A stretch of DNA of 48,079 nucleotides, taken from a virus. Position 1 is the stretch's first letter. Every line of letters starts with the position of its first letter. The notes under the pieces were generated by a model, which was not told the DNA's origin, did no database searches, and saw only the letters and a list, made by a program, of their open reading frames with translations. The stretch lies in the UHGV virus genome UHGV-1371085; one strand, 5' to 3'. Positions 1 through 48,079 of this stretch are shown here, piece after piece. The position numbers were made by a program, and so were the translations under genes.

Positions 1-169
1 ACCACGCCAGTCGTCTTGCTGTGTAGGTCTTTCTGAAAATTACTATTTGGTATCCGTAATCAGCTTTTGTGCCTGCAATGGCTCCCTTCCGTTTGCCCTT
101 AATCCACACAAATCGACCAGATTCAGGATGATACGAAAGCCATTCTTTTAACTCACGCTGAGTTATCAT
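1..169 (-). CDS. HNH-AP2 homing endonuclease, N-terminal part; the gene continues across the window junction into 47736..48079
   Basis: Reverse-strand translation from the ATG at 169..167 gives MITQRELKEWLSYHPESGRFVWIKGKRKGAIAGTKADYGYQIVIFRKTYTARRLAW. This is the typical N-terminus of HNH_3-family endonucleases (RLAW motif). The frame runs exactly into position 48079. The start overlaps the stop of the upstream ORF (TGATG). Confidence 0.6.
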   Translation of the reverse strand, partial: MITQRELKEWLSYHPESGRFVWIKGKRKGAIAGTKADYGYQIVIFRKTYTARRLAW

Positions 170-354
170 CACTTCACCTCTATACACTGTGCATTATTTA
201 TTTCCGAAGATGCGTCGCGCCACGTCCTCTTTTCCTTAGCGATTTTCATTGCCGTAATGGCAGCCTGACACTGCTCCATTCTTTGCATTGGCGTCACCTG
301 CATATTGGACGTATTGCTTGTGATTACGAATATCAGGAAGAAATACGACATCAC
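169..354 (-). CDS. hypothetical small protein (61 aa)
   Basis: ORF in a tightly packed minus-strand array. Its stop overlaps the start of the HNH gene. Confidence 0.35.
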   Translation of the reverse strand: MMSYFFLIFVITSNTSNMQVTPMQRMEQCQAAITAMKIAKEKRTWRDASSEINNAQCIEVK

Positions 355-572
355 TTCACCTCATCATCAACAAGCGATCTGAACCATGCGGGATATGACT
401 TCGCGCCGAGTTTATAGTCGACATTCTGAATGTAACGTGCAGCATCATCCAGCTTGTCGGAAAGATAATAAAGCGACTTTCTTGCACCAATAAGCATGGC
501 GCCACAGATTAGCATCACAATCAGGTGCGGGTTGATGATGCAGAACAGGATTGTTTTGGCAGCTTTCATCAT
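351..572 (-). CDS. hypothetical membrane protein (73 aa)
   Basis: Hydrophobic N-terminal helix (ILFCIINPHLIVMLICGAMLIGA). 4-nt overlap with the neighbouring genes. Confidence 0.4.
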   Translation of the reverse strand: MMKAAKTILFCIINPHLIVMLICGAMLIGARKSLYYLSDKLDDAARYIQNVDYKLGAKSYPAWFRSLVDDEVK

Positions 573-757
573 TCCACCTTTTCGAATTTGTCGATTACCA
601 CACGCAAGCAGCGCTCCTTAATCCGGATAACTGCATCGCTAGCAAGAAAAGCACTACTGGCAGCTGCGGCGCTATCCGCCTCAATCAAGTGTGAAATCTT
701 TTCAACAACAGCCCCACCGAGCTTAATAGCTTCTGAGTGAATAAAGTAAATGCTCAT
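569..757 (-). CDS. hypothetical protein (62 aa)
   Basis: ORF with ATGA-type overlaps in the same array. Confidence 0.35.
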   Translation of the reverse strand: MSIYFIHSEAIKLGGAVVEKISHLIEADSAAAASSAFLASDAVIRIKERCLRVVIDKFEKVE

Positions 758-1053
758 TTGTCGCCACCCTCGTTATTATAAACTCGCCACTTTCCGACAC
801 CATACCAGCTGCCATATTTACATCTGGTGGATTCAAATGTGCGACCAAAAACCTCATAGCAACCGACAAACATGCGAAAAAATCCCTTCAGCTTAACATC
901 AGGATATTCCCTGGCAATTGCCTTGTACCACCTGACCATGCTTATAGCTTCTACTGCCGGAAAAACAAACCACACCCAAACAACAAGCAGGACAAACATC
1001 GCCACAGCAATATTGGCAACCAGTCCACACCACCAGAGGTATTCGCTCATCAC
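754..1053 (-). CDS. hypothetical membrane protein (99 aa)
   Basis: Two predicted TM helices (WWCGLVANIAVAMFVLLVVWVWFVF). Overlaps its neighbours by 4 nt. Confidence 0.45.
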   Translation of the reverse strand: MMSEYLWWCGLVANIAVAMFVLLVVWVWFVFPAVEAISMVRWYKAIAREYPDVKLKGFFRMFVGCYEVFGRTFESTRCKYGSWYGVGKWRVYNNEGGDK

Positions 1054-1232
1054 TCAATCTCCTCGCCATCAATCCAGCGTTGCAGCACTTCGATAAGCTG
1101 CGCAGCTTGGTGTTTGTCGATGATTAACTTGTCATCTGTTCCGGACCCATCATTTTGCTGCGAACAATGCAGCGCTCCGCTGTCGCTTAGAAATAAATTA
1201 ACATCGTGAAAATATTCACCTTCAATAATCAT
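1050..1232 (-). CDS. hypothetical acidic protein (60 aa)
   Basis: ORF that overlaps both neighbours. Confidence 0.35.
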   Translation of the reverse strand: MIIEGEYFHDVNLFLSDSGALHCSQQNDGSGTDDKLIIDKHQAAQLIEVLQRWIDGEEIE

Positions 1233-1717
1233 TTCATCCCCTCACCGTGTTTAAATTTATATGTTTTAACGTTCGAGTCAGTGAACGCATCCAGAACTGA
1301 CGCGGTAATTACCGCCTGCTCAGCGGTCTGCCCAAGATACATCGCGGTCATAGCGAAGTCTCGCCCACAGCCAGCAGCAAGCGGGGGAGTGACTGCGTAA
1401 ACCGCTGGATATTTATTGTCAGGAATCTTCTGGATGGCAAAACAGTTTCCTTTCTCCGTGAATACCCACTGAGTAAAGTCAAGCTCTTCTGGCATGTCCA
1501 TAATGTCATCAACAGCCCGTCGCATGAACTGCTTAGCATATCGCTCATCACCAGCAGCGCCGCTACCAACGATCAATACAGCCAGTTCGCCGCAAATAAA
1601 AAACTTATCATTGGCATCAAGTACAAAAGACTTCTGTTGGTTAGCCATAATCAGGCTTCCGGCAGTGGACTGACTATCGTGCGCAATCGTAATCCCATCC
1701 CATGCAATTGTTGTCAT
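1229..1717 (-). CDS. HslV/proteasome-beta-like Ntn-hydrolase peptidase homolog
   Basis: The N-terminus MTTIAWDGITIAHDSQSTAG matches the HslV start [23 protein letters not shown], with the Thr nucleophile directly after Met. The GSGAAGD loop and the C-terminal AAGCGRDFAMTAMYLG resemble the HslV GSGG...AQAAARAL region. Length is 162 aa, against about 176 aa for HslV. Confidence 0.55.
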   Translation of the reverse strand: MTTIAWDGITIAHDSQSTAGSLIMANQQKSFVLDANDKFFICGELAVLIVGSGAAGDERYAKQFMRRAVDDIMDMPEELDFTQWVFTEKGNCFAIQKIPDNKYPAVYAVTPPLAAGCGRDFAMTAMYLGQTAEQAVITASVLDAFTDSNVKTYKFKHGEGMK

Positions 1718-1748
1718 TTCATTACCTCAATCATAAATACGATACCAT

Positions 1749-1988
1749 TCATAAATCACCACCTTCATCGTTATTTAACTCAACATTCCGAAAGAAATCA
1801 TTAATCGTCTTCAGACCACTATAACCACGGCGCCGCTGCAACTCACACAGCACTTCATCATACATACGCAGCAGGATAGCCTCATCCACATCGTACCTTT
1901 CGCACAGTGCCTCATCCGACACACCAGCTCTTGCGAGTGAGTATATTTTTTCCTTCTGCTCCCACGAAAAAGATGAGTATGCCTTCAT
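1749..1988 (-). CDS. small helix-turn-helix DNA-binding protein (79 aa)
   Basis: SWEQKEKIYSLARAGVSDEALCERYDVDEAILLRM looks like an HTH of the sigma-70 region 4 or terminase-small-subunit type. Confidence 0.4.
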   Translation of the reverse strand: MKAYSSFSWEQKEKIYSLARAGVSDEALCERYDVDEAILLRMYDEVLCELQRRRGYSGLKTINDFFRNVELNNDEGGDL

Positions 1989-2021
1989 AATGCCCCGGTG
2001 ATGTAGTTATGTCAATGCGCC

Positions 2022-2050
2022 TTGACGTAGATTCTAGCATGGCGTAGATT
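2022..2050 (+). promoter_or_regulatory. sigma70-like promoter: -35 TTGACG, 17-bp spacer, -10 TAGATT, inside the conserved TTGACGTAGATT motif
   Basis: TTGACGTAGATTctagcatggcgTAGATT lies 27 bp upstream of the ATG at 2077. A related GATGTAGTTAT element sits at 2000-2010. Confidence 0.5.
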
Positions 2051-2076
2051 AAAATGAAACCTCTCGGAGAAATCTT

Positions 2077-2367
2077 ATGAAATGTGTCATTTTCGAGCTT
2101 GATGGTGTGCTGCGCGATGCTGAAGGAAATGCTATTGCTGGCAACATTGCGCTGGCTAAGTCGCTCTACTCTGCCGGGCATGATGTACTGATTATGAGGG
2201 CAAAGCATGCGTATGAGTGGCTGCATGCTAACGATGTTTTCTATGATGACATCATGGCTTCGCACCAGCAGATTGACGCTGACAGGGTGGCAATGGCGGT
2301 CGTGTCTGATGATGTGATTTATGCCGCCATGCGCAACGCAGGGATTCATTGCTGGCTTTACAAATAG
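2077..2367 (+). CDS. small HAD-superfamily-like protein (96 aa) with an unusual E-x-D-G motif I
   Basis: MKCVIFELDGVL resembles HAD motif I (hhhhDxDGxL), but the first Asp is Glu. VVSDDV resembles motif IV. It is a lone plus-strand gene with its own promoter. Confidence 0.35.
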   Translation: MKCVIFELDGVLRDAEGNAIAGNIALAKSLYSAGHDVLIMRAKHAYEWLHANDVFYDDIMASHQQIDADRVAMAVVSDDVIYAAMRNAGIHCWLYK

Positions 2368-2387
2368 ACCCCTGCCGTGGTCTTATC

Positions 2388-3812
2388 TTATCTCCTGCTC
2401 CGCCTAATCCATCCCGAGCCGCGCTGTACGATGTGATCACCAAGGCCATAGCGCAAACTATCTGTGGCGTGGTTGTGCTTGTCGATGATATCAGGAAGTA
2501 TATTTCCCGTGAGCTTGTCCACTTTGTAGCTGTAAAGAGTAAACTCCTCAATGACAGTCTTACATCTTTCGTGAACAAAAATCCTGTCACAACCTCTGAG
2601 CCATGTGATTCCGTCCTCAATGCTGCCAGGCCACTTTGCGCACGGATGGATATCAAATCCTGAGCGCTTTATATGGCTTATTGTTTCTGGCCTTGCGCAG
2701 TCACCATACCATCTGTATTTTTCTGAACCCGGGAATGCCAGTCGCATAGCTTCTGGCGTATCAGTTATCTCAAGACCAACCTTTGCAAAGTCGCGGTAGA
2801 TATAAAGGTTTCTTCTTCCGCCGCCCAAATCCTCGACATAAGATTCAGTTGCTGCCGTAGCATCCTGCGAGAAACCAAAGTCAATACCATAGTAAGGCCC
2901 GCCCCAATCTGGCGACGGCTCAAAATCAAGAGTCTGCCATTTACCCCCAAGCACAGCTTCATCTGAACGCCGGTTGAATAACCCCTCATAAACCCACAGA
3001 TAGCGGTCATAATCAACCGCCTTCATCTGGTTCATGTGCTGTTTAAGTTCCTCGGTAAACCAGGGGTTATGGATGTAGTTAACGTTCACAACGACAATAT
3101 CATCATCCTGATATATCCCATCAACCATCTTATCCACATACGGCTCAACAAAGTTTGTCCACGTGGGATCGGTTTCCCGATTGGGGTTAAAAACAATAAT
3201 AATTTCAGAGCCAGAGGCGCGAACTGTAGGGATGAGTGTATCCCATGACACCTGACTAATGTTCTCCGACTCCTCGCAGAACACATCGGTAAGCCCAGCC
3301 ATCCCTTTAATGGCCGTGATGTTGCGCCACATACCCCGGAATACGAACTTTGACCGCGTGCCGTGGTGGGTTATCTCGCCATCGACGCACCGGTATTCCT
3401 GAGCGTGTCCCTTCCTGTTAATTTCATCGACCAGCTCGGCGTAGCTGGACTCCTTGATTGAGTTCTGAATTTCCCGGAAGCAGCCAACCCTGCAATTTCT
3501 GAATCTTGCCTTTTCGATAAGGTAAGAAACCACGTTAGCCGTTTTACCGCTGCCCCTTCCACCATAGAAGACCTTAAACCGGCGCGGATAAAGCAAAAGC
3601 TCCATGCGTTCAGGGATTAGTATTGTTGGCTCTTCGGTTGTCTCTGATACGCCATCCCGAGTCATTTTAAGTCGCTTGATAACATTTGGCGTGCCATCAT
3701 CAAGCAGCTTATTAACAATACCGAAAACAGCAGAGTCAGGCTTCTCTATGGAGTTACCAACCGCCTCTTCGAGCTTTTCGATTGCCAGTGCGGAGAGGCG
3801 TTTACGAGCCAT
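2388..3812 (-). CDS. terL: terminase large subunit
   Basis: Walker A FYGGRGSGKT, 474 aa, with a C-terminal nuclease-like region carrying acidic residues. It lies directly downstream of the putative small subunit. Confidence 0.9.
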   Translation of the reverse strand: MARKRLSALAIEKLEEAVGNSIEKPDSAVFGIVNKLLDDGTPNVIKRLKMTRDGVSETTEEPTILIPERMELLLYPRRFKVFYGGRGSGKTANVVSYLIEKARFRNCRVGCFREIQNSIKESSYAELVDEINRKGHAQEYRCVDGEITHHGTRSKFVFRGMWRNITAIKGMAGLTDVFCEESENISQVSWDTLIPTVRASGSEIIIVFNPNRETDPTWTNFVEPYVDKMVDGIYQDDDIVVVNVNYIHNPWFTEELKQHMNQMKAVDYDRYLWVYEGLFNRRSDEAVLGGKWQTLDFEPSPDWGGPYYGIDFGFSQDATAATESYVEDLGGGRRNLYIYRDFAKVGLEITDTPEAMRLAFPGSEKYRWYGDCARPETISHIKRSGFDIHPCAKWPGSIEDGITWLRGCDRIFVHERCKTVIEEFTLYSYKVDKLTGNILPDIIDKHNHATDSLRYGLGDHIVQRGSGWIRRSRR

Positions 3813-4251
3813 TCGCGCTCTCCATCATCTTTTCAAGTCGCTCCAGCCTCTCGGCAAGCTCAGTAAGCTCTTTTACGTCAAGGCCAACCTTAATCATTGA
3901 TACAACCTGAGAAGCAACATCAATGGGAAGTTCGCCAAGAGAAACTGACTGAATGACATCTTCAATCTGCTGCACTGGTGTTGCACCCTTCTGATATTTG
4001 AACTCAACAGGAGGGGCCATTGTCTTCTGCATTGGGCTAATGCGAAGAAATATTTCTTTCAGCATTTGCACGCCCTGAGTTGGATTTTCCTCCACCATTA
4101 TGATTGACGTGCGAATGAATGCGTCAAGAAACTCCTCTTCACCCATCCCGCAGCGCTTTAATGCTTCTATTAACCTGTTTCTGTAGCTTAAACCTCTTCC
4201 TGCTGGCTGGTATTCAGCAGAAAACTTCATAATCGGATTTGGATTTGCCAT
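3802..4251 (-). CDS. terS: putative terminase small subunit (150 aa from MANPNP...)
   Basis: Sits immediately upstream of TerL and overlaps it by 11 nt. The size fits and the N-terminus is HTH-like (RNRLIEALKRCGM). The ORF-track start at 4488 is unlikely because a terminator hairpin lies at 4296-4330. Confidence 0.5.
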   Translation of the reverse strand: MANPNPIMKFSAEYQPAGRGLSYRNRLIEALKRCGMGEEEFLDAFIRTSIIMVEENPTQGVQMLKEIFLRISPMQKTMAPPVEFKYQKGATPVQQIEDVIQSVSLGELPIDVASQVVSMIKVGLDVKELTELAERLERLEKMMESANGS

Positions 4252-4295
4252 GTCGTTTTCGTCTTTTCGTAAACCGAATACAGATATATTAACAC

Positions 4296-4330
4296 ATGGC
4301 GTAGATAAAAAAAGAACCCGCCGAAGCGGG
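4296..4330 (-). terminator. rho-independent terminator (minus strand)
   Basis: On the minus strand the hairpin aacccgcTTCGgcgggtt is followed by CTTTTTTTAT. Confidence 0.55.
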
Positions 4331-4537
4331 TTAAAGGGTGGTGGGTGATGATTGATGAGATGATTGATGAGATGATTGTACATAAGTTTTCGCATAACAC
4401 CAAACATTACAATTATTGCTTTGAACGTGAACCACCTCAATAGCATCAGGGAAGGCTTTTGCGATTGCTGATATGAAGTGGTCAACACCTTCGAGTTGAG
4501 CCTTCTGCCACACCTCCTGCTTTGATTTTTGCGGCAT
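4331..4537 (-). CDS. hypothetical protein (68 aa) with a SHQS tandem repeat
   Basis: Its ATG overlaps the stop of the upstream 52-aa ORF (TGATG). The C-terminal part is encoded by a 12-nt tandem repeat (gatgattgatga x2.5). Confidence 0.35.
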   Translation of the reverse strand: MPQKSKQEVWQKAQLEGVDHFISAIAKAFPDAIEVVHVQSNNCNVWCYAKTYVQSSHQSSHQSSPTTL

Positions 4538-4695
4538 CACTGATACCTCGTAGTTGAGTACATATGCCGAAGTATGCTGTTATGCTCAACCACCATCATC
4601 ATACTTCCAACCTGAATAACGGCATGATGCTTTCCGGTCTCCTCATAAAGAAAATCAGCCTCTTCACACGCTGCCTGAATGTCGCTCCACAACAT
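4537..4695 (-). CDS. hypothetical small protein (52 aa, below the ORF-track cutoff)
   Basis: MLWSDIQAACEEADFLYEETGKHH..., with SD GAGGTGAATC upstream. Translationally coupled to the neighbouring genes. Confidence 0.3.
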   Translation of the reverse strand: MLWSDIQAACEEADFLYEETGKHHAVIQVGSMMMVVEHNSILRHMYSTTRYQ

Positions 4696-4698
4696 GAT

Positions 4699-4791
4699 TC
4701 ACCTCACGATAAAGTAGACTGCCAGTGCAAAAGAAATCCAGAATGACAGCAGTGATACGGCAATCAGTCTGCGGATGATGTAGGGTTTCAT
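4699..4791 (-). CDS. small hydrophobic peptide (30 aa)
   Basis: MKPYIIRRLIAVSLLSFWISFALAVYFIVR. Its ATG overlaps the stop of the DUF551 gene (ATGA) and is preceded by SD GGAGG. Confidence 0.3.
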   Translation of the reverse strand: MKPYIIRRLIAVSLLSFWISFALAVYFIVR

Positions 4792-5459
4792 GGTTTAACC
4801 TCCTGCGGAGCTGCTGGCAGAGGTTGCCAGTGGGTTATCTTTGCGTATGTATCTACCCAGTAACCACAAGGTTGAGGCTGCGAACCAGTTGCGTAGTGAG
4901 CAGTGAATACGCGCTCTCCATCAAATACATTCACTTCAATGTCGCTGTATTCGCAATCAGCAGAATGGGTCAATGGCATCCGCTCGCTTACCGGAATCCA
5001 TTTACCCGGCACGGTAGCGGGTTCACTGCCGGGTAGTTGCGGGGCGGCTGCTAATGTGGAGTCGATGATATGCTGGCGCATCCAGTTGGCCCCACGCGCA
5101 AACACGTCTACCGGATCTCCGTGGTAATCTCCTATTTCATATGCCTGCTCTGATGTCATCTCATCAGAAATTCTCAGCACTACCGGCGCTGGCTGCGCGT
5201 GGCGATAGACAGGCACCGGCTCGCTCAGCCGATCTGCATGCTCAGGTTTGTAAATCATCCCGCTACGGTCACCATCTGTGAAACCATAAGGCTCGGTGTC
5301 AGCCTTGCGGCGCTCCTGTAGCTCTTCCAGAGCAATCGTCAGCGCGTAATAAAACGAGTGGTCAACTCGATTGTCGGCGCGTTCTGCGTTATCGCGCGCC
5401 AGTTTGACGCTGCTCAAAAGCTGGATGATGCTATTTTCTGCTAACTGGTTATTGGTCAT
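4788..5459 (-). CDS. DUF551-domain phage protein (223 aa)
   Basis: The C-terminal WIPVSERMPL...ITHWQPLP region matches the DUF551 pattern. A paralogous domain is present at 26950-27204. Confidence 0.55.
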   Translation of the reverse strand: MTNNQLAENSIIQLLSSVKLARDNAERADNRVDHSFYYALTIALEELQERRKADTEPYGFTDGDRSGMIYKPEHADRLSEPVPVYRHAQPAPVVLRISDEMTSEQAYEIGDYHGDPVDVFARGANWMRQHIIDSTLAAAPQLPGSEPATVPGKWIPVSERMPLTHSADCEYSDIEVNVFDGERVFTAHYATGSQPQPCGYWVDTYAKITHWQPLPAAPQEVKP

Positions 5460-5510
5460 TGGTTGGCTCCTTCTTATGCCGCTTTCATAGCATGAGCCAG
5501 TTCGGTGATA

Positions 5511-5949
5511 TCAGTCATGATTAGCCCCCTCGCGCAGCTGCTGGGAAAACTCACGGAGTTTGAAACCGATTACTCTGGTACTTGCCACAGTATCGACCCA
5601 GTCGAGCTCTACCGCGGCTTCATCAATGGCATCAGCCTTAATCCCGGCTACGATGCGGTCGGTGGCGGGGAACGGGTTTTCAGCATTAACATCGCGGGAA
5701 ACGTACATGTTAATTTCTGAAACATAATCCAGCGGCACACCAGCGAACATGTAGCCTTCGCCTTCAGAGAAATATTCAACGTGGTTGTCGCTGATGTCGG
5801 TCAGCAAGCGATTCATCGTTAAATTCTCCGCAGCCAGCTGCACGCACAGTTTTGCAACCTTGAGGTATTTTTCCTCTTTGATTGAGAGTTCACCGCTGCC
5901 ATCAAGGTTTTTAATAATTTCCTGAACTTCACTAATAGTTATGGTCATT
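5511..5949 (-). CDS. hypothetical protein (about 146 aa from MTITISEV)
   Basis: Long ORF with good coding appearance and no recognised motif. Confidence 0.45.
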
Positions 5950-5962
5950 TTTATGCTCTCTG

Positions 5963-6175
5963 TTAATGAATTTGCTCGCCAGACGATAACTTGATTCGCA
6001 TACAAGCATCATCCCATTCGTGAAGCATTTCTGTTTTGCCGGTGCTTTCAAGATACCCTCGGATAAAACTCAGGCAATAGTTCACCCTGTCCTCGCCAGC
6101 ATCATGAACCGACTGCATTGCATCCTGAAATTTCTTGTCTGCTACCTTCTTTTTGCTTGTCATCACACACCTCAC
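5963..6175 (-). CDS. hypothetical protein (about 66-70 aa)
   Basis: ORF in the leftward early operon. Confidence 0.4.
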   Translation of the reverse strand: MRCVMTSKKKVADKKFQDAMQSVHDAGEDRVNYCLSFIRGYLESTGKTEMLHEWDDACMRIKLSSGEQIH

Positions 6176-6184
6176 AAGTATTCT

Positions 6185-6463
6185 TTACTTAACCGCCTGC
6201 AAGCGCTCAAGCTCACGCATCAGTGCAGATACCCGTCGTTGCCGCAAAGTCTCTGCATGCTCTTTTGCCTGTTGCTCATCAAGCCAGTATTCACCACGTT
6301 TAAAGTAAACATCGCCAACCACAGCCACCTGACCATCGGCAAACAACTGTGCGCTTTCGTACTTCTGAATGCCACGTGTCAATGCATACTTCGTGACCCA
6401 TATAGTTTCAGCGCTTGCTGCGTTAGCGATAACCAGTAGAGCTACTGCCAGTAATTTATTCAT
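6185..6463 (-). CDS. secreted small protein (signal peptide MNKLLAVALLVIANAASA, SPase I type)
   Basis: Classic Sec signal peptide. The mature protein of about 73 aa has no lipobox. Confidence 0.5.
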   Translation of the reverse strand: MNKLLAVALLVIANAASAETIWVTKYALTRGIQKYESAQLFADGQVAVVGDVYFKRGEYWLDEQQAKEHAETLRQRRVSALMRELERLQAVK

Positions 6464-6478
6464 CGTTGCTAAACCGGT

Positions 6479-6670
6479 TTAGTTTCCACCAGATGACACG
6501 ATAACCTGCTCGAGTGTTCGTTGCTTACCTTCGCAACTAAAAACGCGACAGACGCGCTTACCATTGCTGTATGCTTGCATTGCCTGTGCTGCCATAAAAT
6601 TCTGCGCTTTCACTGCGCCCATTTCTGGTTCCAGTTGAGTGCGCGTGTAGATTGCTTTGGTCATTTTCAT
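6479..6670 (-). CDS. hypothetical protein (start MKMTKAIY, preceded by a GGAGG SD)
   Basis: ORF with a strong SD. A 38-aa ORF (6678..6794) lies just upstream. Confidence 0.4.
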   Translation of the reverse strand: MKMTKAIYTRTQLEPEMGAVKAQNFMAAQAMQAYSNGKRVCRVFSCEGKQRTLEQVIVSSGGN

Positions 6671-6818
6671 GCCTCCATCAAAAACCAAAATCGCCAGTTA
6701 ATTGAGCAAGCTCTTCGCCATGTTCATCCACCACGTAGCCATCGAATACAACACTGCTGTTTTCGTCTTGCTGTTTTTTATCTTCCATCTTCATCACCTC
6801 TTTGCTGTTGGTGTGGTA

Positions 6819-6847
6819 ACTATACGATGGCGCTCAATCTACGTCAA
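6819..6847 (-). promoter_or_regulatory. leftward promoter: -35 TTGACG (with TAGATTGAG extension), 17-bp spacer, -10 TATAGT
   Basis: The minus strand reads cataTTGACGTAGATTgagcgccatcgTATAGT. It lies upstream of a small ORF (6794..6678) that has an AGAGGTGA SD. Confidence 0.55.
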
Positions 6848-6889
6848 TATGATGGTGAAAATAAAATTTAGTTAGTAATCACTTGCAGT

Positions 6890-7237
6890 TATCAATTTTC
6901 AAGTTGTTGATATATATAGAACACGCTCAACCCATTTAACCCAAGATTTTTTTTGGTTTAACCATAGATAACCATGTAAATTCATTAACTTATGTAATGT
7001 TCAACCATTTATCACTTAAACCTTCACCATGAGAGAAAAGTAGAAAATTTTTGATGTATTTTTTTTGCTAAAATTTGCGCAAAGCAAAAAATGGGTTGAA
7101 TTGGATAAATACTACTATCTATTAATAATAATAGTAGTAAATACATATACATAACATGTAAAAACACTTATCCAAACACTTATCCAACTTTATCCATTTC
7201 AACCAAAAGCGTGACACGCGAACAAACAGGTAAGGTG
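6890..7237. promoter_or_regulatory. AT-rich divergent intergenic region with DnaA-box-like direct repeats and a 9-bp inverted repeat; putative origin and control region
   Basis: TTATCCAAA, TTATCCAAC and TTATCCATT lie at 7168-7198 with 10-12 bp phasing. An inverted TTGGATAAA lies at 7101-7109. The inverted repeat TACTACTAT n12 ATAGTAGTA lies at about 7111-7140. Long A and T runs are present. Confidence 0.45.
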
Positions 7238-7266
7238 TTGCGCCGATTTATTTAATATTTTATAAT
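7238..7266 (+). promoter_or_regulatory. rightward promoter: -35 TTGCGC, 17-bp spacer, -10 TATAAT
   Basis: TTGCGCcgatttatttaatatttTATAAT sits 22 bp upstream of a very strong SD (AAGGAGGAG) and the ATG at 7289. Confidence 0.5.
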
Positions 7267-7288
7267 CACAAAAAAATAAGGAGGAGTT

Positions 7289-7504
7289 ATGTACAGACCT
7301 GGCAGCGATTTGGCTCACGTTTACCATCACGTATCTGGCATTAATGTCAATGAAGTTAAGCTCTTGCCGTCCAGCGAGATAGTTGGCATGGACATAGCAA
7401 GATTCAGGATGAACCTTTCTAAAGTTTCAAAGGATGCTGGCATGATGTTCATCACACGTTTTGACAGCCATAAAGAAATACTCACCATCAGAAGGATTTC
7501 ATGA
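7289..7504 (+). CDS. hypothetical protein (71 aa), first gene of the rightward operon
   Basis: Strong SD AAGGAGG. Its stop overlaps the ATG of the next gene. Confidence 0.5.
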   Translation: MYRPGSDLAHVYHHVSGINVNEVKLLPSSEIVGMDIARFRMNLSKVSKDAGMMFITRFDSHKEILTIRRIS

Positions 7505-8991
7505 TGGCAATAAAGACCATTTACGACCTTACAGCAGACATCAAAAAAGATGCCTGGTACGACATCACCAAGCCGCCAGGGCTTGCTGGTGAGATAGCTG
7601 AAGACATCGCCGCTGGTGAAGTGCGAGAACAGCCAAGGTTGCGCGCTGTGGCAGCACTGCATGAGTTGGTCATTGCCAGCAAAGGTAAAATTAAAACCCC
7701 GAGCGGCATGAAAGGAAACTTGCTGACCATCTGTATTGCTGATTCCGCCGGTGGTAAAGACCGTTCTCAAAGTCATTTCAAGATGATCGCCCGCGATATC
7801 GACAAAGGTCAGCACGTTTTTGGCCGCATAGCATCATCAAAAGATATCGGGCGCACACTGATAAACCATGAAGGCGTGGCAACATTTATTATTGATGAAT
7901 GCCATGGTCTTTTTGGCGTGATGTCACAAAAGAATGGCGCCACCTATATGGCAGAGCTTGGCTCTGAAATTCTCTCAATCTATTCAGACCGCCTGAAAAA
8001 ATTCTCTGACCTTGATGCCATTAATGCGAAGGAGTTGCTGGAGAAGGAGTTAAAAAAACTGCGAGCAGAAGTTAAGGATAAAGGCATTGTTGAGACTGAG
8101 TATCGTCGCCGTGAAATGCAACTTGAAAGAGAGATTTTGTGGCCCATCCAGAACGGGATAGAAGACCCTATATTTTCAATGATGTGCTTCTCAACGCCTG
8201 AAAAGCTGGCAAGCATCATCTGCTCTGAAAACATTGGTACCGGCCTTATTGGTCGTGCGATATTCATCAAAGGAAAAGATGGCCGAGCAAGGAAAGCAAA
8301 AAGATTCGGTCACAAGACGCCACCATCTCTTATCGAGAAGATGAAACAGATAGAGAAATCAGCGCCAACCGTGGCGAGATACGAAGATACAATGGTTGAG
8401 CAACTTGCTGAATCTCTTGATGATCGTTTTGAGGAGTTGCGGAATGATGTTTCGCTAGGAGCTGTAATATCACGTTCATTTGAGCAGGTAGAGAAAGTGG
8501 CAACAGCTCTTTCTGCTGGAAACAAAGGGGTCATTACAGAGGCCATGCTGATGTGGGCTTTTTGCTTTGTGTGCGAAAGCCTTACTGACGTAATGAGCAT
8601 GCTTAAGGTGAATGAGAGCCAGGAGGAACTTGGCACCATGGCGCGATGGAACGAGATTAAAAACCGCATTGAAAACGTGCTATCTGGTAGAACACGCGAT
8701 GATTCAATGCCTCAGTCAAGCATTATTCAGCGAGTAGTTAAAACCAAGTCGCTAAAAGGACTGGCAGAAGCTATTGCTCGTACCAATGGAGAGGATTTTA
8801 ATTTCGGCGCAAAAACACTTATCACGCCAGTAATGCAGGCATTAATGGAGTCAAGGGCTATTGATGCTGTCGGTTGCGGTTACTGGATTAACGACGCGAG
8901 CAAGTTTGAGTCGACAAAAATGAGCATCAAATTCTCTCAGATTGTTGAGGGTATCGGCATGAATATGGCGGCACAGAGAGGTTGGAGATGA
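7501..8991 (+). CDS. large unknown protein (496 aa) with degenerate SF2-helicase-like motif I and a DECH box
   Basis: LTICIADSAGGKDRS resembles a degraded Walker A. FIIDECHGLFG is a DExH-type motif II, and the 644-aa helicase in this genome has DECHQ. A central coiled-coil segment is present. No family could be assigned. Confidence 0.65.
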   Translation: MMAIKTIYDLTADIKKDAWYDITKPPGLAGEIAEDIAAGEVREQPRLRAVAALHELVIASKGKIKTPSGMKGNLLTICIADSAGGKDRSQSHFKMIARDIDKGQHVFGRIASSKDIGRTLINHEGVATFIIDECHGLFGVMSQKNGATYMAELGSEILSIYSDRLKKFSDLDAINAKELLEKELKKLRAEVKDKGIVETEYRRREMQLEREILWPIQNGIEDPIFSMMCFSTPEKLASIICSENIGTGLIGRAIFIKGKDGRARKAKRFGHKTPPSLIEKMKQIEKSAPTVARYEDTMVEQLAESLDDRFEELRNDVSLGAVISRSFEQVEKVATALSAGNKGVITEAMLMWAFCFVCESLTDVMSMLKVNESQEELGTMARWNEIKNRIENVLSGRTRDDSMPQSSIIQRVVKTKSLKGLAEAIARTNGEDFNFGAKTLITPVMQALMESRAIDAVGCGYWINDASKFESTKMSIKFSQIVEGIGMNMAAQRGWR

Positions 8992-9179
8992 TTACAATAA
9001 ACGGATATATAGTAAGGTCAGAAGGCGCATACCATTTTAGACCCTATGGGTGGAGTGTGTGGTTTTTCTGGAGCAAGATGCAAGGATGTTGGTTGATATC
9101 AAATTATCATGTTATTGATAAATACTGGCATCGCCATCTTCATGCAAGTGTTGATATAAATAGACTGATGATAAGATAA
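8982..9179 (+). CDS. doubtful Trp-rich ORF (65 aa) in a palindrome-rich segment
   Basis: Overlaps the end of the 496-aa gene. The region contains TTGATATCAA and a TTATCA n6 TGATAA palindrome and may be non-coding. Confidence 0.2.
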   Translation: MEMITINGYIVRSEGAYHFRPYGWSVWFFWSKMQGCWLISNYHVIDKYWHRHLHASVDINRLMIR

Positions 9180-9180
9180 C

Positions 9181-9212
9181 AAAAAACCCTCCATCAGGAG
9201 GGTTTGTTTTTT
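9181..9212. terminator. bidirectional rho-independent terminator
   Basis: AAAAAA ccctcc atca ggaggg TTTGTTTTTT. The primase stop codon lies in the loop. Confidence 0.7.
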
Positions 9213-10084
9213 AGTGCTTCAAATAGTTCTCCTGGTTTATACAGCCTTTTTCTGATGGCGCTGCTGTAGCGGATATCCTGACCATCATCAGTAATCAGTA
9301 TTGGCAGACCTGCATTCTCGGCCGCGCATACCTCATCGAAATTATTATTAATGATGCAACGCAGTTTGGCTCGCTGCTCATCGCTAACATTACGCACAAC
9401 TTCCCACATGTTTTCAGGCGACCAGCAACACCAGACATGAGCGCCGGTAAGCCGGTGTGCTCTCCATGCGTCAAAGTAATTTGCCACAATGTATGTCCAC
9501 TCTGTCTTATCGCCGATGGGTGTCACTGCGCCGCGTGTAAGCCTTCCTCGAGTGTACTCATGGCTGAAACCAGCGCGAAATGACACGCTTTCATCGTCAG
9601 CAATGAATGCCACATTACATAGCGTCATGGTTCCAGCCATATAGAGTGGTATCGCCACCAGTTCACCAGTTTTGCCGGTTATGGTGTCATTTCCCGCCTT
9701 TTTCATGATCGCCTCCACTTCATCTGGAGCAAGGCAGTCTGATGCACCATTGACTTTTGGCAACTGCTTTCTAATCGCCTCAAGTTTTTCGCGTGGATGC
9801 ATATTCAAAAATCCGGCCAGTGCCTCCATTGACTCTGGAAACGTCATTCCTGACAGCTTCATTAGCCAGGTGATGCCGCTCCCGTTTCCGCACTGGTTGC
9901 AGATGGCGCCGCCGTCGCCTTTTGTTTCGAAGTTGTTATCCCACCTAAACCTGTCCTTACCCATGCAATGAGGGCATGGCTGATGCTTCCCAGTAAAAAC
10001 ATTCCTATCAATATTCACTATTGAGAGTAGCGCGGCCTCCCAGTTACCAATCATCCTTTGTCGTATATCTTCCCAATAAAACAT
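9194..10084 (-). CDS. DNA primase (CHC2-type zinc finger plus TOPRIM-like domain)
   Basis: HQPCPHCMGKDRFRW...CNQCGNGSGITW is a CHC2-type zinc-binding motif. The downstream acidic LITDDGQD resembles a TOPRIM DxD motif. It is the only minus-strand gene in the replication block. Confidence 0.6.
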   Translation of the reverse strand: MFYWEDIRQRMIGNWEAALLSIVNIDRNVFTGKHQPCPHCMGKDRFRWDNNFETKGDGGAICNQCGNGSGITWLMKLSGMTFPESMEALAGFLNMHPREKLEAIRKQLPKVNGASDCLAPDEVEAIMKKAGNDTITGKTGELVAIPLYMAGTMTLCNVAFIADDESVSFRAGFSHEYTRGRLTRGAVTPIGDKTEWTYIVANYFDAWRAHRLTGAHVWCCWSPENMWEVVRNVSDEQRAKLRCIINNNFDEVCAAENAGLPILITDDGQDIRYSSAIRKRLYKPGELFEALKNKPS

Positions 10085-10085
10085 G

Positions 10086-10114
10086 TTGACTCCATCTGTT
10101 ACTGTTTGTATGCT
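10086..10114 (+). promoter_or_regulatory. promoter: -35 TTGACT, 17-bp spacer, -10 TATGCT
   Basis: It abuts the primase start codon, so the arrangement is divergent. It lies upstream of HNH gene 10147. Confidence 0.35.
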
Positions 10115-10146
10115 TTAAGCGTAACACTGAATAAGGGTAACGTAAA

Positions 10147-10668
10147 GTGAATGATTTCGAATTGATGAAGTCAAAAGAGAGGTCAATACCAGTATCCACG
10201 CTGCGTGAGTACTTTTCATACGACGGAATAAATCTCATATGGAAAAGAACAACAACAAACAGGGTTAAACGTGGTGCTATTGCAGGCTCAAAGACTGTAA
10301 GTGGATATCTTCAGGTTGGTTTTTTAGGCTTTGATATAAAGGTTCATAGAATAATATGGGCGTTAGTGCATGGTTATTGGCCTGAGTTAATAATAGACCA
10401 TATCGATGGGAATCCTTTAAACAACAAAATAGAAAACCTTAGAGAGGCAAACTTTAACGAAAATGTTAGAAACATGAGAACCCCAAAACACAACACATCA
10501 GGAGTGAAAGGTGTAGGTTTTTGCAAGCAGACAGGTAGATGGACTTGCTGGATATGGGTTAATAATAAAAAAATATGGCTTGGAAGGCATGCGACAAAAG
10601 AAGCAGCCGCAAGGGCGTATGCAATAGCATCTAAAAAATACCACAAAGATTTTGGTCGATTGAAATAA
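10147..10668 (+). CDS. HNH homing endonuclease with a C-terminal AP2 DNA-binding domain
   Basis: HRIIWALVHGYWPELIIDHIDGNPLNNKIENLREA is the HNH motif. SGVKGVGFCKQTGRWTCWIWVNNKKIWLGRHATKEAAARAYAIASKKYH is an AP2 domain. Codon use is AT-rich, and the gene starts at a GTG with an SD. Confidence 0.85.
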   Translation: MNDFELMKSKERSIPVSTLREYFSYDGINLIWKRTTTNRVKRGAIAGSKTVSGYLQVGFLGFDIKVHRIIWALVHGYWPELIIDHIDGNPLNNKIENLREANFNENVRNMRTPKHNTSGVKGVGFCKQTGRWTCWIWVNNKKIWLGRHATKEAAARAYAIASKKYHKDFGRLK

Positions 10669-10682
10669 TTGGGTGATTCAAA

Positions 10683-12617
10683 ATGCAAAAAATTGATGCA
10701 ATGATTGCTGAGCTGGATATGGATAAGCTGCGAGCCAGTATCCATACTGGAGAGATTGAGCCGCGCCCTTATCAGTGGCTGGTATATGAAAAGACAGCGG
10801 AGGTTATCCGCAAGTTTGGTAAGCAGCCCAAGCCAAGTTATGTTACCGCTTCAGTTGGCGCCGGTAAGACCATCATGATAGCCATGATTGCCCGTCGTTT
10901 CCAGGATATGGGATGGGAGGGTCTTGTCATCGCGCGACAAGGCGAAATTATTGAGCAGGATGCTGAGGAGCTTTGGAACCTGAGCGTGAAAAACTCTTTG
11001 TTTAGCGCTTCACTTGGGCGTAAGGCTTATTCCTATCCGCTTATCGCGGGAACAGAGGGCACAATAATAAATGGCCTTTTTGATAAGACGGCAGACGATG
11101 GCACAGTGACAAAATCTTTGCTTTCTGACTTTACCCCTCGCTACATCCTTGTCGATGAATGTCACCAGGTTAACTGGCAGGACATAATATCAGAGCAGCC
11201 AGAGACGCAGTACGGTGTCATTATGAATGAACTTAATCGGCGCTGTAAAGCGAAGTATGGGCATGAGGTGATTGTCATTGGCTACACCGGCAGCCCATTT
11301 CGCGGCGTTGAGTCTATCAAGGGTGCTTACTGGAAACATGAAATCGTCAACATCAGCACGAAATACCTTGTCGACCTTGGTTTTCTGGTTCCGACAATTT
11401 TCGGCGGCCAGGATATCGAGGACTTGCAATACGATCTGCATGAGTTTGCCAGTAGTGACGTTGACGGAGTGCAGGACTTTACCGCTGAGCAGCTAAAGCA
11501 AATGGAAAATAGCATTCTCAAGCAAAATGAAAAGCTTGATAAAATAATGTCAAGTGTTATTTCCATGACATCTGGAAGAAACGGAGTTTTAATTACATGT
11601 GCCGGAAAGCGACATTGCAGAGATGTGGCGAAATATCTGCCAGAAGGAAGTTATTCAATCGTAACTGAGGATATGGGGCAGAAAGCCAGACGGAAAGCAC
11701 TGAAAGACGCGGCCACCGGGCGCAAAAAATACACGCTGCAAATCGGTTGTCTGACGACTGGCGTCAACATCCCATATTGGGACACGTCTGTCATCCTGAG
11801 AAAAATCATGTCACTGACTCTTCTGACGCAGTTGCTTGGCCGTGGCATGCGATTATTGAAGCCAGACCAGATTGCCGCAGGTCTGGTGAAAGAAAACCAT
11901 CTTTGCCTTGACTTCACCGGAACCATGTTCGAGTTGGGCGGTCTGTACGAAGACCCTATTCTTGAAGAAGCAGAAGCGCAGCGCGCCAAGCGTAGCGGAG
12001 AGCAGGTTCCATGCCCTAAATGCCAGACGATGAACAGCCCATATGCACGGCGTTGCATCGGTAAAGATGCAACATCGCCAGATGGCCGATGCGAAGAGTT
12101 TTTCAGCTTCATTCGTTGTGGTTTCGACAAGCACGGAATCCGTATCTTTGATGATGGTTGCGGCACAAAGAACGACCCGACAGCTCGTTATTGCCGTCAA
12201 TGCGATCACGTTTTGCGTGACCCTAATGCGGCGCTTAATGAGCGTGCTTATACCGATAAAGAATGGACAGATGTACAAGATTTTAAAGTCGAGTTGACCA
12301 AAGACGCTGAGGGGGTTCTTTATCGTTATTTCTGCATAAAAGCAAATGGAAAAAAGGGTTGGGCCAATGAGGTTTTCTATCCGTTCGGCGGAAAGCCAAA
12401 ACATCTACGTGACATGTTTAAAATGAAGGCTCTGCTTCCTCACCTGGAAGATAAATCCATGATGAAAAAGATGATGGACTGCCAGAATGCGAAAACGTTC
12501 ATGATGTACGCTGCGTTGATTCGTGCGCCAAAACGTATCACGCATCGAATTAATGATAAAGGACGTGACATTATTCACAGGAAGGATTTCATAGGAGAAC
12601 AAGTTGAAGCAGCTTAA
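10683..12617 (+). CDS. SF2 DExH-box helicase with a C-terminal zinc ribbon
   Basis: Walker A SVGAGKT, motif II LVDECHQ, and CPKCQTMNSPYARRC / CRQCDH zinc-ribbon pairs. Confidence 0.8.
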   Translation: MQKIDAMIAELDMDKLRASIHTGEIEPRPYQWLVYEKTAEVIRKFGKQPKPSYVTASVGAGKTIMIAMIARRFQDMGWEGLVIARQGEIIEQDAEELWNLSVKNSLFSASLGRKAYSYPLIAGTEGTIINGLFDKTADDGTVTKSLLSDFTPRYILVDECHQVNWQDIISEQPETQYGVIMNELNRRCKAKYGHEVIVIGYTGSPFRGVESIKGAYWKHEIVNISTKYLVDLGFLVPTIFGGQDIEDLQYDLHEFASSDVDGVQDFTAEQLKQMENSILKQNEKLDKIMSSVISMTSGRNGVLITCAGKRHCRDVAKYLPEGSYSIVTEDMGQKARRKALKDAATGRKKYTLQIGCLTTGVNIPYWDTSVILRKIMSLTLLTQLLGRGMRLLKPDQIAAGLVKENHLCLDFTGTMFELGGLYEDPILEEAEAQRAKRSGEQVPCPKCQTMNSPYARRCIGKDATSPDGRCEEFFSFIRCGFDKHGIRIFDDGCGTKNDPTARYCRQCDHVLRDPNAALNERAYTDKEWTDVQDFKVELTKDAEGVLYRYFCIKANGKKGWANEVFYPFGGKPKHLRDMFKMKALLPHLEDKSMMKKMMDCQNAKTFMMYAALIRAPKRITHRINDKGRDIIHRKDFIGEQVEAA

Positions 12618-13020
12618 AAGCGGTATATGGGTATTCGATAGCGGTTATCGCGGTGATTGCCCGAAGGAGGAGACTGACCAGATGGCCTATGGTCTGTGGA
12701 TGCAATACCGTTTTCCTGATGCTCTGTGGTTTCATGTTCCAAATGAGACCGGCACAAAGAGTGGCCCTCAGTTCGTCGAAAAACGCCGAAAAATGGGCGT
12801 CAGGAGCGGCGTAAGCGACAATGTGATACTAACTCACGGCATTAATCATAAATGCGGCCTGATTGAGCTGAAGAGGCGTGATAAGACAAAATCAAAAGTA
12901 TCACCATCGCAGATTGAGGTTCTTGAGTGCGCCATTGCAGAGGGGCATTTTGGCGCCATTGCTTATGGTCTTGATGAGTTAAAAAGAGCGACGTTATTCT
13001 ATTTTGGGCTTGATGAATGA
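12604..13020 (+). CDS. VRR-NUC domain nuclease
   Basis: HVPNE...GVSDNVIL...GLIELKRRD fits the PD-(D/E)xK VRR-NUC pattern. Overlaps the end of the helicase gene. Confidence 0.6.
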   Translation: MKQLKSGIWVFDSGYRGDCPKEETDQMAYGLWMQYRFPDALWFHVPNETGTKSGPQFVEKRRKMGVRSGVSDNVILTHGINHKCGLIELKRRDKTKSKVSPSQIEVLECAIAEGHFGAIAYGLDELKRATLFYFGLDE

Positions 13021-13065
13021 CGTGGTTTGATGTAGATTGATTTAACAATAAAAAAGAGGTGATGG

Positions 13066-14022
13066 ATGAAAGTTTATTTAAACAACGAACTCAGTAATGA
13101 CCAGTATCACGCTGACACAGAGCACATCAATGGCTCTGGTCTGTGGAATATCTTGGACAGATGCCCGGCAGCGTGGCGCTACAAAGATGAAGAAGATGAG
13201 CAGTCAAAGGCTCTGGTTTTCGGTACTGGTAGCCATACAGCACTGCTTGAACCTGAGCGCTTCGAAGCAGAATATGCACGCATGCCAGTTGTTGAAGATT
13301 TTCCAAAAGACAAAGATGGCAATCGCACGGTGCTGGTGACTACGGCAGACATGAACTCATGGGCGAAAGAGCGCGGCATCAAGGGTCTTTCAGGGAAGTC
13401 GAAAGCTGATGTGATAAAAATCATTCAGGCTACTGGCGAGCCAGTACAAATTTACGATGTTATCCGTGAAGAGGCAGAGAAGGCTGCTACTGGTAAATCG
13501 ATGCTGGAAGGCGATGACTACGACGCCATCATGCAGATGCGCGCCGTAATCCATGCAAATAGCTATTACAGTAGTCTGCTTTCTGGTGCTTATTCCGAGG
13601 TGTCAATTCTCGGTGAGTTGCTTGGCGAACCATCAAAAGTACGCTTTGACTGCCTTACGCGCGGCGGAGACATCATTGACTACAAAACAGCAGTGAGCGC
13701 CAAGCCTGATGAGTTTTTCCGGCATGCTGCGCGGCTAGGGTACTTTATGAAGATGGCAATGCAGCACGATATGTTTGTCGAGGCTTATGGGCATGCGCCT
13801 CGCTCGGTAAACCTTCTGGTGCAGGAGAAAAAATCGCCATTCATCCCTGCGTTAATTCGCCTGACTGATGAGCAGTTACGCATTGGCCGCATTCAGCTGC
13901 GCAGCGCGATGGAAATCTATAAGGCATGCAAAAAAGCCAGTTCATGGCCCGGTTACTCAATGGGTAATCCTGTCATCGAAATGGAAACACCAGAATGGTT
14001 CAAAAAGCAGTTTAACCTGTAA
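13066..14022 (+). CDS. PD-(D/E)XK exonuclease (RecE / lambda-Exo / Cas4-like)
   Basis: GGDIIDYKT is a D/ExK motif. The gene sits next to the Sak4-like ATPase and SSB, which together look like a recombination module. Confidence 0.55.
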   Translation: MKVYLNNELSNDQYHADTEHINGSGLWNILDRCPAAWRYKDEEDEQSKALVFGTGSHTALLEPERFEAEYARMPVVEDFPKDKDGNRTVLVTTADMNSWAKERGIKGLSGKSKADVIKIIQATGEPVQIYDVIREEAEKAATGKSMLEGDDYDAIMQMRAVIHANSYYSSLLSGAYSEVSILGELLGEPSKVRFDCLTRGGDIIDYKTAVSAKPDEFFRHAARLGYFMKMAMQHDMFVEAYGHAPRSVNLLVQEKKSPFIPALIRLTDEQLRIGRIQLRSAMEIYKACKKASSWPGYSMGNPVIEMETPEWFKKQFNL

Positions 14023-14042
14023 TTTATAGTAAATGAGGTGAA

Positions 14043-15083
14043 GTGATGGGTATTTTAAATATTAAAGCAGCAGAGCGCTCAGGATCTCGCGTAGTGATTG
14101 GCATTTCAGGTCAGTCTGGCAGCGGAAAGACATACAGCGCACTTAAACTGGCACGCGGCATGGTTGACTCGCCGGAAGAGATTGGCTTCCTCGACACAGA
14201 AAACGGGCGCGGACGTCTTTACTCAAATATTCTTGATGGCAAATTCCTGCATGCTGACCTGTATGCACCGTTTAGCCCCGCACGTTATCGCCAGGCTATA
14301 GAAGAGTTCCAAAAAGCAGGCGTTAAAGTGCTGGTTATCGATTCCGGTTCGCATGAGTGGGAGGGTGAAGGTGGGTGTTCAGATATCGCCGATCAGCCGC
14401 TGCTGCAAGGAAAGAAAATGGCAGACTGGAAGCGCGCCAAGGCTGAGCATAAGAAGTTTATGAGTGCATTATTGCAGAGCAATATGCATATCATCGTCTG
14501 CCTGCGTGCGCGCAATAAGACCGACTTCAGCAACCCAAAAGACCCCATGCCACTTGGTCTGCACCCGGTCTGTGAAAAGGATTTCATGTTTGAAATGACA
14601 GTCAGCATGATGATGTATGACAATGGGAAGGTGCAGGATTTTACCAAGCTACCGGAGGAACTGCGCCCGATATTTTTTGAATCTGGCAGAGATAGTCAGC
14701 ATCATGGATATATTGGTGAAGCGCATGGGCGAGGTTTAATTAAATGGGTTGAGTCTGGCGTTAAGATTGATGAGGAGTTTGAGCGCTGGCGTTCCAAGTT
14801 GCAAATGACCGCCTCACGCGGAGTTGCGGCACTGAATGCTGAGGCTGCAAATATTCCAGATTCGGTCAAAAAGAAAATCAGGGAAATATGGTCAACACTC
14901 AAGGCATCAGCAGAAGAGTATGAGCGCATTGAGTCATTCATTAATGATGATTCGCCAGCAGCGGTAACTATCACACCGCAGGACGATTTCAACCCGGCTA
15001 AACTCCAGAAAGCAGACGCGCCTGCACCATCTGCAACCGAAGAGAAGCCATCAACATCTCAACAGAACATCGAAAACTTTTAA
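14043..15083 (+). CDS. RecA-fold AAA ATPase (Sak4-like recombination protein)
   Basis: P-loop GISGQSGSGKTYSAL, Walker B VLVIDSGSHEW, and an acidic, low-complexity C-terminus. Confidence 0.55.
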   Translation: MMGILNIKAAERSGSRVVIGISGQSGSGKTYSALKLARGMVDSPEEIGFLDTENGRGRLYSNILDGKFLHADLYAPFSPARYRQAIEEFQKAGVKVLVIDSGSHEWEGEGGCSDIADQPLLQGKKMADWKRAKAEHKKFMSALLQSNMHIIVCLRARNKTDFSNPKDPMPLGLHPVCEKDFMFEMTVSMMMYDNGKVQDFTKLPEELRPIFFESGRDSQHHGYIGEAHGRGLIKWVESGVKIDEEFERWRSKLQMTASRGVAALNAEAANIPDSVKKKIREIWSTLKASAEEYERIESFINDDSPAAVTITPQDDFNPAKLQKADAPAPSATEEKPSTSQQNIENF

Positions 15084-15092
15084 GGGCAAATT

Positions 15093-15596
15093 ATGGCATC
15101 TCGCGGAATCAACAAAGTAATTATTCTTGGCACTCTGGGGCAAGACCCGGAAGTGAAATACATGCCGTCTGGCGGCGCTGTCTGTAATCTGTCGCTAGCA
15201 ACATCAGAACAGTGGAATGACAAGGCCACAGGTGAAAAGAAAGAGCAGACAGAGTGGCATCGCGTGGTTATCTTCGGAAAGCTAGCAGAGGTAGCTGGCG
15301 AATACCTGCGCAAAGGCTCTCAGGTGTATGCAGAAGGAAAATTACGCACTCGCAAATGGACAGATCAAAGCGGTGTTGAAAAATACACCACTGAAATCGT
15401 CTTGCAGCCGATGAACGGAGTTATGCAAATGATTGGTGGTAAATCAAGTGATAATGGAAGTCAGCAATCACAACAGCGGCAACAGTCAGGAAGCAATCAG
15501 CAACCAGGATGGGGTAAACCTCAGCAACCATCAAACACGTCAAAACCACCGGCAAACGAGCCGCCGATGGATTTTGATGATGATATTCCGTTTTGA
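15093..15596 (+). CDS. ssb: single-stranded DNA-binding protein
   Basis: The N-terminal OB fold [41 protein letters not shown] is followed by a Gln/Gly-rich linker and the C-terminal DFDDDIPF tail. Confidence 0.9.
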
Positions 15597-15602
15597 TGAA
15601 GA

Positions 15603-15635
15603 AAAGGGCCGAAAGGCCCTTAAATAAATCTTTAA
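15603..15635 (+). terminator. probable terminator at the end of the rightward operon
   Basis: Hairpin aagggcc gaaa ggccctt followed by an A/T-rich tail. Confidence 0.4.
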
Positions 15636-15683
15636 CCAAATAACATCTTGCACCGGTTGCCTGGTTGCACCGTTATCCTGCAC

Positions 15684-15772
15684 TTATCTGGCATGAGTAG
15701 TTACACCTTTGGTCCACAGGAAGATGGTGAACCAAGGGTGTAACTGATTTACTCATCCATGCATTGCGCTTA
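15684..15772. other. long imperfect hairpin (about 25 bp interrupted stem, 17-nt loop) in the convergent intergenic region
   Basis: gcatgagtagttacacctttggt...accaagggtgtaactgatttactcatccatgc, with stems gcatg/catgc, agta/tact, gttacacc/ggtgtaac and ttggt/accaa. Confidence 0.4.
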
Positions 15773-15944
15773 ATTTACAACCTCCACTCCCCAGAATTAA
15801 AAATCTCATCCGTGATGGTGCTGTTTACTGATAGCGTCGAGAACGACTACTCACCGACCTATGATGACAGATCCGAAGAAGACTGGATTTGTTTTTGATA
15901 TGAAACAGACCCGCCATAACGGCGGGTCTAACCGGCGTGGTGAA

Positions 15945-16166
15945 TCATGAAATAATAACCCACGACTCTGAGGATTCTCCCTCCTCTCTTTCGGCATCTC
16001 GCCAGAAGCGGGGGAGATCGTCAGATTCGACAATAACATAGCTGTACGATTCTATGCCGTCGTCTGTATAGGTCATTTTCACGACATACGCCCCCTCCCG
16101 CATATCCTTGAATCTGGCCTTTTTCCCACTATCAAGTTCTGCTTTTGCGTTATCCCAGTTCATCAT
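15945..16166 (-). CDS. hypothetical small acidic protein downstream of the tailspike (73 aa from MMNWDN)
   Basis: ORF with SD GAGGA. It ends the leftward tail operon. Confidence 0.4.
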   Translation of the reverse strand: MMNWDNAKAELDSGKKARFKDMREGAYVVKMTYTDDGIESYSYVIVESDDLPRFWRDAEREEGESSESWVIIS

Positions 16167-16176
16167 ATGTAAATCC

Positions 16177-18288
16177 TCATGCCGCAAAATAAAAACCACT
16201 GACCTGTACGGAACCGCCGGCACTATTTACCTGTGGGTAGGACGTAGCCGCAGCACCATCGGTAAATAACATTTGTGCGACGGTAGAGCCGTTGATGTTT
16301 CTCATGAACAGTCGCGCTGACGCGGTTGCTGCTGATACCGAGCTTGTTGCCGCGCTTATTGTCTGATTGTTATCCGCTGATGCTGCGAACGGCAGTCCGT
16401 TAATCAAAATGGCCCCACTGCCAGTATGGGCAGACCAGGCCACAGACAGAGTGAAATGCACGACGTTGCCAACCCGAGTGTATTTACCGTATTGGTTGGT
16501 ATATGTTCCGGTTCCGCCAGTGGTTGCGCCAGTAACAGTGGGCGTAAATGACCCTTCGCTATATGATTCAACACCAGTATTCGATAGTGAGCCCCCCCAG
16601 AAAGCCCAGCTTCCGACGACGACCTGAACATTAGTCGTAGCCTCATTGTGATACAGATAATCTGAAGTTATCCCCACTGAGTTTTCGACTATATTGTTTT
16701 TAATCGATATACGCGATGCTGTGCCACCGCCAATCCATACGATATACACCGTGGCGGTTAATGGGATGAAGGTGTTGTTTCTTACGAAGATATAAGAGGC
16801 GTTGGAGTCAGTATTATTGCCCAAACGCAGCATAGCGCTTGTACATCCGCGAAACGTATTACCTACAATAGTTAGCCCGCGAGTATCAGCCTGAACACGA
16901 ATGCCATAAAGCCCCCTGGAAATAATATTACCGGTAATCGCCAGGTTTCGAGGCTGACTAGTAATGCGGTTTACATGAATGTTTTGGGTGTTGTCACTAA
17001 GGTTATTACCAGTCACGGCCCCATCAGCTACAGTCTCCAGGAAAACCCCGGTAAGGCAGTCACTAACTGTGTTCCCGTCGATGCTGAAATTGGTGCCTAT
17101 CGGTGCCGATGAATCGTTATTACCATAAACATCAATACCGTTGTCAGCACAACGTCTAACGATATTAGACGCGATGTCCAGGCCGTCAAATGAAGACACC
17201 TGCAATCCGATGTTTCCACAATCGTATACCTGATTGCCTGTTATAATAATATTTTTAGAGGCTACGGTAAGACTCCCGCGAACAGAAGCCCCGCATCCCG
17301 GCATATCTTTAAATGTGCAATTTATTATTTCGGTGTTTTCTTTGGCATAAACCCAGATACCGTGAGCGTTGACGTTGGCCGCCTGATTTTCCGCATTCCC
17401 ATCCAGTGTTATTCTCTCAAATGACATATCCGACGGATAGTTGTCGTTTGTTTGGTCTGTGCCAAAGAATCTTACCAAAGAATCACTGGGTGTGACTGTT
17501 CCCGGCAGCCATTTAATCGTTCCCCCACCAGTTATTCTAACCCCTGATTTGAGTTCAAATGACCATTTTCCTCTCACAGTTCCGCTGTCGAATACCGCCG
17601 GTACTGCGGAGGTGAGAAACACACCAGGAGGTACTATGACGTTCTGCACGTGCCCGGTAGCCTGCCAGGCGTCATGAGCCGCATCAATGGCTTTCTGAAT
17701 AGCTTCCCGACTATCAAAATCTTCGTATCCGTCCTCACCAATGCTTCTGGCTCCATGTGCGCATATATTAAAGCCGTACATGCGCTTCAGTATTCTGTCT
17801 GCCATTTCGCCATAAACTGTACCGACAATCCCGAGACCTAAACCCGCTTCGCCTGAACCCAGGTCTTGGCGAAGCGTGTCACCATCCATCAGAACGAAGT
17901 GAGTAACGTCGCTCGCAAAGCTGGTTGCATCGGTTCCGGTGGTCGTAAACCCGACGTCAGTGGCAGCATTAAGGCGGTAATACTGGTTGTCGTAACGGAT
18001 GTACTGGTTACGGGCGCTGAACTGAAAAGGACCATCCTCATAGTCGCCAAGAAAAACGTAACCGGAGGACAGAAGGAATTGCTCAAACCGATTAGCTCTG
18101 TCAAGCTGCGCGGCATCGAATTGATTATTCCTGCCGGTATTCGTCAGCCTCTGCGCGCTGAATCGGTCGGTGTAGTAATCGGCACTGCCATTGACCTCTT
18201 CATCAATCTTGCCAGCGTTAAATTTCAGGTCGCGCGGGTCTTCAGATGGGATTGGCTTGTTAGTTGGGGTAGTAGCCATCGGCTGCAA
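16177..18288 (-). CDS. tailspike or tail fibre with a right-handed beta-helix (pectate-lyase-like) depolymerase domain
   Basis: 703 aa. Central repeats such as NIIITGNQVYDCGNIGLQVSS, IASNIVRRCADNGIDVYGN, IDGNTVSDC and ITGNIISRG are typical of parallel beta-helix repeats. The C-terminus is Gly/Thr/Ser-rich. Confidence 0.7.
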   Translation of the reverse strand: MQPMATTPTNKPIPSEDPRDLKFNAGKIDEEVNGSADYYTDRFSAQRLTNTGRNNQFDAAQLDRANRFEQFLLSSGYVFLGDYEDGPFQFSARNQYIRYDNQYYRLNAATDVGFTTTGTDATSFASDVTHFVLMDGDTLRQDLGSGEAGLGLGIVGTVYGEMADRILKRMYGFNICAHGARSIGEDGYEDFDSREAIQKAIDAAHDAWQATGHVQNVIVPPGVFLTSAVPAVFDSGTVRGKWSFELKSGVRITGGGTIKWLPGTVTPSDSLVRFFGTDQTNDNYPSDMSFERITLDGNAENQAANVNAHGIWVYAKENTEIINCTFKDMPGCGASVRGSLTVASKNIIITGNQVYDCGNIGLQVSSFDGLDIASNIVRRCADNGIDVYGNNDSSAPIGTNFSIDGNTVSDCLTGVFLETVADGAVTGNNLSDNTQNIHVNRITSQPRNLAITGNIISRGLYGIRVQADTRGLTIVGNTFRGCTSAMLRLGNNTDSNASYIFVRNNTFIPLTATVYIVWIGGGTASRISIKNNIVENSVGITSDYLYHNEATTNVQVVVGSWAFWGGSLSNTGVESYSEGSFTPTVTGATTGGTGTYTNQYGKYTRVGNVVHFTLSVAWSAHTGSGAILINGLPFAASADNNQTISAATSSVSAATASARLFMRNINGSTVAQMLFTDGAAATSYPQVNSAGGSVQVSGFYFAA

Positions 18289-18317
18289 TCTCCGTAATCA
18301 TTAATTGCCCTATTGTA

Positions 18318-20798
18318 TCACGCAACAGGGTTGGTGTAGGCGTACATGGCATCATTGTACTCAGTTACAGTCAGTGATACCGTGCCATCTGTACCAGGCG
18401 TTTTCTGGCTAACTGTCCATAATGTTGAGTCAAGCTCAACCTCTGTGGAGATGGCATATCTTGACTCTGACTGAACATTAACACCGTCAAAAATGTTTAA
18501 CTCGAAATCAGATGGCAATGCGCACTCGAATGTATTCAATCCAGTAACGGTGCAAGCGAGACGCTCTGACACATTCCCGTTAGCGCCAGTGATAACCACA
18601 AAAAGGCTACTTCCTGCCGTGAGCTGTTCACTGGTTGTAAATACGTTTCCAGACCTTGAGCGGATAACACCTGTTTGTTGTACTGAATCATAAATGTCGA
18701 CAACGGAAATCATATCGCCAACGTTTACCCACTCGCCATCAGCAAGCGCTTTTATCTCCATTCCGCGACGTGAGTACATCAGACGATTGCACTCAAGCAT
18801 GGCCCGGTCTGTTGCCTGATACAGGTTTCGAACATATAGTATGTCGAATTTTTTCGGTTTAGTTGGCTCTCCAGGCTCTATACCAGAAGTGCCAACTTTA
18901 TAATAAACGTAAGCCTGTTTGTTGGTGTTTGGGTCTCGGTACTGAACGCTTACGCCATCATATGACCCCGGCAAAGTCATGTCATAAGACATTTTATAGC
19001 CGTCGGCCTGCGTGTTTCTGGTATTAAACACGGTTTCAGGGGTTGATTTTTGCTCATCCCTTGAGAAAGACAAGACGCCATCATCCCAAAACACCGTCAC
19101 GCGAGCTGCATCACAGATGGTCTGAATTCGCTCACCGATTGATTTATCCTCATCGTCAAAGGTGTAATCAAAGTACCCAAGACGCTCATCAGGCAGCGCA
19201 TCAGCTATTTCATAGAGCCTGCCTATATCAATGGTGCTATCAGGCTGACCAGCGGTAATAAGCCAGTTATGCAGCACTGAATCTGCAAAACTTCTTGACG
19301 GCGTTAATGTGTAATCTACCTCTCCGGTTGCTCTGTTATATCCAATCGTCCAGCGGGTAATCAGCGCATTATATTTGCGCTCAGTAACTGATGTTGGCTG
19401 AAGCGTGGCCTTCACCGTCACTTTAACAAGGGTGTCATCAGGATAAACCACATTCTCACGGATGTTGATGGCATGTGCTGCCTGCAACGTTACGCGGTTG
19501 CCAGAGTTTGAGTTATTTGTCCTTTCAATGCTGATGGCATACTTAGCCAGCCCATAAGCAGGAGTTAGCTTATACGTGCGATAATAGGTTTTTGTTGTCT
19601 GATTAAATGGGTTGTCAATACTGTCTGAGAGCTGCTCCTCAGTTCCTGGAATGGCATCTCCATTATCATCAACTGCCCACACCTTGATCAGATAATCCGC
19701 CGTGCCACTGGTAGGCCCAAGCTCAGACTGAACGTGAACCCAAACCTGTGTTGATTCCACAGCCCCAACATATGGGCCAACAACGAGCGCCTCATTATCC
19801 ACAATCTGGAAATAAGTGTTGTTGATGGTTGCGCCGGTCAGGTTGCCAAGATTTGCGCCGGTCAGGTTATTGAAGGTGAAATTATAAAAATACTGAATAT
19901 CAGGGATAACACCTGTCTCAGTTTCCTCGGCAGAAATTATGTTGCCGCTAAGTTGAATATTTTCAGTAACTGGCCCTGATGTTGAGTTGTAGGTGATATT
20001 TATTGTTAATGACACAGAGTGCGGCAAAGACAGTCCCATGAAGTAATCGAAATCAGTGTTTTTTGGTATGACCATTAACAACTGACCGCCAGCATAATCG
20101 CCACTGGTAACAGATGTTGTGGTCGCTGTCTCTATCGGGGTATCTTCTGATTCGTTCAGTCCTGGAACCTCCTGACCATCAAGTCCGTCGAACTGGTAAG
20201 GCTCAATGATTTGTCCAATCACGTCGCCTGGGTTGTAGATGACGTGCGTCGCCCCGGGCAGAGAACCAAGATTAGTTTCCGCATAGCGAACCGATGAAAT
20301 GGTGTATTTCCCAAGGCCAAAGTTCATGAACTCAGTGACGTACTTCAGATCGTCAATGTATTCAAAAAGCGATTCCTGAATCAGGTCAGGGAATGCCCTT
20401 ATCTGACCGAAGTTGTCAGGTCTTGCCTCTCCGTTACGCGCAATATTGGTTTGCGATTTCAGGCTGTTATTGGGTGATTCAACCGTCGTGCCAGTGCTGG
20501 TCGATGGTGTTGATGCTTTTGGCAGCAGAAAAGAAAGAACCTTAGTTACAGGCTTAAGTATCGTGCTGATAAGGTCGCCAATGGCGCCGCGAGGCTGACA
20601 GTAAATGTTAACAATATCGTTTTGCTTTAACGATATCGACAATTCATCATCAGGGCCAAAAATACGGCCATTCAGTGCAATCCTGATATCAGATGGAAGG
20701 CCGGAATTCTCCAGCCATCTCCACAGATTAGTGCCAGCAGGAACATTACCCGTCTCTTTTGGAACTCCTGGCATCTTCTGAATGTGAATAACCGGCAT
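18318..20798 (-). CDS. central tail fibre / host-specificity protein: N-terminal gpI-like domain fused to a lambda-J-like core (826 aa)
   Basis: The first 200 aa or so resemble lambda gpI ([13 protein letters not shown]..., [11 protein letters not shown]...NFGQIRAFP). The remainder resembles the N-terminal two-thirds of lambda J. It follows the K-like gene, and no separate I gene is present. Confidence 0.65.
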
Positions 20799-21225
20799 AA
20801 GTCAGGAACCTTAATTTTGTTGATAATTTTTCGAGTGTTTTAAGGCGGTCTGTCTTGACTGCCGTTTTCTCTCGCGCATGCAGTATTTTATCACGCCCCC
20901 ACCACAGCGCGACATGTACCGGATAACTCCCGCGATAGGCAACCACCACATCGCCAGTTTTGGGATGGTCGGTGTCTTTCCAGAATGAAACTTCCCCATT
21001 GAAGCAAGTGACAAAATCGCTACCATTCGAATATGAATCATCGTGATGAACATTGACATTCATACAAAGACGATAGAACAGCACTACCAGACCCCAGCAG
21101 TCCACCGCGTCAACGTGACAACACCTGTCGACGTATGGCTTGCCAAGCATCATCCTCTCAAAATCGTCAAACGGTACGCAGTCCGGGAAATTCTGTGATG
21201 TCATAAAGTTTTGCCACGTTGCCAT
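20746..21225 (-). CDS. tail assembly protein K-like, NlpC/P60 peptidase domain
   Basis: [10 protein letters not shown] carries a candidate catalytic Cys and HVALWWG a candidate His. Position is M-L-K-J. The start is ambiguous (three in-frame Mets, overlap with the L-like gene). Confidence 0.55.
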
Positions 21226-21637
21226 TGATTGGGTTTTTTATGGAAATGGAGACAGTTACATCAGACTGATCAAGCGTCACATCGTTCACATAAAGCGTAT
21301 ATGGTTTTAATGGTGTGTCTTTGTCAGTCTCGTCAAAACGCTGGTATAACGCAGTGATAGGCTCAATGCGTCCAGAACCTGACCATAACTTTAAATATTG
21401 CTTAAAGTCATTTGCCAGTCTCGCAAACTTCAGCGTGGCATTTATTACCGGCGTGTTCGATTGCTGGCTTCTGGTTACATCCATGCGCACTGGCTGGTAA
21501 GTCTGGCCGCCAAGTACAATATCAGAAAACTCATTGCCAACTAGCCGGACGTAACCAAATGAAGAATGATAAAAGGTTATGGTGTCATACAGCTTCCAGT
21601 TTGGCCTTTTTGACTGGTATTCACGTAATGTTGGCAT
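21167..21637 (-). CDS. minor tail protein L-like
   Basis: [12 protein letters not shown] resembles the lambda L motif WQGRQYQP. It lies between the M-like and K-like genes. Confidence 0.5.
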
Positions 21638-22107
21638 TATGGATACTCCGGCAAATCCCTGTTAACGACTTCATCAATCCATGAATACCATCTCTCATCA
21701 AGCTCAACAAGCACATCATCAAACTCATCCATGGAGTTATTGAGGGTTTTACAGATGACATTTCCAGTCCATGTGACGATGCCGCCATTGATGCTTGTCT
21801 GCACGGGGTAATCAGTAAAGTGCAAAGTCTGATTCTGTAATCCGCTGCCACCAAGATCGATATCCATCGTGAACCATTCATTGCAATGGTTGAGGTAGTT
21901 TGGGCTTCTCAGCCATTGGAGAAATGCCCTTTCCTGCCTGAGCGTGAAAACCCATGTCAAACTCCATGTTACTGCAACATCGGTAGTTAACTTTTGAAAT
22001 ATTGGCGCCCCAACCGCAGGCTGATCGCTGCGGAATGGGGTTTGAGTTGTCATGTTCTTGCTGGCACGCTGCGCAAGCGGTAGCCATGATGGGTAAGCTA
22101 TAGCCAT
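21637..22107 (-). CDS. minor tail protein M-like (distal tail)
   Basis: Lies immediately downstream of the tape measure gene and is of about gpM size. Similarity is weak. Confidence 0.45.
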
Positions 22108-25022
22108 TATTCTGTTGCCCTTCTGGTTGCGGTGGTGTTGCTGGTAATAGCCTGAGAAATAGGGCCTCCATTTTCTATGTCGGCAACGATAGTCTCAATT
22201 GTAACAGAGCCGTCACCGTTATCTTTTGCGGTGGTTGTCACGTTTGATGACGTATAGTTTGTCACACTATTATAAATCACAAGGCCACTGCCACCGCCGG
22301 TAAGGTCTTTGTTGCTGATAACCTTTCCGTTGTCCCCGGGTATCATGTACTGATTACCATTGCTGGCCTGGAAGATTTCAGGCAGGTTATTCTCGCCGAC
22401 CCGATACATTGCACCAGCCTGCGCAGGTCCACCATTCTTCAGCGCTCCGGCAACAGACATTGCTTTAGCTACGCCAACCGTAGAAGCAATACCAGCCTGA
22501 GCTGGGATTGCGTTAGCTCCAGATGTAGCAAGCGATGTCATTGCTGCCGCTGGTGCCATAGCAGCTGCTATTCCTGCCGCCTGAGCGGCGGTTGCGGCAG
22601 ATGCTGCTGCCATTCCTGCCTGCCCCATGATTACCGATTTAAGCCACTCCACACCCATCTGAACGAAAGAGTTAATAACCGCATTTAACACATTGCTCCC
22701 TATTGACTGTAGCGCCTCGCTAACAGACATTGAGCCAGTCAAAACGCCAGTTAAGGCATTGCTTGCGGTTTGCCCAAAAGCATCAAATGCAGCAGCTGCT
22801 GCTTGCGTAGCCGCATTCTGCTGACTCCACTCCTGCCACATGGCATCAAGGCGCTGCTGTCGATATTGCTCCTCAATAGCTGCTCTGGCCTGTTCAACCT
22901 CCGCTATCTTTTGCGGGTAAGCTACCGCGTAAGCATTGAGCGCTGCTAAATCTTTCTGATAATTTGTTTCAACGGCAAACATTGGGGATGTCTGCGATTT
23001 TAATGCAGCAAAGCCTTTTACAGCTTCGGCTCTTTTTTTCTCCGCCTCTGCCTGAGCCTTGAGCGCGTTGGCATTATCCCATGCCTTAGCTGCATACTGC
23101 CCGGCAAGGTTAATTTGCTCCTGAGTGGCTCCCTTGCCAAGGGATTGCTGAGCAGCCAGTATTGACTGTTCGCGGCTAAGCTCTCTTGTACTTTCAGCGG
23201 TAAGCAGTGACTTCTGTCGAAGCTGCTCAAGTTTATTGGCGATATTCTCCTGCTCTGTGGCTGCTTTTTTTGCCTCTGAGGTTGCCGCACTTTGCGCGCT
23301 ACGCTCACTCTTCAGAGATTGCGCATTTTTCTCCTGCTGCTGATAGGTTTGCAGGCGAACATTGTAATAGTCACGAAATGCTTGAGTACCGGCTTTTAGC
23401 CCCTGATTCTCAGCATCACGCCATGCGAGCGCCTTCTGTTTCTCTACGCCAGTCTGTCGCTCAATGAAAAGGGTCTGCTTAGCCTGCTGCAATGCTTTAT
23501 CCTGAGAGTCAGTTAACTCATCAGTCATTTGCTTTAGCAGTCGAAGTCGCTGTGTTGCATCAGCGCTGCTGGTTGCAATCTCAAGCAGTCTTTTCGCGTA
23601 TTCCCGCGCCGTTGCTGCGCCGCTGGATGTTCCCTCACCGACTCGTTGCAGAGTGACAACCAGAGCCTGCAATTTCTCATCAGATGGATTTTTTGCAATA
23701 TCAGAAAGCTGTTTTGCGAATTCGAAAGCCTGCTGGTCTGAGAGCTGGAATTTACCAGCTAACGCGCCTACCGTGGCAATCATGCCATTCATTGACGTCT
23801 GACCGGCCTGGCCCGCTGCTGATGCTTGTTTAATGGCTTCCGTCCAGCTATTCGTTGTGATATTAAGCTGCGACATGTAGTCATTGAAAAGTTTCACGCT
23901 GGCATAGCCACCACCAAGCGATGAAACAAGAGAATCGCCAAATCCGATAAAGTCACTTGATGCCTTTGTGACTTCTGCTGAGACTTTAGACAGGGCAGCC
24001 TGCAACTCAAGCTGTGCCTGTTGGCGCATCAGGGTAGCTACCGCTGAGTTGGCTTTTGCAAGCTGGGCGAATTTGTCGGTATAGACAGCGACACCAGAGG
24101 ATGAAACCGAAACGACGCTATCCATGGTCGCTATGGCTTCTTTTAGTGAATCAACGGCGTTTTTGCCGTTTCCGAGTGACGCTATAAGTGAGCCAGCAAT
24201 AACCGTTGCGATGGTCAGTACGGCGCCCGCCACGGGGCTAAACACAGAAGCCAGCTGAGAGCCTTGCTGACTAAATGCCACAAGCGCAGACTGACCCCCC
24301 TGAACCTGAACAATAAAATCCTGTATCTGATAGCCACCCTGCTGCATTATATTTTTAAAGTTACCGGTGGACTTCCCGGCGGCTTCGGTACCATTTTTCA
24401 TGTCGTACAGGCGGCCAGTAAGCTCAGCTATTTTTGCTTTCTGTGCGTCAGTGGCGCTATCTCCTGCACGAAGCTGTGCGGCCAATATCGCCGCACTTCT
24501 TGCGCCTTTTTCTGCTTGTTCGTCGAGGATTGCAATCTGGTTCCCAAGACTCTCAATCATCCTGTCAATGCCAGAGATTGAGCTGCCAGTTTCAGTTGAC
24601 TGAGCGCCAAGTGCGCGAATTGCTTGCGTAACCTGATTGACTGAGTTTTGAAGTGCAAGGCCGGTTGCATTCGCAGACACCTGAGCCTGCTGCATCTGTG
24701 CGAGCTGTTGGTTGAGGGCTGCAATAACCTGCTCTGCACCAGTAACGCTCGATGTTGTCGCTTCTACTGAACTGGCGGCAGTCTTCGACGATGAAGCCAT
24801 ATCCTTCAGCGTTGCATCAATGGAACTTACGATTTTCGCCAGGGCTGAAAGCTCTTTGCCAGATGATGACGCCGCACCATCCAGTTTGTCCATGCTTTTT
24901 GATGAGTTCTGCGCTGACTTGTCGATGCTGTCAAGCGCATCCTCTGCCTGTTTAGCGCCAGCAGTGAGGCCAGAGACCTCCATGCCAACCTCATAGACAA
25001 TGCCGCCAACTTCTTCTGCCAT
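22107..25022 (-). CDS. tail tape measure protein (971 aa)
   Basis: Ala/Gln-rich, with long coiled-coil segments and a hydrophobic Gly/Ala-rich C-terminal region. It lies between the chaperone and the tail tip genes. Confidence 0.85.
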   Translation of the reverse strand: MAEEVGGIVYEVGMEVSGLTAGAKQAEDALDSIDKSAQNSSKSMDKLDGAASSSGKELSALAKIVSSIDATLKDMASSSKTAASSVEATTSSVTGAEQVIAALNQQLAQMQQAQVSANATGLALQNSVNQVTQAIRALGAQSTETGSSISGIDRMIESLGNQIAILDEQAEKGARSAAILAAQLRAGDSATDAQKAKIAELTGRLYDMKNGTEAAGKSTGNFKNIMQQGGYQIQDFIVQVQGGQSALVAFSQQGSQLASVFSPVAGAVLTIATVIAGSLIASLGNGKNAVDSLKEAIATMDSVVSVSSSGVAVYTDKFAQLAKANSAVATLMRQQAQLELQAALSKVSAEVTKASSDFIGFGDSLVSSLGGGYASVKLFNDYMSQLNITTNSWTEAIKQASAAGQAGQTSMNGMIATVGALAGKFQLSDQQAFEFAKQLSDIAKNPSDEKLQALVVTLQRVGEGTSSGAATAREYAKRLLEIATSSADATQRLRLLKQMTDELTDSQDKALQQAKQTLFIERQTGVEKQKALAWRDAENQGLKAGTQAFRDYYNVRLQTYQQQEKNAQSLKSERSAQSAATSEAKKAATEQENIANKLEQLRQKSLLTAESTRELSREQSILAAQQSLGKGATQEQINLAGQYAAKAWDNANALKAQAEAEKKRAEAVKGFAALKSQTSPMFAVETNYQKDLAALNAYAVAYPQKIAEVEQARAAIEEQYRQQRLDAMWQEWSQQNAATQAAAAAFDAFGQTASNALTGVLTGSMSVSEALQSIGSNVLNAVINSFVQMGVEWLKSVIMGQAGMAAASAATAAQAAGIAAAMAPAAAMTSLATSGANAIPAQAGIASTVGVAKAMSVAGALKNGGPAQAGAMYRVGENNLPEIFQASNGNQYMIPGDNGKVISNKDLTGGGSGLVIYNSVTNYTSSNVTTTAKDNGDGSVTIETIVADIENGGPISQAITSNTTATRRATE

Positions 25023-25729
25023 TATTTTGCTCCTTTGCTTTTAGCGGCCTTTCTGGCGGCTTTCTCTTTCAGTTTCTGTTTATTCAGCTTGGCCCGCTCA
25101 TAAGACGCATCATACTGCTCGCGCGTCATGCCTTCCGGTTCCGGGTATTTTGATTTTATCATTTGCTGATACTCGGTCATGGTCAGGTCTTCCGCTTCCT
25201 CACGGGTGATTCCGAAATGAGTGCGAGCTGAGATGATGTAATCCGACATTCTCAACTCACTGGTTGTGCGCTTTTGGTTTTCCGAGCGCTGAGGAACCTT
25301 AAGCGGAGACTTGCCGATGACGCCATGCTCCATCAGGTTGCGCGCAATAATAATAATGTCATTTACTGGCATTCTTCCGGTGACGTACTTCACACCGCGC
25401 GGAGTCGGCTTCCATGACCCAATGAGCACCGAGATATCATCATCACAACAGGACTGCATGATGAGGCAGGCAGCGCTGAGCACTTTCTTACCATAGGCAG
25501 GACGTGACAGGATTTTTGCCACCTGAATCTGCGCGCCATATGGCATTGATTGAATGGCGCCAAGTATGGCCGCGTACTCATAGCCATTAAGCGTGGCGTA
25601 CAGCTCGACAATCTCTTTCGGTGAGCCAAGCTCATTCATCGCCGCAAATGATGGTTTGAAGAAAAAAGACTTATCATCCAGGGAGATGCGCATCTCTCCG
25701 ATTTCTGTTAGCGGTGTGCGTTGTCTCAT
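25022..25729 (-). CDS. tail assembly chaperone (putative)
   Basis: The 235-aa gene lies between the major tail and tape measure genes. Its stop abuts the TMP start. The C-terminus is Lys-rich. Confidence 0.45.
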   Translation of the reverse strand: MRQRTPLTEIGEMRISLDDKSFFFKPSFAAMNELGSPKEIVELYATLNGYEYAAILGAIQSMPYGAQIQVAKILSRPAYGKKVLSAACLIMQSCCDDDISVLIGSWKPTPRGVKYVTGRMPVNDIIIIARNLMEHGVIGKSPLKVPQRSENQKRTTSELRMSDYIISARTHFGITREEAEDLTMTEYQQMIKSKYPEPEGMTREQYDASYERAKLNKQKLKEKAARKAAKSKGAK

Positions 25730-25766
25730 GTCTAAATCCTGTTTTCACAATGACGTAATTATACCA

Positions 25767-25796
25767 TTGACAGGGGGCGCAAAACTGACGTAGATT
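25767..25796 (+). promoter_or_regulatory. promoter: -35 TTGACA, 18-bp spacer, -10 TAGATT (overlapping a CTGACGTAGATTGA motif)
   Basis: ccaTTGACAgggggcgcaaaacTGACGTAGATTgaaa. A related TGACGTAATTATAC element lies at 25751-25764. Confidence 0.4.
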
Positions 25797-25826
25797 GAAA
25801 GCATAAGGTGATTGAGGTTTTGACAT

Positions 25827-25961
25827 ATGAACGAGACTGATGCTGATTTGAGATTTTACATCGACCTTTACATCGATCAGGGTTACACCTATGAGGAGGC
25901 CCGCGTAAAGGCGATTTTGTTGCTGGCTAAGATTGGCGTAGTGGTGGAGGATAAGAGATGA
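25827..25961 (+). CDS. hypothetical small protein (44 aa)
   Basis: MNETDADLRFYIDLYIDQGYTYEEARVKAILLLAKIG. First ORF after the promoter. Confidence 0.3.
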   Translation: MNETDADLRFYIDLYIDQGYTYEEARVKAILLLAKIGVVVEDKR

Positions 25962-26326
25962 GCACTGATTACAGCAAGATGAGTGATTTTGAGATTAATT
26001 TACGTGTTGCAGAGATTGTGGTCGACTACGACTGCATGTCAAGACTCCCATATACTGATATGGCTGTGCATTGGGGTGACGGCGCGAATTGGCATGCTTT
26101 TAACCCATGTAAAAACCCGGCAGATGCATGGCCGATTATCGTTGCTAATAAGATAAGCATCGTGTCACTCGATAACAAATGGATTGCAGCACCGATTGAT
26201 ACAGTAATTGATGGCATCACCGGAGATTCTGATGTTTGTTTTTATGCAAGCTCTGATGCCGTCTTTGATGCAAATCCACTGCGCGCCGCCATGATTGTCT
26301 TCCTCATGATGCGGGGTAGCAAGTGA
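25958..26326 (+). CDS. hypothetical phage protein (122 aa), possibly DUF2591-like
   Basis: ORF overlapping its neighbours by 4 nt. The family call rests on weak recollection of the pattern. Confidence 0.4.
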   Translation: MSTDYSKMSDFEINLRVAEIVVDYDCMSRLPYTDMAVHWGDGANWHAFNPCKNPADAWPIIVANKISIVSLDNKWIAAPIDTVIDGITGDSDVCFYASSDAVFDANPLRAAMIVFLMMRGSK

Positions 26327-26520
26327 TGGCGAGAAGAGAGATGTACATTGCTGCCAGCGAACTCAAGAAAGGAGACATCCTTGATATGCAGGAGGTGCAG
26401 TCAAAGCGCAATTCAAGAGATGGCGCCGTAAGTCTTGTTCTTATCGGGACAACCACGGGAGAGAAGGTTTCTGTTAAATGGCGTGGCGATTCATATCATT
26501 ACATTACCAGGTATACCTGA
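26323..26520 (+). CDS. hypothetical protein (65 aa)
   Basis: Overlaps the previous ORF in an ATGA-type arrangement. Confidence 0.35.
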   Translation: MMARREMYIAASELKKGDILDMQEVQSKRNSRDGAVSLVLIGTTTGEKVSVKWRGDSYHYITRYT

Positions 26521-26532
26521 TAATAGGGGGGG

Positions 26533-26808
26533 GTGGAAATGCATGACGAAAGCCGATACGCCTGCGAACAATATCTTGATGCGCTAGTTACCATCGAGTT
26601 GGCAGCGCGCATGGCAATGCTGGACAGACGACCGGTAAATCGTGCAATCAGGTCATGCTGGTCTGCAATCAGGCCGCGCATTGATAATAAACTAAACAGG
26701 CAGATATTCGATGGTGTGGCTAGTCAGTTCATGCCGCGTGGTGCGCTGTGCATGTTGCGACGACAGTTAGATACTGCAATAAGCGAGGATAGTGATGATG
26801 ACTCTTAA
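26533..26808 (+). CDS. hypothetical protein (91 aa) preceded by a G8 homopolymer
   Basis: A GGGGGGGG tract at 26525-26532 serves as the SD region. Confidence 0.35.
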   Translation: MEMHDESRYACEQYLDALVTIELAARMAMLDRRPVNRAIRSCWSAIRPRIDNKLNRQIFDGVASQFMPRGALCMLRRQLDTAISEDSDDDS

Positions 26809-26951
26809 CAAAGAAGACGAAGATGTGATATCTGCATATGCAGGACAGCGCATCGACATAAACTATGCGATAGCAATTCACCTGAGACGATCTGAGTTTA
26901 TTGCTAATCTGATTTTGTGGGGCATAAAGAACAAGACGAGGAAGGCGTGAT
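26794..26951 (+). CDS. hypothetical small protein (52 aa)
   Basis: MMTLNKEDEDVISAYAGQRIDINYAIAIHLRRSEF. Overlaps its neighbours. Confidence 0.3.
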
Positions 26952-27204
26952 GAGTGAGTGGATTAAATGTAGTGAGCGGCTGCCAGAGTCAAAAGATGAT
27001 TTGGTGCTGGTTTATTCTGCAACTGGAGGTAAAATAAAACCAAATGGATTCCCCATTGGTGGTTACGATGCTGTGCATATTCAGGATTACTTTGATGATA
27101 TTACATGTGGCCTTGATAAGGATGGGAATCAGCTTTACACAAAATGGTATCTGTCACAAGGAATAACTCACTGGATGCCATTTCCTGAGCTGCCAAAATT
27201 ATAA
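26950..27204 (+). CDS. DUF551-domain protein (84 aa from MSEWIK)
   Basis: WIKCSERLP...ITHWMPFPELP. Paralogous to the C-terminus of 4788..5459. Confidence 0.5.
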   Translation: MSEWIKCSERLPESKDDLVLVYSATGGKIKPNGFPIGGYDAVHIQDYFDDITCGLDKDGNQLYTKWYLSQGITHWMPFPELPKL

Positions 27205-27225
27205 ACCCCCTTTCGGGGGTTTTCT
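27203..27225. terminator. bidirectional rho-independent terminator
   Basis: aaaccccc tttc gggggttt followed by TCTTTAT. It sits between convergent genes. Confidence 0.65.
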
Positions 27226-27981
27226 TTATGCAGAAACGGTGACAACACACTTGGTGGAGTCAACGTAATCAGGACTGGTTGCCGAGTCCATCACACGGCA
27301 GAAGTACGTACCTGCATCACCTGCGGCAGCGGTAGCCTTGGTGTAGGTCGCAGACGTTGCGCCACTGATTGGCGAAGTGCCTTTATACCACTGGTAGGAA
27401 TAAGGCTCGACACCGCCAGCCGCAACCACAGGGCCAAGGGTCAGGGTCGCGCCAGTGGCAACACTCAGAGTTGGGTTGATATCAGTAGTCAGCGTCAAAT
27501 CTTCGATGCTGGACACGTCAACGGTAGAGCCATCATACGGCTTGAATTCAACAGAGCCGGTGATGATGTCGTTGGTGCCGCCATCGTAGCTCAGGGCGGT
27601 GATGTTGCAGTAGGCCACAACAACGGTATTACCGGTGGTCTGGCGAACCCACAGCGACGGCTGGCGGCGAGCTTTTACTTCAGTGACAAAGTATTTGATG
27701 AGATTATGCACGCCATACTCATCAGCCTTGTCGGCCTTGCGAACTTCAAAATCACCAGAAATGGTGAGGTCTGCCGTAGTGACCAGCGTTGCGACAAAGC
27801 CATCGCCATCATCAGCCTCTGAGGTGGTGGTGCTCGGGCTGAAGTCGACGCCTTTTGAGGTCATGGGAGCAAAAAACTTCCAGTCTTCCTCTGCTGGCAC
27901 AGCATCCCAGCAGCCATCAGCCAGCTCAATGAGCGACTGGCGACCTGTAATGATGCCGTTATCATTTGCACAAATAGCCAT
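27226..27981 (-). CDS. major tail protein with a C-terminal Ig-like domain
   Basis: 251 aa. The C-terminal segment of about 90 aa is Ig-like (TLGPVVAAGGVEPYSYQWYKG...GTYFCRVMDS). It lies upstream of the chaperone and TMP genes. Confidence 0.7.
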   Translation of the reverse strand: MAICANDNGIITGRQSLIELADGCWDAVPAEEDWKFFAPMTSKGVDFSPSTTTSEADDGDGFVATLVTTADLTISGDFEVRKADKADEYGVHNLIKYFVTEVKARRQPSLWVRQTTGNTVVVAYCNITALSYDGGTNDIITGSVEFKPYDGSTVDVSSIEDLTLTTDINPTLSVATGATLTLGPVVAAGGVEPYSYQWYKGTSPISGATSATYTKATAAAGDAGTYFCRVMDSATSPDYVDSTKCVVTVSA

Positions 27982-28026
27982 GTTTAGAATCCTCTGTGTT
28001 TAGCTAAACAATCGCATTATATCATG

Positions 28027-28055
28027 TTGACAGGTGTTCGTTGGTGATGTAGATT
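28027..28055 (+). promoter_or_regulatory. promoter: -35 TTGACA, 17-bp spacer, -10 TAGATT (GATGTAGATT motif)
   Basis: TTGACAggtgttcgttggtgatgTAGATT lies upstream of an 87-nt leader and gene 28142. Confidence 0.45.
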
Positions 28056-28141
28056 TTGAGTGTGCAGCTAGTCCGGCCAGACGAAAAGCGATTGGTTATC
28101 GCCTGCTGCGTCACTTCAAACCACCTCTAACCGAGGACTAA

Positions 28142-29023
28142 ATGATGCGCAAGCTAACTACCGAAGAGTTTATTGCCAAAGCTAAAGCGGTTCATGGCGA
28201 TAGGTATGATTACTCAGTAGCCATATATGTAAGTGCTCATACCAAAATATCTTTAATATGCAAATCTCATGGTAAATTTCTCCAGACCCCAAACAGTCAC
28301 CTAAGCGGATGTGGCTGCCCAGCGTGCGCCAAAAAGCAAAGGCCAATATCAAATCTAATGGGTGTTAATGAGTTCGTTATGGAATCCAGAAAAATACATG
28401 GTGATAGATATGATTATTCAGAAGTTAAATATAAGAAATCAATAGATAAAGTAAAGATAAGGTGCATGCTACACGGACATTTTTATCAGTCACCAAACAA
28501 CCACTTGGCCGGTCATGGATGCCCAGAGTGTTCAAGGAACAAAAAAAGAAACTCACTAGAGTTCATAAAAAAGGCGCATGAAGTTCACGGGGCCGACAAA
28601 TACATTTACAGTCTTGTCGACTATAAAAACGCAAACACAAAAGTTTTGATAATTTGCAAAAATCATGGGGTCTTTGAGCAGACACCAATCAAGCATACCC
28701 TTGGTGGAGGATGTCCTGGTTGCGCAAAGTATGGATTCGATGAGTCAAAGGTTGGCTTTGTCTACTTCCTGATTAGCGAGTTTGGGATAAAGGTTGGGAT
28801 ATCAAACACCCCATCCCAGCGGCTACAAAAACTCAAATCAGCAACCCCGTTCGATTTTCATCTTATCGCAAAAGTAAAAACTACCGGCGCCGAGGCCATG
28901 CGCAAGGAAAAATATTATCATCACAAATATGAATCCGCCTCTCTTACTGGATTTGACGGCGCTACCGAGTGGTTGCGATTCTGTCCAGAATTGATGAATG
29001 AGATCATGAATGAGAAGAATTAA
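28142..29023 (+). CDS. GIY-YIG superfamily (T5orf172-type) homing-endonuclease-like protein with three N-terminal zinc-ribbon repeats
   Basis: The unit HGDRYDYS...CK.HG.F.Q.PN.HL.G.GCP.C occurs three times. The C-terminal GFVYFLISEFGIKVGISNTPSQRLQKL...EWL matches the T5orf172/GIY-YIG pattern. The gene is AT-rich and on the opposite strand, inside the tail operon. Confidence 0.65.
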   Translation: MMRKLTTEEFIAKAKAVHGDRYDYSVAIYVSAHTKISLICKSHGKFLQTPNSHLSGCGCPACAKKQRPISNLMGVNEFVMESRKIHGDRYDYSEVKYKKSIDKVKIRCMLHGHFYQSPNNHLAGHGCPECSRNKKRNSLEFIKKAHEVHGADKYIYSLVDYKNANTKVLIICKNHGVFEQTPIKHTLGGGCPGCAKYGFDESKVGFVYFLISEFGIKVGISNTPSQRLQKLKSATPFDFHLIAKVKTTGAEAMRKEKYYHHKYESASLTGFDGATEWLRFCPELMNEIMNEKN

Positions 29024-29397
29024 CCCCATACCACTCTCAGAAGCAACTCATGAATTGGCCTTCCTTCCTCACTCAGCATCGGCCTGCCGAGAGGAGCCTG
29101 CATCTGAACATAGTTCAAACAGCTATCAAGCGGGGTTGATTTAACATACTCAATTATCTCATTAGCCTTTGCATCAACATCGGAAACATTGTATGCCCCG
29201 CGCTTTCCAATAACATAGACTGAAAAGTAATAATCCGATCCTAAATTGTCACGAACCTGAGTGCCTCCATTTGACTGAATGACAATGAATTGCTCATTCC
29301 CATTCCCTGTGTCATGCCAAAATTGCATCTGCGTAGTCCAATCATTCAGCAACCCAGCATCAGTCAAATAATCATAAACCCTCTCAAGCATATTCAT
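29020..29397 (-). CDS. tail terminator / tail completion protein (putative)
   Basis: 125 aa. Last neck gene before the major tail gene. Confidence 0.4.
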   Translation of the reverse strand: MNMLERVYDYLTDAGLLNDWTTQMQFWHDTGNGNEQFIVIQSNGGTQVRDNLGSDYYFSVYVIGKRGAYNVSDVDAKANEIIEYVKSTPLDSCLNYVQMQAPLGRPMLSEEGRPIHELLLRVVWG

Positions 29398-29807
29398 ATT
29401 TTCATCTCTTTTTTAATTACCTGATCGACAAGCTCGCGTGTGTTTTCGCCAGCCTTGAGAAGGAATTTAGGCTCGCCGCTCTTATCCCACACGTTACCCT
29501 TCCCTTTTAGCCGCCCTGTGCGTGGCGTGTTAGTACCCAGCAGTGTACCAGGTGCATTATGGACATATAGCGCATAATTAGCGGAATAACCAATCTTCCC
29601 AGTTATGCGAGTGCCATTAACCTCAACAGTATCATACTGGCTGTTTATCAGCACCGATGTGGCTACTGGAGTCATAGACGCCGATTCAGTCCTGATGATG
29701 TAGTTGGCGGCTTTTATTGCTGATACCGCCTTTTCACCAGTAATCTCACCAACAATCTGCTGGGTGCGCTTAATCGCCTGCTGGATGCCTCGCATTTTGG
29801 CGGCCAT
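29394..29807 (-). CDS. neck protein (HK97 gp10-like, putative)
   Basis: 137 aa. Its position in the head-tail joining cluster supports the call. Confidence 0.4.
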   Translation of the reverse strand: MAAKMRGIQQAIKRTQQIVGEITGEKAVSAIKAANYIIRTESASMTPVATSVLINSQYDTVEVNGTRITGKIGYSANYALYVHNAPGTLLGTNTPRTGRLKGKGNVWDKSGEPKFLLKAGENTRELVDQVIKKEMKI

Positions 29808-29810
29808 ACA

Positions 29811-30155
29811 TTACCCCGTTACCAGCGCAAAATCAGGAAGGTCATTGCGGTCTAACGTATTGCCGTAATTCACGACGTTTCTAATCTGGTCAGCTCCGGC
29901 AGCCAGCGGGTCAGCATTAGTGATGGTGCCAAGCATGATGAAGTCGCCAACAGAAGCATCCTGATATTCCGTCCAGAATGTGTTTTTCTGTGCAATCTCA
30001 TTGCCAGCCGTGCCGGTGGTCAAATTCTTATCGAAGCCATAATCACACATGATGGACTCTGGCGCGGCAAACGTTGGTTTGCCATACTTATCCTTGCCAG
30101 TAAGCCGCCAGATTGTGCATGGATATGTGTAAGTCCATCTGGCTATTGCTGACAT
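29811..30155 (-). CDS. head closure protein (putative)
   Basis: 114 aa. Position in the cluster supports the call. Confidence 0.4.
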   Translation of the reverse strand: MSAIARWTYTYPCTIWRLTGKDKYGKPTFAAPESIMCDYGFDKNLTTGTAGNEIAQKNTFWTEYQDASVGDFIMLGTITNADPLAAGADQIRNVVNYGNTLDRNDLPDFALVTG

Positions 30156-30277
30156 GGTGTGTCCTCAAGAGTATAAATCCAGCGCGGAACTGGAAGGCGC
30201 AGCAATACCATGATAACCAGCAGCGGCATGCACCATTTACGGATTGCGATATTTACAGTTAATGTTGACGTTTTCAT
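30143..30277 (-). CDS. small membrane peptide (44 aa) coupled between the connector and head-closure genes
   Basis: MKTSTLTVNIAIRKWCMPLLVIMVLLRLPVPRW... Its ATG overlaps the connector stop (ATGA) and its stop overlaps the next ATG. Confidence 0.3.
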   Translation of the reverse strand: MKTSTLTVNIAIRKWCMPLLVIMVLLRLPVPRWIYTLEDTPCQQ

Positions 30278-30663
30278 CTGCACTTACTCCCGGTGACAAC
30301 CCGAAACCACGGCTTTGCTGCCCCATCAGGCTCTTCCACAAGGTCGCCTGTGCAGTCTGCCGTGTCGAGTAGTTTCATCTGATTGTAAAGGGCCATCCAC
30401 GGCTTGCTGCCATAGCCAAATGACTGCGACGCGCCAGATGGCGCCCGGTGGCTGGTTATGTATCTCCCGGCTGTATTTGAGGCGATCAGGATAGAGGCCC
30501 ATAGCAGAATTACATCCTGCCTGCATGTGTCTTCAGGGTAATTAAGTTCAAGGCACTCTGTGATGCTCGCCACCAGGCACAGGATGCCCGTTGCATCTGC
30601 CGTGGTGATAGTTACGCCTCTTGACGCCATGGCGGCGACAAGTTCACTTGCTGTCGGTGCTGC
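30274..30663 (-). CDS. head-tail connector / adaptor protein (gp6-like, putative; from MAAPTASEL)
   Basis: About 130 aa. First gene of the neck cluster. The assignment is by position and size. Confidence 0.4.
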   Translation of the reverse strand, partial: AAPTASELVAAMASRGVTITTADATGILCLVASITECLELNYPEDTCRQDVILLWASILIASNTAGRYITSHRAPSGASQSFGYGSKPWMALYNQMKLLDTADCTGDLVEEPDGAAKPWFRVVTGSKCR

Positions 30664-30931
30664 CATTCTTTTTGCTCTCCCGAATCTTCCACCACATCTC
30701 AAAAAGGTTTTTTGCCACCAGTGACAGCGCACCAAGGATAGAGGCCACCGCCGCCCACTCGGTAATCGAATGGGGGATCATTGATGCAATGTATGATTGC
30801 GCGACCGGCGTCTGCTCTGCCACCTTCAGGCCAAGACCCGTGCCGATGGATGTATAACCGGCTTTGTCGATTACCTGGCCGACAGTGCCACTAATTATCT
30901 GGTTTGCGGCGTGCTGAAGCGCGTCTCTCAT
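30644..30931 (-). CDS. small membrane protein (95 aa, one or two TM helices)
   Basis: Hydrophobic segment WAAVASILGALSLVAKNLF. It lies upstream of the connector gene. Confidence 0.4.
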   Translation of the reverse strand: MRDALQHAANQIISGTVGQVIDKAGYTSIGTGLGLKVAEQTPVAQSYIASMIPHSITEWAAVASILGALSLVAKNLFEMWWKIRESKKNGSTDSK

Positions 30932-31092
30932 TAATTATTCTCCGAATGATGAACTTCCAGCATCTGTACACCTGAACCAGCGAAAACGCTATGACGATAA
31001 CGCCGATTGCTATATCCAATTTCGCCGCCTTACGTTTTTCAGGACGGAACAGCGCGGGGTGAGTGTTGTTGGTTTAATTTTATCATAAAGTG

Positions 31093-31121
31093 TTGACGTA
31101 GATTGAGGGTGTCGCTATAGT
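31093..31121 (+). promoter_or_regulatory. promoter: -35 TTGACG (TTGACGTAGATTGAGGG), 17-bp spacer, -10 TATAGT
   Basis: Near-identical to the leftward promoter at 6819-6847. A GATGGCGTAGAAAC element follows at 31122-31135. Confidence 0.55.
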
Positions 31122-31155
31122 GATGGCGTAGAAACAACAATAAATGTTAGAGGTG

Positions 31156-31479
31156 ATGAGAATGAAATTGATTACAAACCGTGATGAATTTGTGCGTTAT
31201 CTGAAAATTGCATGCGAATCAGGGGCGCTGACAAATGTTGATGATAAATCGCTCCGCGATATTCGCATTCAGTCTGCTGATGGAAGCAAGTTTAAAATCA
31301 CATGGTACACCAATTCATGCACGCTGATTGCTCCGGGGTTTAGTTTGTGGTTCGACAATGTGCGCATTGAAGAAACTCATCCGTGCTTTCAAGTTGCGCT
31401 GGTGCTTTATCACAATGGCTTCGCAGTGGCGCACATTGGTCATGTCTATGACCATCTTGTTGATGGTTATAAAATTTAA
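31156..31479 (+). CDS. hypothetical protein (about 107 aa)
   Basis: First gene of the island, with SD AGAGGTGA. Confidence 0.4.
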   Translation: MRMKLITNRDEFVRYLKIACESGALTNVDDKSLRDIRIQSADGSKFKITWYTNSCTLIAPGFSLWFDNVRIEETHPCFQVALVLYHNGFAVAHIGHVYDHLVDGYKI

Positions 31480-31871
31480 GAGAGGTGATGAAAATGAATG
31501 AGTTCAAAGGTACGCCGGGGCGCTGGATTAAGCGCGGAGATGGCATTGTTGCTCCTGGCGATATTGAGGTGGCTGTAGTGGTTAACTTTCAGGATGATGA
31601 TGCGATGAATGCAGACGCTAATCTCATCGCCGCTGCGCCTTAGTTGCTGCAGGCGTTGCAAATGATAATGAACGGTGATTTTTATATGCCGAAAGAATCA
31701 GCAGATGCCGCCCGCACAGCCATCTCCAAAGCACTCGGAGAATCCCAATGATTCGCCACGAAATCCGAAAAGAAGACCTGAAAGCATGGCGCAACTTCAA
31801 AATCAAACTTGTATTAATCGTTATCGGATTCGCCATTGCCAGCGCAATCTGTTTATCAAAGTGAGGAAAAG

Positions 31872-32687
31872 ATGACATCTCTCGGAAAAATTTACTCAGA
31901 CAAAGAAACTCGCGGCGGAATCGTGGTCAACAAAGGTTATCAGGTTCCTGTCGACCAGCTTTACCTTGAGCCGGGTTACAACATCCGCGAAGCCGATGAG
32001 CAGCACGTTGAATACTTCGCGCAGTGCTGGGAATCAGGCCAGCCAATCCCTGCGTTAACTGTTATTCCTGATGCTGACGGAAAGCGCATCAAGATTCTTG
32101 ACGGTCAGCATCGTTATCTTGGCGCACTGCGTGCTATTGAGCGCGGCGTGCCAATTGCGCGCATTGAGTGCAAAGACTTCACCGGCGATGAAGCGGACAA
32201 AATCGCCTTCATGGTGTCATCCAGTCAGGGTAAGCAACTCGACCCGCTTGAGCGTGCAAAGGCTTATGTGCGCCTGAAAGGTTTTGGGTGGACGAATGAA
32301 GAAATCGCCAAGAAGGTCGGTCGCTCAGTTTCTGATGTGCAGATGCACCTGTCACTTGGTGATGTGCCTGATGCCATCAAGCAGCGCATCAACGCAGGCC
32401 AAATCAGCTATGCCAATGCCGTTGCAGTGGCGCGTGAGCATGGCGATGATGCCGTTAACGTTATTGATGCTGCCGTTGAGGAAGCGAAAGCGCAGGGCAA
32501 GGATAAGGTGACGGCGAAAACGCTCAAGGCCAAAAAAGTCAAGCCGATTGACCGCCTGATTCAGCTTCTGAAAGAAGCAGATCACATGGTTGTCGCTGAG
32601 GGTCATGTGGCGCAGGAGACAGAAGAGTTTTTGCGCCTTCCTTCCGCTGAGTTGAGTGAAGTGCTGGCGATTCTGGAGAAGCTGTGA
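31872..32687 (+). CDS. ParB-like protein (ParB/Srx N-terminal domain plus HTH)
   Basis: KILDGQHRYLGALRAIERG is a ParBc-type DGxHR arginine motif. NEEIAKKVGRSVSDVQMHLSL is an HTH. The start MTSLGKIYS has SD GTGAGGAAAAG. Confidence 0.65.
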   Translation: MTSLGKIYSDKETRGGIVVNKGYQVPVDQLYLEPGYNIREADEQHVEYFAQCWESGQPIPALTVIPDADGKRIKILDGQHRYLGALRAIERGVPIARIECKDFTGDEADKIAFMVSSSQGKQLDPLERAKAYVRLKGFGWTNEEIAKKVGRSVSDVQMHLSLGDVPDAIKQRINAGQISYANAVAVAREHGDDAVNVIDAAVEEAKAQGKDKVTAKTLKAKKVKPIDRLIQLLKEADHMVVAEGHVAQETEEFLRLPSAELSEVLAILEKL

Positions 32688-32944
32688 TGAAAGGGTTAAT
32701 CAATAGTGGTAATAGCGTGGATTGGTCTTCGATGAGCACTAAAGACATTATTGATCAAATGTCTAAAGCTGTTATTGAGGTTGCTGGAGCCATTGATAAG
32801 GGATTCGCATTCCTTTTAACAGAAAAGGCATACCATGAAGTGCGACGCTGCCGATACAGAAAGTGCAGGGTCAAAAAAGGTTGCGGAAAATTCCGTTATG
32901 TTGCAATAGGTGGGAGTAATATTTCATTTAGGCGGCAAAGATGA
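32684..32944 (+). CDS. hypothetical basic Cys-containing protein (86 aa)
   Basis: ORF overlapping the ParB stop. The C-terminus is RCRYRKCRVKKGCGKFRYV. Confidence 0.35.
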   Translation: MMKGLINSGNSVDWSSMSTKDIIDQMSKAVIEVAGAIDKGFAFLLTEKAYHEVRRCRYRKCRVKKGCGKFRYVAIGGSNISFRRQR

Positions 32945-33114
32945 ACCCCGAGCAATTCATAGAGAAAAACCTGCGCGAAAAACTGCCAGGTATCGACAAC
33001 GCGGCCATAGAGGCCGCAATTACCCACTACAGGCGCAACCAGAGTGAAAAGAAGGGCAAGATTTTCGATGAATGCCTGAGGGTTGCAAAACAACACATGG
33101 TGAAGGTGAAGTGA
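32941..33114 (+). CDS. hypothetical small protein (57 aa)
   Basis: MNPEQFIEKNLREKLPGIDNAAIEAAITHYRRNQ... Its stop overlaps the ATG of the clamp-fragment gene (TGATG). Confidence 0.3.
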   Translation: MNPEQFIEKNLREKLPGIDNAAIEAAITHYRRNQSEKKGKIFDECLRVAKQHMVKVK

Positions 33115-33650
33115 TGAAATTAAAAATCAGCAAGTTGCTCCTTGAAGGTGCTTTGATATTTCAGGCCAAACAGGATGCGCGTTACTACCTTAATGGCATT
33201 TGCTTTATGCCTGATGGTCGCGTTGCCGCTACTGACGGACACCGCGCTATGATTGCCAGCAAGCATGAAAATAAATTGAAAGATAACGTTATCGTTTCTG
33301 TCAGCAAGTCGCCAACTAAGCGTTATGCGTATGCGCTACTGGACACCAAAACAGGTATTGTTACTTACCATGACGAGCATAAAATCATGGTAGGCGCAGG
33401 TATGTGCTCTGAGATTAATGGCCGATTCCCTGACATTGATCGTGTTATCCCAAAGCAGACGGCGGCAACAGAGCAAATCGGCTTCAACGCCAAATATCTG
33501 GCAGATGTTGAGAAGTTGGCAAAGCTGTTTAACCCGAAATATGAAAGCGTGCGCTTTGAACTGAATGGCAATACCAGCGCCGCCGTCGCAAACATCAGTG
33601 CGCCAACTGGCGAGACTGCCAAAGTTATCGTTATGCCGATGAGGCTATAG
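33114..33650 (+). CDS. truncated DNA polymerase III beta sliding-clamp (DnaN) homolog: domain II plus the C-terminal half of domain III (178 aa)
   Basis: [30 protein letters not shown] aligns with E. coli DnaN [46 protein letters not shown] aligns with [31 protein letters not shown] aligns with EIGFNVSYVLDVLNAL. The C-terminus KVIVMPMRL matches the DnaN end AYVVMPMRL. Domain I and the first half of domain III are absent. Confidence 0.7.
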   Translation: [178 protein letters not shown]

Positions 33651-33653
33651 AAA

Positions 33654-33932
33654 ATGCCTGATATGAAAAGATGCCTTTGCTGTGGGGTGGTTAAAGGAAG
33701 TTATGAAGAGCACAATAAGGAATATACCGAACTTGTGGATTTGGTTTTGCAATGTGGTGATGAAAGGCAGTTGCTGAAGCTTTCTGACATCATGAGAAAC
33801 AAAATCACAACTTGCGTGACGACGTCAATTGGCAAGGATAAGCTGGCTTATGAGGAAAAGGATCTTTGGCATGTTCAGGTTATGGTTGATGCTTTAAGTT
33901 TGCTCCGTGATAAGTTACAGGAGCGCCAGTAA
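33654..33932 (+). CDS. hypothetical Cys-containing protein (92 aa)
   Basis: CLCCGVV...QCGDE is a possible zinc-binding motif. Last gene of the island. Confidence 0.4.
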   Translation: MPDMKRCLCCGVVKGSYEEHNKEYTELVDLVLQCGDERQLLKLSDIMRNKITTCVTTSIGKDKLAYEEKDLWHVQVMVDALSLLRDKLQERQ

Positions 33933-33934
33933 AC

Positions 33935-33962
33935 AAAGCCCCTTTCGGGGCTTTTCTTTTAT
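33935..33962. terminator. bidirectional rho-independent terminator
   Basis: aaagcccc tttc ggggcttt followed by TCTTTT. Confidence 0.7.
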
Positions 33963-34792
33963 CAAGGAAGATAAGCATCATCCTCAATCCACGAAACGTA
34001 AGCATTGATATTTTGCGCCGCCGTGTCCAGGGATGTGATGCGTAACAGATAGGTAGTATTAGGCGCCATGATGATCTGCTCACCGAGTTTTGCCTGCGAA
34101 TTACCCTGCCCCTGATTCGATGCGTTCCCTTCACTATACGTCGCAGCCACCGTCAGTTGCCCAATACTTGTAATCGTAGAGCCAGTCAGAAGCTGCGCAG
34201 TTGCAGTATGCGGCGCGATGTCATTTGGGTTATTAATCTCCGCAGCGGTGCCGCCAGTGGCTACGGCTCCACGGTAGATTGACGCCACGACACCCTTACC
34301 TGTGTAGCCAATGATGCGCTGATTGAACACGACCTGTTTTGACCCGGTAATAAAGATGCTGTCAAGGTTAGCCCCGCCAGCGACATCAGTCACGCGACGA
34401 GATGCGGTGAATAGCTTTCCCTGCTTATTGGCAAGCTCCGAGTAGGACTGCGCGACAACCTGGCTTGATGGCACTGATGTATCGGCTCGCCATACCAGGA
34501 CTTTCAGGGAAGCAACGCCAGCAGGGAGCTGGGACTTAATCACTTTCAGTCGCAGCGCCACGCCATAATAATTATTATTGTTAACGTCAATCCAGAAGTC
34601 ACCAGATGCAAACGGCGACACCATTACGGAAACAGATCCGCTTGTTAATGGTGCGTGACCGCCGGAAGAGTTTAATGGCACAATCTGCACCTGCAATGCA
34701 GTCCAGTCTGCTGACATGGTTTCGCTAAGCAAAACCTCTCCGTCAGCCGGAGTTGTGTTTATTTCGTACCTGACAGCCATGATAACCCCCAA
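33962..34792 (-). CDS. structural protein of unknown role (276 aa; capsid accessory or decoration candidate)
   Basis: Lies in the late operon downstream of the MCP gene. It is Gly/Ser/Thr/Ala-rich and beta-rich in appearance. Confidence 0.45.
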   Translation of the reverse strand: MGVIMAVRYEINTTPADGEVLLSETMSADWTALQVQIVPLNSSGGHAPLTSGSVSVMVSPFASGDFWIDVNNNNYYGVALRLKVIKSQLPAGVASLKVLVWRADTSVPSSQVVAQSYSELANKQGKLFTASRRVTDVAGGANLDSIFITGSKQVVFNQRIIGYTGKGVVASIYRGAVATGGTAAEINNPNDIAPHTATAQLLTGSTITSIGQLTVAATYSEGNASNQGQGNSQAKLGEQIIMAPNTTYLLRITSLDTAAQNINAYVSWIEDDAYLP

Positions 34793-34796
34793 TAAA

Positions 34797-34824
34797 AAAC
34801 CCGCTTGTTTGCGGGTTTATTTTA
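34797..34824 (-). terminator. intra-operon terminator or attenuator on the minus strand
   Basis: The minus-strand hairpin aaacccgc aaacaa gcgggttt is followed by TTTATTGGGG. Confidence 0.4.
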
Positions 34825-35016
34825 CTTGGTTTTCTTCGCCTTTGGCTGCGATTCTTGCGGAGTTGCAACTTCCAGAATTTTCTCACTAACCGGGCGAAGT
34901 TTTGACTCAATGTGCGGGCTTGATTCGTCAATGATATCGCCAATAGCAAGCTCACGCAGGCGGCCGTCTTTATCCTTGACAAAGATTCCGCTGGCGATTA
35001 CTTCATATTTAGCCAT
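34822..35016 (-). CDS. hypothetical small protein (64 aa)
   Basis: ORF between the HNH gene and the structural gene. The C-terminus is Lys-rich. Confidence 0.4.
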   Translation of the reverse strand: MAKYEVIASGIFVKDKDGRLRELAIGDIIDESSPHIESKLRPVSEKILEVATPQESQPKAKKTK

Positions 35017-35107
35017 GATAAATACCTCTATTTTGATGTTGATTAATTATAACACATGACATGTATATGTGCTAAGATGGCAAAACCAAATCAGCAAGGA
35101 TTACACT

Positions 35108-35905
35108 ATGACCACAAGAAAAGAACTAGCTATTAAAGCCAGAGAGCAGGGATTAAAGCAGTTTGTCTGCACTGAGTTCCCTTGCGCAAAGTGTGGGTGC
35201 ACTACTTTCTTTACTGCTGGCTGTGGGAAATGCAAGGATTGCTTGTATGAGTTCACCAGAGCTAAGCGCGCAACAAGCGAGGGGCAGGAAAAGGAGCGCA
35301 TTAGCCGGAAAAAATCATATGACAAATATTACTCTATGCCTGAAAACAGGAAAAAGAAATCAGAAAAAGATAAAGCCTACATAAGGCGCGTAAAGTCTGA
35401 CCCTTCAAGGCGTGAAGCGTTCCTGGAAAAGAAAAGGAAGATTTATCGTAAATGGTATTACTCAAAGAATGGTAATGCAAAGGCATTGCAAAACGTAAAA
35501 CAATGGATGATGGATAACCCGCACCATCTACTCCTTAGGAAGGCCCTGGAAAGAATGGATATCAAGATCGGCGCTATTCTTTCTGATTCAAGCATTGATG
35601 AAGTTCTTGGTTACTCAAAAGATGAATTTGTTAACCATATAGAGTCAACAATGGAGGCATGGATGAGCTTTGATGATAGAAGTTCATGGCATATTGACCA
35701 TATTCTTCCTGTGAACTGGTTTGTTAAGAATGGGCTTGTGTATCCAGAGCTAGTTAATTGCTTGCATAACCTTAAAGCTGAACCTGCCGAGTACAATTTC
35801 AAAAAGAATAGCCGATGGCTAAGGGATGATATTACAGAGTGGGAGTGGTGCTACATGCTTCAGTGGATGGTTTATGGCGAGATAAGGTATAAAGAAGGGG
35901 GCTAA
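35108..35905 (+). CDS. HNH endonuclease with an N-terminal Cys-rich zinc-finger region
   Basis: SSWHIDHILPVNWF...LHNLKAEPAEYNFKKN is the HNH motif. FVCTEFPCAKCGCTTFFTAGCGKCKDC is a zinc-finger region. The gene is on the opposite strand inside the head operon, with SD AAGGA. Confidence 0.65.
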   Translation: MTTRKELAIKAREQGLKQFVCTEFPCAKCGCTTFFTAGCGKCKDCLYEFTRAKRATSEGQEKERISRKKSYDKYYSMPENRKKKSEKDKAYIRRVKSDPSRREAFLEKKRKIYRKWYYSKNGNAKALQNVKQWMMDNPHHLLLRKALERMDIKIGAILSDSSIDEVLGYSKDEFVNHIESTMEAWMSFDDRSSWHIDHILPVNWFVKNGLVYPELVNCLHNLKAEPAEYNFKKNSRWLRDDITEWEWCYMLQWMVYGEIRYKEGG

Positions 35906-35915
35906 CGCCCCCTTT
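35896..35915. terminator. bidirectional hairpin terminator between the HNH and MCP genes
   Basis: gggggc taac gccccc is flanked by TTTATC on the plus strand and TTCTTTAT on the minus strand. Confidence 0.5.
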
Positions 35916-35920
35916 ATCAA

Positions 35921-37009
35921 TTACAGTGCTGTTTGTGTACCGTATGCGTTAAATACCTTGGAGCGCCCCGCAAAATCCTTTTTCACCTGCAAACCCATAG
36001 CAGCCCAGGTCAGGAAGTTAAAGTTAGCGTGCGGCGTGGTGCGCGGCTCTGCATAGGTAGATACCGGCTGAGCGACGCGAGGGCGGATATACAGCGCATT
36101 CTTCACATAGCCGACGAAATGGTTTCCGGTCAGCTTGAAGTTGGTGCCGATAGACGCGATGCGGCCAACGTTTCCGGTTTTGCCGAATGCGAGGATGTAA
36201 TCCTCAATGGTGCCGCCTTTGAAGCCTGCCGCGTTGGAGTACGGACGGCTGAAGGAACGGCGCACGGACGGAGAAACCCACAGAGTAACCGGCTCGAACA
36301 CGTTCTGCGCATCCAGAACCGCCTGGAAATCCTGGTTGAAGAACTCAACGATTTCATCAGGGGTTGCAGTTTGCAGGTCGATGTTCAGCGCGCCAGTACC
36401 GGAGGCACTCAGGTTAAGCTGCACGGTGTTCGGGTGGTTGGTGATGCCGTAAGCAGCATAAACGCCGTTTACGTTCAGGCTTGCATCGCCGACCAGCAGA
36501 TAATCCGCCATGTCTGCGCGCAGGTTGAAGGTGGTGCTTTCCTGGTCATCAATCAGCGGGTCGAAACCTTCAGATTGCATACCCAGCAGCTCACGCCATT
36601 CACGGCCATAACCGGTTTTGAAGATCGGGATTACATCGCCGCTGTATGAGTAGCGGGTTTTATCCAGGTCTTCAGGCTCCTGCCCGGAGATGGTGCGCAC
36701 AACCTTACCAGCGTCGGAAGCCATGCGGCTAACTGCCACGGTCTTGCCGATGTTGATGTTGGTCGCCAGCGTCATCAGGTCGGCCATCATGTCCATGCCG
36801 GACTCGTTGCGGAATACACGGGTGGTCACGTCGTCCACTTCACGCCAGTAATCCTTCGTTACCAGCGCAGTGGCGTTTACGCCGTATTTTTTGGTCAGGT
36901 CGTGCTCACCATTAATGAAGACCTTGCGGTCAACTTTAAGGTGTTTCCACTGCTGCTCAACAATCTGCGAGTTGGCAATCAGACCTTTCGTAAAGATAAT
37001 CTTTTCCAT
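35921..37009 (-). CDS. major capsid protein
   Basis: 362 aa. It follows the scaffold and decoration genes, and its composition and size fit an HK97-fold siphovirus MCP. Confidence 0.8.
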   Translation of the reverse strand: MEKIIFTKGLIANSQIVEQQWKHLKVDRKVFINGEHDLTKKYGVNATALVTKDYWREVDDVTTRVFRNESGMDMMADLMTLATNINIGKTVAVSRMASDAGKVVRTISGQEPEDLDKTRYSYSGDVIPIFKTGYGREWRELLGMQSEGFDPLIDDQESTTFNLRADMADYLLVGDASLNVNGVYAAYGITNHPNTVQLNLSASGTGALNIDLQTATPDEIVEFFNQDFQAVLDAQNVFEPVTLWVSPSVRRSFSRPYSNAAGFKGGTIEDYILAFGKTGNVGRIASIGTNFKLTGNHFVGYVKNALYIRPRVAQPVSTYAEPRTTPHANFNFLTWAAMGLQVKKDFAGRSKVFNAYGTQTAL

Positions 37010-37020
37010 TGTTCGGCTCC

Positions 37021-37485
37021 TTACGCCGCAGGCATTGCAGCATTGCCAGCACGACGAACTGCAACGAGTTCAGCGCCATCAGATGCTACGGTGTAGGCTT
37101 CATACGCATAAAACAGGATATTTTCTCCTGCTTCTGCAACCTTTAACGCGCCGGAGCCATTGCTTGCCAGCGGAGTACCTTTTACCAGCGCGGAGGATGC
37201 CGCAACCAGAGCGTGATACGTTACGCCAAATTCGCACTGTACTGCCATGCCGGTAGCATTCGCCGGTACAGCTTCGCTCACGTCGCCGCCGCCAACATAG
37301 TTGTGTTGCAGAACGTAGGGGAAACCCTGACCGCCAGCAGTCGCATGCGCGATGATTTTGTCAGAAGAGTTGAAATCGACCAGCGCGCCCGGTTGCAGCG
37401 AGACGTTCATCAGGCCTTCGCGCAGCTGCGGGTCGTTTTTGCGGGCCGGGCCGCCGATGATGGTGCCATAACGGATAGTAGCCAT
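37021..37485 (-). CDS. head decoration / accessory capsid protein (putative)
   Basis: 154 aa, Gly/Ala-rich. It lies between the scaffold and MCP genes. Confidence 0.4.
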
Positions 37486-38885
37486 TATTCAGGTGCCTCC
37501 ATATCAAAATCTTCTTCGGCACGGTTCGGCTGGAACCCGCCGGAAATCGGAGCCGCTTTACTGGTGAGTGCATACGTTTCACGCAGTGCTTCGCCAGTCA
37601 GCGCATTAACAGCAGATTCCGGCAACTTCAGCTCAGCCATAATGGCGGCGCGCATTGCGGTTTCTTCCTGTGCAGCATTGGCTTGCAGCTGGTCGCGCAG
37701 GGTTTTGTTTTGCGCCTCCACATCGGCCAGTTTCTGGTTGACTGCGGTCAACGATTCCTGAACCGGTTTGAGGGCATCGGCTAATACAGCCTGTAATTCC
37801 TCGTTAGTCATTGAGATTTCCCCTTGAGTTGTTTTTACCGGTTCAAGCTCTGTCTTATAAACAGCCTTAACCCGTTCACCGACTAATTCTACCATATCCT
37901 CGCGGACGATGTAGGACTGCATATAAATGGTGCCGTCAATCTCAACGCCGAAGTAATTATCATAAACGGCGACGATATAAGGCCATGAATCATCACCATT
38001 CTCTGCCTTGATAATATTGCGGAGCTGCTCGGTAATATCCATGAATGACAGTTGATTGCCAGTCAGGCGATTGATGGCGCGCTGCCACCATTTGATTTTG
38101 TTTGCACTTTCGTCGGTCATTACCGATTCCTCAAGGTTAACCACAACGCGCTCAATGTCTTCGCCGTTAGCAGCAAAGATACCGACACCATCAGCAGGGC
38201 CGCCAGCACCGGGAATGCCAGGCGGAAGAATAGCGAGATGATCCCACTCCATATTCCGGGCAATCCAGGAATATTTTTTACCCTTAGAAGTTCCTGATGC
38301 CTGCTCGCGGTTAAGTAGCAACCCGGTAGATACCTGAACAGGCTCAGCATCGGCGCTGTTAACTTTGAGCCCATCAATGCGCGACAGCAATTCTTTGCCT
38401 TTATCAGAGCGCTCAGCTACCACCTTATTAATATAAAGGTCTACCAGCGCCTTGCTGCCGTCATGGGATGAGTTTTCAATCCATGCACCAACGCTGAACT
38501 GGTTGGCAGCTCGCGTCATATTGGCCGATACGTATTTGCCGTCAATCTTCGGGTGGTCATATGGCGCCGGTTTACCGTCAAGGCCATGAAATGATTTTTT
38601 AATCTCATCACCCGGGTACAGGCCGCCGTTCATGACGATGTCGTCCACAACCGGCACAACATTCTTGATGACATAATGCGGGTCGCCATCAATGATTTTC
38701 TCACTGATGTTGCTGGCTGAGTTGATGGTGTACAGGATATTAACCTGTAATTTATTATTCATGTGCTTGAACGCCTCCACCTCAGCAAGGCGCTTTTTCG
38801 CCGCTTCTTCGGTGTCGTACTCGCCAAACTGGTGCGAGCCATCCTTAGATTTAACGACCCACTTGTCGCCAATTTTGACAATCAT
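37485..38885 (-). CDS. prohead protease and/or scaffold protein (466 aa)
   Basis: It lies upstream of the decoration and MCP genes. The C-terminal third is a coiled coil ([40 protein letters not shown]). The N-terminal region resembles phage protease/scaffold fusion proteins. Confidence 0.45.
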
Positions 38886-38903
38886 GACCTTTCTCCGCGC
38901 TTA

Positions 38904-38925
38904 CTTTATGCCCGGATTATAACAC
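38904..38925 (-). promoter_or_regulatory. candidate late promoter with an extended -10 (TGTTATAAT) upstream of the scaffold gene
   Basis: The minus strand reads ggtgTGtTATAATccgg, about 25 nt upstream of the scaffold ATG. No good -35 is present. Confidence 0.3.
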
Positions 38926-39023
38926 ACCATGAATATGCACCATGAGAGGGACGCGAAGAGGTACAGCGGAGACGCCGTGAAAGCGAAAAGGGTGGCAAAG
39001 AATGATATCAGTATGACAGGCAT

Positions 39024-39055
39024 GGCTGCTACCTCCTGAATTCAAGGTAGCAGCC
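39024..39055. other. perfect 11-bp stem hairpin (GGCTGCTACCT n10 AGGTAGCAGCC) with a GAATTC site in the loop
   Basis: Lies in the 180-nt non-coding gap between the early-type gene block and the scaffold gene. It has no U-tract. Confidence 0.45.
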
Positions 39056-39067
39056 AATGATGGAGAT

Positions 39068-39412
39068 TTATTGAGGACTATTCTTATTTAACATTCCGCA
39101 GTTAATTTTTGCGCGGTTTACCGCATCCATGAACTTGCCAACAGGCATCGTTTTGCGGATTTCAGCCAGAATGGCGCCGTGCAACATTCTTTCTTCGCCG
39201 TAGTAGAGCTTATCAAGGCGAGTACGAACCAGAGCGCGGGTGCGTTTCATATGGTCACGAGCTTTAATGGCCTTTTGCCGCCACACCTTATCGTCACCAT
39301 GAAAGTCGCTTAACTGGCGCTCAATGGCTTCAATTTCAAATGCCAGCAGCATGTCGGCATCATCGAGTTCACTTACTGTTGCGGTCATGATTTCTGATAG
39401 CTGGAGTTTCAT
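39068..39412 (-). CDS. hypothetical protein (114 aa)
   Basis: ORF with a 4-nt overlap to the upstream gene. Confidence 0.4.
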   Translation of the reverse strand: MKLQLSEIMTATVSELDDADMLLAFEIEAIERQLSDFHGDDKVWRQKAIKARDHMKRTRALVRTRLDKLYYGEERMLHGAILAEIRKTMPVGKFMDAVNRAKINCGMLNKNSPQ

Positions 39413-39783
39413 TGCTTCACCTTTAATCCTAATTTAACTACGCGCCTTTTGATCTCAAGCCAAAAGGCTTCCTCTCGAAACTTTCCGTGCCAGCTCGAAT
39501 ACCATTTCTTGTCTTCAATTGATGGAAGCTCAATCTCAATGGCTTCGCGCGATGCTTGCCATGCTTGCCATGCACCATTGGTTGCTGGGTATAAGTAGCC
39601 GTCATTTTTAGTAGTAATACTAAAACCAGCATTGGTTGCCCACGCTTCAAACTGCTCTCTACTCGTCATCTTCACTTCCTCCACTATCCACCCCATCTCT
39701 CTGTGATTACTGGCCGTGCGCTCACAGTTGGTGACAAACAGCACGGCTCCTGATTTATGCTTTACCGCCCACATGACTGGCAC
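39409..39783 (-). CDS. hypothetical protein (124 aa, or 85 aa from MTSREQ at 39669 with a GGAGG SD)
   Basis: ORF with an internal strong SD and ATG at 39669. Confidence 0.4.
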   Translation of the reverse strand: MPVMWAVKHKSGAVLFVTNCERTASNHREMGWIVEEVKMTSREQFEAWATNAGFSITTKNDGYLYPATNGAWQAWQASREAIEIELPSIEDKKWYSSWHGKFREEAFWLEIKRRVVKLGLKVKQ

Positions 39784-40232
39784 GCCCCGGCAAGCAGCTT
39801 TTCAAACATCATCCTGTCACGGCTCATGCCAAACGGGATGACCTCCTGCCAGTAATATTTCCATGCTCCACCGGGAAGCATTTCACGGTCAACCTGACCA
39901 ATGCTTGCCAGATAGCGCATGCGTGCCTTGAGGATGGTGTAATTGACGTCGACAGCCTCCGCTATCTGCTTGCTCTTGCGTCCCGGATTCGACTCAAGAT
40001 AATTCTGAATAGCCAAATCGAGCGCGGTATTATCGGGATTGAGGAAATACTTAAAGCAGCGCCTGCCATGGCTGACGCTTTCCTCTTTAATAATAAATCC
40101 CATTTTTTCCATCTCTACCAGGCAGAGATTTATTCTTACACGGTCATTTGAGCCAGTCTGCTTGCGTATCATGGCATTGGTTGCGCCGCCGCAGCGCTCT
40201 ATCGCCGTGAGTATTTGCGTTTTAAAGTCCAT
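39762..40232 (-). CDS. DNA-binding protein with two winged-helix-like segments (about 156 aa from MDFK)
   Basis: MIRKQTGSNDRVRINLCLVEMEKMGFI and IAEAVDVNYTILKARMRYLASIGQV both resemble wHTH segments. Confidence 0.45.
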   Translation of the reverse strand: MDFKTQILTAIERCGGATNAMIRKQTGSNDRVRINLCLVEMEKMGFIIKEESVSHGRRCFKYFLNPDNTALDLAIQNYLESNPGRKSKQIAEAVDVNYTILKARMRYLASIGQVDREMLPGGAWKYYWQEVIPFGMSRDRMMFEKLLAGACQSCGR

Positions 40233-40458
40233 TTGCGCGCTCCATTGCATCCTGTTTGTAGTCGTCAGCGGTATAGAGGTGTCCACCCCTTGTATTCCAT
40301 AGGGCAACCGCTGTCGCTGCGTCCATCCAATCATCAGTGCGGCCACCGCAATCCTGGCATACTACAAAATGCCATTTTCCATCATTGTTCTGCATGGAAT
40401 TTTCTGCACCGCAAAACGGACACTCAAGCAGCCCATCATCATTCATCATTGGTTTCAT
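40222..40458 (-). CDS. lar: Lar-family restriction alleviation protein
   Basis: LLECPFCGAENSMQNNDGKWHFVVCQDCGGRTDDWMDAATAVALWNTRGG fits the Lar pattern CPFCG...C.DCG...A...WN.R. Confidence 0.65.
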   Translation of the reverse strand: MKPMMNDDGLLECPFCGAENSMQNNDGKWHFVVCQDCGGRTDDWMDAATAVALWNTRGGHLYTADDYKQDAMERANGL

Positions 40459-40667
40459 TTTTTCAGCCCATTAATAATAAAAAATTTCATCTGGATATCG
40501 CAAAGTTTACGTAAAACCCTGTCCCTTCGATAACATCGCTTTTTCTTTGGGTTCAGCATTTGCTTCAGTGTTCTGCGGTCTGGCTGGTTTTTCTTCCGGT
40601 CGCACCTTGCATTACTCTCCCTGATATCAGCCACAATTAATTCATGAAGCGTGCTGGCCTTGCTCAT
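40455..40667 (-). CDS. hypothetical basic protein (70 aa from MSKAS)
   Basis: SD GGTGG precedes the start. Arg/Lys-rich. Confidence 0.35.
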   Translation of the reverse strand: MSKASTLHELIVADIRESNARCDRKKNQPDRRTLKQMLNPKKKRCYRRDRVLRKLCDIQMKFFIINGLKK

Positions 40668-40855
40668 TTCGCCACCCATTCGCCAATATTGCTGAAATGC
40701 GGGCGCCCTTCGCGCCATTCGATAATTTCGCGGTTAACCTGCCGCTGCATGCGGTTACGAACCTCGCGCAATTCTCCTTCCACCCATGCGCGAGTACGGT
40801 CGAGTTCTTCCAGCTTGTTGAGTAACTCTTTTTCGTATACCTGATCAGTTGTCAT
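40664..40855 (-). CDS. hypothetical coiled-coil protein (63 aa)
   Basis: SD GGTGAG precedes the start. The sequence is E/R-rich and helical in appearance. Confidence 0.4.
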   Translation of the reverse strand: MTTDQVYEKELLNKLEELDRTRAWVEGELREVRNRMQRQVNREIIEWREGRPHFSNIGEWVAK

Positions 40856-41009
40856 TTTTTCTCACCATCAGCAATTTATAGTTAACGCCATAGTATTTGA
40901 GGATTTCGCTATGGACATGCAGATACCCATCACCATCCTCAATCGGAACCTTTACCACGATATAAAACCCCCGGTAACGGCCTGTCAATCCAGCAGGATT
41001 GTTGTTCAT
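40845..41009 (-). CDS. hypothetical protein (54 aa from MNNNPAGL)
   Basis: Strong SD GGAGG lies 8 nt upstream. It overlaps the previous ORF by about 70 nt. Confidence 0.4.
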   Translation of the reverse strand: MNNNPAGLTGRYRGFYIVVKVPIEDGDGYLHVHSEILKYYGVNYKLLMVRKNDN

Positions 41010-41142
41010 GCGCTGCCTCCATTGCTGCCATATCAATGCGCAGCTCGACAGATTTGATGATTGATTCCGGGATGCTGAGCATCTCAAGCATTTCCCGGCA
41101 GTCCCTCTTGTGCACCTCTGTTACTTCTCGCCAGCCCTTCAT
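40939..41142 (-). CDS. hypothetical protein (67 aa), first leftward ORF after the divergent promoter region
   Basis: SD GGTGTGG precedes the start. Its C-terminal half overlaps the next gene in another frame. Confidence 0.3.
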   Translation of the reverse strand: MKGWREVTEVHKRDCREMLEMLSIPESIIKSVELRIDMAAMEAAHEQQSCWIDRPLPGVLYRGKGSD

Positions 41143-41239
41143 TCCACACCACCGATATCCAATGTGATATAATCTACGTCATTAAGTATTGACTAGCTGA
41201 CGTAGATTAGTCAATACTATTTTCACAGGAGAGCGACAA
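41143..41239. promoter_or_regulatory. divergent promoter/operator region with two inverted TGACGTAGATT elements flanking TTGACT hexamers
   Basis: AATCTACGTCAttaagtaTTGACTagcTGACGTAGATTagtcaatact. Confidence 0.5.
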
Positions 41240-41440
41240 ATGGCGAGACAACGCAAAGAACCACTGGAAGTACTGACTGAGATTATCACTAAGCGCCAGC
41301 CGCTAAGCCTGCGCGATGTCAGATACTATGCTCACTGCTATGTGGCAATGCGCGAATGGAGCGCTGAAGAAATGTATGCGTTTGTGCGTGAACACTTCAG
41401 CGTGGATGAGAAAAACAAGGTCACATTGAGAGGTGAGTGA
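41240..41440 (+). CDS. hypothetical small protein (66 aa), possible regulator
   Basis: First rightward gene after the divergent region. Its stop overlaps the next ATG. Confidence 0.4.
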   Translation: MARQRKEPLEVLTEIITKRQPLSLRDVRYYAHCYVAMREWSAEEMYAFVREHFSVDEKNKVTLRGE

Positions 41441-41916
41441 TGAGATACAAATACCATAAAGGAAGCGAGGCTGATTTTGAAGGGCGTAAGTTGGCCGTCA
41501 TGGTGGTTAAATCTGGCAGGACTGGAATTATTTATTATCTTGGCAAAGAGTATATCGGCAAAGAGCAAATAGTTGAATATGCTGGCGATACCATCATCGC
41601 CCACCGCGAACTAATCCCGGAAGAAAAGGAGTCAGTAACTATCATCAACAACTCAACCGACCAGCTCATCACCGAGCGCGGCAGCCGCTATGGAAAGTTC
41701 AAAGACGGTGCGGATATCATGCAGTCACTGAAAGACACCATGCGAGACGTTGACGGCTGGAACAACCTGACGGCGAGCCAGAAGGAAGCGCTCGACATGA
41801 TTCAGCATAAAATTGGCCGCATTCTGAATGGCGACCCGACATACGACGATAGCTGGAAAGACATTGCTGGATATGCAACATTAATTGTTAATGAACTGAA
41901 TGGGGAAGCAAAATAA
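41437..41916 (+). CDS. phage protein with a C-terminal DUF6378-like (nucleotide-hydrolase-like) helical domain
   Basis: ERGSRYGKFKDGADIMQSL...ASQKEALDMIQHKIGRILNGDPTYDDSWKDIAGYATL resembles the R-Y-G...DSW-DIAGYA pattern of a recurrent phage domain. Confidence 0.4.
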   Translation: MMRYKYHKGSEADFEGRKLAVMVVKSGRTGIIYYLGKEYIGKEQIVEYAGDTIIAHRELIPEEKESVTIINNSTDQLITERGSRYGKFKDGADIMQSLKDTMRDVDGWNNLTASQKEALDMIQHKIGRILNGDPTYDDSWKDIAGYATLIVNELNGEAK

Positions 41917-42278
41917 TGAACCGTCTTCTGAAAAACATCGCATGGGATATCTTCCTGACGTGGCCGCTGATTTACTTCGGCCTGTTTATGCAAAATGTGT
42001 ATGCATACAATATGGCTATGGCTTTTTTCTGGTTCATGTCGATTGCGTCAATCATTGCATCAGTTGGCTTGCTATCAAGCAAAGACCTGCTTGATAAATC
42101 TGTCGCTCGCTACAAAAAGCCGCTGTGGATTCATGGTAAATACCAGGTTGTGACGACATTTTGCGAGATAGCGGTTATGTTCGCGCTTGGGTATTTCTGG
42201 CTTGGTGGGTTTTACCTGACTGCGACGCTGTTTCGCGCTGCTGCCAAAGATAAAGTGGCAGAGGAGGCTGGTAAATAA
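41916..42278 (+). CDS. integral membrane protein (about 4 TM helices)
   Basis: Hydrophobic helices WDIFLTWPLIYFGLFM, AMAFFWFMSIASIIASVGLL, TTFCEIAVMFALGYFWLGGFYL. Confidence 0.5.
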   Translation: MNRLLKNIAWDIFLTWPLIYFGLFMQNVYAYNMAMAFFWFMSIASIIASVGLLSSKDLLDKSVARYKKPLWIHGKYQVVTTFCEIAVMFALGYFWLGGFYLTATLFRAAAKDKVAEEAGK

Positions 42279-42423
42279 TGCCGGTAAAGCAGAATAGAGT
42301 GCCAAAGGCCTACATCATCACCAGCAATCGTGGTCGCCGCTATCTGGCGTTTGCTGGTAGTGTTGAGCATCAGAATGCGGCCATGTTTGGCTATGAGATG
42401 AAACCACTCTATGAGGATTTAAA

Positions 42424-42639
42424 ATGACAGTACAAGCAGCGAAAGACCCTGGGAAAATCTGGCTACATCAGGAGATTATTGACGGACGCCTGGAAGTGGT
42501 GGACCAGGATGGGAGGATTGTTGGCGGCGTGGTGAAAACTGACACCAGCACGCAATCGAGAGGAAAGATTGCCACCATGATTATTGAGGTTGAAATTGCC
42601 GCAAAACTCGATGGTGAAAATATCGGCTTCGTTGTTTAG
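42424..42639 (+). CDS. hypothetical protein (71 aa)
   Basis: ORF before the terminator. A 49-aa ORF lies at 42278-42427 between this gene and the previous one. Confidence 0.4.
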   Translation: MTVQAAKDPGKIWLHQEIIDGRLEVVDQDGRIVGGVVKTDTSTQSRGKIATMIIEVEIAAKLDGENIGFVV

Positions 42640-42652
42640 CTTTCCAGGCCAA

Positions 42653-42682
42653 GCAAAGCCCCTTTACGGGGCTTTTTTATTG
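42653..42682. terminator. bidirectional rho-independent terminator
   Basis: aaagcccc ttta cggggcttt followed by TTTATT. It overlaps the Rz stop region. Confidence 0.65.
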
Positions 42683-43158
42683 CGCAGGGAGTTATATTGC
42701 GCCTGGCAAGTCAATCCTGCTTCTCTTGCTGAGTCAGCATATTCTGCCAGTTGTCTGTTTCTTTCGACAGATTTGCTGAGCACGTCGGCAAGCAAAACTC
42801 CGGTGTTTGAGGCTGGATTGCCAATGGACTCAGTGCGGGAATAATCGACGAGCTGCTTTCTGATTGTGGCGAGCTGTTGCTGCAACCTGCCAGACTTAAC
42901 AGCAGCAGCGGAAGCATCAGCACGTGCGGCATCAATGCGACTCTGCGCTTCCTGCTCGATGGTTTTTTTGTCTTGCTCATGTTGTTCGCTTGCCTCTTTG
43001 TCTTTGACCTTCTGCGCCTCCACGGCCGCCAGATATCCAGAGTTATATTTCGCCTTCCCGTAATTGACCCACTTTCCGTAGATAATCAGCGCCAGAAGTG
43101 CGACGCCGATGATAGCGGCAACAACTTTCCAGTTAGCCTTGAGGATTTGCAGAATCAT
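42664..43158 (-). CDS. i-spanin (Rz-like)
   Basis: An N-terminal TM helix is followed by a coiled-coil periplasmic domain. The gene sits downstream of the holin gene and contains an embedded lipoprotein gene in another frame. Confidence 0.7.
   Translation of the reverse strand: MILQILKANWKVVAAIIGVALLALIIYGKWVNYGKAKYNSGYLAAVEAQKVKDKEASEQHEQDKKTIEQEAQSRIDAARADASAAAVKSGRLQQQLATIRKQLVDYSRTESIGNPASNTGVLLADVLSKSVERNRQLAEYADSAREAGLTCQAQYNSLRNKKAP
42711..42980 (-). CDS. o-spanin (Rz1-like lipoprotein) embedded in the i-spanin gene
   Basis: Signal peptide with lipobox LLLSLAGC. The mature part is Pro/Ser-rich. The gene lies entirely inside Rz in the +1 frame. Confidence 0.7.
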   Translation of the reverse strand: MSKTKKPSSRKRRVALMPHVLMLPLLLLSLAGCSNSSPQSESSSSIIPALSPLAIQPQTPEFCLPTCSANLSKETDNWQNMLTQQEKQD

Positions 43159-43378
43159 TTTTCAGCGCCTTAATCTCTTTCTTCATGCCGTGCATTTTCC
43201 CAAACAGCGAGGCAAGAAGGATGCTGTAGCTGATCGCCTTGACCGCAATCGGCGGAATGGCAGACTTGAGGTCTTCAGGCATGAAAGCCCACACATGAAC
43301 CATGGCGTCAGGCCAGAGCTGAATCAGCGAGCAGAATGATGCCCAAATGCCGATAAGCCAGTTACTGAGGCGCTTCAT
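43133..43378 (-). CDS. holin (putative; 81 aa with TM segments)
   Basis: Lies between the lysozyme and Rz genes. Hydrophobic segments LIGIWASFCSLIQLW and AVKAISYSILLASLF, with a charged C-terminus. Confidence 0.5.
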   Translation of the reverse strand: MKRLSNWLIGIWASFCSLIQLWPDAMVHVWAFMPEDLKSAIPPIAVKAISYSILLASLFGKMHGMKKEIKALKNDSANPQG

Positions 43379-43812
43379 GACATGTATACCTCACGTTCGG
43401 CTGCGCGGCGCTTGGTGAGTCCATTCATGACCTTGCCATTAGCGCGATTCCACACCCGGAACTGGTCAGCGGCGCAGGTATAGCAGCGGGCATTATGCTT
43501 TTTCAGCAGAGTTGATTTGCCAAAGTTACCAAGCCCGATGTTATAGGCCAGCGACACCATTGCATCAAACTGGCCCTGAGTTGTCGGGGCAGTGATGAGT
43601 GACGAGACGCCGCTTTCAAATTTCGCTACGTCTTTATCAAACCATGCGTCAGCCATTGCCTGCGTGACCTTCATTCCAGGCTTAACGTCGCTTCCGGTAT
43701 GACCGTACCCAGCGGTGTACGGAGCGCCTCCGGTTGCCGGGTCAGGGTAGACTGCAAGCACCAGCCCCTCATGAGATTTAATTAAATTCTTTCCGCGCGT
43801 TGATAGTTTCAT
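43375..43812 (-). CDS. endolysin (T4-type lysozyme, GH24 family)
   Basis: MKLSTRGKNLIKSHEGLVLAVYPDPATGGAPYTAGYGHT has the E...D...T catalytic triad context of phage lysozymes. Confidence 0.85.
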   Translation of the reverse strand: MKLSTRGKNLIKSHEGLVLAVYPDPATGGAPYTAGYGHTGSDVKPGMKVTQAMADAWFDKDVAKFESGVSSLITAPTTQGQFDAMVSLAYNIGLGNFGKSTLLKKHNARCYTCAADQFRVWNRANGKVMNGLTKRRAAEREVYMS

Positions 43813-43853
43813 TTGTTACCTCCGGTGATGCAGATTATTTTATCATAATCCTA

Positions 43854-43883
43854 TTGACGTAGATTGAATCGTAAGCGATGATG
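43854..43883 (+). promoter_or_regulatory. promoter built on TTGACGTAGATTGAATC (-35) with a downstream GATGATGTAGTTAC element
   Basis: Lies 28 nt upstream of gene 43911. The -10 is weaker than in the sister promoters. A candidate leftward extended -10 (TGATAAAAT) for the lysis genes overlaps it on the minus strand. Confidence 0.4.
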
Positions 43884-43910
43884 TAGTTACACAAACACAG
43901 GGGATTCAAG

Positions 43911-44201
43911 ATGAAAAAATTAATCGCAGTAGCAATTATCGCAATGGCTTCATTTAGCGCATCGGCTGGCGAACTTTGCAATGCAATCGGCGAAGTCGGT
44001 CAGGCGGCAGCAGAAGCGCGTGATGCAGGCGTACCGAAGCATATTGCGCTGGCGGTATCGGTTAGCAACAAGGCGAGCGCAGAGGCCAACGAAATCAATA
44101 AAACAACCGTTGAGGCCGCATACCAGATGACAAACAAAACACCGAAAGAAATGTTTGCCATTGCGCGCGATGTCTGCATCTCAACTTTCGGTAATAATTA
44201 A
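43911..44201 (+). CDS. secreted small protein (signal peptide MKKLIAVAIIAMASFSASA; mature about 77 aa, two Cys)
   Basis: Sec signal with an SPase I site. It is divergent from the lysozyme gene. Confidence 0.5.
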   Translation: MKKLIAVAIIAMASFSASAGELCNAIGEVGQAAAEARDAGVPKHIALAVSVSNKASAEANEINKTTVEAAYQMTNKTPKEMFAIARDVCISTFGNN

Positions 44202-44328
44202 TGTGCCCGCGACTGATGTTTAAGGCCCGTAATCGCTACGTTAAGCTGGTGATGCGCGGCATGGATGAGCATGCAGCATGGCTGAATGTGATGGGTGAAC
44301 TGAAAAGCATTTATAAAGGAGATAAGAA

Positions 44329-45192
44329 ATGAAGCTGATTGATATGCTGGTTGAGGATGGTATGAATGGCTGGCAATGGCCGAATGGAGTCAAGTGCATC
44401 ACACAGGATTATGGTAGCGGTCCCATATACAGGGGTGTGGTATTTGGATACCGCGAAGAGCCGCATCTTAAAAAAAATATATGGTTAGCAAATAATGACT
44501 TAGGTCACGCAGACGTAACAGTAAAAAGATACGATGCTGTTGCTGACGATTGGGCCACAGCCATCATCACCCGCGAACAGTACGAAGCCGCGCTGGCCGC
44601 AAAGGATGAAGGCTGGATTGAGTGGGGTGGCGGTGAATGCCCGGTGGAGGAGGGCGTGCTGGTCGATGTGAAGTATCGAGATGGTGACGAGTTCCCTGAT
44701 GCGCTAGGGGTTCCTGCGTTGTCTGGAAATGGCACTGGTTCCGCATTCTGGGAGCGGGATGGTTATAACAACGACATCATCTCCTACCGCCTGCACAAGC
44801 CTCAGCAAGCTGAGCAACCAGAGGCGAGCGAAGAAGACTTGAATGAGTGCATTGGTCAGAATGCTGCGCCGGTTTGGAGTGGTGAAGGCCAACCACCGGT
44901 TGGGGTTGAGTGTGAATATTCATGGGCCGGTGAGCCGTGGGCCAGTGGCGTAATTCGCTACATCAGCAAGCATACAATAATCATTGAAACACAGGCTGAT
45001 TCTACTGGGGATACTGAGTGCGCCTACCATCCGACAGATATCAAGTTACGTCCATTCCGCACCGAAGCCGATCGGAAGCGCGATGAGGCGGTGAAAGCAA
45101 TTATGTTAACAGGATGGTGCCAGGCTGCCGCTGAGGAAATCTACGACCTCGTTGCTGCTGGAAAAGTGCCTGGCATGAAGCTGGAGGATTAA
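44329..45192 (+). CDS. hypothetical protein (287 aa) with an internal duplicated Trp/Gly/Glu/Cys segment
   Basis: WIEWGGGECPVEEGVLVDVKYRDGDE and WSGEGQPPVGVECEYSWAGEPW are similar. A short zinc-ribbon ORF at 45192-45314 follows. Confidence 0.45.
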   Translation: MKLIDMLVEDGMNGWQWPNGVKCITQDYGSGPIYRGVVFGYREEPHLKKNIWLANNDLGHADVTVKRYDAVADDWATAIITREQYEAALAAKDEGWIEWGGGECPVEEGVLVDVKYRDGDEFPDALGVPALSGNGTGSAFWERDGYNNDIISYRLHKPQQAEQPEASEEDLNECIGQNAAPVWSGEGQPPVGVECEYSWAGEPWASGVIRYISKHTIIIETQADSTGDTECAYHPTDIKLRPFRTEADRKRDEAVKAIMLTGWCQAAAEEIYDLVAAGKVPGMKLED

Positions 45193-45314
45193 TGATTATC
45201 ATCTGCGTGGCATGCAAGCACGAACATCACAACCGAGACAGGATTGAAAAGCCAGGCATTCTATATACGATGTGCCCAAAGTGTGGTTGCGGAGGGTTCA
45301 TTAAAAAGCGTTAA
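45192..45314 (+). CDS. small zinc-ribbon protein (40 aa)
   Basis: CVACKHEHHN...CPKCGCGG. Its ATG overlaps the previous stop. Confidence 0.3.
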   Translation: MIIICVACKHEHHNRDRIEKPGILYTMCPKCGCGGFIKKR

Positions 45315-45316
45315 CA

Positions 45317-45340
45317 GAAGCCGCCATTAGGCGGCTTTCT
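45317..45340. terminator. hairpin terminator between the plus-strand island and the MuF gene
   Basis: gaagccgcc atta ggcggcttt followed by CTTGTGTGT. The MuF stop lies inside the hairpin. Confidence 0.45.
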
Positions 45341-46223
45341 TGTGTGTATCCTGCCATGCTTCACGCTGCCTATCGAGCCTTTCCTGCGTTTTTTCAAGTA
45401 TCACAGGCTTACCATCCATCACCAGTGCCGGAGTCTGTGCACAGTGACAGTTTCGGCGGTTTGCACCTTCACTGTAGAACTCATCAATCTCTTCCGGGGT
45501 GTAGTATTTCCCATGGCGCGCGGCATGAGTGACGCGGGTGGTCTTCATCAGCGCCGACTGCCAGAGCATAATGGTATCCATCCCCAGCGTGACTTGTGCC
45601 TCTTTCACTTCGCGCCTGTTAGCCTCGCGTAGGGTGTTGGTGATTTCAGTCTGAGCAATTGATCGCGCGTAACTCCTTGATACATCCATGCGGTTAACGA
45701 TGTTTTGCTCAACCACTCCCGGAGCATCGCCATTTGCAATGCCAGCAGTGATGACTTCCGCCACCTGTTGCCGCGTGTAATCTGAAAGGCCACCCCAGTC
45801 GTTATACGTGCGCGTGTACGCAAGCTGAAGTCTGTCGAGATACGGCTGAGAGTACAGGATTTCAGCAAGCTGCCTGCTGTCTTTGTATGCCGACGACAGG
45901 TCGCCGAGGTCTGAGTTTGCCTTCTGCGTACCAGCATACATGGCATCGCTGACATAGGATGATGCCCACATCCTGCCATGTGTGAAATCATCACCTTCCA
46001 GCAACTGACCATCAAGAATGCGCTGAAGTTCATCAAAGAATGTCGATGCGCGGTAGGCGGAGAAATCATAATAATAATTTCCAGCATCCGCATTGCCGGT
46101 CGCCACGGGAATGGTGCGGAACAATTCGGCAACCTGAGATTTTAGCGTCACATATCTGGCGTCAACATCGCGCACCATCCTATTGACGCGACCCACTGCG
46201 CCGAGTGGGTCTGTCAGGCTCAT
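45327..46223 (-). CDS. head morphogenesis protein (Mu gpF / SPP1 gp7 family)
   Basis: The C-terminal half carries the F-like motif region ...SRSYARSIAQTEITNTLREA... It lies downstream of the portal gene. The start is chosen at MSLTD, downstream of the portal stop; the ORF-track start at 46376 would overlap the portal gene. Confidence 0.6.
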   Translation of the reverse strand: MSLTDPLGAVGRVNRMVRDVDARYVTLKSQVAELFRTIPVATGNADAGNYYYDFSAYRASTFFDELQRILDGQLLEGDDFTHGRMWASSYVSDAMYAGTQKANSDLGDLSSAYKDSRQLAEILYSQPYLDRLQLAYTRTYNDWGGLSDYTRQQVAEVITAGIANGDAPGVVEQNIVNRMDVSRSYARSIAQTEITNTLREANRREVKEAQVTLGMDTIMLWQSALMKTTRVTHAARHGKYYTPEEIDEFYSEGANRRNCHCAQTPALVMDGKPVILEKTQERLDRQREAWQDTHKKAA

Positions 46224-46251
46224 GCTTAATTTTGGCTGCGGAAGCCGGGCA

Positions 46252-47688
46252 TTAATTTTGAGGAGGCGCATCGGTCTGGCCCTGCTGTTGGTCTTGCTGT
46301 TGCTGCTGACCTTCCTGTAATCCGTCAGGAAACTGCTCTTCCAGAGGTTCCATGCCAACAATGCCACGCATCTCATCTGCGGTCATCAGGGCCATCTGGC
46401 CTGCGTCGAATACAGATTTGTTTGCAGCGGCAAGTTTGACCAGCAGGTCGGCCTTGTTCAGCTCGGAAGGTGCAAGCAGGTCATCCCATTTGCAGTAATA
46501 ACCGCTCTCTGGCGCCTTGTCCAGAATGCCAAAGGAAATCATCCGGTCGACGAATACCGAAATGATGTAATCCAGCCAGTCCTCACGGCGCTGCTTGGCG
46601 CTCATGGCATCGTCGGTTTTATCCTCATCGGACGCAAGGCGACCAGTCTGCTGACCAAACAGGATGGTGAATGGCTTTTTGATGGATGCTGCAAACTGGT
46701 TGGCCGCAATAGTCCACGTTGGCCCCGGGTCGGCTGGCGCCACTGAGAGCACTTTGACATCAGCGCCCATCGTGAACATCGCCGCGTCAATTGCCTCATT
46801 CAGGCGCGCCACATCCTCATTTAGCACATCTGCCAGTTCTTCCAGCGGTACGCCCATTTGCTGCGCCAGAGACTGAGCGGAAACGTTGTCTTTATTATAA
46901 TTAACGTTGAGCTGTCGGCTTGCATTCTTCAGGAAGCCTTCAGCGCTTGAGCCGGTGACTTTCGCCATGTCGATGAGGTGGTTGTACCCGGCACGCAGAA
47001 GCGGAACGCCAGAGTAAATGGAGCCATCCATTGCGCCCTCAGCAAATACGATAATGCGGTCAGGGTGAATGCTCAGGGAGCGCGTTGGTTTGCCGTCGCT
47101 GTTGCAGGCGCCGACTACCGACTCCTGATATTCGTACATCTTCGGCTGACCATAGTCCTCGCTGGCCTCGTCATTTTCCCACTCACTGACGCGGAGCTGC
47201 TCCTCCCACGCAGGAATGTAACGAACAATGGCGGCATCCTTGATGCGTTTTGTTTTCGTGGTGTCTACCGGCTCATTCCATTGCTTTCCATCACGGATTT
47301 GCAGGATAAGGCCGGAATAGCGGTTGATGAGGTTGCGGCGGTCAGCATCCTTGATGAATGGCGCAGCGCGCTTAAACAGCTTATTGGCTGCTTTCTCCCA
47401 CGGAGTGCTTGCTTTATCATCGGCGCCCTCCTGAAGGATTTGCGGCGGAGTCTGCCAGCACTTATCGAGCACGCGATTGACACCAGCGGTTGCCGGTGCA
47501 TAGCGCTCATAGGCATAGCGGAACATCTCGGCGGTGATTTCTTCAGGGTAGCCGCATTCAAGCCACAGCCGATCGTGTTTGTGGTCGATATTCTTCCCGC
47601 CAAACTCCCGGCGCTGCCGCTCGATGAGCCTGTTATTGTTCGCCACTCGCTGCTGAATATAGGCGTTTACCGCCTCTAACTTTGACAT
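46252..47688 (-). CDS. portal protein (putative, 478 aa)
   Basis: The size, the acidic Gln-rich C-terminus and the position immediately upstream of the MuF-like gene fit a portal. Confidence 0.6.
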
Positions 47689-47698
47689 TTCGTCACCA

Positions 47699-47726
47699 TA
47701 AAAAATCCCATCGCATGGATGGGATT
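47699..47726 (-). terminator. minus-strand hairpin terminator between the HNH gene and the portal gene
   Basis: aatcccatc gcatg gatgggatt is followed by TTTTTAT on the minus strand. Confidence 0.45.
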
Positions 47727-47735
47727 ATAGCATGG

Positions 47736-48079
47736 TCAGGGGTTGTTTTTTCTCACCATCTCAGCGACCCTTTCCCTTGCTGATATAGAGGCCATCTCTG
47801 CTTCATCTATAGTCTTGTAGTACCCTAAAGATTTCTGTTTCCCATTGATATTTATCGTCGCCCGATACAGCCCGCTTTTCTTGTGGAGAGACACGCCAGG
47901 TATTTGCAGGGAGCTACTCCTTGATAGCCTGGAAAACTTCTTCTCTTTTATCTTTTCGCCACCAATGCTTCTGCATCCGGATGGAGATATAGAAAGGTCA
48001 CTCCATCTTGAACTGAATGGGTTTTGTGATATGGAGTACACATTCTGCCCGTCAGGAGGGAAATCACCGGTCATATATA
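47736..48079 (-). CDS. HNH-AP2 endonuclease, C-terminal part (AP2 domain); continuation of the gene starting at 169
   Basis: LYMTGDFPPDGQNVYSISQNPF... then GVSLHKKSGLYRATININGKQKSLGYYKTIDEAEMA is an AP2 domain. The frame is contiguous with 1..169. The canonical IDHIDGN...N HNH core appears to be deleted or degenerate. Confidence 0.6.
   Translation of the reverse strand, partial: YMTGDFPPDGQNVYSISQNPFSSRWSDLSISPSGCRSIGGEKIKEKKFSRLSRSSSLQIPGVSLHKKSGLYRATININGKQKSLGYYKTIDEAEMASISARERVAEMVRKNNP

What the first reader, a model, noticed from the sequence alone, without database searches (positions are those of the whole stretch)
31088..33962. Self-contained plus-strand accessory island inside the neck/capsid operon: ParB-like protein, DnaN fragment and small Cys-rich proteins
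A promoter (TTGACGTAGATTGAGGG, 17 bp, TATAGT) opens the island and a strong bidirectional terminator closes it. It is transcribed against the surrounding late operon. It encodes a 107-aa unknown protein and three short coupled ORFs (49 aa, 29 aa and 38 aa). The 38-aa one is hydrophobic: MIRHEIRKEDLKAWRNFKIKLVLIVIGFAIASAICLSK. It also encodes a ParB/Srx-fold protein with an HTH (DGQHRY motif), an 86-aa basic Cys protein, a 57-aa protein, the clamp fragment and a 92-aa CxxC protein. ParB-type CTPase/nuclease proteins together with a clamp-derived protein suggest a DNA-targeting module. Possible roles are host nucleoid or replisome manipulation, or defence against competing phages. This combination does not match a system I know.
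Basis: partly seen in the sequence, partly recalled or inferred. Interest (0 to 1): 0.7.

Follow-up and report, generated by a model that had tools for sequence, protein, structure and literature searches.

The report
Phage accessory cassette: orphan ParB, mini-clamp
The plus-strand island is a real but dispensable accessory gene cassette shared by a whole lineage of Klebsiella/Salmonella/E. coli siphophages, and its ParB-like protein and its half-size sliding-clamp protein are two independent accessory factors rather than a new two-part DNA-targeting system.

Summary
The island is real. A sigma-70-type promoter (31093-31121) and a hairpin terminator (33935-33954) bracket nine plus-strand ORFs that run against the head and neck genes.

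It is not new. The same cassette sits at this position in well over 100 Roufvirus/Skatevirus-type phage genomes. It has a conserved scaffold: promoter and leader, ParB-like gene, a 57-aa gene and a clamp-like gene. Three slots between these carry variable cargo.

- **Correction:** the 49-aa and 29-aa ORFs are one gene split by an in-frame TAG.
- **ParB-like protein:** an orphan KorB/ParB/Noc-fold HTH protein with a degenerate nucleotide pocket and no ParA partner.
- **"DnaN fragment":** a full-length member of a large, uncharacterised phage family. It consists of DnaN domain II plus the second half of domain III. It lacks both ring-closing interfaces but keeps 15 of the 18 residues of the beta-clamp's partner-binding cleft.
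- **No pairing:** outside this lineage the two genes do not co-occur in the genomes sampled. Natural and laboratory phages lack one, the other, or both.

I reject the "ParB plus clamp module" reading. The mini-clamp is the interesting part. It probably acts as a ring-less adaptor or decoy for clamp-binding-motif proteins; this is inferred, not tested.

The parts
31093..31121 (+). Sigma-70-type promoter: TTGACG (31093-31098), 17-nt spacer, TATAGT (31116-31121). It belongs to a family of five sites that share TGTTGACGTAGATTGA.
   Evidence: The scan gives 10 of 12 matches. The promoter is invariant across genera. The family motif occurs 5 times against 0.41 expected.
31122..31161 (+). Leader / 5' UTR with ribosome-binding site (CGTAGAAACAACAATAAATGTTAGAGGTG). 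It is more conserved than the coding DNA.
   Evidence: Alignment of five phages from two genera shows about 30 nt invariant.
31144..31479 (+). Variable slot 1 cargo: a protein of unknown function, 111 aa (105 aa if translation starts at ATG 31162).
   Evidence: ORF list. Only a weak phrog_21861 match of unknown function. No DNA homologue in 50,697 phage records. No Pfam, NCBIfam or PADLOC hit.
31485..31751 (+). A phrog_1273-family gene split by an in-frame TAG at 31641-31643. It is a pseudogene, a sequencing error or a readthrough gene.
   Evidence: The two ORFs share one reading frame. The joined translation aligns end to end with Tbat1_6 gp80, RSU-F4K5 ORF_50 and Bas78_0046. phrog_1273 scores 3e-8. 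The window has no tRNA gene.
31748..31864 (+). 38-aa single-pass membrane peptide. It is conserved directly upstream of the ParB-like gene in the Klebsiella lineage.
   Evidence: 92-95% identical in Tbat1_6 and RSU-F4K5. RSU-F4K5 annotates it as a transmembrane protein.
31872..32687 (+). Orphan ParB/KorB/Noc-fold DNA-binding protein, 271 aa. It has a ParB/Srx N-domain (DGQHRY, residues 77-82), a ParB-type HTH (about residues 122-203) and a small C-terminal domain.
   Evidence: Pfam HTH_ParB 4e-11 and KorB 2.4e-6. phrog_1033 2.9e-87. PDB Spo0J 1.4e-11. AF2 model pLDDT 85.5. Foldseek top hits are KorB 8qa9, Noc and ParB.
32684..32944 (+). Variable slot 2 cargo: a basic, Cys-containing protein of 86/85 aa with unknown function. 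Its start overlaps the ParB stop. In relatives this slot holds a C5-cytosine DNA methyltransferase, other small ORFs, or nothing.
   Evidence: ORF. pI 10.2. Homologues in Tbat1_6 gp76 (94%) and KP591P3 gp27. The slot holds a methyltransferase in Bas78 and RSU-F4K5. It is empty in seszw.
32941..33114 (+). 57-aa phrog_4439 protein of unknown function. It is translationally coupled to the mini-clamp gene (TGATG overlap).
   Evidence: phrog_4439 3.3e-23. Conserved at 72-96% in all relatives examined. Deleted together with the mini-clamp gene in seszw 290S, but kept in KP591P3, which lacks the mini-clamp.
33114..33650 (+). Mini beta-clamp, 178 aa. It consists of DnaN domain II (about residues 130-252 of E. 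coli beta) fused to the second half of domain III (about residues 311-366). The clamp-binding-motif cleft is retained. Domain I and the domain III dimer interface are absent.
33654..33932 (+). Variable slot 3 cargo: a 92-aa protein with 5 Cys and unknown function.
   Evidence: ORF. No family hits. DNA homologue in only one other phage record, SCNJ1-C. Relatives carry a different 83-aa gene here, or none.
33935..33954 (.). Intrinsic-terminator hairpin (8-bp stem, 5 G-C pairs, loop TTTC). It sits between the convergent island and the head-gene block.
   Evidence: Terminator scan. The sequence around it is conserved in relatives.

Best explanation
The region is one host-RNA-polymerase transcription unit. 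It is probably early or middle, which I infer from the promoter type. It is a vertically inherited, dispensable accessory cassette of Roufvirus/Skatevirus-type siphophages. These phages encode a helicase, primase, SSB and exonuclease VIII. No DNA polymerase gene is annotated in the close relative Bas78, so they presumably use host Pol III.

The cassette is a conserved scaffold: promoter and leader, ParB-like gene, phrog_4439 gene, mini-clamp gene and terminator. Three slots in it exchange cargo by recombination. Its two recognisable proteins work independently.

(1) **ParB-like protein.** It is an orphan member of the ParB/KorB/Noc fold: N-terminal ParB/Srx domain, ParB-type HTH, and a small C-terminal domain. 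It has no ParA partner. Its nucleotide pocket keeps the key Box II arginine but has lost Box III. Most likely it is a sequence-specific DNA-binding regulator or organiser of phage DNA, working like KorB. In relatives it may also assist the C5-methyltransferase encoded immediately downstream. Both roles are inferred.

(2) **178-aa protein.** It is a ring-less mini beta-clamp. It keeps the surface of the host beta clamp that binds clamp-binding motifs (QLxLF-type peptides of Pol III alpha and delta, Hda, Pol II/IV/V and MutL). It lacks everything needed to close a ring. Most likely it binds such motifs in host replication or repair proteins. It would then act as an adaptor or decoy that biases the host replication machinery toward phage DNA. 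This is inferred from conservation, and whether it is an adaptor or a decoy is unresolved.
For: **Architecture and inheritance.** The same gene order lies between the head and neck genes in Tbat1_6, RSU-F4K5, Bas78, seszw and KP591P3. The ParB-like protein is found at 60% identity or more in 196 phage records, and the mini-clamp in 146. Conserved blocks alternate with variable slots.

**Independence.**
- Mini-clamp homologues elsewhere sit beside other genes:
  - helicase and DNA polymerase (PhiXhv-5);
  - helicase and VRR-NUC (LIET2);
  - Dam and Dcm methyltransferases (Skarpretter, XM1);
  - Nmad5 (EP23);
  - at the head of a PolA replication operon in Salmonella prophages.
- Others stand alone among structural genes.
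- No ParB is called or annotated in any of these neighbourhoods.
- Phage ep3 has a ParB homologue (51% identity) but no mini-clamp.

**Dispensability.** KP591P3 lacks the mini-clamp. VLCpiS13a lacks ParB. VLCpiS13d lacks both. In seszw and its mutants, the mini-clamp gene is present in 47 records and the ParB gene in 70.

**ParB-like fold.**

**Mini-clamp.**
- It aligns to DnaN 135-248 and 311-366.
- 15 of the 18 published cleft residues are identical.
- Across 82 divergent family members, 13 of the 25 most conserved columns are cleft residues (p = 1.7e-9).
- The family comprises about 170 clusters at 50% identity with E of 1e-10 or better. Nearly all of the 150 listed are 165-220 aa.
- Its pI is 9.4, against about 5 for full-length DnaN.
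Against: - No binding partner, DNA site or expression timing has been shown for either protein.
- No QL[SDEN]LF-type motif was found in the window's ORFs or in the two phage PolA proteins encoded next to mini-clamps.
- No repeated or cross-genus-conserved parS- or operator-like palindrome was found.
- Cleft residues are also among the best conserved in DnaN generally. Their conservation may therefore partly reflect folding of the domain II/III junction.
- In 69 genome-reduced seszw mutants the ParB gene was never lost. Two mutant proteins carry unplanned in-frame 15-aa deletions. This suggests ParB matters more than a purely accessory gene would.
- The mini-clamp is repeatedly adjacent to DNA-modification genes (6 of 10 lineages: the nine outside neighbourhoods plus Bas78/RSU-F4K5). 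This could point to a different role.
Confidence: 0.6

Rival explanations
1. The ParB-like protein and the clamp-derived protein form one dedicated DNA-targeting module, used to manipulate the host nucleoid or replisome or to exclude competing phages.
For: The two genes are co-transcribed about 430 nt apart. They co-occur in well over 100 genomes of this lineage. Both folds act on DNA.
Against: The co-occurrence is confined to one lineage in fixed synteny, so it is explained by shared descent. Nine outside mini-clamp neighbourhoods have no ParB nearby, and ep3 has ParB without a mini-clamp. Natural phages carry either gene alone or neither. Laboratory deletion of the clamp gene leaves ParB intact in viable phage. 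There are no PADLOC hits.
Confidence: 0.07
2. The ParB-like protein is mainly an activator or targeting subunit for a DNA-modifying enzyme encoded in slot 2 (a C5-cytosine methyltransferase in relatives). In this window it is left over after that enzyme was lost.
For: In Bas78 and RSU-F4K5 a PF00145 methyltransferase starts at the ParB stop codon. One subclass of phage thymine dioxygenases requires a cognate ParB-like protein for activity on double-stranded DNA (PMC13229309). ParB-fold/methyltransferase fusions are enriched in phages (PMC12704722).
Against: The window, seszw, Tbat1_6 and KP591P3 keep a highly conserved ParB-like gene with no methyltransferase in the slot. No homologue of nine tested phage DNA-modification proteins occurs anywhere in the window. 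The dioxygenase-associated ParBs lack an HTH, and this protein has one.
Confidence: 0.2
3. The mini-clamp poisons the host sliding clamp. It would co-assemble with DnaN monomers as a dominant-negative subunit and so shut off host replication.
Against: Both sides of the DnaN dimer interface are missing. Domain I is absent, and so is the first half of domain III, which carries I272/L273. The I272A/L273A variant of beta is monomeric (PMC11139829). The phage appears to rely on host Pol III, because no polymerase gene is annotated in the close relative Bas78. Blocking the clamp would therefore harm the phage itself.
Confidence: 0.05
4. The mini-clamp is a DNA-bound tether that needs no clamp loader, like herpesvirus UL42 or UL44. 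It would serve a polymerase or a DNA-modifying enzyme rather than act as a soluble decoy.
Against: The family's median pI is only 6.7. No clamp-binding motif was found in the neighbouring polymerases. The window encodes no methyltransferase, and no polymerase gene is annotated in the close relative Bas78. Polymerase and methyltransferase genes are common in phage replication modules, so adjacency is weak evidence.
Confidence: 0.25
5. The island is decaying junk: gene fragments and chance ORFs with no function.
For: One gene carries an in-frame stop. The cassette, or parts of it, are missing from viable phages.
Against: The ParB-like protein is 100% identical in other isolates and about 81% identical across genera. 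The mini-clamp family has a conserved length and conserved cleft across about 170 clusters at 50% identity. The promoter and leader are invariant across genera. In seszw, ParB escaped Cas9 only through in-frame deletions.
Confidence: 0.03

Closest known systems
KorB of plasmid RK2 (and ParB/Noc): CTP-dependent DNA-sliding clamps that bind palindromic sites through a ParB-type HTH
   Same: Same domain order: ParB/Srx N-domain, then ParB-type HTH. Pfam KorB and HTH_ParB both hit. Top Foldseek matches are KorB 8qa9, Noc 7nfu and ParB 6t1f, with target TM-scores of 0.66-0.74. Like KorB, it sits on a mobile element and is more plausibly a regulator than a partition protein.
   Different: Box II reads DGQHR instead of GERR. 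Box III reads SSSQGK instead of ENLQRE. It scores below the canonical ParB model cut-off (TIGR00180, 43.4 against 58.45). It has no ParA- or KorA-type partner and no ParA-binding motif. No operator was found. It is encoded by a virulent phage.
Orphan phage ParB-like proteins, including the ParB activators of phage thymine dioxygenases (PMC13229309; survey in PMC12704722)
   Same: It is an orphan ParB-fold gene in a phage. In relatives it lies directly upstream of a DNA-modifying enzyme. Box III is divergent, as is typical of orphan ParBs.
   Different: The dioxygenase-associated ParBs lack a DNA-binding domain, and this one has a clear HTH. The window has no modifying enzyme in the cassette or elsewhere.
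Bacterial beta sliding clamp DnaN
   Different: It is 178 aa rather than 366 aa. Domain I and the first half of domain III are missing, so both dimer interfaces are gone and a DnaN-type ring cannot form. The second helix of domain II is replaced by a short loop. It is basic rather than acidic. It scores below the Pfam and TIGR00663 cut-offs.
Herpesvirus polymerase accessory subunits UL42, UL44, PF-8 and BMRF1: clamp-fold proteins that work without forming a closed ring or using a loader
   Different: There is no detectable sequence relationship. Those proteins have two full domains and a cognate viral polymerase. No polymerase gene is annotated in the window's close relative Bas78.
Phage proteins that exploit the beta-clamp cleft: Twort Gp168 (PDB 7evp) and Mu MuC (PMC12867686)
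   Same: The same host interaction hub, the clamp and its binding-motif cleft, is the presumed point of intervention.
   Different: Those proteins bind the host clamp. The mini-clamp instead imitates the clamp's binding surface, so it would compete for the clamp's partners rather than for the clamp.

Membership tests
ParB/KorB/Noc CTPase DNA-clamp family | ParB/Srx N-terminal domain followed by a ParB-type HTH DNA-binding domain | tested here: met
   Pfam HTH_ParB 4e-11 (43.4 bits, cut-off 22.6) and KorB 2.4e-6. Foldseek hits KorB, Noc and ParB at E of about 5e-9. AF2 pLDDT 85.5.
ParB/KorB/Noc CTPase DNA-clamp family | Box II phosphate-binding motif GERRxR | tested here: not met
   The aligned motif is DGQHRY. 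Only the last Arg (R81) is kept. D77, G78, H80 and R81 are invariant or nearly invariant in the family.
ParB/KorB/Noc CTPase DNA-clamp family | Box III motif ENLQR(E), which coordinates Mg and triphosphate and supports hydrolysis | tested here: not met
   It aligns to SSSQGK. Only the Gln is kept. Divergent Box III is typical of orphan ParBs (PMC12704722).
ParB/KorB/Noc CTPase DNA-clamp family | CTP (or other NTP) binding and clamp closure on DNA | not testable with these tools
   Nucleotide specificity cannot be predicted from sequence or from AlphaFold3 models, according to PMC12704722.
ParABS partition system | Canonical ParB model (TIGR00180), a ParA partner, and the N-terminal ParA-binding motif (L/F/I)G(K/R)G(L/F/I) | tested here: not met
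   TIGR00180 scores 43.4 bits against a cut-off of 58.45. The N-terminus reads MTSLGKIYSD, which does not contain the motif. No ParA is annotated in the cassette or in the complete genome of the relative Bas78.
ParABS partition system | parS-type palindromic sites | tested here: inconclusive
   No repeated palindrome family was found in the window, and no non-terminator palindrome in a non-coding position is conserved with Bas78. The single site TGTTTAGCTAAACA at 27997 is conserved only in close relatives.
DnaN beta sliding clamp | Three-domain protein of about 366 aa that passes the family models | tested here: not met
   It is 178 aa. Pfam beta_2 and beta_3 score 19.6 and 20.7 bits against a cut-off of 27, and there is no beta_1 hit. 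TIGR00663 scores 45.6 against 137.65.
DnaN beta sliding clamp | Head-to-tail dimer interface between domain I and domain III (including I272/L273) that closes the ring | tested here: not met
   The alignment covers only DnaN 135-248 and 311-366. Domain I and residues of about 253-310 are absent. The role of I272/L273 is taken from PMC11139829.
DnaN beta sliding clamp | Clamp fold | tested here: met
DnaN beta sliding clamp | Hydrophobic cleft for clamp-binding motifs (subsites I and II, 18 residues) | tested here: met
   15 of 18 residues are identical (differences L177A, V360I, V344T). Mean family conservation is 0.81 at cleft columns against 0.38 elsewhere. 13 of the top 25 columns are cleft residues, p = 1.7e-9. 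This holds at the sequence and model level only. Peptide binding was not tested.
RusA-like Holliday junction resolvase (the label carried by phrog_3007 and RefSeq for this gene) | RusA fold or sequence family | tested here: not met
   No RusA family appears among the Pfam hits at E up to 1. The fold is a sliding clamp. The label is a mis-annotation.
Known anti-phage defence or superinfection-exclusion systems | Match to a defence-system protein model | tested here: not met
   The seven products scanned give no PADLOC hit at E up to 0.01. The two halves of the split phrog_1273 gene were not scanned.

The most novel reading that the evidence does not exclude
The mini-clamp is a previously unrecognised class of viral host-takeover or replication factor. 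It would be a ring-less, loader-independent copy of the beta clamp's partner-binding cleft. It would capture clamp-binding-motif proteins of the host (Pol III alpha or delta, Hda, translesion polymerases, MutL) and either deliver them to phage DNA or withhold them from the host chromosome. A more speculative extension applies to this lineage only. The co-transcribed ParB-like protein, whose fold can encircle DNA, might supply the DNA tether. The pair would then act as a split sliding clamp that needs no clamp loader. I put that extension alone at about 0.05.
Probability: 0.3. Interest if true: 0.75.

Novelty: new variant of a known kind. Interest (0 to 1): 0.4.

Why it matters
**The cassette.** It is ordinary. 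It is a conserved hot spot for accessory genes in a well-sampled phage lineage. Resolving it removes a false lead, namely a supposed new ParB-plus-clamp system.

**The mini-clamp.** This is the part worth following up.
- The family has about 170 clusters at 50% identity and occurs in about 290 sequenced phages of Enterobacteria, Vibrio, Xanthomonas, Pseudomonas and others.
- Databases label it wrongly, either as "DNA polymerase III beta subunit" or as "RusA-like resolvase".
- Evolution has cut the clamp down to little more than the surface that all clamp partners bind.
- If the protein does bind clamp-binding motifs, it would be a natural minimal reagent for that hub, which is an antibiotic target. 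It would also be a new way for viruses to redirect a host replisome.

**The ParB-like protein.** It adds a tractable example, in a virulent phage, to the growing set of orphan ParB-fold proteins whose functions lie outside partition.

Tried and rejected
- **parS or operator search.** I looked for perfect and 1-mismatch palindromes, for repeated families, and for conservation with the Bas78 genome. Only terminators, two palindromes inside coding sequence and a single site restricted to close relatives emerged.
- **Clamp-binding-motif partner search.** I scanned the window's ORFs and the PolA proteins encoded next to mini-clamps. There were no strict matches. The motif is short and degenerate, so this is inconclusive.
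- **Defence role.** No PADLOC hits.
- **RNA elements and suppressor tRNA.** None were found that could explain the in-frame TAG.
- **Methyltransferase elsewhere in the window.** None was found. A role strictly as a methyltransferase partner is therefore rejected for this phage.
- **Literature on the mini-clamp.** Four searches found no functional study. Genome papers only label it "DNA polymerase III beta subunit".
- **Gene-essentiality table of the genome-reduction paper.** The supplement is not held. I inferred gene presence and absence from the deposited mutant genomes instead.
- **Homotetramer idea.** Four 1.5-domain subunits might seem able to rebuild a 6-domain ring. I rejected this on geometric grounds. 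The two halves of a clamp domain are related by a radial two-fold axis, not by rotation about the ring axis. This is reasoning from the known fold. It was not computed, because no multimer prediction tool was available.

Full report
**1. What is in the sequence**

Between 31088 and 33962 all credible ORFs lie on the plus strand. The flanking genes are on the minus strand. These are the 276-aa gene at 33962-34792, the major head gene at 35921-37009, the membrane-protein gene at 30644-30931 and the neck genes.

A sigma-70-type promoter lies at 31093-31121. It reads TTGACG-17-TATAGT and matches 10 of 12 consensus positions. A terminator with an 8-bp stem and a T-run lies at 33935-33954. Promoter-like matches are not enriched in the region as a whole (5 found, 5.6 expected), so the match alone proves little. 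Two further observations show that this promoter is real:
- The promoter and about 40 nt of leader are almost invariant between Klebsiella (Roufvirus-type) and Salmonella/E. coli (Skatevirus-type) phages. Their coding DNA here is only about 77% identical.
- The extended -35 element TGTTGACGTAGATTGA occurs five times in the window, each time in the spacing upstream of a gene block. Chance predicts 0.41 occurrences, and none of 100 shuffles reached 5.

The 49-aa and 29-aa ORFs share one frame and are separated only by a TAG at 31641-31643. Joined, they align end to end with one gene of relatives (MNEFKGTPG...LIAAAPELLEAL...AISKALGESQ). This family is phrog_1273. The window has no tRNA gene, so a phage-encoded suppressor is excluded.

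**2. What the window is**

The window is a complete or nearly complete siphophage genome of about 48 kb. It is about 92% identical in DNA to Klebsiella phages KP591P3, MK54, ZCKP8 and VLCpiS13b, and to Flyfo siphovirus Tbat1_6. The BASEL-collection paper treats this group as Roufvirus, sister to Skatevirus.

The fully annotated relative Bas78 encodes a helicase, primase, SSB and exonuclease VIII. No DNA polymerase gene is annotated in it. These phages presumably replicate with host Pol III. I did not scan the window's own ORFs for a polymerase.

**3. The island is a lineage-wide cassette with a fixed scaffold and three variable slots**

The same unit sits between the head and neck genes in every relative inspected. 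Pairwise BLAST shows conserved blocks alternating with three replaceable segments.

Conserved blocks:
- promoter and leader, 31064-31178;
- the 38-aa transmembrane ORF plus the ParB-like gene, 31719-32690;
- phrog_4439 plus the mini-clamp gene, 32941-33650;
- the terminator, from 33928.

Variable slots:
- **Slot 1 (31179-31718).** The 111-aa gene has no DNA homologue in 50,697 phage records.
- **Slot 2 (32691-32940).** Here it holds the 86-aa gene. In Bas78 and RSU-F4K5 it holds a C5-cytosine methyltransferase. In VLCpiS13a it holds a 115-aa Cys-rich ORF. In seszw it is empty.
- **Slot 3 (33651-33927).** The 92-aa gene occurs in only one other record.

A duplicated GAGGTGATGA(A/G)AATGAA ribosome-binding and start sequence flanks the slot 1 insertion. 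This suggests cargo exchange by recombination at short conserved junctions.

**4. ParB-like protein (31872-32687)**

- *Sequence evidence.* Pfam HTH_ParB scores 4e-11, above its threshold, and KorB scores 2.4e-6. phrog_1033 scores 2.9e-87. The best PDB sequence match is Spo0J at 1.4e-11.
- *Structure evidence.* The AF2 model has pLDDT 85.5. It is closest to KorB (8qa9), Noc and chromosomal ParBs.
- *Departures from canonical ParB.*
  - Box II is DGQHR, not GERR.
  - Box III is SSSQGK, not ENLQRE.
  - The protein fails the canonical ParB model TIGR00180.
  - It has no ParA-binding motif.
  - No ParA is annotated in the relatives' genomes.
- *Context from the literature.*
  - A 2025 survey describes many orphan ParB-fold proteins on mobile elements, with divergent Box III and variable NTP specificity.
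  - A 2026 study shows phage ParB-like proteins that activate a DNA dioxygenase.
- *What I looked for and did not find.* I found no candidate parS or operator site.
- *Conclusion.* The fold assignment is solid. The function (DNA-binding regulator or organiser, and possibly a helper of the slot 2 methyltransferase in relatives) is inferred.

**5. The clamp-derived protein (33114-33650)**

- *What part of DnaN it is.* HMMER and pairwise alignment show it equals DnaN residues of about 135-248 (domain II) joined directly to residues of about 311-366 (second half of domain III). It ends in the DnaN C-terminus, VMPMRL.
- *Why it cannot close a ring.* Domain I is missing. The first half of domain III is also missing, and that segment carries I272/L273. 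The I272A/L273A variant of beta is monomeric. Both sides of the ring-closing interface are therefore absent.
- *What is kept.*
  - It retains 15 of the 18 residues that a recent review lists for the clamp-binding-motif cleft.
  - Across 82 divergent family members, cleft columns average 0.81 conservation against 0.38 elsewhere.
  - Cleft residues supply 13 of the 25 most conserved columns (p = 1.7e-9).
- *It is a family, not an accident.*
  - An exhaustive search of 1.84 billion representative proteins gives 170 clusters at E of 1e-10 or better.
  - Nearly all of the 150 best hits listed are 165-220 aa and match end to end. They rank ahead of canonical DnaN of 366-378 aa.
  - tblastn finds the protein in 291 phage records from many host genera.
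- *Charge.* The protein is basic (pI 9.4), whereas DnaN is acidic.
- *Literature.* I found no functional study.

**6. Are the two proteins a system?**

No.
- *Outside the lineage.* The mini-clamp lies in these contexts, and no ParB is called or annotated nearby in any of them:
  - next to helicase and DNA polymerase (PhiXhv-5);
  - next to helicase and VRR-NUC (LIET2);
  - next to Dam and Dcm (Skarpretter) or Dam and SSB (XM1);
  - next to Nmad5 (EP23);
  - at the head of a PolA replication operon beside a cI-like repressor in Salmonella prophages;
  - alone among small ORFs or structural genes (P400, RS10pmA, K453).
- *The reverse case.* Phage ep3 has a 51%-identical ParB homologue and no mini-clamp anywhere in its genome.
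- *Within the lineage.*
  - KP591P3 precisely lacks the mini-clamp gene.
  - VLCpiS13a lacks ParB apart from its last 50 or so codons.
  - VLCpiS13d lacks everything from ParB to the mini-clamp.
- *Laboratory evidence.*
  - A CRISPR genome-reduction study of Skatevirus seszw produced 69 sequenced mutants.
  - Records at 99% identity or more number 70 for the ParB gene but only 47 for the mini-clamp gene.
  - The smallest mutant inspected has lost genes 16 and 17 (mini-clamp and phrog_4439) but keeps ParB.
- *A sign that ParB contributes to fitness.* ParB was never lost in that experiment. Two mutant ParB proteins carry in-frame 15-aa deletions. The designed edits were 100 bp or whole-gene deletions. 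I read the in-frame deletions as Cas9-escape events that preserve the protein. This suggests ParB contributes to fitness in seszw even though natural ParB-less relatives exist.

**7. Mechanism, with confidence**

- *Shown.* The transcription-unit anatomy, lineage-wide inheritance, mosaic slots, both fold assignments, loss of the ring interfaces, retention of the cleft, and the independence and dispensability of the two genes.
- *Inferred.*
  - The mini-clamp binds clamp-binding motifs of host replication or repair proteins, as an adaptor or a decoy (about 0.5 that the cleft is used this way).
  - A DNA-tethering role like UL42 is a live variant of that idea (about 0.25).
  - The ParB-like protein is a site-specific DNA-binding regulator or organiser (about 0.4).
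  - Helping a DNA-modifying enzyme in relatives is an alternative role (about 0.2).
- *Weak spots.*
  - No motif-bearing partner was detected.
  - No binding site was found for the ParB-like protein.
  - Timing of expression is unknown.

**8. Verdict**

- The interpretation as a novel ParB-plus-clamp module or defence system is not supported.
- The cassette is ordinary for this lineage.
- The mini-clamp family is a mis-annotated, uncharacterised variant of the sliding clamp and deserves experiments.

Noticed in passing
window 31641-31643: An in-frame TAG splits a phrog_1273-family gene at a position where relatives encode Glu (AAAPELLEAL). This is a nonsense mutation, a sequencing error or a readthrough site. 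The window has no tRNA gene.
   Followed up: partly
window 6834-6849 (-), 13025-13040 (+), 25783-25798 (+), 31091-31106 (+), 43852-43867 (+): A family of five sites shares TGTTGACGTAGATTGA (expected 0.41; none of 100 shuffles reached 5). Three of them look like complete promoters. Two have a TATAGT -10 at 17 nt (31091+ and 6849-). Two share an upstream TTTATCATAA element (31091+ and 43852+). This is probably one temporal promoter class or a shared operator.
   Followed up: partly
window 31122-31161: The leader CGTAGAAACAACAATAAATGTTAGAGGTG is invariant across two genera and more conserved than the adjacent coding DNA. A second GACGTAGA-like copy (GGCGTAGA in the window) lies about 34 nt downstream of the copy in the -35 region. 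This may be a regulatory site. There is no Rfam match.
   Followed up: partly
window 28142-29023 (+) and 35069-35905 (+): Two low-GC (about 40%) plus-strand genes interrupt the minus-strand virion gene block. One is a T5orf172/MUG113-type endonuclease with a treble-clef zinc finger (phrog_681, 2e-74). The other is an endonuclease VII-like protein (phrog_1035, 8e-17). They are probably homing endonucleases.
   Followed up: partly
window 27997-28010: A perfect 14-bp palindrome, TGTTTAGCTAAACA, lies just upstream of the Ig-domain major tail gene. Its half-sites resemble the KorB operator and the outer bases of parS. It is conserved in three Klebsiella-lineage relatives, including the ParB-less VLCpiS13a, but not in Bas78. 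About three such palindromes are expected by chance.
   Followed up: partly
window 33114-33650; phrog_3007; RefSeq records NC_071143, NC_071155 and others: The mini-clamp family is labelled "RusA-like Holliday junction resolvase" in PHROGs, and this label has spread into RefSeq phage annotations. Both fold and sequence show a beta-clamp derivative.
   Followed up: yes
seszw mutant ParB proteins P0279 and P0280 (for example record MZ375330); wild-type locus L009:3501-4310: Two ParB variants from the genome-reduced seszw phages carry unplanned in-frame 15-aa deletions. One removes LGDVPAEVKARISAG in the HTH domain. The other removes SGQPLPALTVIPDEK in the Box I region of the N-domain. They are probably Cas9-escape events that preserve the reading frame.
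   Followed up: partly
L017-L019 (Salmonella enterica genome contigs), gene at 8001-8528: In Salmonella prophages a 175-aa mini-clamp is the first gene after a cI-like repressor. The operon continues with DUF2800/PDDEXK nuclease, Enc34-type SSB, a variable SIR2 or Nmad5 gene, and a family-A DNA polymerase.
   Followed up: partly
L003, L002, L005, L006, L010, L012, L018: Mini-clamp genes lie within a few genes of DNA-modification genes (C5-methyltransferase, Dam, Dcm, Nmad5) in six of ten lineages inspected. This could be chance, because such genes are common in replication modules. It could also hint at a link between the mini-clamp and post-replicative DNA modification.
   Followed up: no
window 25958-26326 (+): A NinX-family gene (Pfam PF10765, 3e-15) forms another small plus-strand insert in the tail gene region. 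It lies about 160 nt downstream of one of the TTGACGTAGATTGA-type sites.
   Followed up: no

What the first reader, a model, noticed from the sequence alone, without database searches (positions are those of the whole stretch)
33114..33650. Phage-encoded 178-aa fragment of the beta sliding clamp (DnaN): domain II plus half of domain III, ending in the host-like VMPMRL
The protein aligns colinearly with residues about 127-256 of E. coli DnaN ([23 protein letters not shown]...ATDGHRLAV...[14 protein letters not shown]) and with its last 55 residues or so (EIGFNVSYVLDVLNAL...VVMPMRL). Domain I and the N-terminal half of domain III are missing. A fragment with this shape keeps part of the domain II/III peptide-binding cleft, including the C-terminal M-P-M-R-L segment, and part of the head-to-tail dimer interface, but it cannot form a closed ring alone. 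The sequence shows the retained motifs, and their conservation argues against a decaying pseudogene. The proposed role is inference. The fragment could co-assemble with the host clamp and poison it, which would be a host-takeover or anti-replication function. Alternatively it could sequester clamp-binding proteins such as Pol III alpha, Pol IV or MutS, or it could be a recent host-gene capture. It sits in a plus-strand accessory island with its own promoter and terminator. I am not aware of a described truncated two-domain clamp of this kind.
Basis: partly seen in the sequence, partly recalled or inferred. Interest (0 to 1): 0.85.

Follow-up and report, generated by a model that had tools for sequence, protein, structure and literature searches.

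The report
Short phage beta-clamp cleft protein
This Klebsiella-type phage carries a well-conserved, optional 178-residue gene that keeps only the partner-binding groove of the bacterial DNA sliding clamp; short phage clamp homologues of this kind have been noted in phage genomes since the 2000s, but nobody knows what they do.

Summary
ORF 33114-33650 (+) encodes a 178-aa protein homologous to DnaN domain II plus the C-terminal half of domain III, ending in VMPMRL. No other dnaN-like coding exists in the window, so it is not a frameshifted full-length gene.

It is not a recent host capture or a decaying fragment. It matches PHROG 3007 end to end, and full-length relatives occur in about 270 phage records. 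Most of the best 150 cluster representatives are 170-215 aa. dN/dS is 0.08.

The gene sits in a mosaic accessory operon and is missing from a close relative, BUCT610.

Best reading (inferred): a free-standing, non-ring cleft module that binds clamp-binding motifs of host replication or repair proteins.

Short phage polIII-beta homologues were reported in 2011, and Bcep781 gp15 carries the label 'Pol III b subunit fragment'. This is therefore a new member of a known, uncharacterised family.

The parts
33114..33650 (+). CDS of the 178-aa clamp-like protein (stop codon included)
33114..33452 (+). aa 1-113: the equivalent of DnaN domain II (about residues 126-250) plus the II-III connector ([11 protein letters not shown]). 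The second inner helix is replaced by a short 'SKSPTKR' loop.
   Evidence: HMMER alignments to DnaN 136-253. DSSP of the model shows strand 59-63 followed directly by strand 73-77, with no helix. The short loop is shared by nearly all 82 family members.
33453..33647 (+). aa 114-178: the equivalent of the C-terminal half of DnaN domain III (about residues 316-366), with IGFNxxY and a C-terminal VMPMRL
   Evidence: The half-domain profile scores 24-33 bits on DnaN 316-366 and 5-7 bits on 268-303. The Pfam beta_3 match is to positions 64-121 of 121. The P106-to-M174 spacing is 62-77 residues in the family, against 120 in E. coli.
33103..33108 (+). Shine-Dalgarno-like AAGGTG, 5 nt upstream of the ATG
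   Evidence: Read directly from the sequence.
32941..33114 (+). Upstream 57-aa ORF (phrog_4439). Its stop overlaps the clamp-like start (ATGA), suggesting translational coupling. It is not a dedicated partner.
   Evidence: The ORF is kept at 74% amino-acid identity in BUCT610, which lacks the clamp-like gene.
31093..31121 (+). Promoter-like site (TTGACG-17-TATAGT) at the head of the plus-strand operon 31144-33932
   Evidence: Consensus scan, 10 of 12 matches. This is a pattern match only.
33935..33954 (+). Intrinsic-terminator-like hairpin (8 bp, 5 GC) with a T-rich tail, ending the operon
33018..33926 (+). Variable cassette (3' end of the 57-aa gene, the clamp-like gene and the 92-aa ORF). 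In Klebsiella phage BUCT610 it is replaced by about 300 bp.
   Evidence: blastn and tblastn of the window against L007: homology stops at 33017 and resumes at 33927, with flanks 91-93% identical and no clamp-like hit.
33654..33932 (+). Downstream 92-aa Cys-rich ORF in the same operon. It is an independent small accessory gene, not a conserved partner.
   Evidence: No PHROG hit. Only 16 phage records carry it, none of them among the records holding a near nucleotide copy of the clamp-like gene. It is absent from RSU-F4K5, which has the clamp-like gene.

Best explanation
The gene encodes a free-standing 'mini beta clamp' of about 20 kDa. It consists of DnaN domain II plus the C-terminal half of domain III. 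Together these are the two pieces that form the clamp's partner-binding cleft.

It lacks domain I and the N-terminal half of domain III, which carry the ring-closing dimer interface. It has also lost one of the DNA-facing inner helices. It therefore most likely does not encircle DNA as a DnaN-type ring.

I propose that it works off the ring as a cleft module. [quoted passage not shown] Its acquired positive charge suggests that it does this while attached to DNA, or to an acidic partner, without needing a clamp loader. In that respect it would resemble the monomeric herpesvirus UL42 processivity factor.

The net effect would be to divert, or compete for, the clients of the host clamp in favour of the phage. 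The gene is an optional accessory function, not a core replisome part.

Shown: homology, fold, which parts are kept and lost, cleft conservation, purifying selection, basic charge, accessory distribution.
Inferred: peptide binding, the non-ring state, DNA association, and the identity and fate of the ligands.
For: - Cleft conservation across 82 members with 26% mean identity. R23, L26, T40, G42, H43, P106, N125, Y128, M174, P175 and R177 correspond to DnaN R152, L155, T172, G174, H175, P242, N320, Y323, M362, P363 and R365. Mean conservation at the 17 cleft positions tested (recalled before I read the review, so without R152 and V344) is 0.73, against 0.38 elsewhere; the permutation p is below 1e-5.
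- Loss of the ring interface. All interface residues in PMC11139829 map to absent segments. No domain I coding exists anywhere in the window. No member hits Pfam domain I.
- The inner helix of II-C is replaced by a short loop in nearly all members.
- Charge. The window protein has pI 9.4 (net +7) and the family median is 8.5. DnaN has pI 5.25, and its equivalent fragment 5.8.
- Selection and architecture. dN/dS is 0.077 against RSU-F4K5. Most of the best 150 hits among representatives clustered at 50% identity are 170-215 aa.
- Accessory status. The gene is absent from the close relative BUCT610. It lies in a mosaic island.
- No conserved neighbour across ten contexts. That fits a conserved host target rather than a dedicated phage partner.
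- No convincing clamp-binding motif in the window's ORFs or in the polymerases of two phages that carry a family member.
- Precedent that a monomeric beta binds a client well: delta binds the monomeric I272A/L273A clamp about 50-fold more tightly than the dimer (PMC11139829).
Against: - No binding, oligomeric-state or DNA-binding data exist. The tools give monomer models only.
- The cleft residues are also the most conserved residues of DnaN in general, and some are structural at the II/III junction. Their conservation does not prove ligand binding.
- R176, L177 and M364 equivalents are variable (0.27-0.46).
- Removing the N-terminal half of domain III should expose a surface that is buried in DnaN. 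This may drive homo-oligomerisation, so 'non-ring' is not established.
- This phage encodes no DNA polymerase. Wholesale sequestration of Pol III or of the clamp loader would hurt the phage itself.
- In some lineages the gene sits inside replication modules: helicase, clamp-like, DNA polymerase in PhiXhv-5, and helicase, VRR-NUC, clamp-like in LIET2. This hints at a more direct replisome role there.
Confidence: 0.4

Rival explanations
1. It is a true sliding clamp with a new subunit plan. Four 1.5-domain protomers (4 x 1.5 = 6 domains) would assemble into a closed ring with two-fold axes. The exposed half-domains would pair into a symmetric pseudo-domain III, and the free domain II edges would pair with each other. 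The ring would serve as a processivity factor for a phage or host polymerase.
For: - The clamp fold has internal pseudo-two-fold symmetry (established knowledge). An unpaired half-domain is therefore a natural homodimerisation surface.
- The gene lies next to a helicase and a DNA polymerase in Xanthomonas phage PhiXhv-5, and next to a helicase and VRR-NUC in LIET2.
- The cleft is conserved.
Against: - One of the three expected DNA-facing helices is missing in nearly all members.
- No clamp loader was noticed in the annotation I read for these phages.
- The gene is dispensable in this lineage, and it is usually far from replication genes.
- Overall positive charge is unlike ring clamps.
- No oligomer model could be computed here.
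Confidence: 0.12
2. It is a poison subunit. The fragment would insert into, or cap, host beta-clamp subunits, prevent ring closure and so shut off host replication.
For: - The free edge strand of domain II is pseudo-equivalent to the edge of domain I that pairs with domain III' in the host dimer. This is an inference from clamp topology, and in principle it allows capping of an opened clamp.
Against: - All native dimer-interface residues (Ile78, Phe106, Ile272, Leu273 and the Lys/Arg-Glu ion pairs) lie in segments the protein lacks.
- The residues aligned to Ile272 and Leu273 in the alternative collinear alignment are not conserved.
- This phage has no DNA polymerase and presumably needs the host clamp and Pol III.
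Confidence: 0.08
3. It is a decoy that protects the phage from clamp-directed host weapons or sensors. By presenting a spare cleft, it would soak up toxins or defence effectors that act through a clamp-binding motif, in the way the Caulobacter SocB toxin is said to target DnaN (recalled from memory).
For: - Patchy, cassette-like distribution in hypervariable islands.
- A lone opposite-strand position inside structural modules in several phages.
- A position in the early-left operon of temperate elements, between the repressor and xis/int.
- A conserved cleft. These are typical features of counter-defence or host-modulation genes.
Against: - No defence system known to me acts through the clamp cleft in these hosts.
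- There are no PADLOC hits in the island, although that library holds defence proteins, not anti-defence proteins.
- The idea is purely inferential.
- The basic charge is not explained.
Confidence: 0.15
4. It is a non-functional remnant of a captured dnaN, or an annotation or assembly artefact.
For: Pfam and TIGRFAM scores are below their curated cut-offs.
Against: - dN/dS is 0.077.
- 270 phage records hold a full-length copy.
- The length and both termini are conserved across clusters below 50% identity.
- The AF2 model is very confident.
- No other dnaN-like reading frame exists in the window.
Confidence: 0.02

Closest known systems
Bacterial beta sliding clamp DnaN (E. coli; PDB 2POL, 1MMI)
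   Different: Half the size. No domain I and no N-terminal half of domain III, and therefore no dimer-interface residues. The second helix of domain II is lost. Basic instead of acidic. Scores far below the TIGR00663 cut-off (45.6 against 137.65). Phage-borne and dispensable.
Short phage polIII-beta homologues (Kazlauskas & Venclovas 2011, PMC3201878; Bcep781 gp15 'DNA Pol III b subunit fragment'; PHROG 3007)
   Same: By direct evidence the same family: an end-to-end match to phrog_3007, and a tblastn hit to Bcep781 gp15 over aa 3-177. [quoted passage not shown] The 2011 authors assumed that horizontally acquired clamp homologues are dispensable.
   Different: The 2011 description says 'second and third domains'. 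Here the third domain is only half present and one helix of the second is gone. Cleft-focused conservation, basic charge and the natural presence/absence polymorphism were not found in the searched literature.
E. coli beta* (the UV-inducible internal-start product of dnaN; Skaliter, Paz-Elizur and Livneh, 1996; recalled from my own knowledge, no source found in the library)
   Same: A clamp-derived protein that lacks domain I and keeps the cleft.
   Different: Beta* is reported to contain complete domains II and III (about 26 kDa) and to act as a polymerase clamp, proposed to be a trimer. The phage protein lacks half of domain III and is a separate, diverged gene.
Monomeric beta variant I272A/L273A bound to the delta 'wrench' (PDB 1JQL)
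   Same: A clamp that cannot close a ring yet binds a client through the cleft. Delta binds it about 50 times more tightly than the dimer (PMC11139829). This is a working model for how a non-ring cleft module could compete for clients.
   Different: It is an engineered full-length protein. The delta-contacting loop in the N-terminal half of domain III is absent from the phage protein.
Herpesvirus UL42, UL44, BMRF1 and PF-8 processivity factors
   Different: They have two full domains, no detectable sequence similarity and a eukaryotic-virus context. The resemblance is functional analogy only.

Membership tests
Bacterial beta sliding clamp DnaN (TIGR00663; Pfam PF00712 + PF02767 + PF02768) | Three clamp-fold domains in one chain of about 366 aa, including the N-terminal domain (PF00712) | tested here: not met
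   The protein has 178 aa. PF00712 is not hit by the window protein or by any of 82 family members. tblastn of DnaN finds no domain I coding in the window.
Bacterial beta sliding clamp DnaN (TIGR00663; Pfam PF00712 + PF02767 + PF02768) | Score above the curated equivalog cut-off | tested here: not met
   TIGR00663 gives 45.6 bits against a cut-off of 137.65. PF02767 gives 19.6 bits and PF02768 gives 20.7 bits, against a cut-off of 27 for each.
Bacterial beta sliding clamp DnaN (TIGR00663; Pfam PF00712 + PF02767 + PF02768) | Head-to-tail dimer interface (Ile78 and Phe106 packing on Ile272 and Leu273, plus Lys/Arg-Glu ion pairs) | tested here: not met
   The interface residues are listed in PMC11139829. 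All of them fall in domain I or in DnaN 272-304, segments that are absent.
Bacterial beta sliding clamp DnaN (TIGR00663; Pfam PF00712 + PF02767 + PF02768) | Clamp-binding-motif cleft (subsites I and II) between domains II and III | tested here: met
   The sequence equivalents of R152, L155, T172, G174, H175, P242, R246, V247, N320, Y323, V360, M362, P363, M364 and R365 are present, and most are 77-100% conserved in the family. Ligand binding itself was not tested.
Bacterial beta sliding clamp DnaN (TIGR00663; Pfam PF00712 + PF02767 + PF02768) | Closed ring that encircles DNA and is loaded by the clamp loader | not testable with these tools
   Only monomer prediction is available.
Short phage polIII-beta homologues (PHROG 3007; Kazlauskas & Venclovas 2011) | End-to-end match to the family profile | tested here: met
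   phrog_3007 at E 9.4e-58, aa 1-178 against profile positions 1-186 of 190.
Short phage polIII-beta homologues (PHROG 3007; Kazlauskas & Venclovas 2011) | Length of about 170-215 aa, covering DnaN domain II and part of domain III and ending just after the MPxR motif | tested here: met
   the P106-to-M174 spacing is 62-77 residues, and 2-3 residues follow the MP motif in 74 of 82 members.
Short phage polIII-beta homologues (PHROG 3007; Kazlauskas & Venclovas 2011) | Encoded by phages or prophages | tested here: met
   277 phage records. Prophage-like regions of plasmids. No near-identical copy in E. coli genomes.
RusA-like Holliday junction resolvase (the label carried by PHROG 3007 and many RefSeq records) | RusA fold or a match to a RusA family profile | tested here: not met
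   Pfam and NCBIfam return no RusA hit. Structure searches return only clamp-fold proteins among significant hits. The label appears to be a propagated mis-annotation.
E. coli beta* (internal-start dnaN product) | Complete domains II and III translated from within dnaN | tested here: not met
   The N-terminal half of domain III is absent. The gene is a separate, diverged phage gene with about 30% identity to DnaN.
Non-ring clamp-fold processivity factors (herpesvirus UL42 type); 'works like' comparison only | Clamp fold, a basic DNA-binding surface and capture of a polymerase peptide | tested here: inconclusive

The most novel reading that the evidence does not exclude
The family is a new class of phage host-manipulation factor: a minimal, loader-independent beta-clamp cleft module of 1.5 clamp domains. 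It would either work as a DNA-bound monomer or assemble into an unprecedented symmetric tetrameric ring. In either form it would capture the clamp-binding motifs of host polymerases, the clamp loader, repair proteins or clamp-directed toxins, and so rewire or decoy the host's whole clamp-client network during infection.
Probability: 0.3. Interest if true: 0.75.

Novelty: new member of a known kind. Interest (0 to 1): 0.42.

Why it matters
The beta-clamp cleft is the hub through which bacterial polymerases, the clamp loader, mismatch repair and Hda are organised, and it is an antibiotic target. A widespread phage protein that keeps only this cleft is a natural experiment in what the cleft can do off the ring.

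If it binds clamp-binding motifs, it would be a new route of host takeover or counter-defence. It would also be a compact reagent for probing or blocking clamp-client interactions.

Near-isogenic natural phages with and without the gene exist: this phage or RSU-F4K5 carries it, and BUCT610 does not. That makes the question directly testable.

A practical by-product is that the 'RusA-like Holliday junction resolvase' label attached to this family in PHROGs and RefSeq looks wrong and should be corrected.

Tried and rejected
- Frameshift or split-gene idea. tblastn of full-length DnaN against the window finds nothing beyond this ORF.
- Dedicated partner. The overlapping 57-aa ORF persists without the clamp gene in BUCT610. 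The downstream 92-aa ORF occurs in 16 phage records, none of them among the records holding a near nucleotide copy of the clamp gene. Neither is a conserved partner.
- Phage-encoded ligand. Regex scans for QLxLF and QLxLxL-type motifs in all window ORFs of at least 50 aa gave only internal or spurious matches. The helicase and polymerase of PhiXhv-5 and the PolA of Kagunavirus gave a single internal match and none at a terminus.
- Defence-system membership. No PADLOC hits for six island proteins.
- 'Needed because the phage lacks a polymerase'. Rejected as a general rule. Kagunavirus and PhiXhv-5 each carry a DNA polymerase as well as a family member, and Bcep1-like phages form a PolA group according to PMC3201878.
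The E. coli genome collection has no nucleotide match.
- Literature. Searches for functional work on short phage clamps returned nothing relevant. A temporal transcriptome paper on a Kagunavirus does not mention the gene.
- P0226, a 1004-aa hit with 11 matched stretches, is a WD40-repeat false positive.
- Oligomer prediction and mapping of the exposed surface were not possible.
Full report
**1. What is in the sequence**

- Its ATG overlaps the TGA of an upstream 57-aa ORF (ATGA).
- An AAGGTG Shine-Dalgarno-like element lies 5 nt upstream of the ATG.
- Many database entries call a 192-aa version from an ATG at 33072. That start has no ribosome-binding site.
- In the 82-member family alignment A1, column 1 is Met in 48% of members, so homologues tend to begin at the 178-aa start.
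- The protein ends in VIVMPMRL. E. coli DnaN ends in YVVMPMRL.

**2. Homology and which parts of DnaN are kept**

The similarity to DnaN is far beyond chance:

- phmmer against PDB sequences gives enterobacterial beta clamps at E 8e-15 to 4e-13.
- TIGR00663 matches aa 10-117 to positions 138-253.
- A profile of 82 diverse relatives gives E 3e-26.

HMMER offers two placements for the last 65 residues: collinear with the N-terminal half of domain III (DnaN about 251-303), or on the C-terminal half (314-366). I tested the two directly.

- A profile of family positions 114-178 scores 24-33 bits on DnaN 316-366 in five real DnaNs. It scores only 5-7 bits on 268-303.
- The Pfam DNA_pol3_beta_3 match is to profile positions 64-121 of 121.
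- The best Foldseek alignments to E. coli clamp structures span about 258 columns for a 178-residue query (TM 0.66-0.68). That implies a gap of about 80 residues. Collinear alternatives of 201 columns have TM 0.44 and rmsd 13 A.
- In the family, the spacing from the FPD proline to the MP motif is 62-77 residues. In E. coli it is 120.

tblastn of complete DnaN against the whole window finds no other dnaN-like coding (next best E 0.23). This excludes a frameshifted or split full-length gene.

**3. Structure**

AlphaFold2 with the 82-sequence alignment gives a very confident model: pLDDT 96.9, pTM 0.91.

- No solved structure of comparable size and composition appeared in either search.
- One detail was not in the finding. 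The second beta-alpha-beta-beta-beta unit of domain II has no helix. Strand 59-63 runs through a short loop ('SKSPTKR', with a conserved proline) directly into strand 73-77.
- This short loop is shared by nearly all 82 members. The more distant PhiXhv-5 protein has a longer stretch at this position whose sequence looks helical; I did not test that.
- Only two of the three expected DNA-facing helices therefore remain.

**4. What is conserved and what is lost**

Across the 82 members (26% mean identity) the nearly invariant positions are D21, R23, Y25, G28, T40, G42, H43, P106, Y128, M174 and P175. They correspond to DnaN D150, R152, Y154, G157, T172, G174, H175, P242, Y323, M362 and P363.

The 2024 beta-clamp review (PMC11139829) defines the cleft as follows:

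- Subsite I: R152, L155, T172, G174, H175, R176, L177, P242, R246, V247, V360, M362.
- Subsite II: H175, N320, Y323, V344, M362, P363, M364, R365.

Against that list:

- 11 of the 20 most conserved family positions are cleft residues.
- The permutation test used the 17 cleft positions I had recalled before reading the review; that set lacks R152 and V344. Their mean conservation is 0.73, against 0.38 elsewhere, with a permutation p below 1e-5.
- The equivalents of R176, L177 and M364 are variable.

The same review lists the dimer interface as Ile78 and Phe106 packing on Ile272 and Leu273, with ion pairs from Lys74, Arg96, Arg103 and Arg105 to Glu298-304. Every one of these lies in domain I or in the N-terminal half of domain III. 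Both are absent here. The protein therefore keeps the whole client-binding cleft and none of the ring-closing interface.

The protein is also basic. Its pI is 9.4 (net +7), and the family median is 8.5, with 71% of members above 7.5. E. coli DnaN has pI 5.25, and its equivalent fragment has pI 5.8.

**5. A real, selected gene family, not a recent capture**

- The protein matches PHROG 3007 end to end (E 9e-58).
- tblastn finds it in 277 phage records, 270 of them full length. Hosts include Klebsiella, Salmonella, Escherichia, Vibrio, Burkholderia, Pantoea, Proteus, Xanthomonas, Pseudomonas and Shewanella.
- An exhaustive phmmer search of 1.84 billion cluster representatives finds 170 hits below 1e-10. 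Most of the best 150 are 170-215 aa; four full-length DnaNs, about a dozen truncated sequences and one false positive are interleaved.
- Identity to enterobacterial-type DnaN is only about 30%.
- Against the copy in Klebsiella phage RSU-F4K5, dN/dS is 0.077.

**6. Genomic context**

The window is essentially a whole genome of a small Klebsiella-type siphovirus of the Roufvirus/Skatevirus cluster.

- It encodes primase-like proteins, a helicase, an exonuclease, a RecA/Sak4-like protein and SSB.
- It encodes no DNA polymerase, and neither does its relative RSU-F4K5.
- The clamp-like gene is not in that replication module. It lies in a plus-strand operon (31144-33932) between minus-strand head and connector genes.
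- The operon has a promoter-like site at 31093-31121 and a good terminator at 33935-33954. Its other genes are a ParB-like protein and small ORFs.

The operon is a mosaic hot spot.

- RSU-F4K5 has an extra DNA methyltransferase and lacks the downstream 92-aa ORF.
- The close relative BUCT610 has flanks 91-93% identical. It lacks the clamp-like gene altogether: window 33018-33926 is replaced there by about 300 bp.
- The gene is therefore dispensable in this lineage.

Contexts elsewhere vary:

- A lone gene on the opposite strand inside structural modules in Kagunavirus, Bcep781 and Proteus phage Isfahan.
- Near tail-associated genes in a Vibrio phage.
- Between a helicase and a DNA polymerase in Xanthomonas phage PhiXhv-5.
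- After a helicase and VRR-NUC in Pantoea phage LIET2.
- Near SSB in a metagenomic contig.
- In the early-left operon, between the repressor and xis/int, of prophage-like regions on Klebsiella and Salmonella plasmids.

Kagunavirus and PhiXhv-5 each encode a DNA polymerase as well as a family member, and Bcep1-like phages form a PolA group according to PMC3201878. The gene is therefore not tied to polymerase-less phages. No neighbour is conserved across these contexts. I found no convincing clamp-binding motif in the window's ORFs, nor in the polymerases of two phages that carry a family member. That points to a target conserved in the hosts.

**7. Mechanism**

Shown: the fold, the retained cleft, the lost interface and helix, the basic charge, purifying selection and accessory status.

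Inferred: the protein acts as a free-standing cleft module that binds clamp-binding motifs of host proteins off the ring.

- The shift to positive charge suggests that it sits on DNA, or on an acidic partner, without a clamp loader. In that respect it would resemble herpesvirus UL42. The DNA-contacting 148-152 loop of DnaN (recalled from my own knowledge) also has conserved counterparts in D21 and R23.
- The review records that delta binds a monomeric clamp variant about 50-fold more tightly than the dimer. A non-ring cleft can therefore be an effective competitor.
- I cannot decide whether the outcome is recruitment of host polymerases or repair factors to phage DNA, or competition with and sequestration from the host clamp. 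Because this phage depends on host Pol III, wholesale sequestration seems unlikely here.

Rivals:

- A novel symmetric tetrameric ring. This is geometrically possible because the clamp fold is internally two-fold symmetric and a half-domain is left unpaired. The missing inner helix, dispensability and basic charge argue against it.
- A poison subunit of the host ring. The interface residues are absent.
- A decoy against clamp-directed toxins or defence effectors. This fits the cassette-like distribution but has no direct support.
- A dead remnant. This is refuted.

**8. Comparison with what is known, and novelty**

- Kazlauskas & Venclovas (2011, PMC3201878) reported twelve phage polIII-beta homologues. 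[quoted passage not shown] They treated clamp homologues likely acquired by horizontal transfer as dispensable for replication.
- Bcep781 gp15 carries the GenBank note 'DNA Pol III b subunit fragment'.
- Near-identical genes in Klebsiella phages are already annotated 'DNA polymerase III beta subunit'.
- E. coli beta* is recalled from my own knowledge; I could not retrieve a source. It is another domain-I-less clamp form, but it keeps all of domain III.
- The label 'RusA-like Holliday junction resolvase', spread from PHROG 3007 into RefSeq, has no support.

The finding is therefore a new member of a known but functionally uncharacterised family.

I did not find the following in the searched literature: the refined 1.5-domain anatomy, the helix loss, the cleft-centred conservation, the charge reversal, and the natural presence/absence polymorphism.

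**9. Verdict**

- Interest is moderate (0.42). The protein is not a surprise to specialists, because short phage clamp homologues have been in the literature since 2011. It is, however, widespread, strongly selected and unexplained, and it is directly testable with simple biochemistry and near-isogenic natural phages.

Noticed in passing
window 31144-35021, compared with L001 (RSU-F4K5) and L007 (BUCT610): The plus-strand island is a mosaic hot spot. RSU-F4K5 has a 930-bp DNA methyltransferase where the window has 32694-32940 (an 86-aa ORF). The window has an extra 33651-34781 (92-aa ORF, terminator and a 276-aa minus-strand ORF, phrog_5335). BUCT610 replaces 33018-33926 with about 300 bp.
   Followed up: yes
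window 33654-33932 (+): A 92-aa Cys-rich ORF starts 4 nt after the clamp-like stop. It has no PHROG hit. Relatives occur in only 16 phage records, some annotated 'zinc finger protein', and none of those records is among the ones holding a near nucleotide copy of the clamp-like gene. It is an independent small accessory gene of unknown function.
   Followed up: partly
PHROG 3007 and RefSeq records such as NC_071155.1 and NC_042037.1: This clamp-like family is widely labelled 'RusA-like Holliday junction resolvase'. Nothing in the sequence, profile or structure searches supports that label. It looks like a propagated mis-annotation.
   Followed up: yes
window 7501-8991 (+) and 9194-10084 (-): Two primase-annotated genes face each other. 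One is a 496-aa protein that matches phrog_33132 end to end and the C-terminal parts of long primases. The other is a 296-aa protein that matches the N-terminal part of phrog_510. In RSU-F4K5 a single 772-aa primase is annotated, and the replication module is arranged differently.
   Followed up: partly
window 10147-10668 (+), 28142-29023 (+), 35069-35905 (+): Three HNH or endonuclease VII-like ORFs are scattered between core genes. One lies next to the helicase gene and one next to the major capsid gene, on the opposite strand. They are probably homing endonucleases contributing to the mosaicism.
   Followed up: no
whole window; relatives RSU-F4K5 (L001, L002): No DNA polymerase gene was found in this roughly 48-kb phage or in its relative, despite primase, helicase, SSB, exonuclease and RecA/Sak4-like genes. 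Replication presumably uses the host Pol III. No tRNA genes were found, although the relative KP591P1 is annotated with tRNA-Ser and tRNA-Met.
   Followed up: partly
L016 (Klebsiella plasmid NZ_CP046383.1, 109135-109698) and L017 (Salmonella plasmid NZ_CP045061.1, 62344-62910): Short clamp-like genes (28-30% identity) also sit in prophage-like regions of large plasmids. They lie in the operon that runs from the repressor towards xis/int, after a Rha-family regulator in the Klebsiella plasmid. They are separate from the helicase and toprim replication genes.
   Followed up: partly
P0226 (one search hit list): A 1004-aa WD40-repeat, caspase-like protein scores E 2e-12 with 11 matched stretches. 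Its repeat 'CFSPDGRYALSGS' resembles '[13 protein letters not shown]'. It is a repeat-driven false positive, so raw counts of family size should be read with care.
   Followed up: yes
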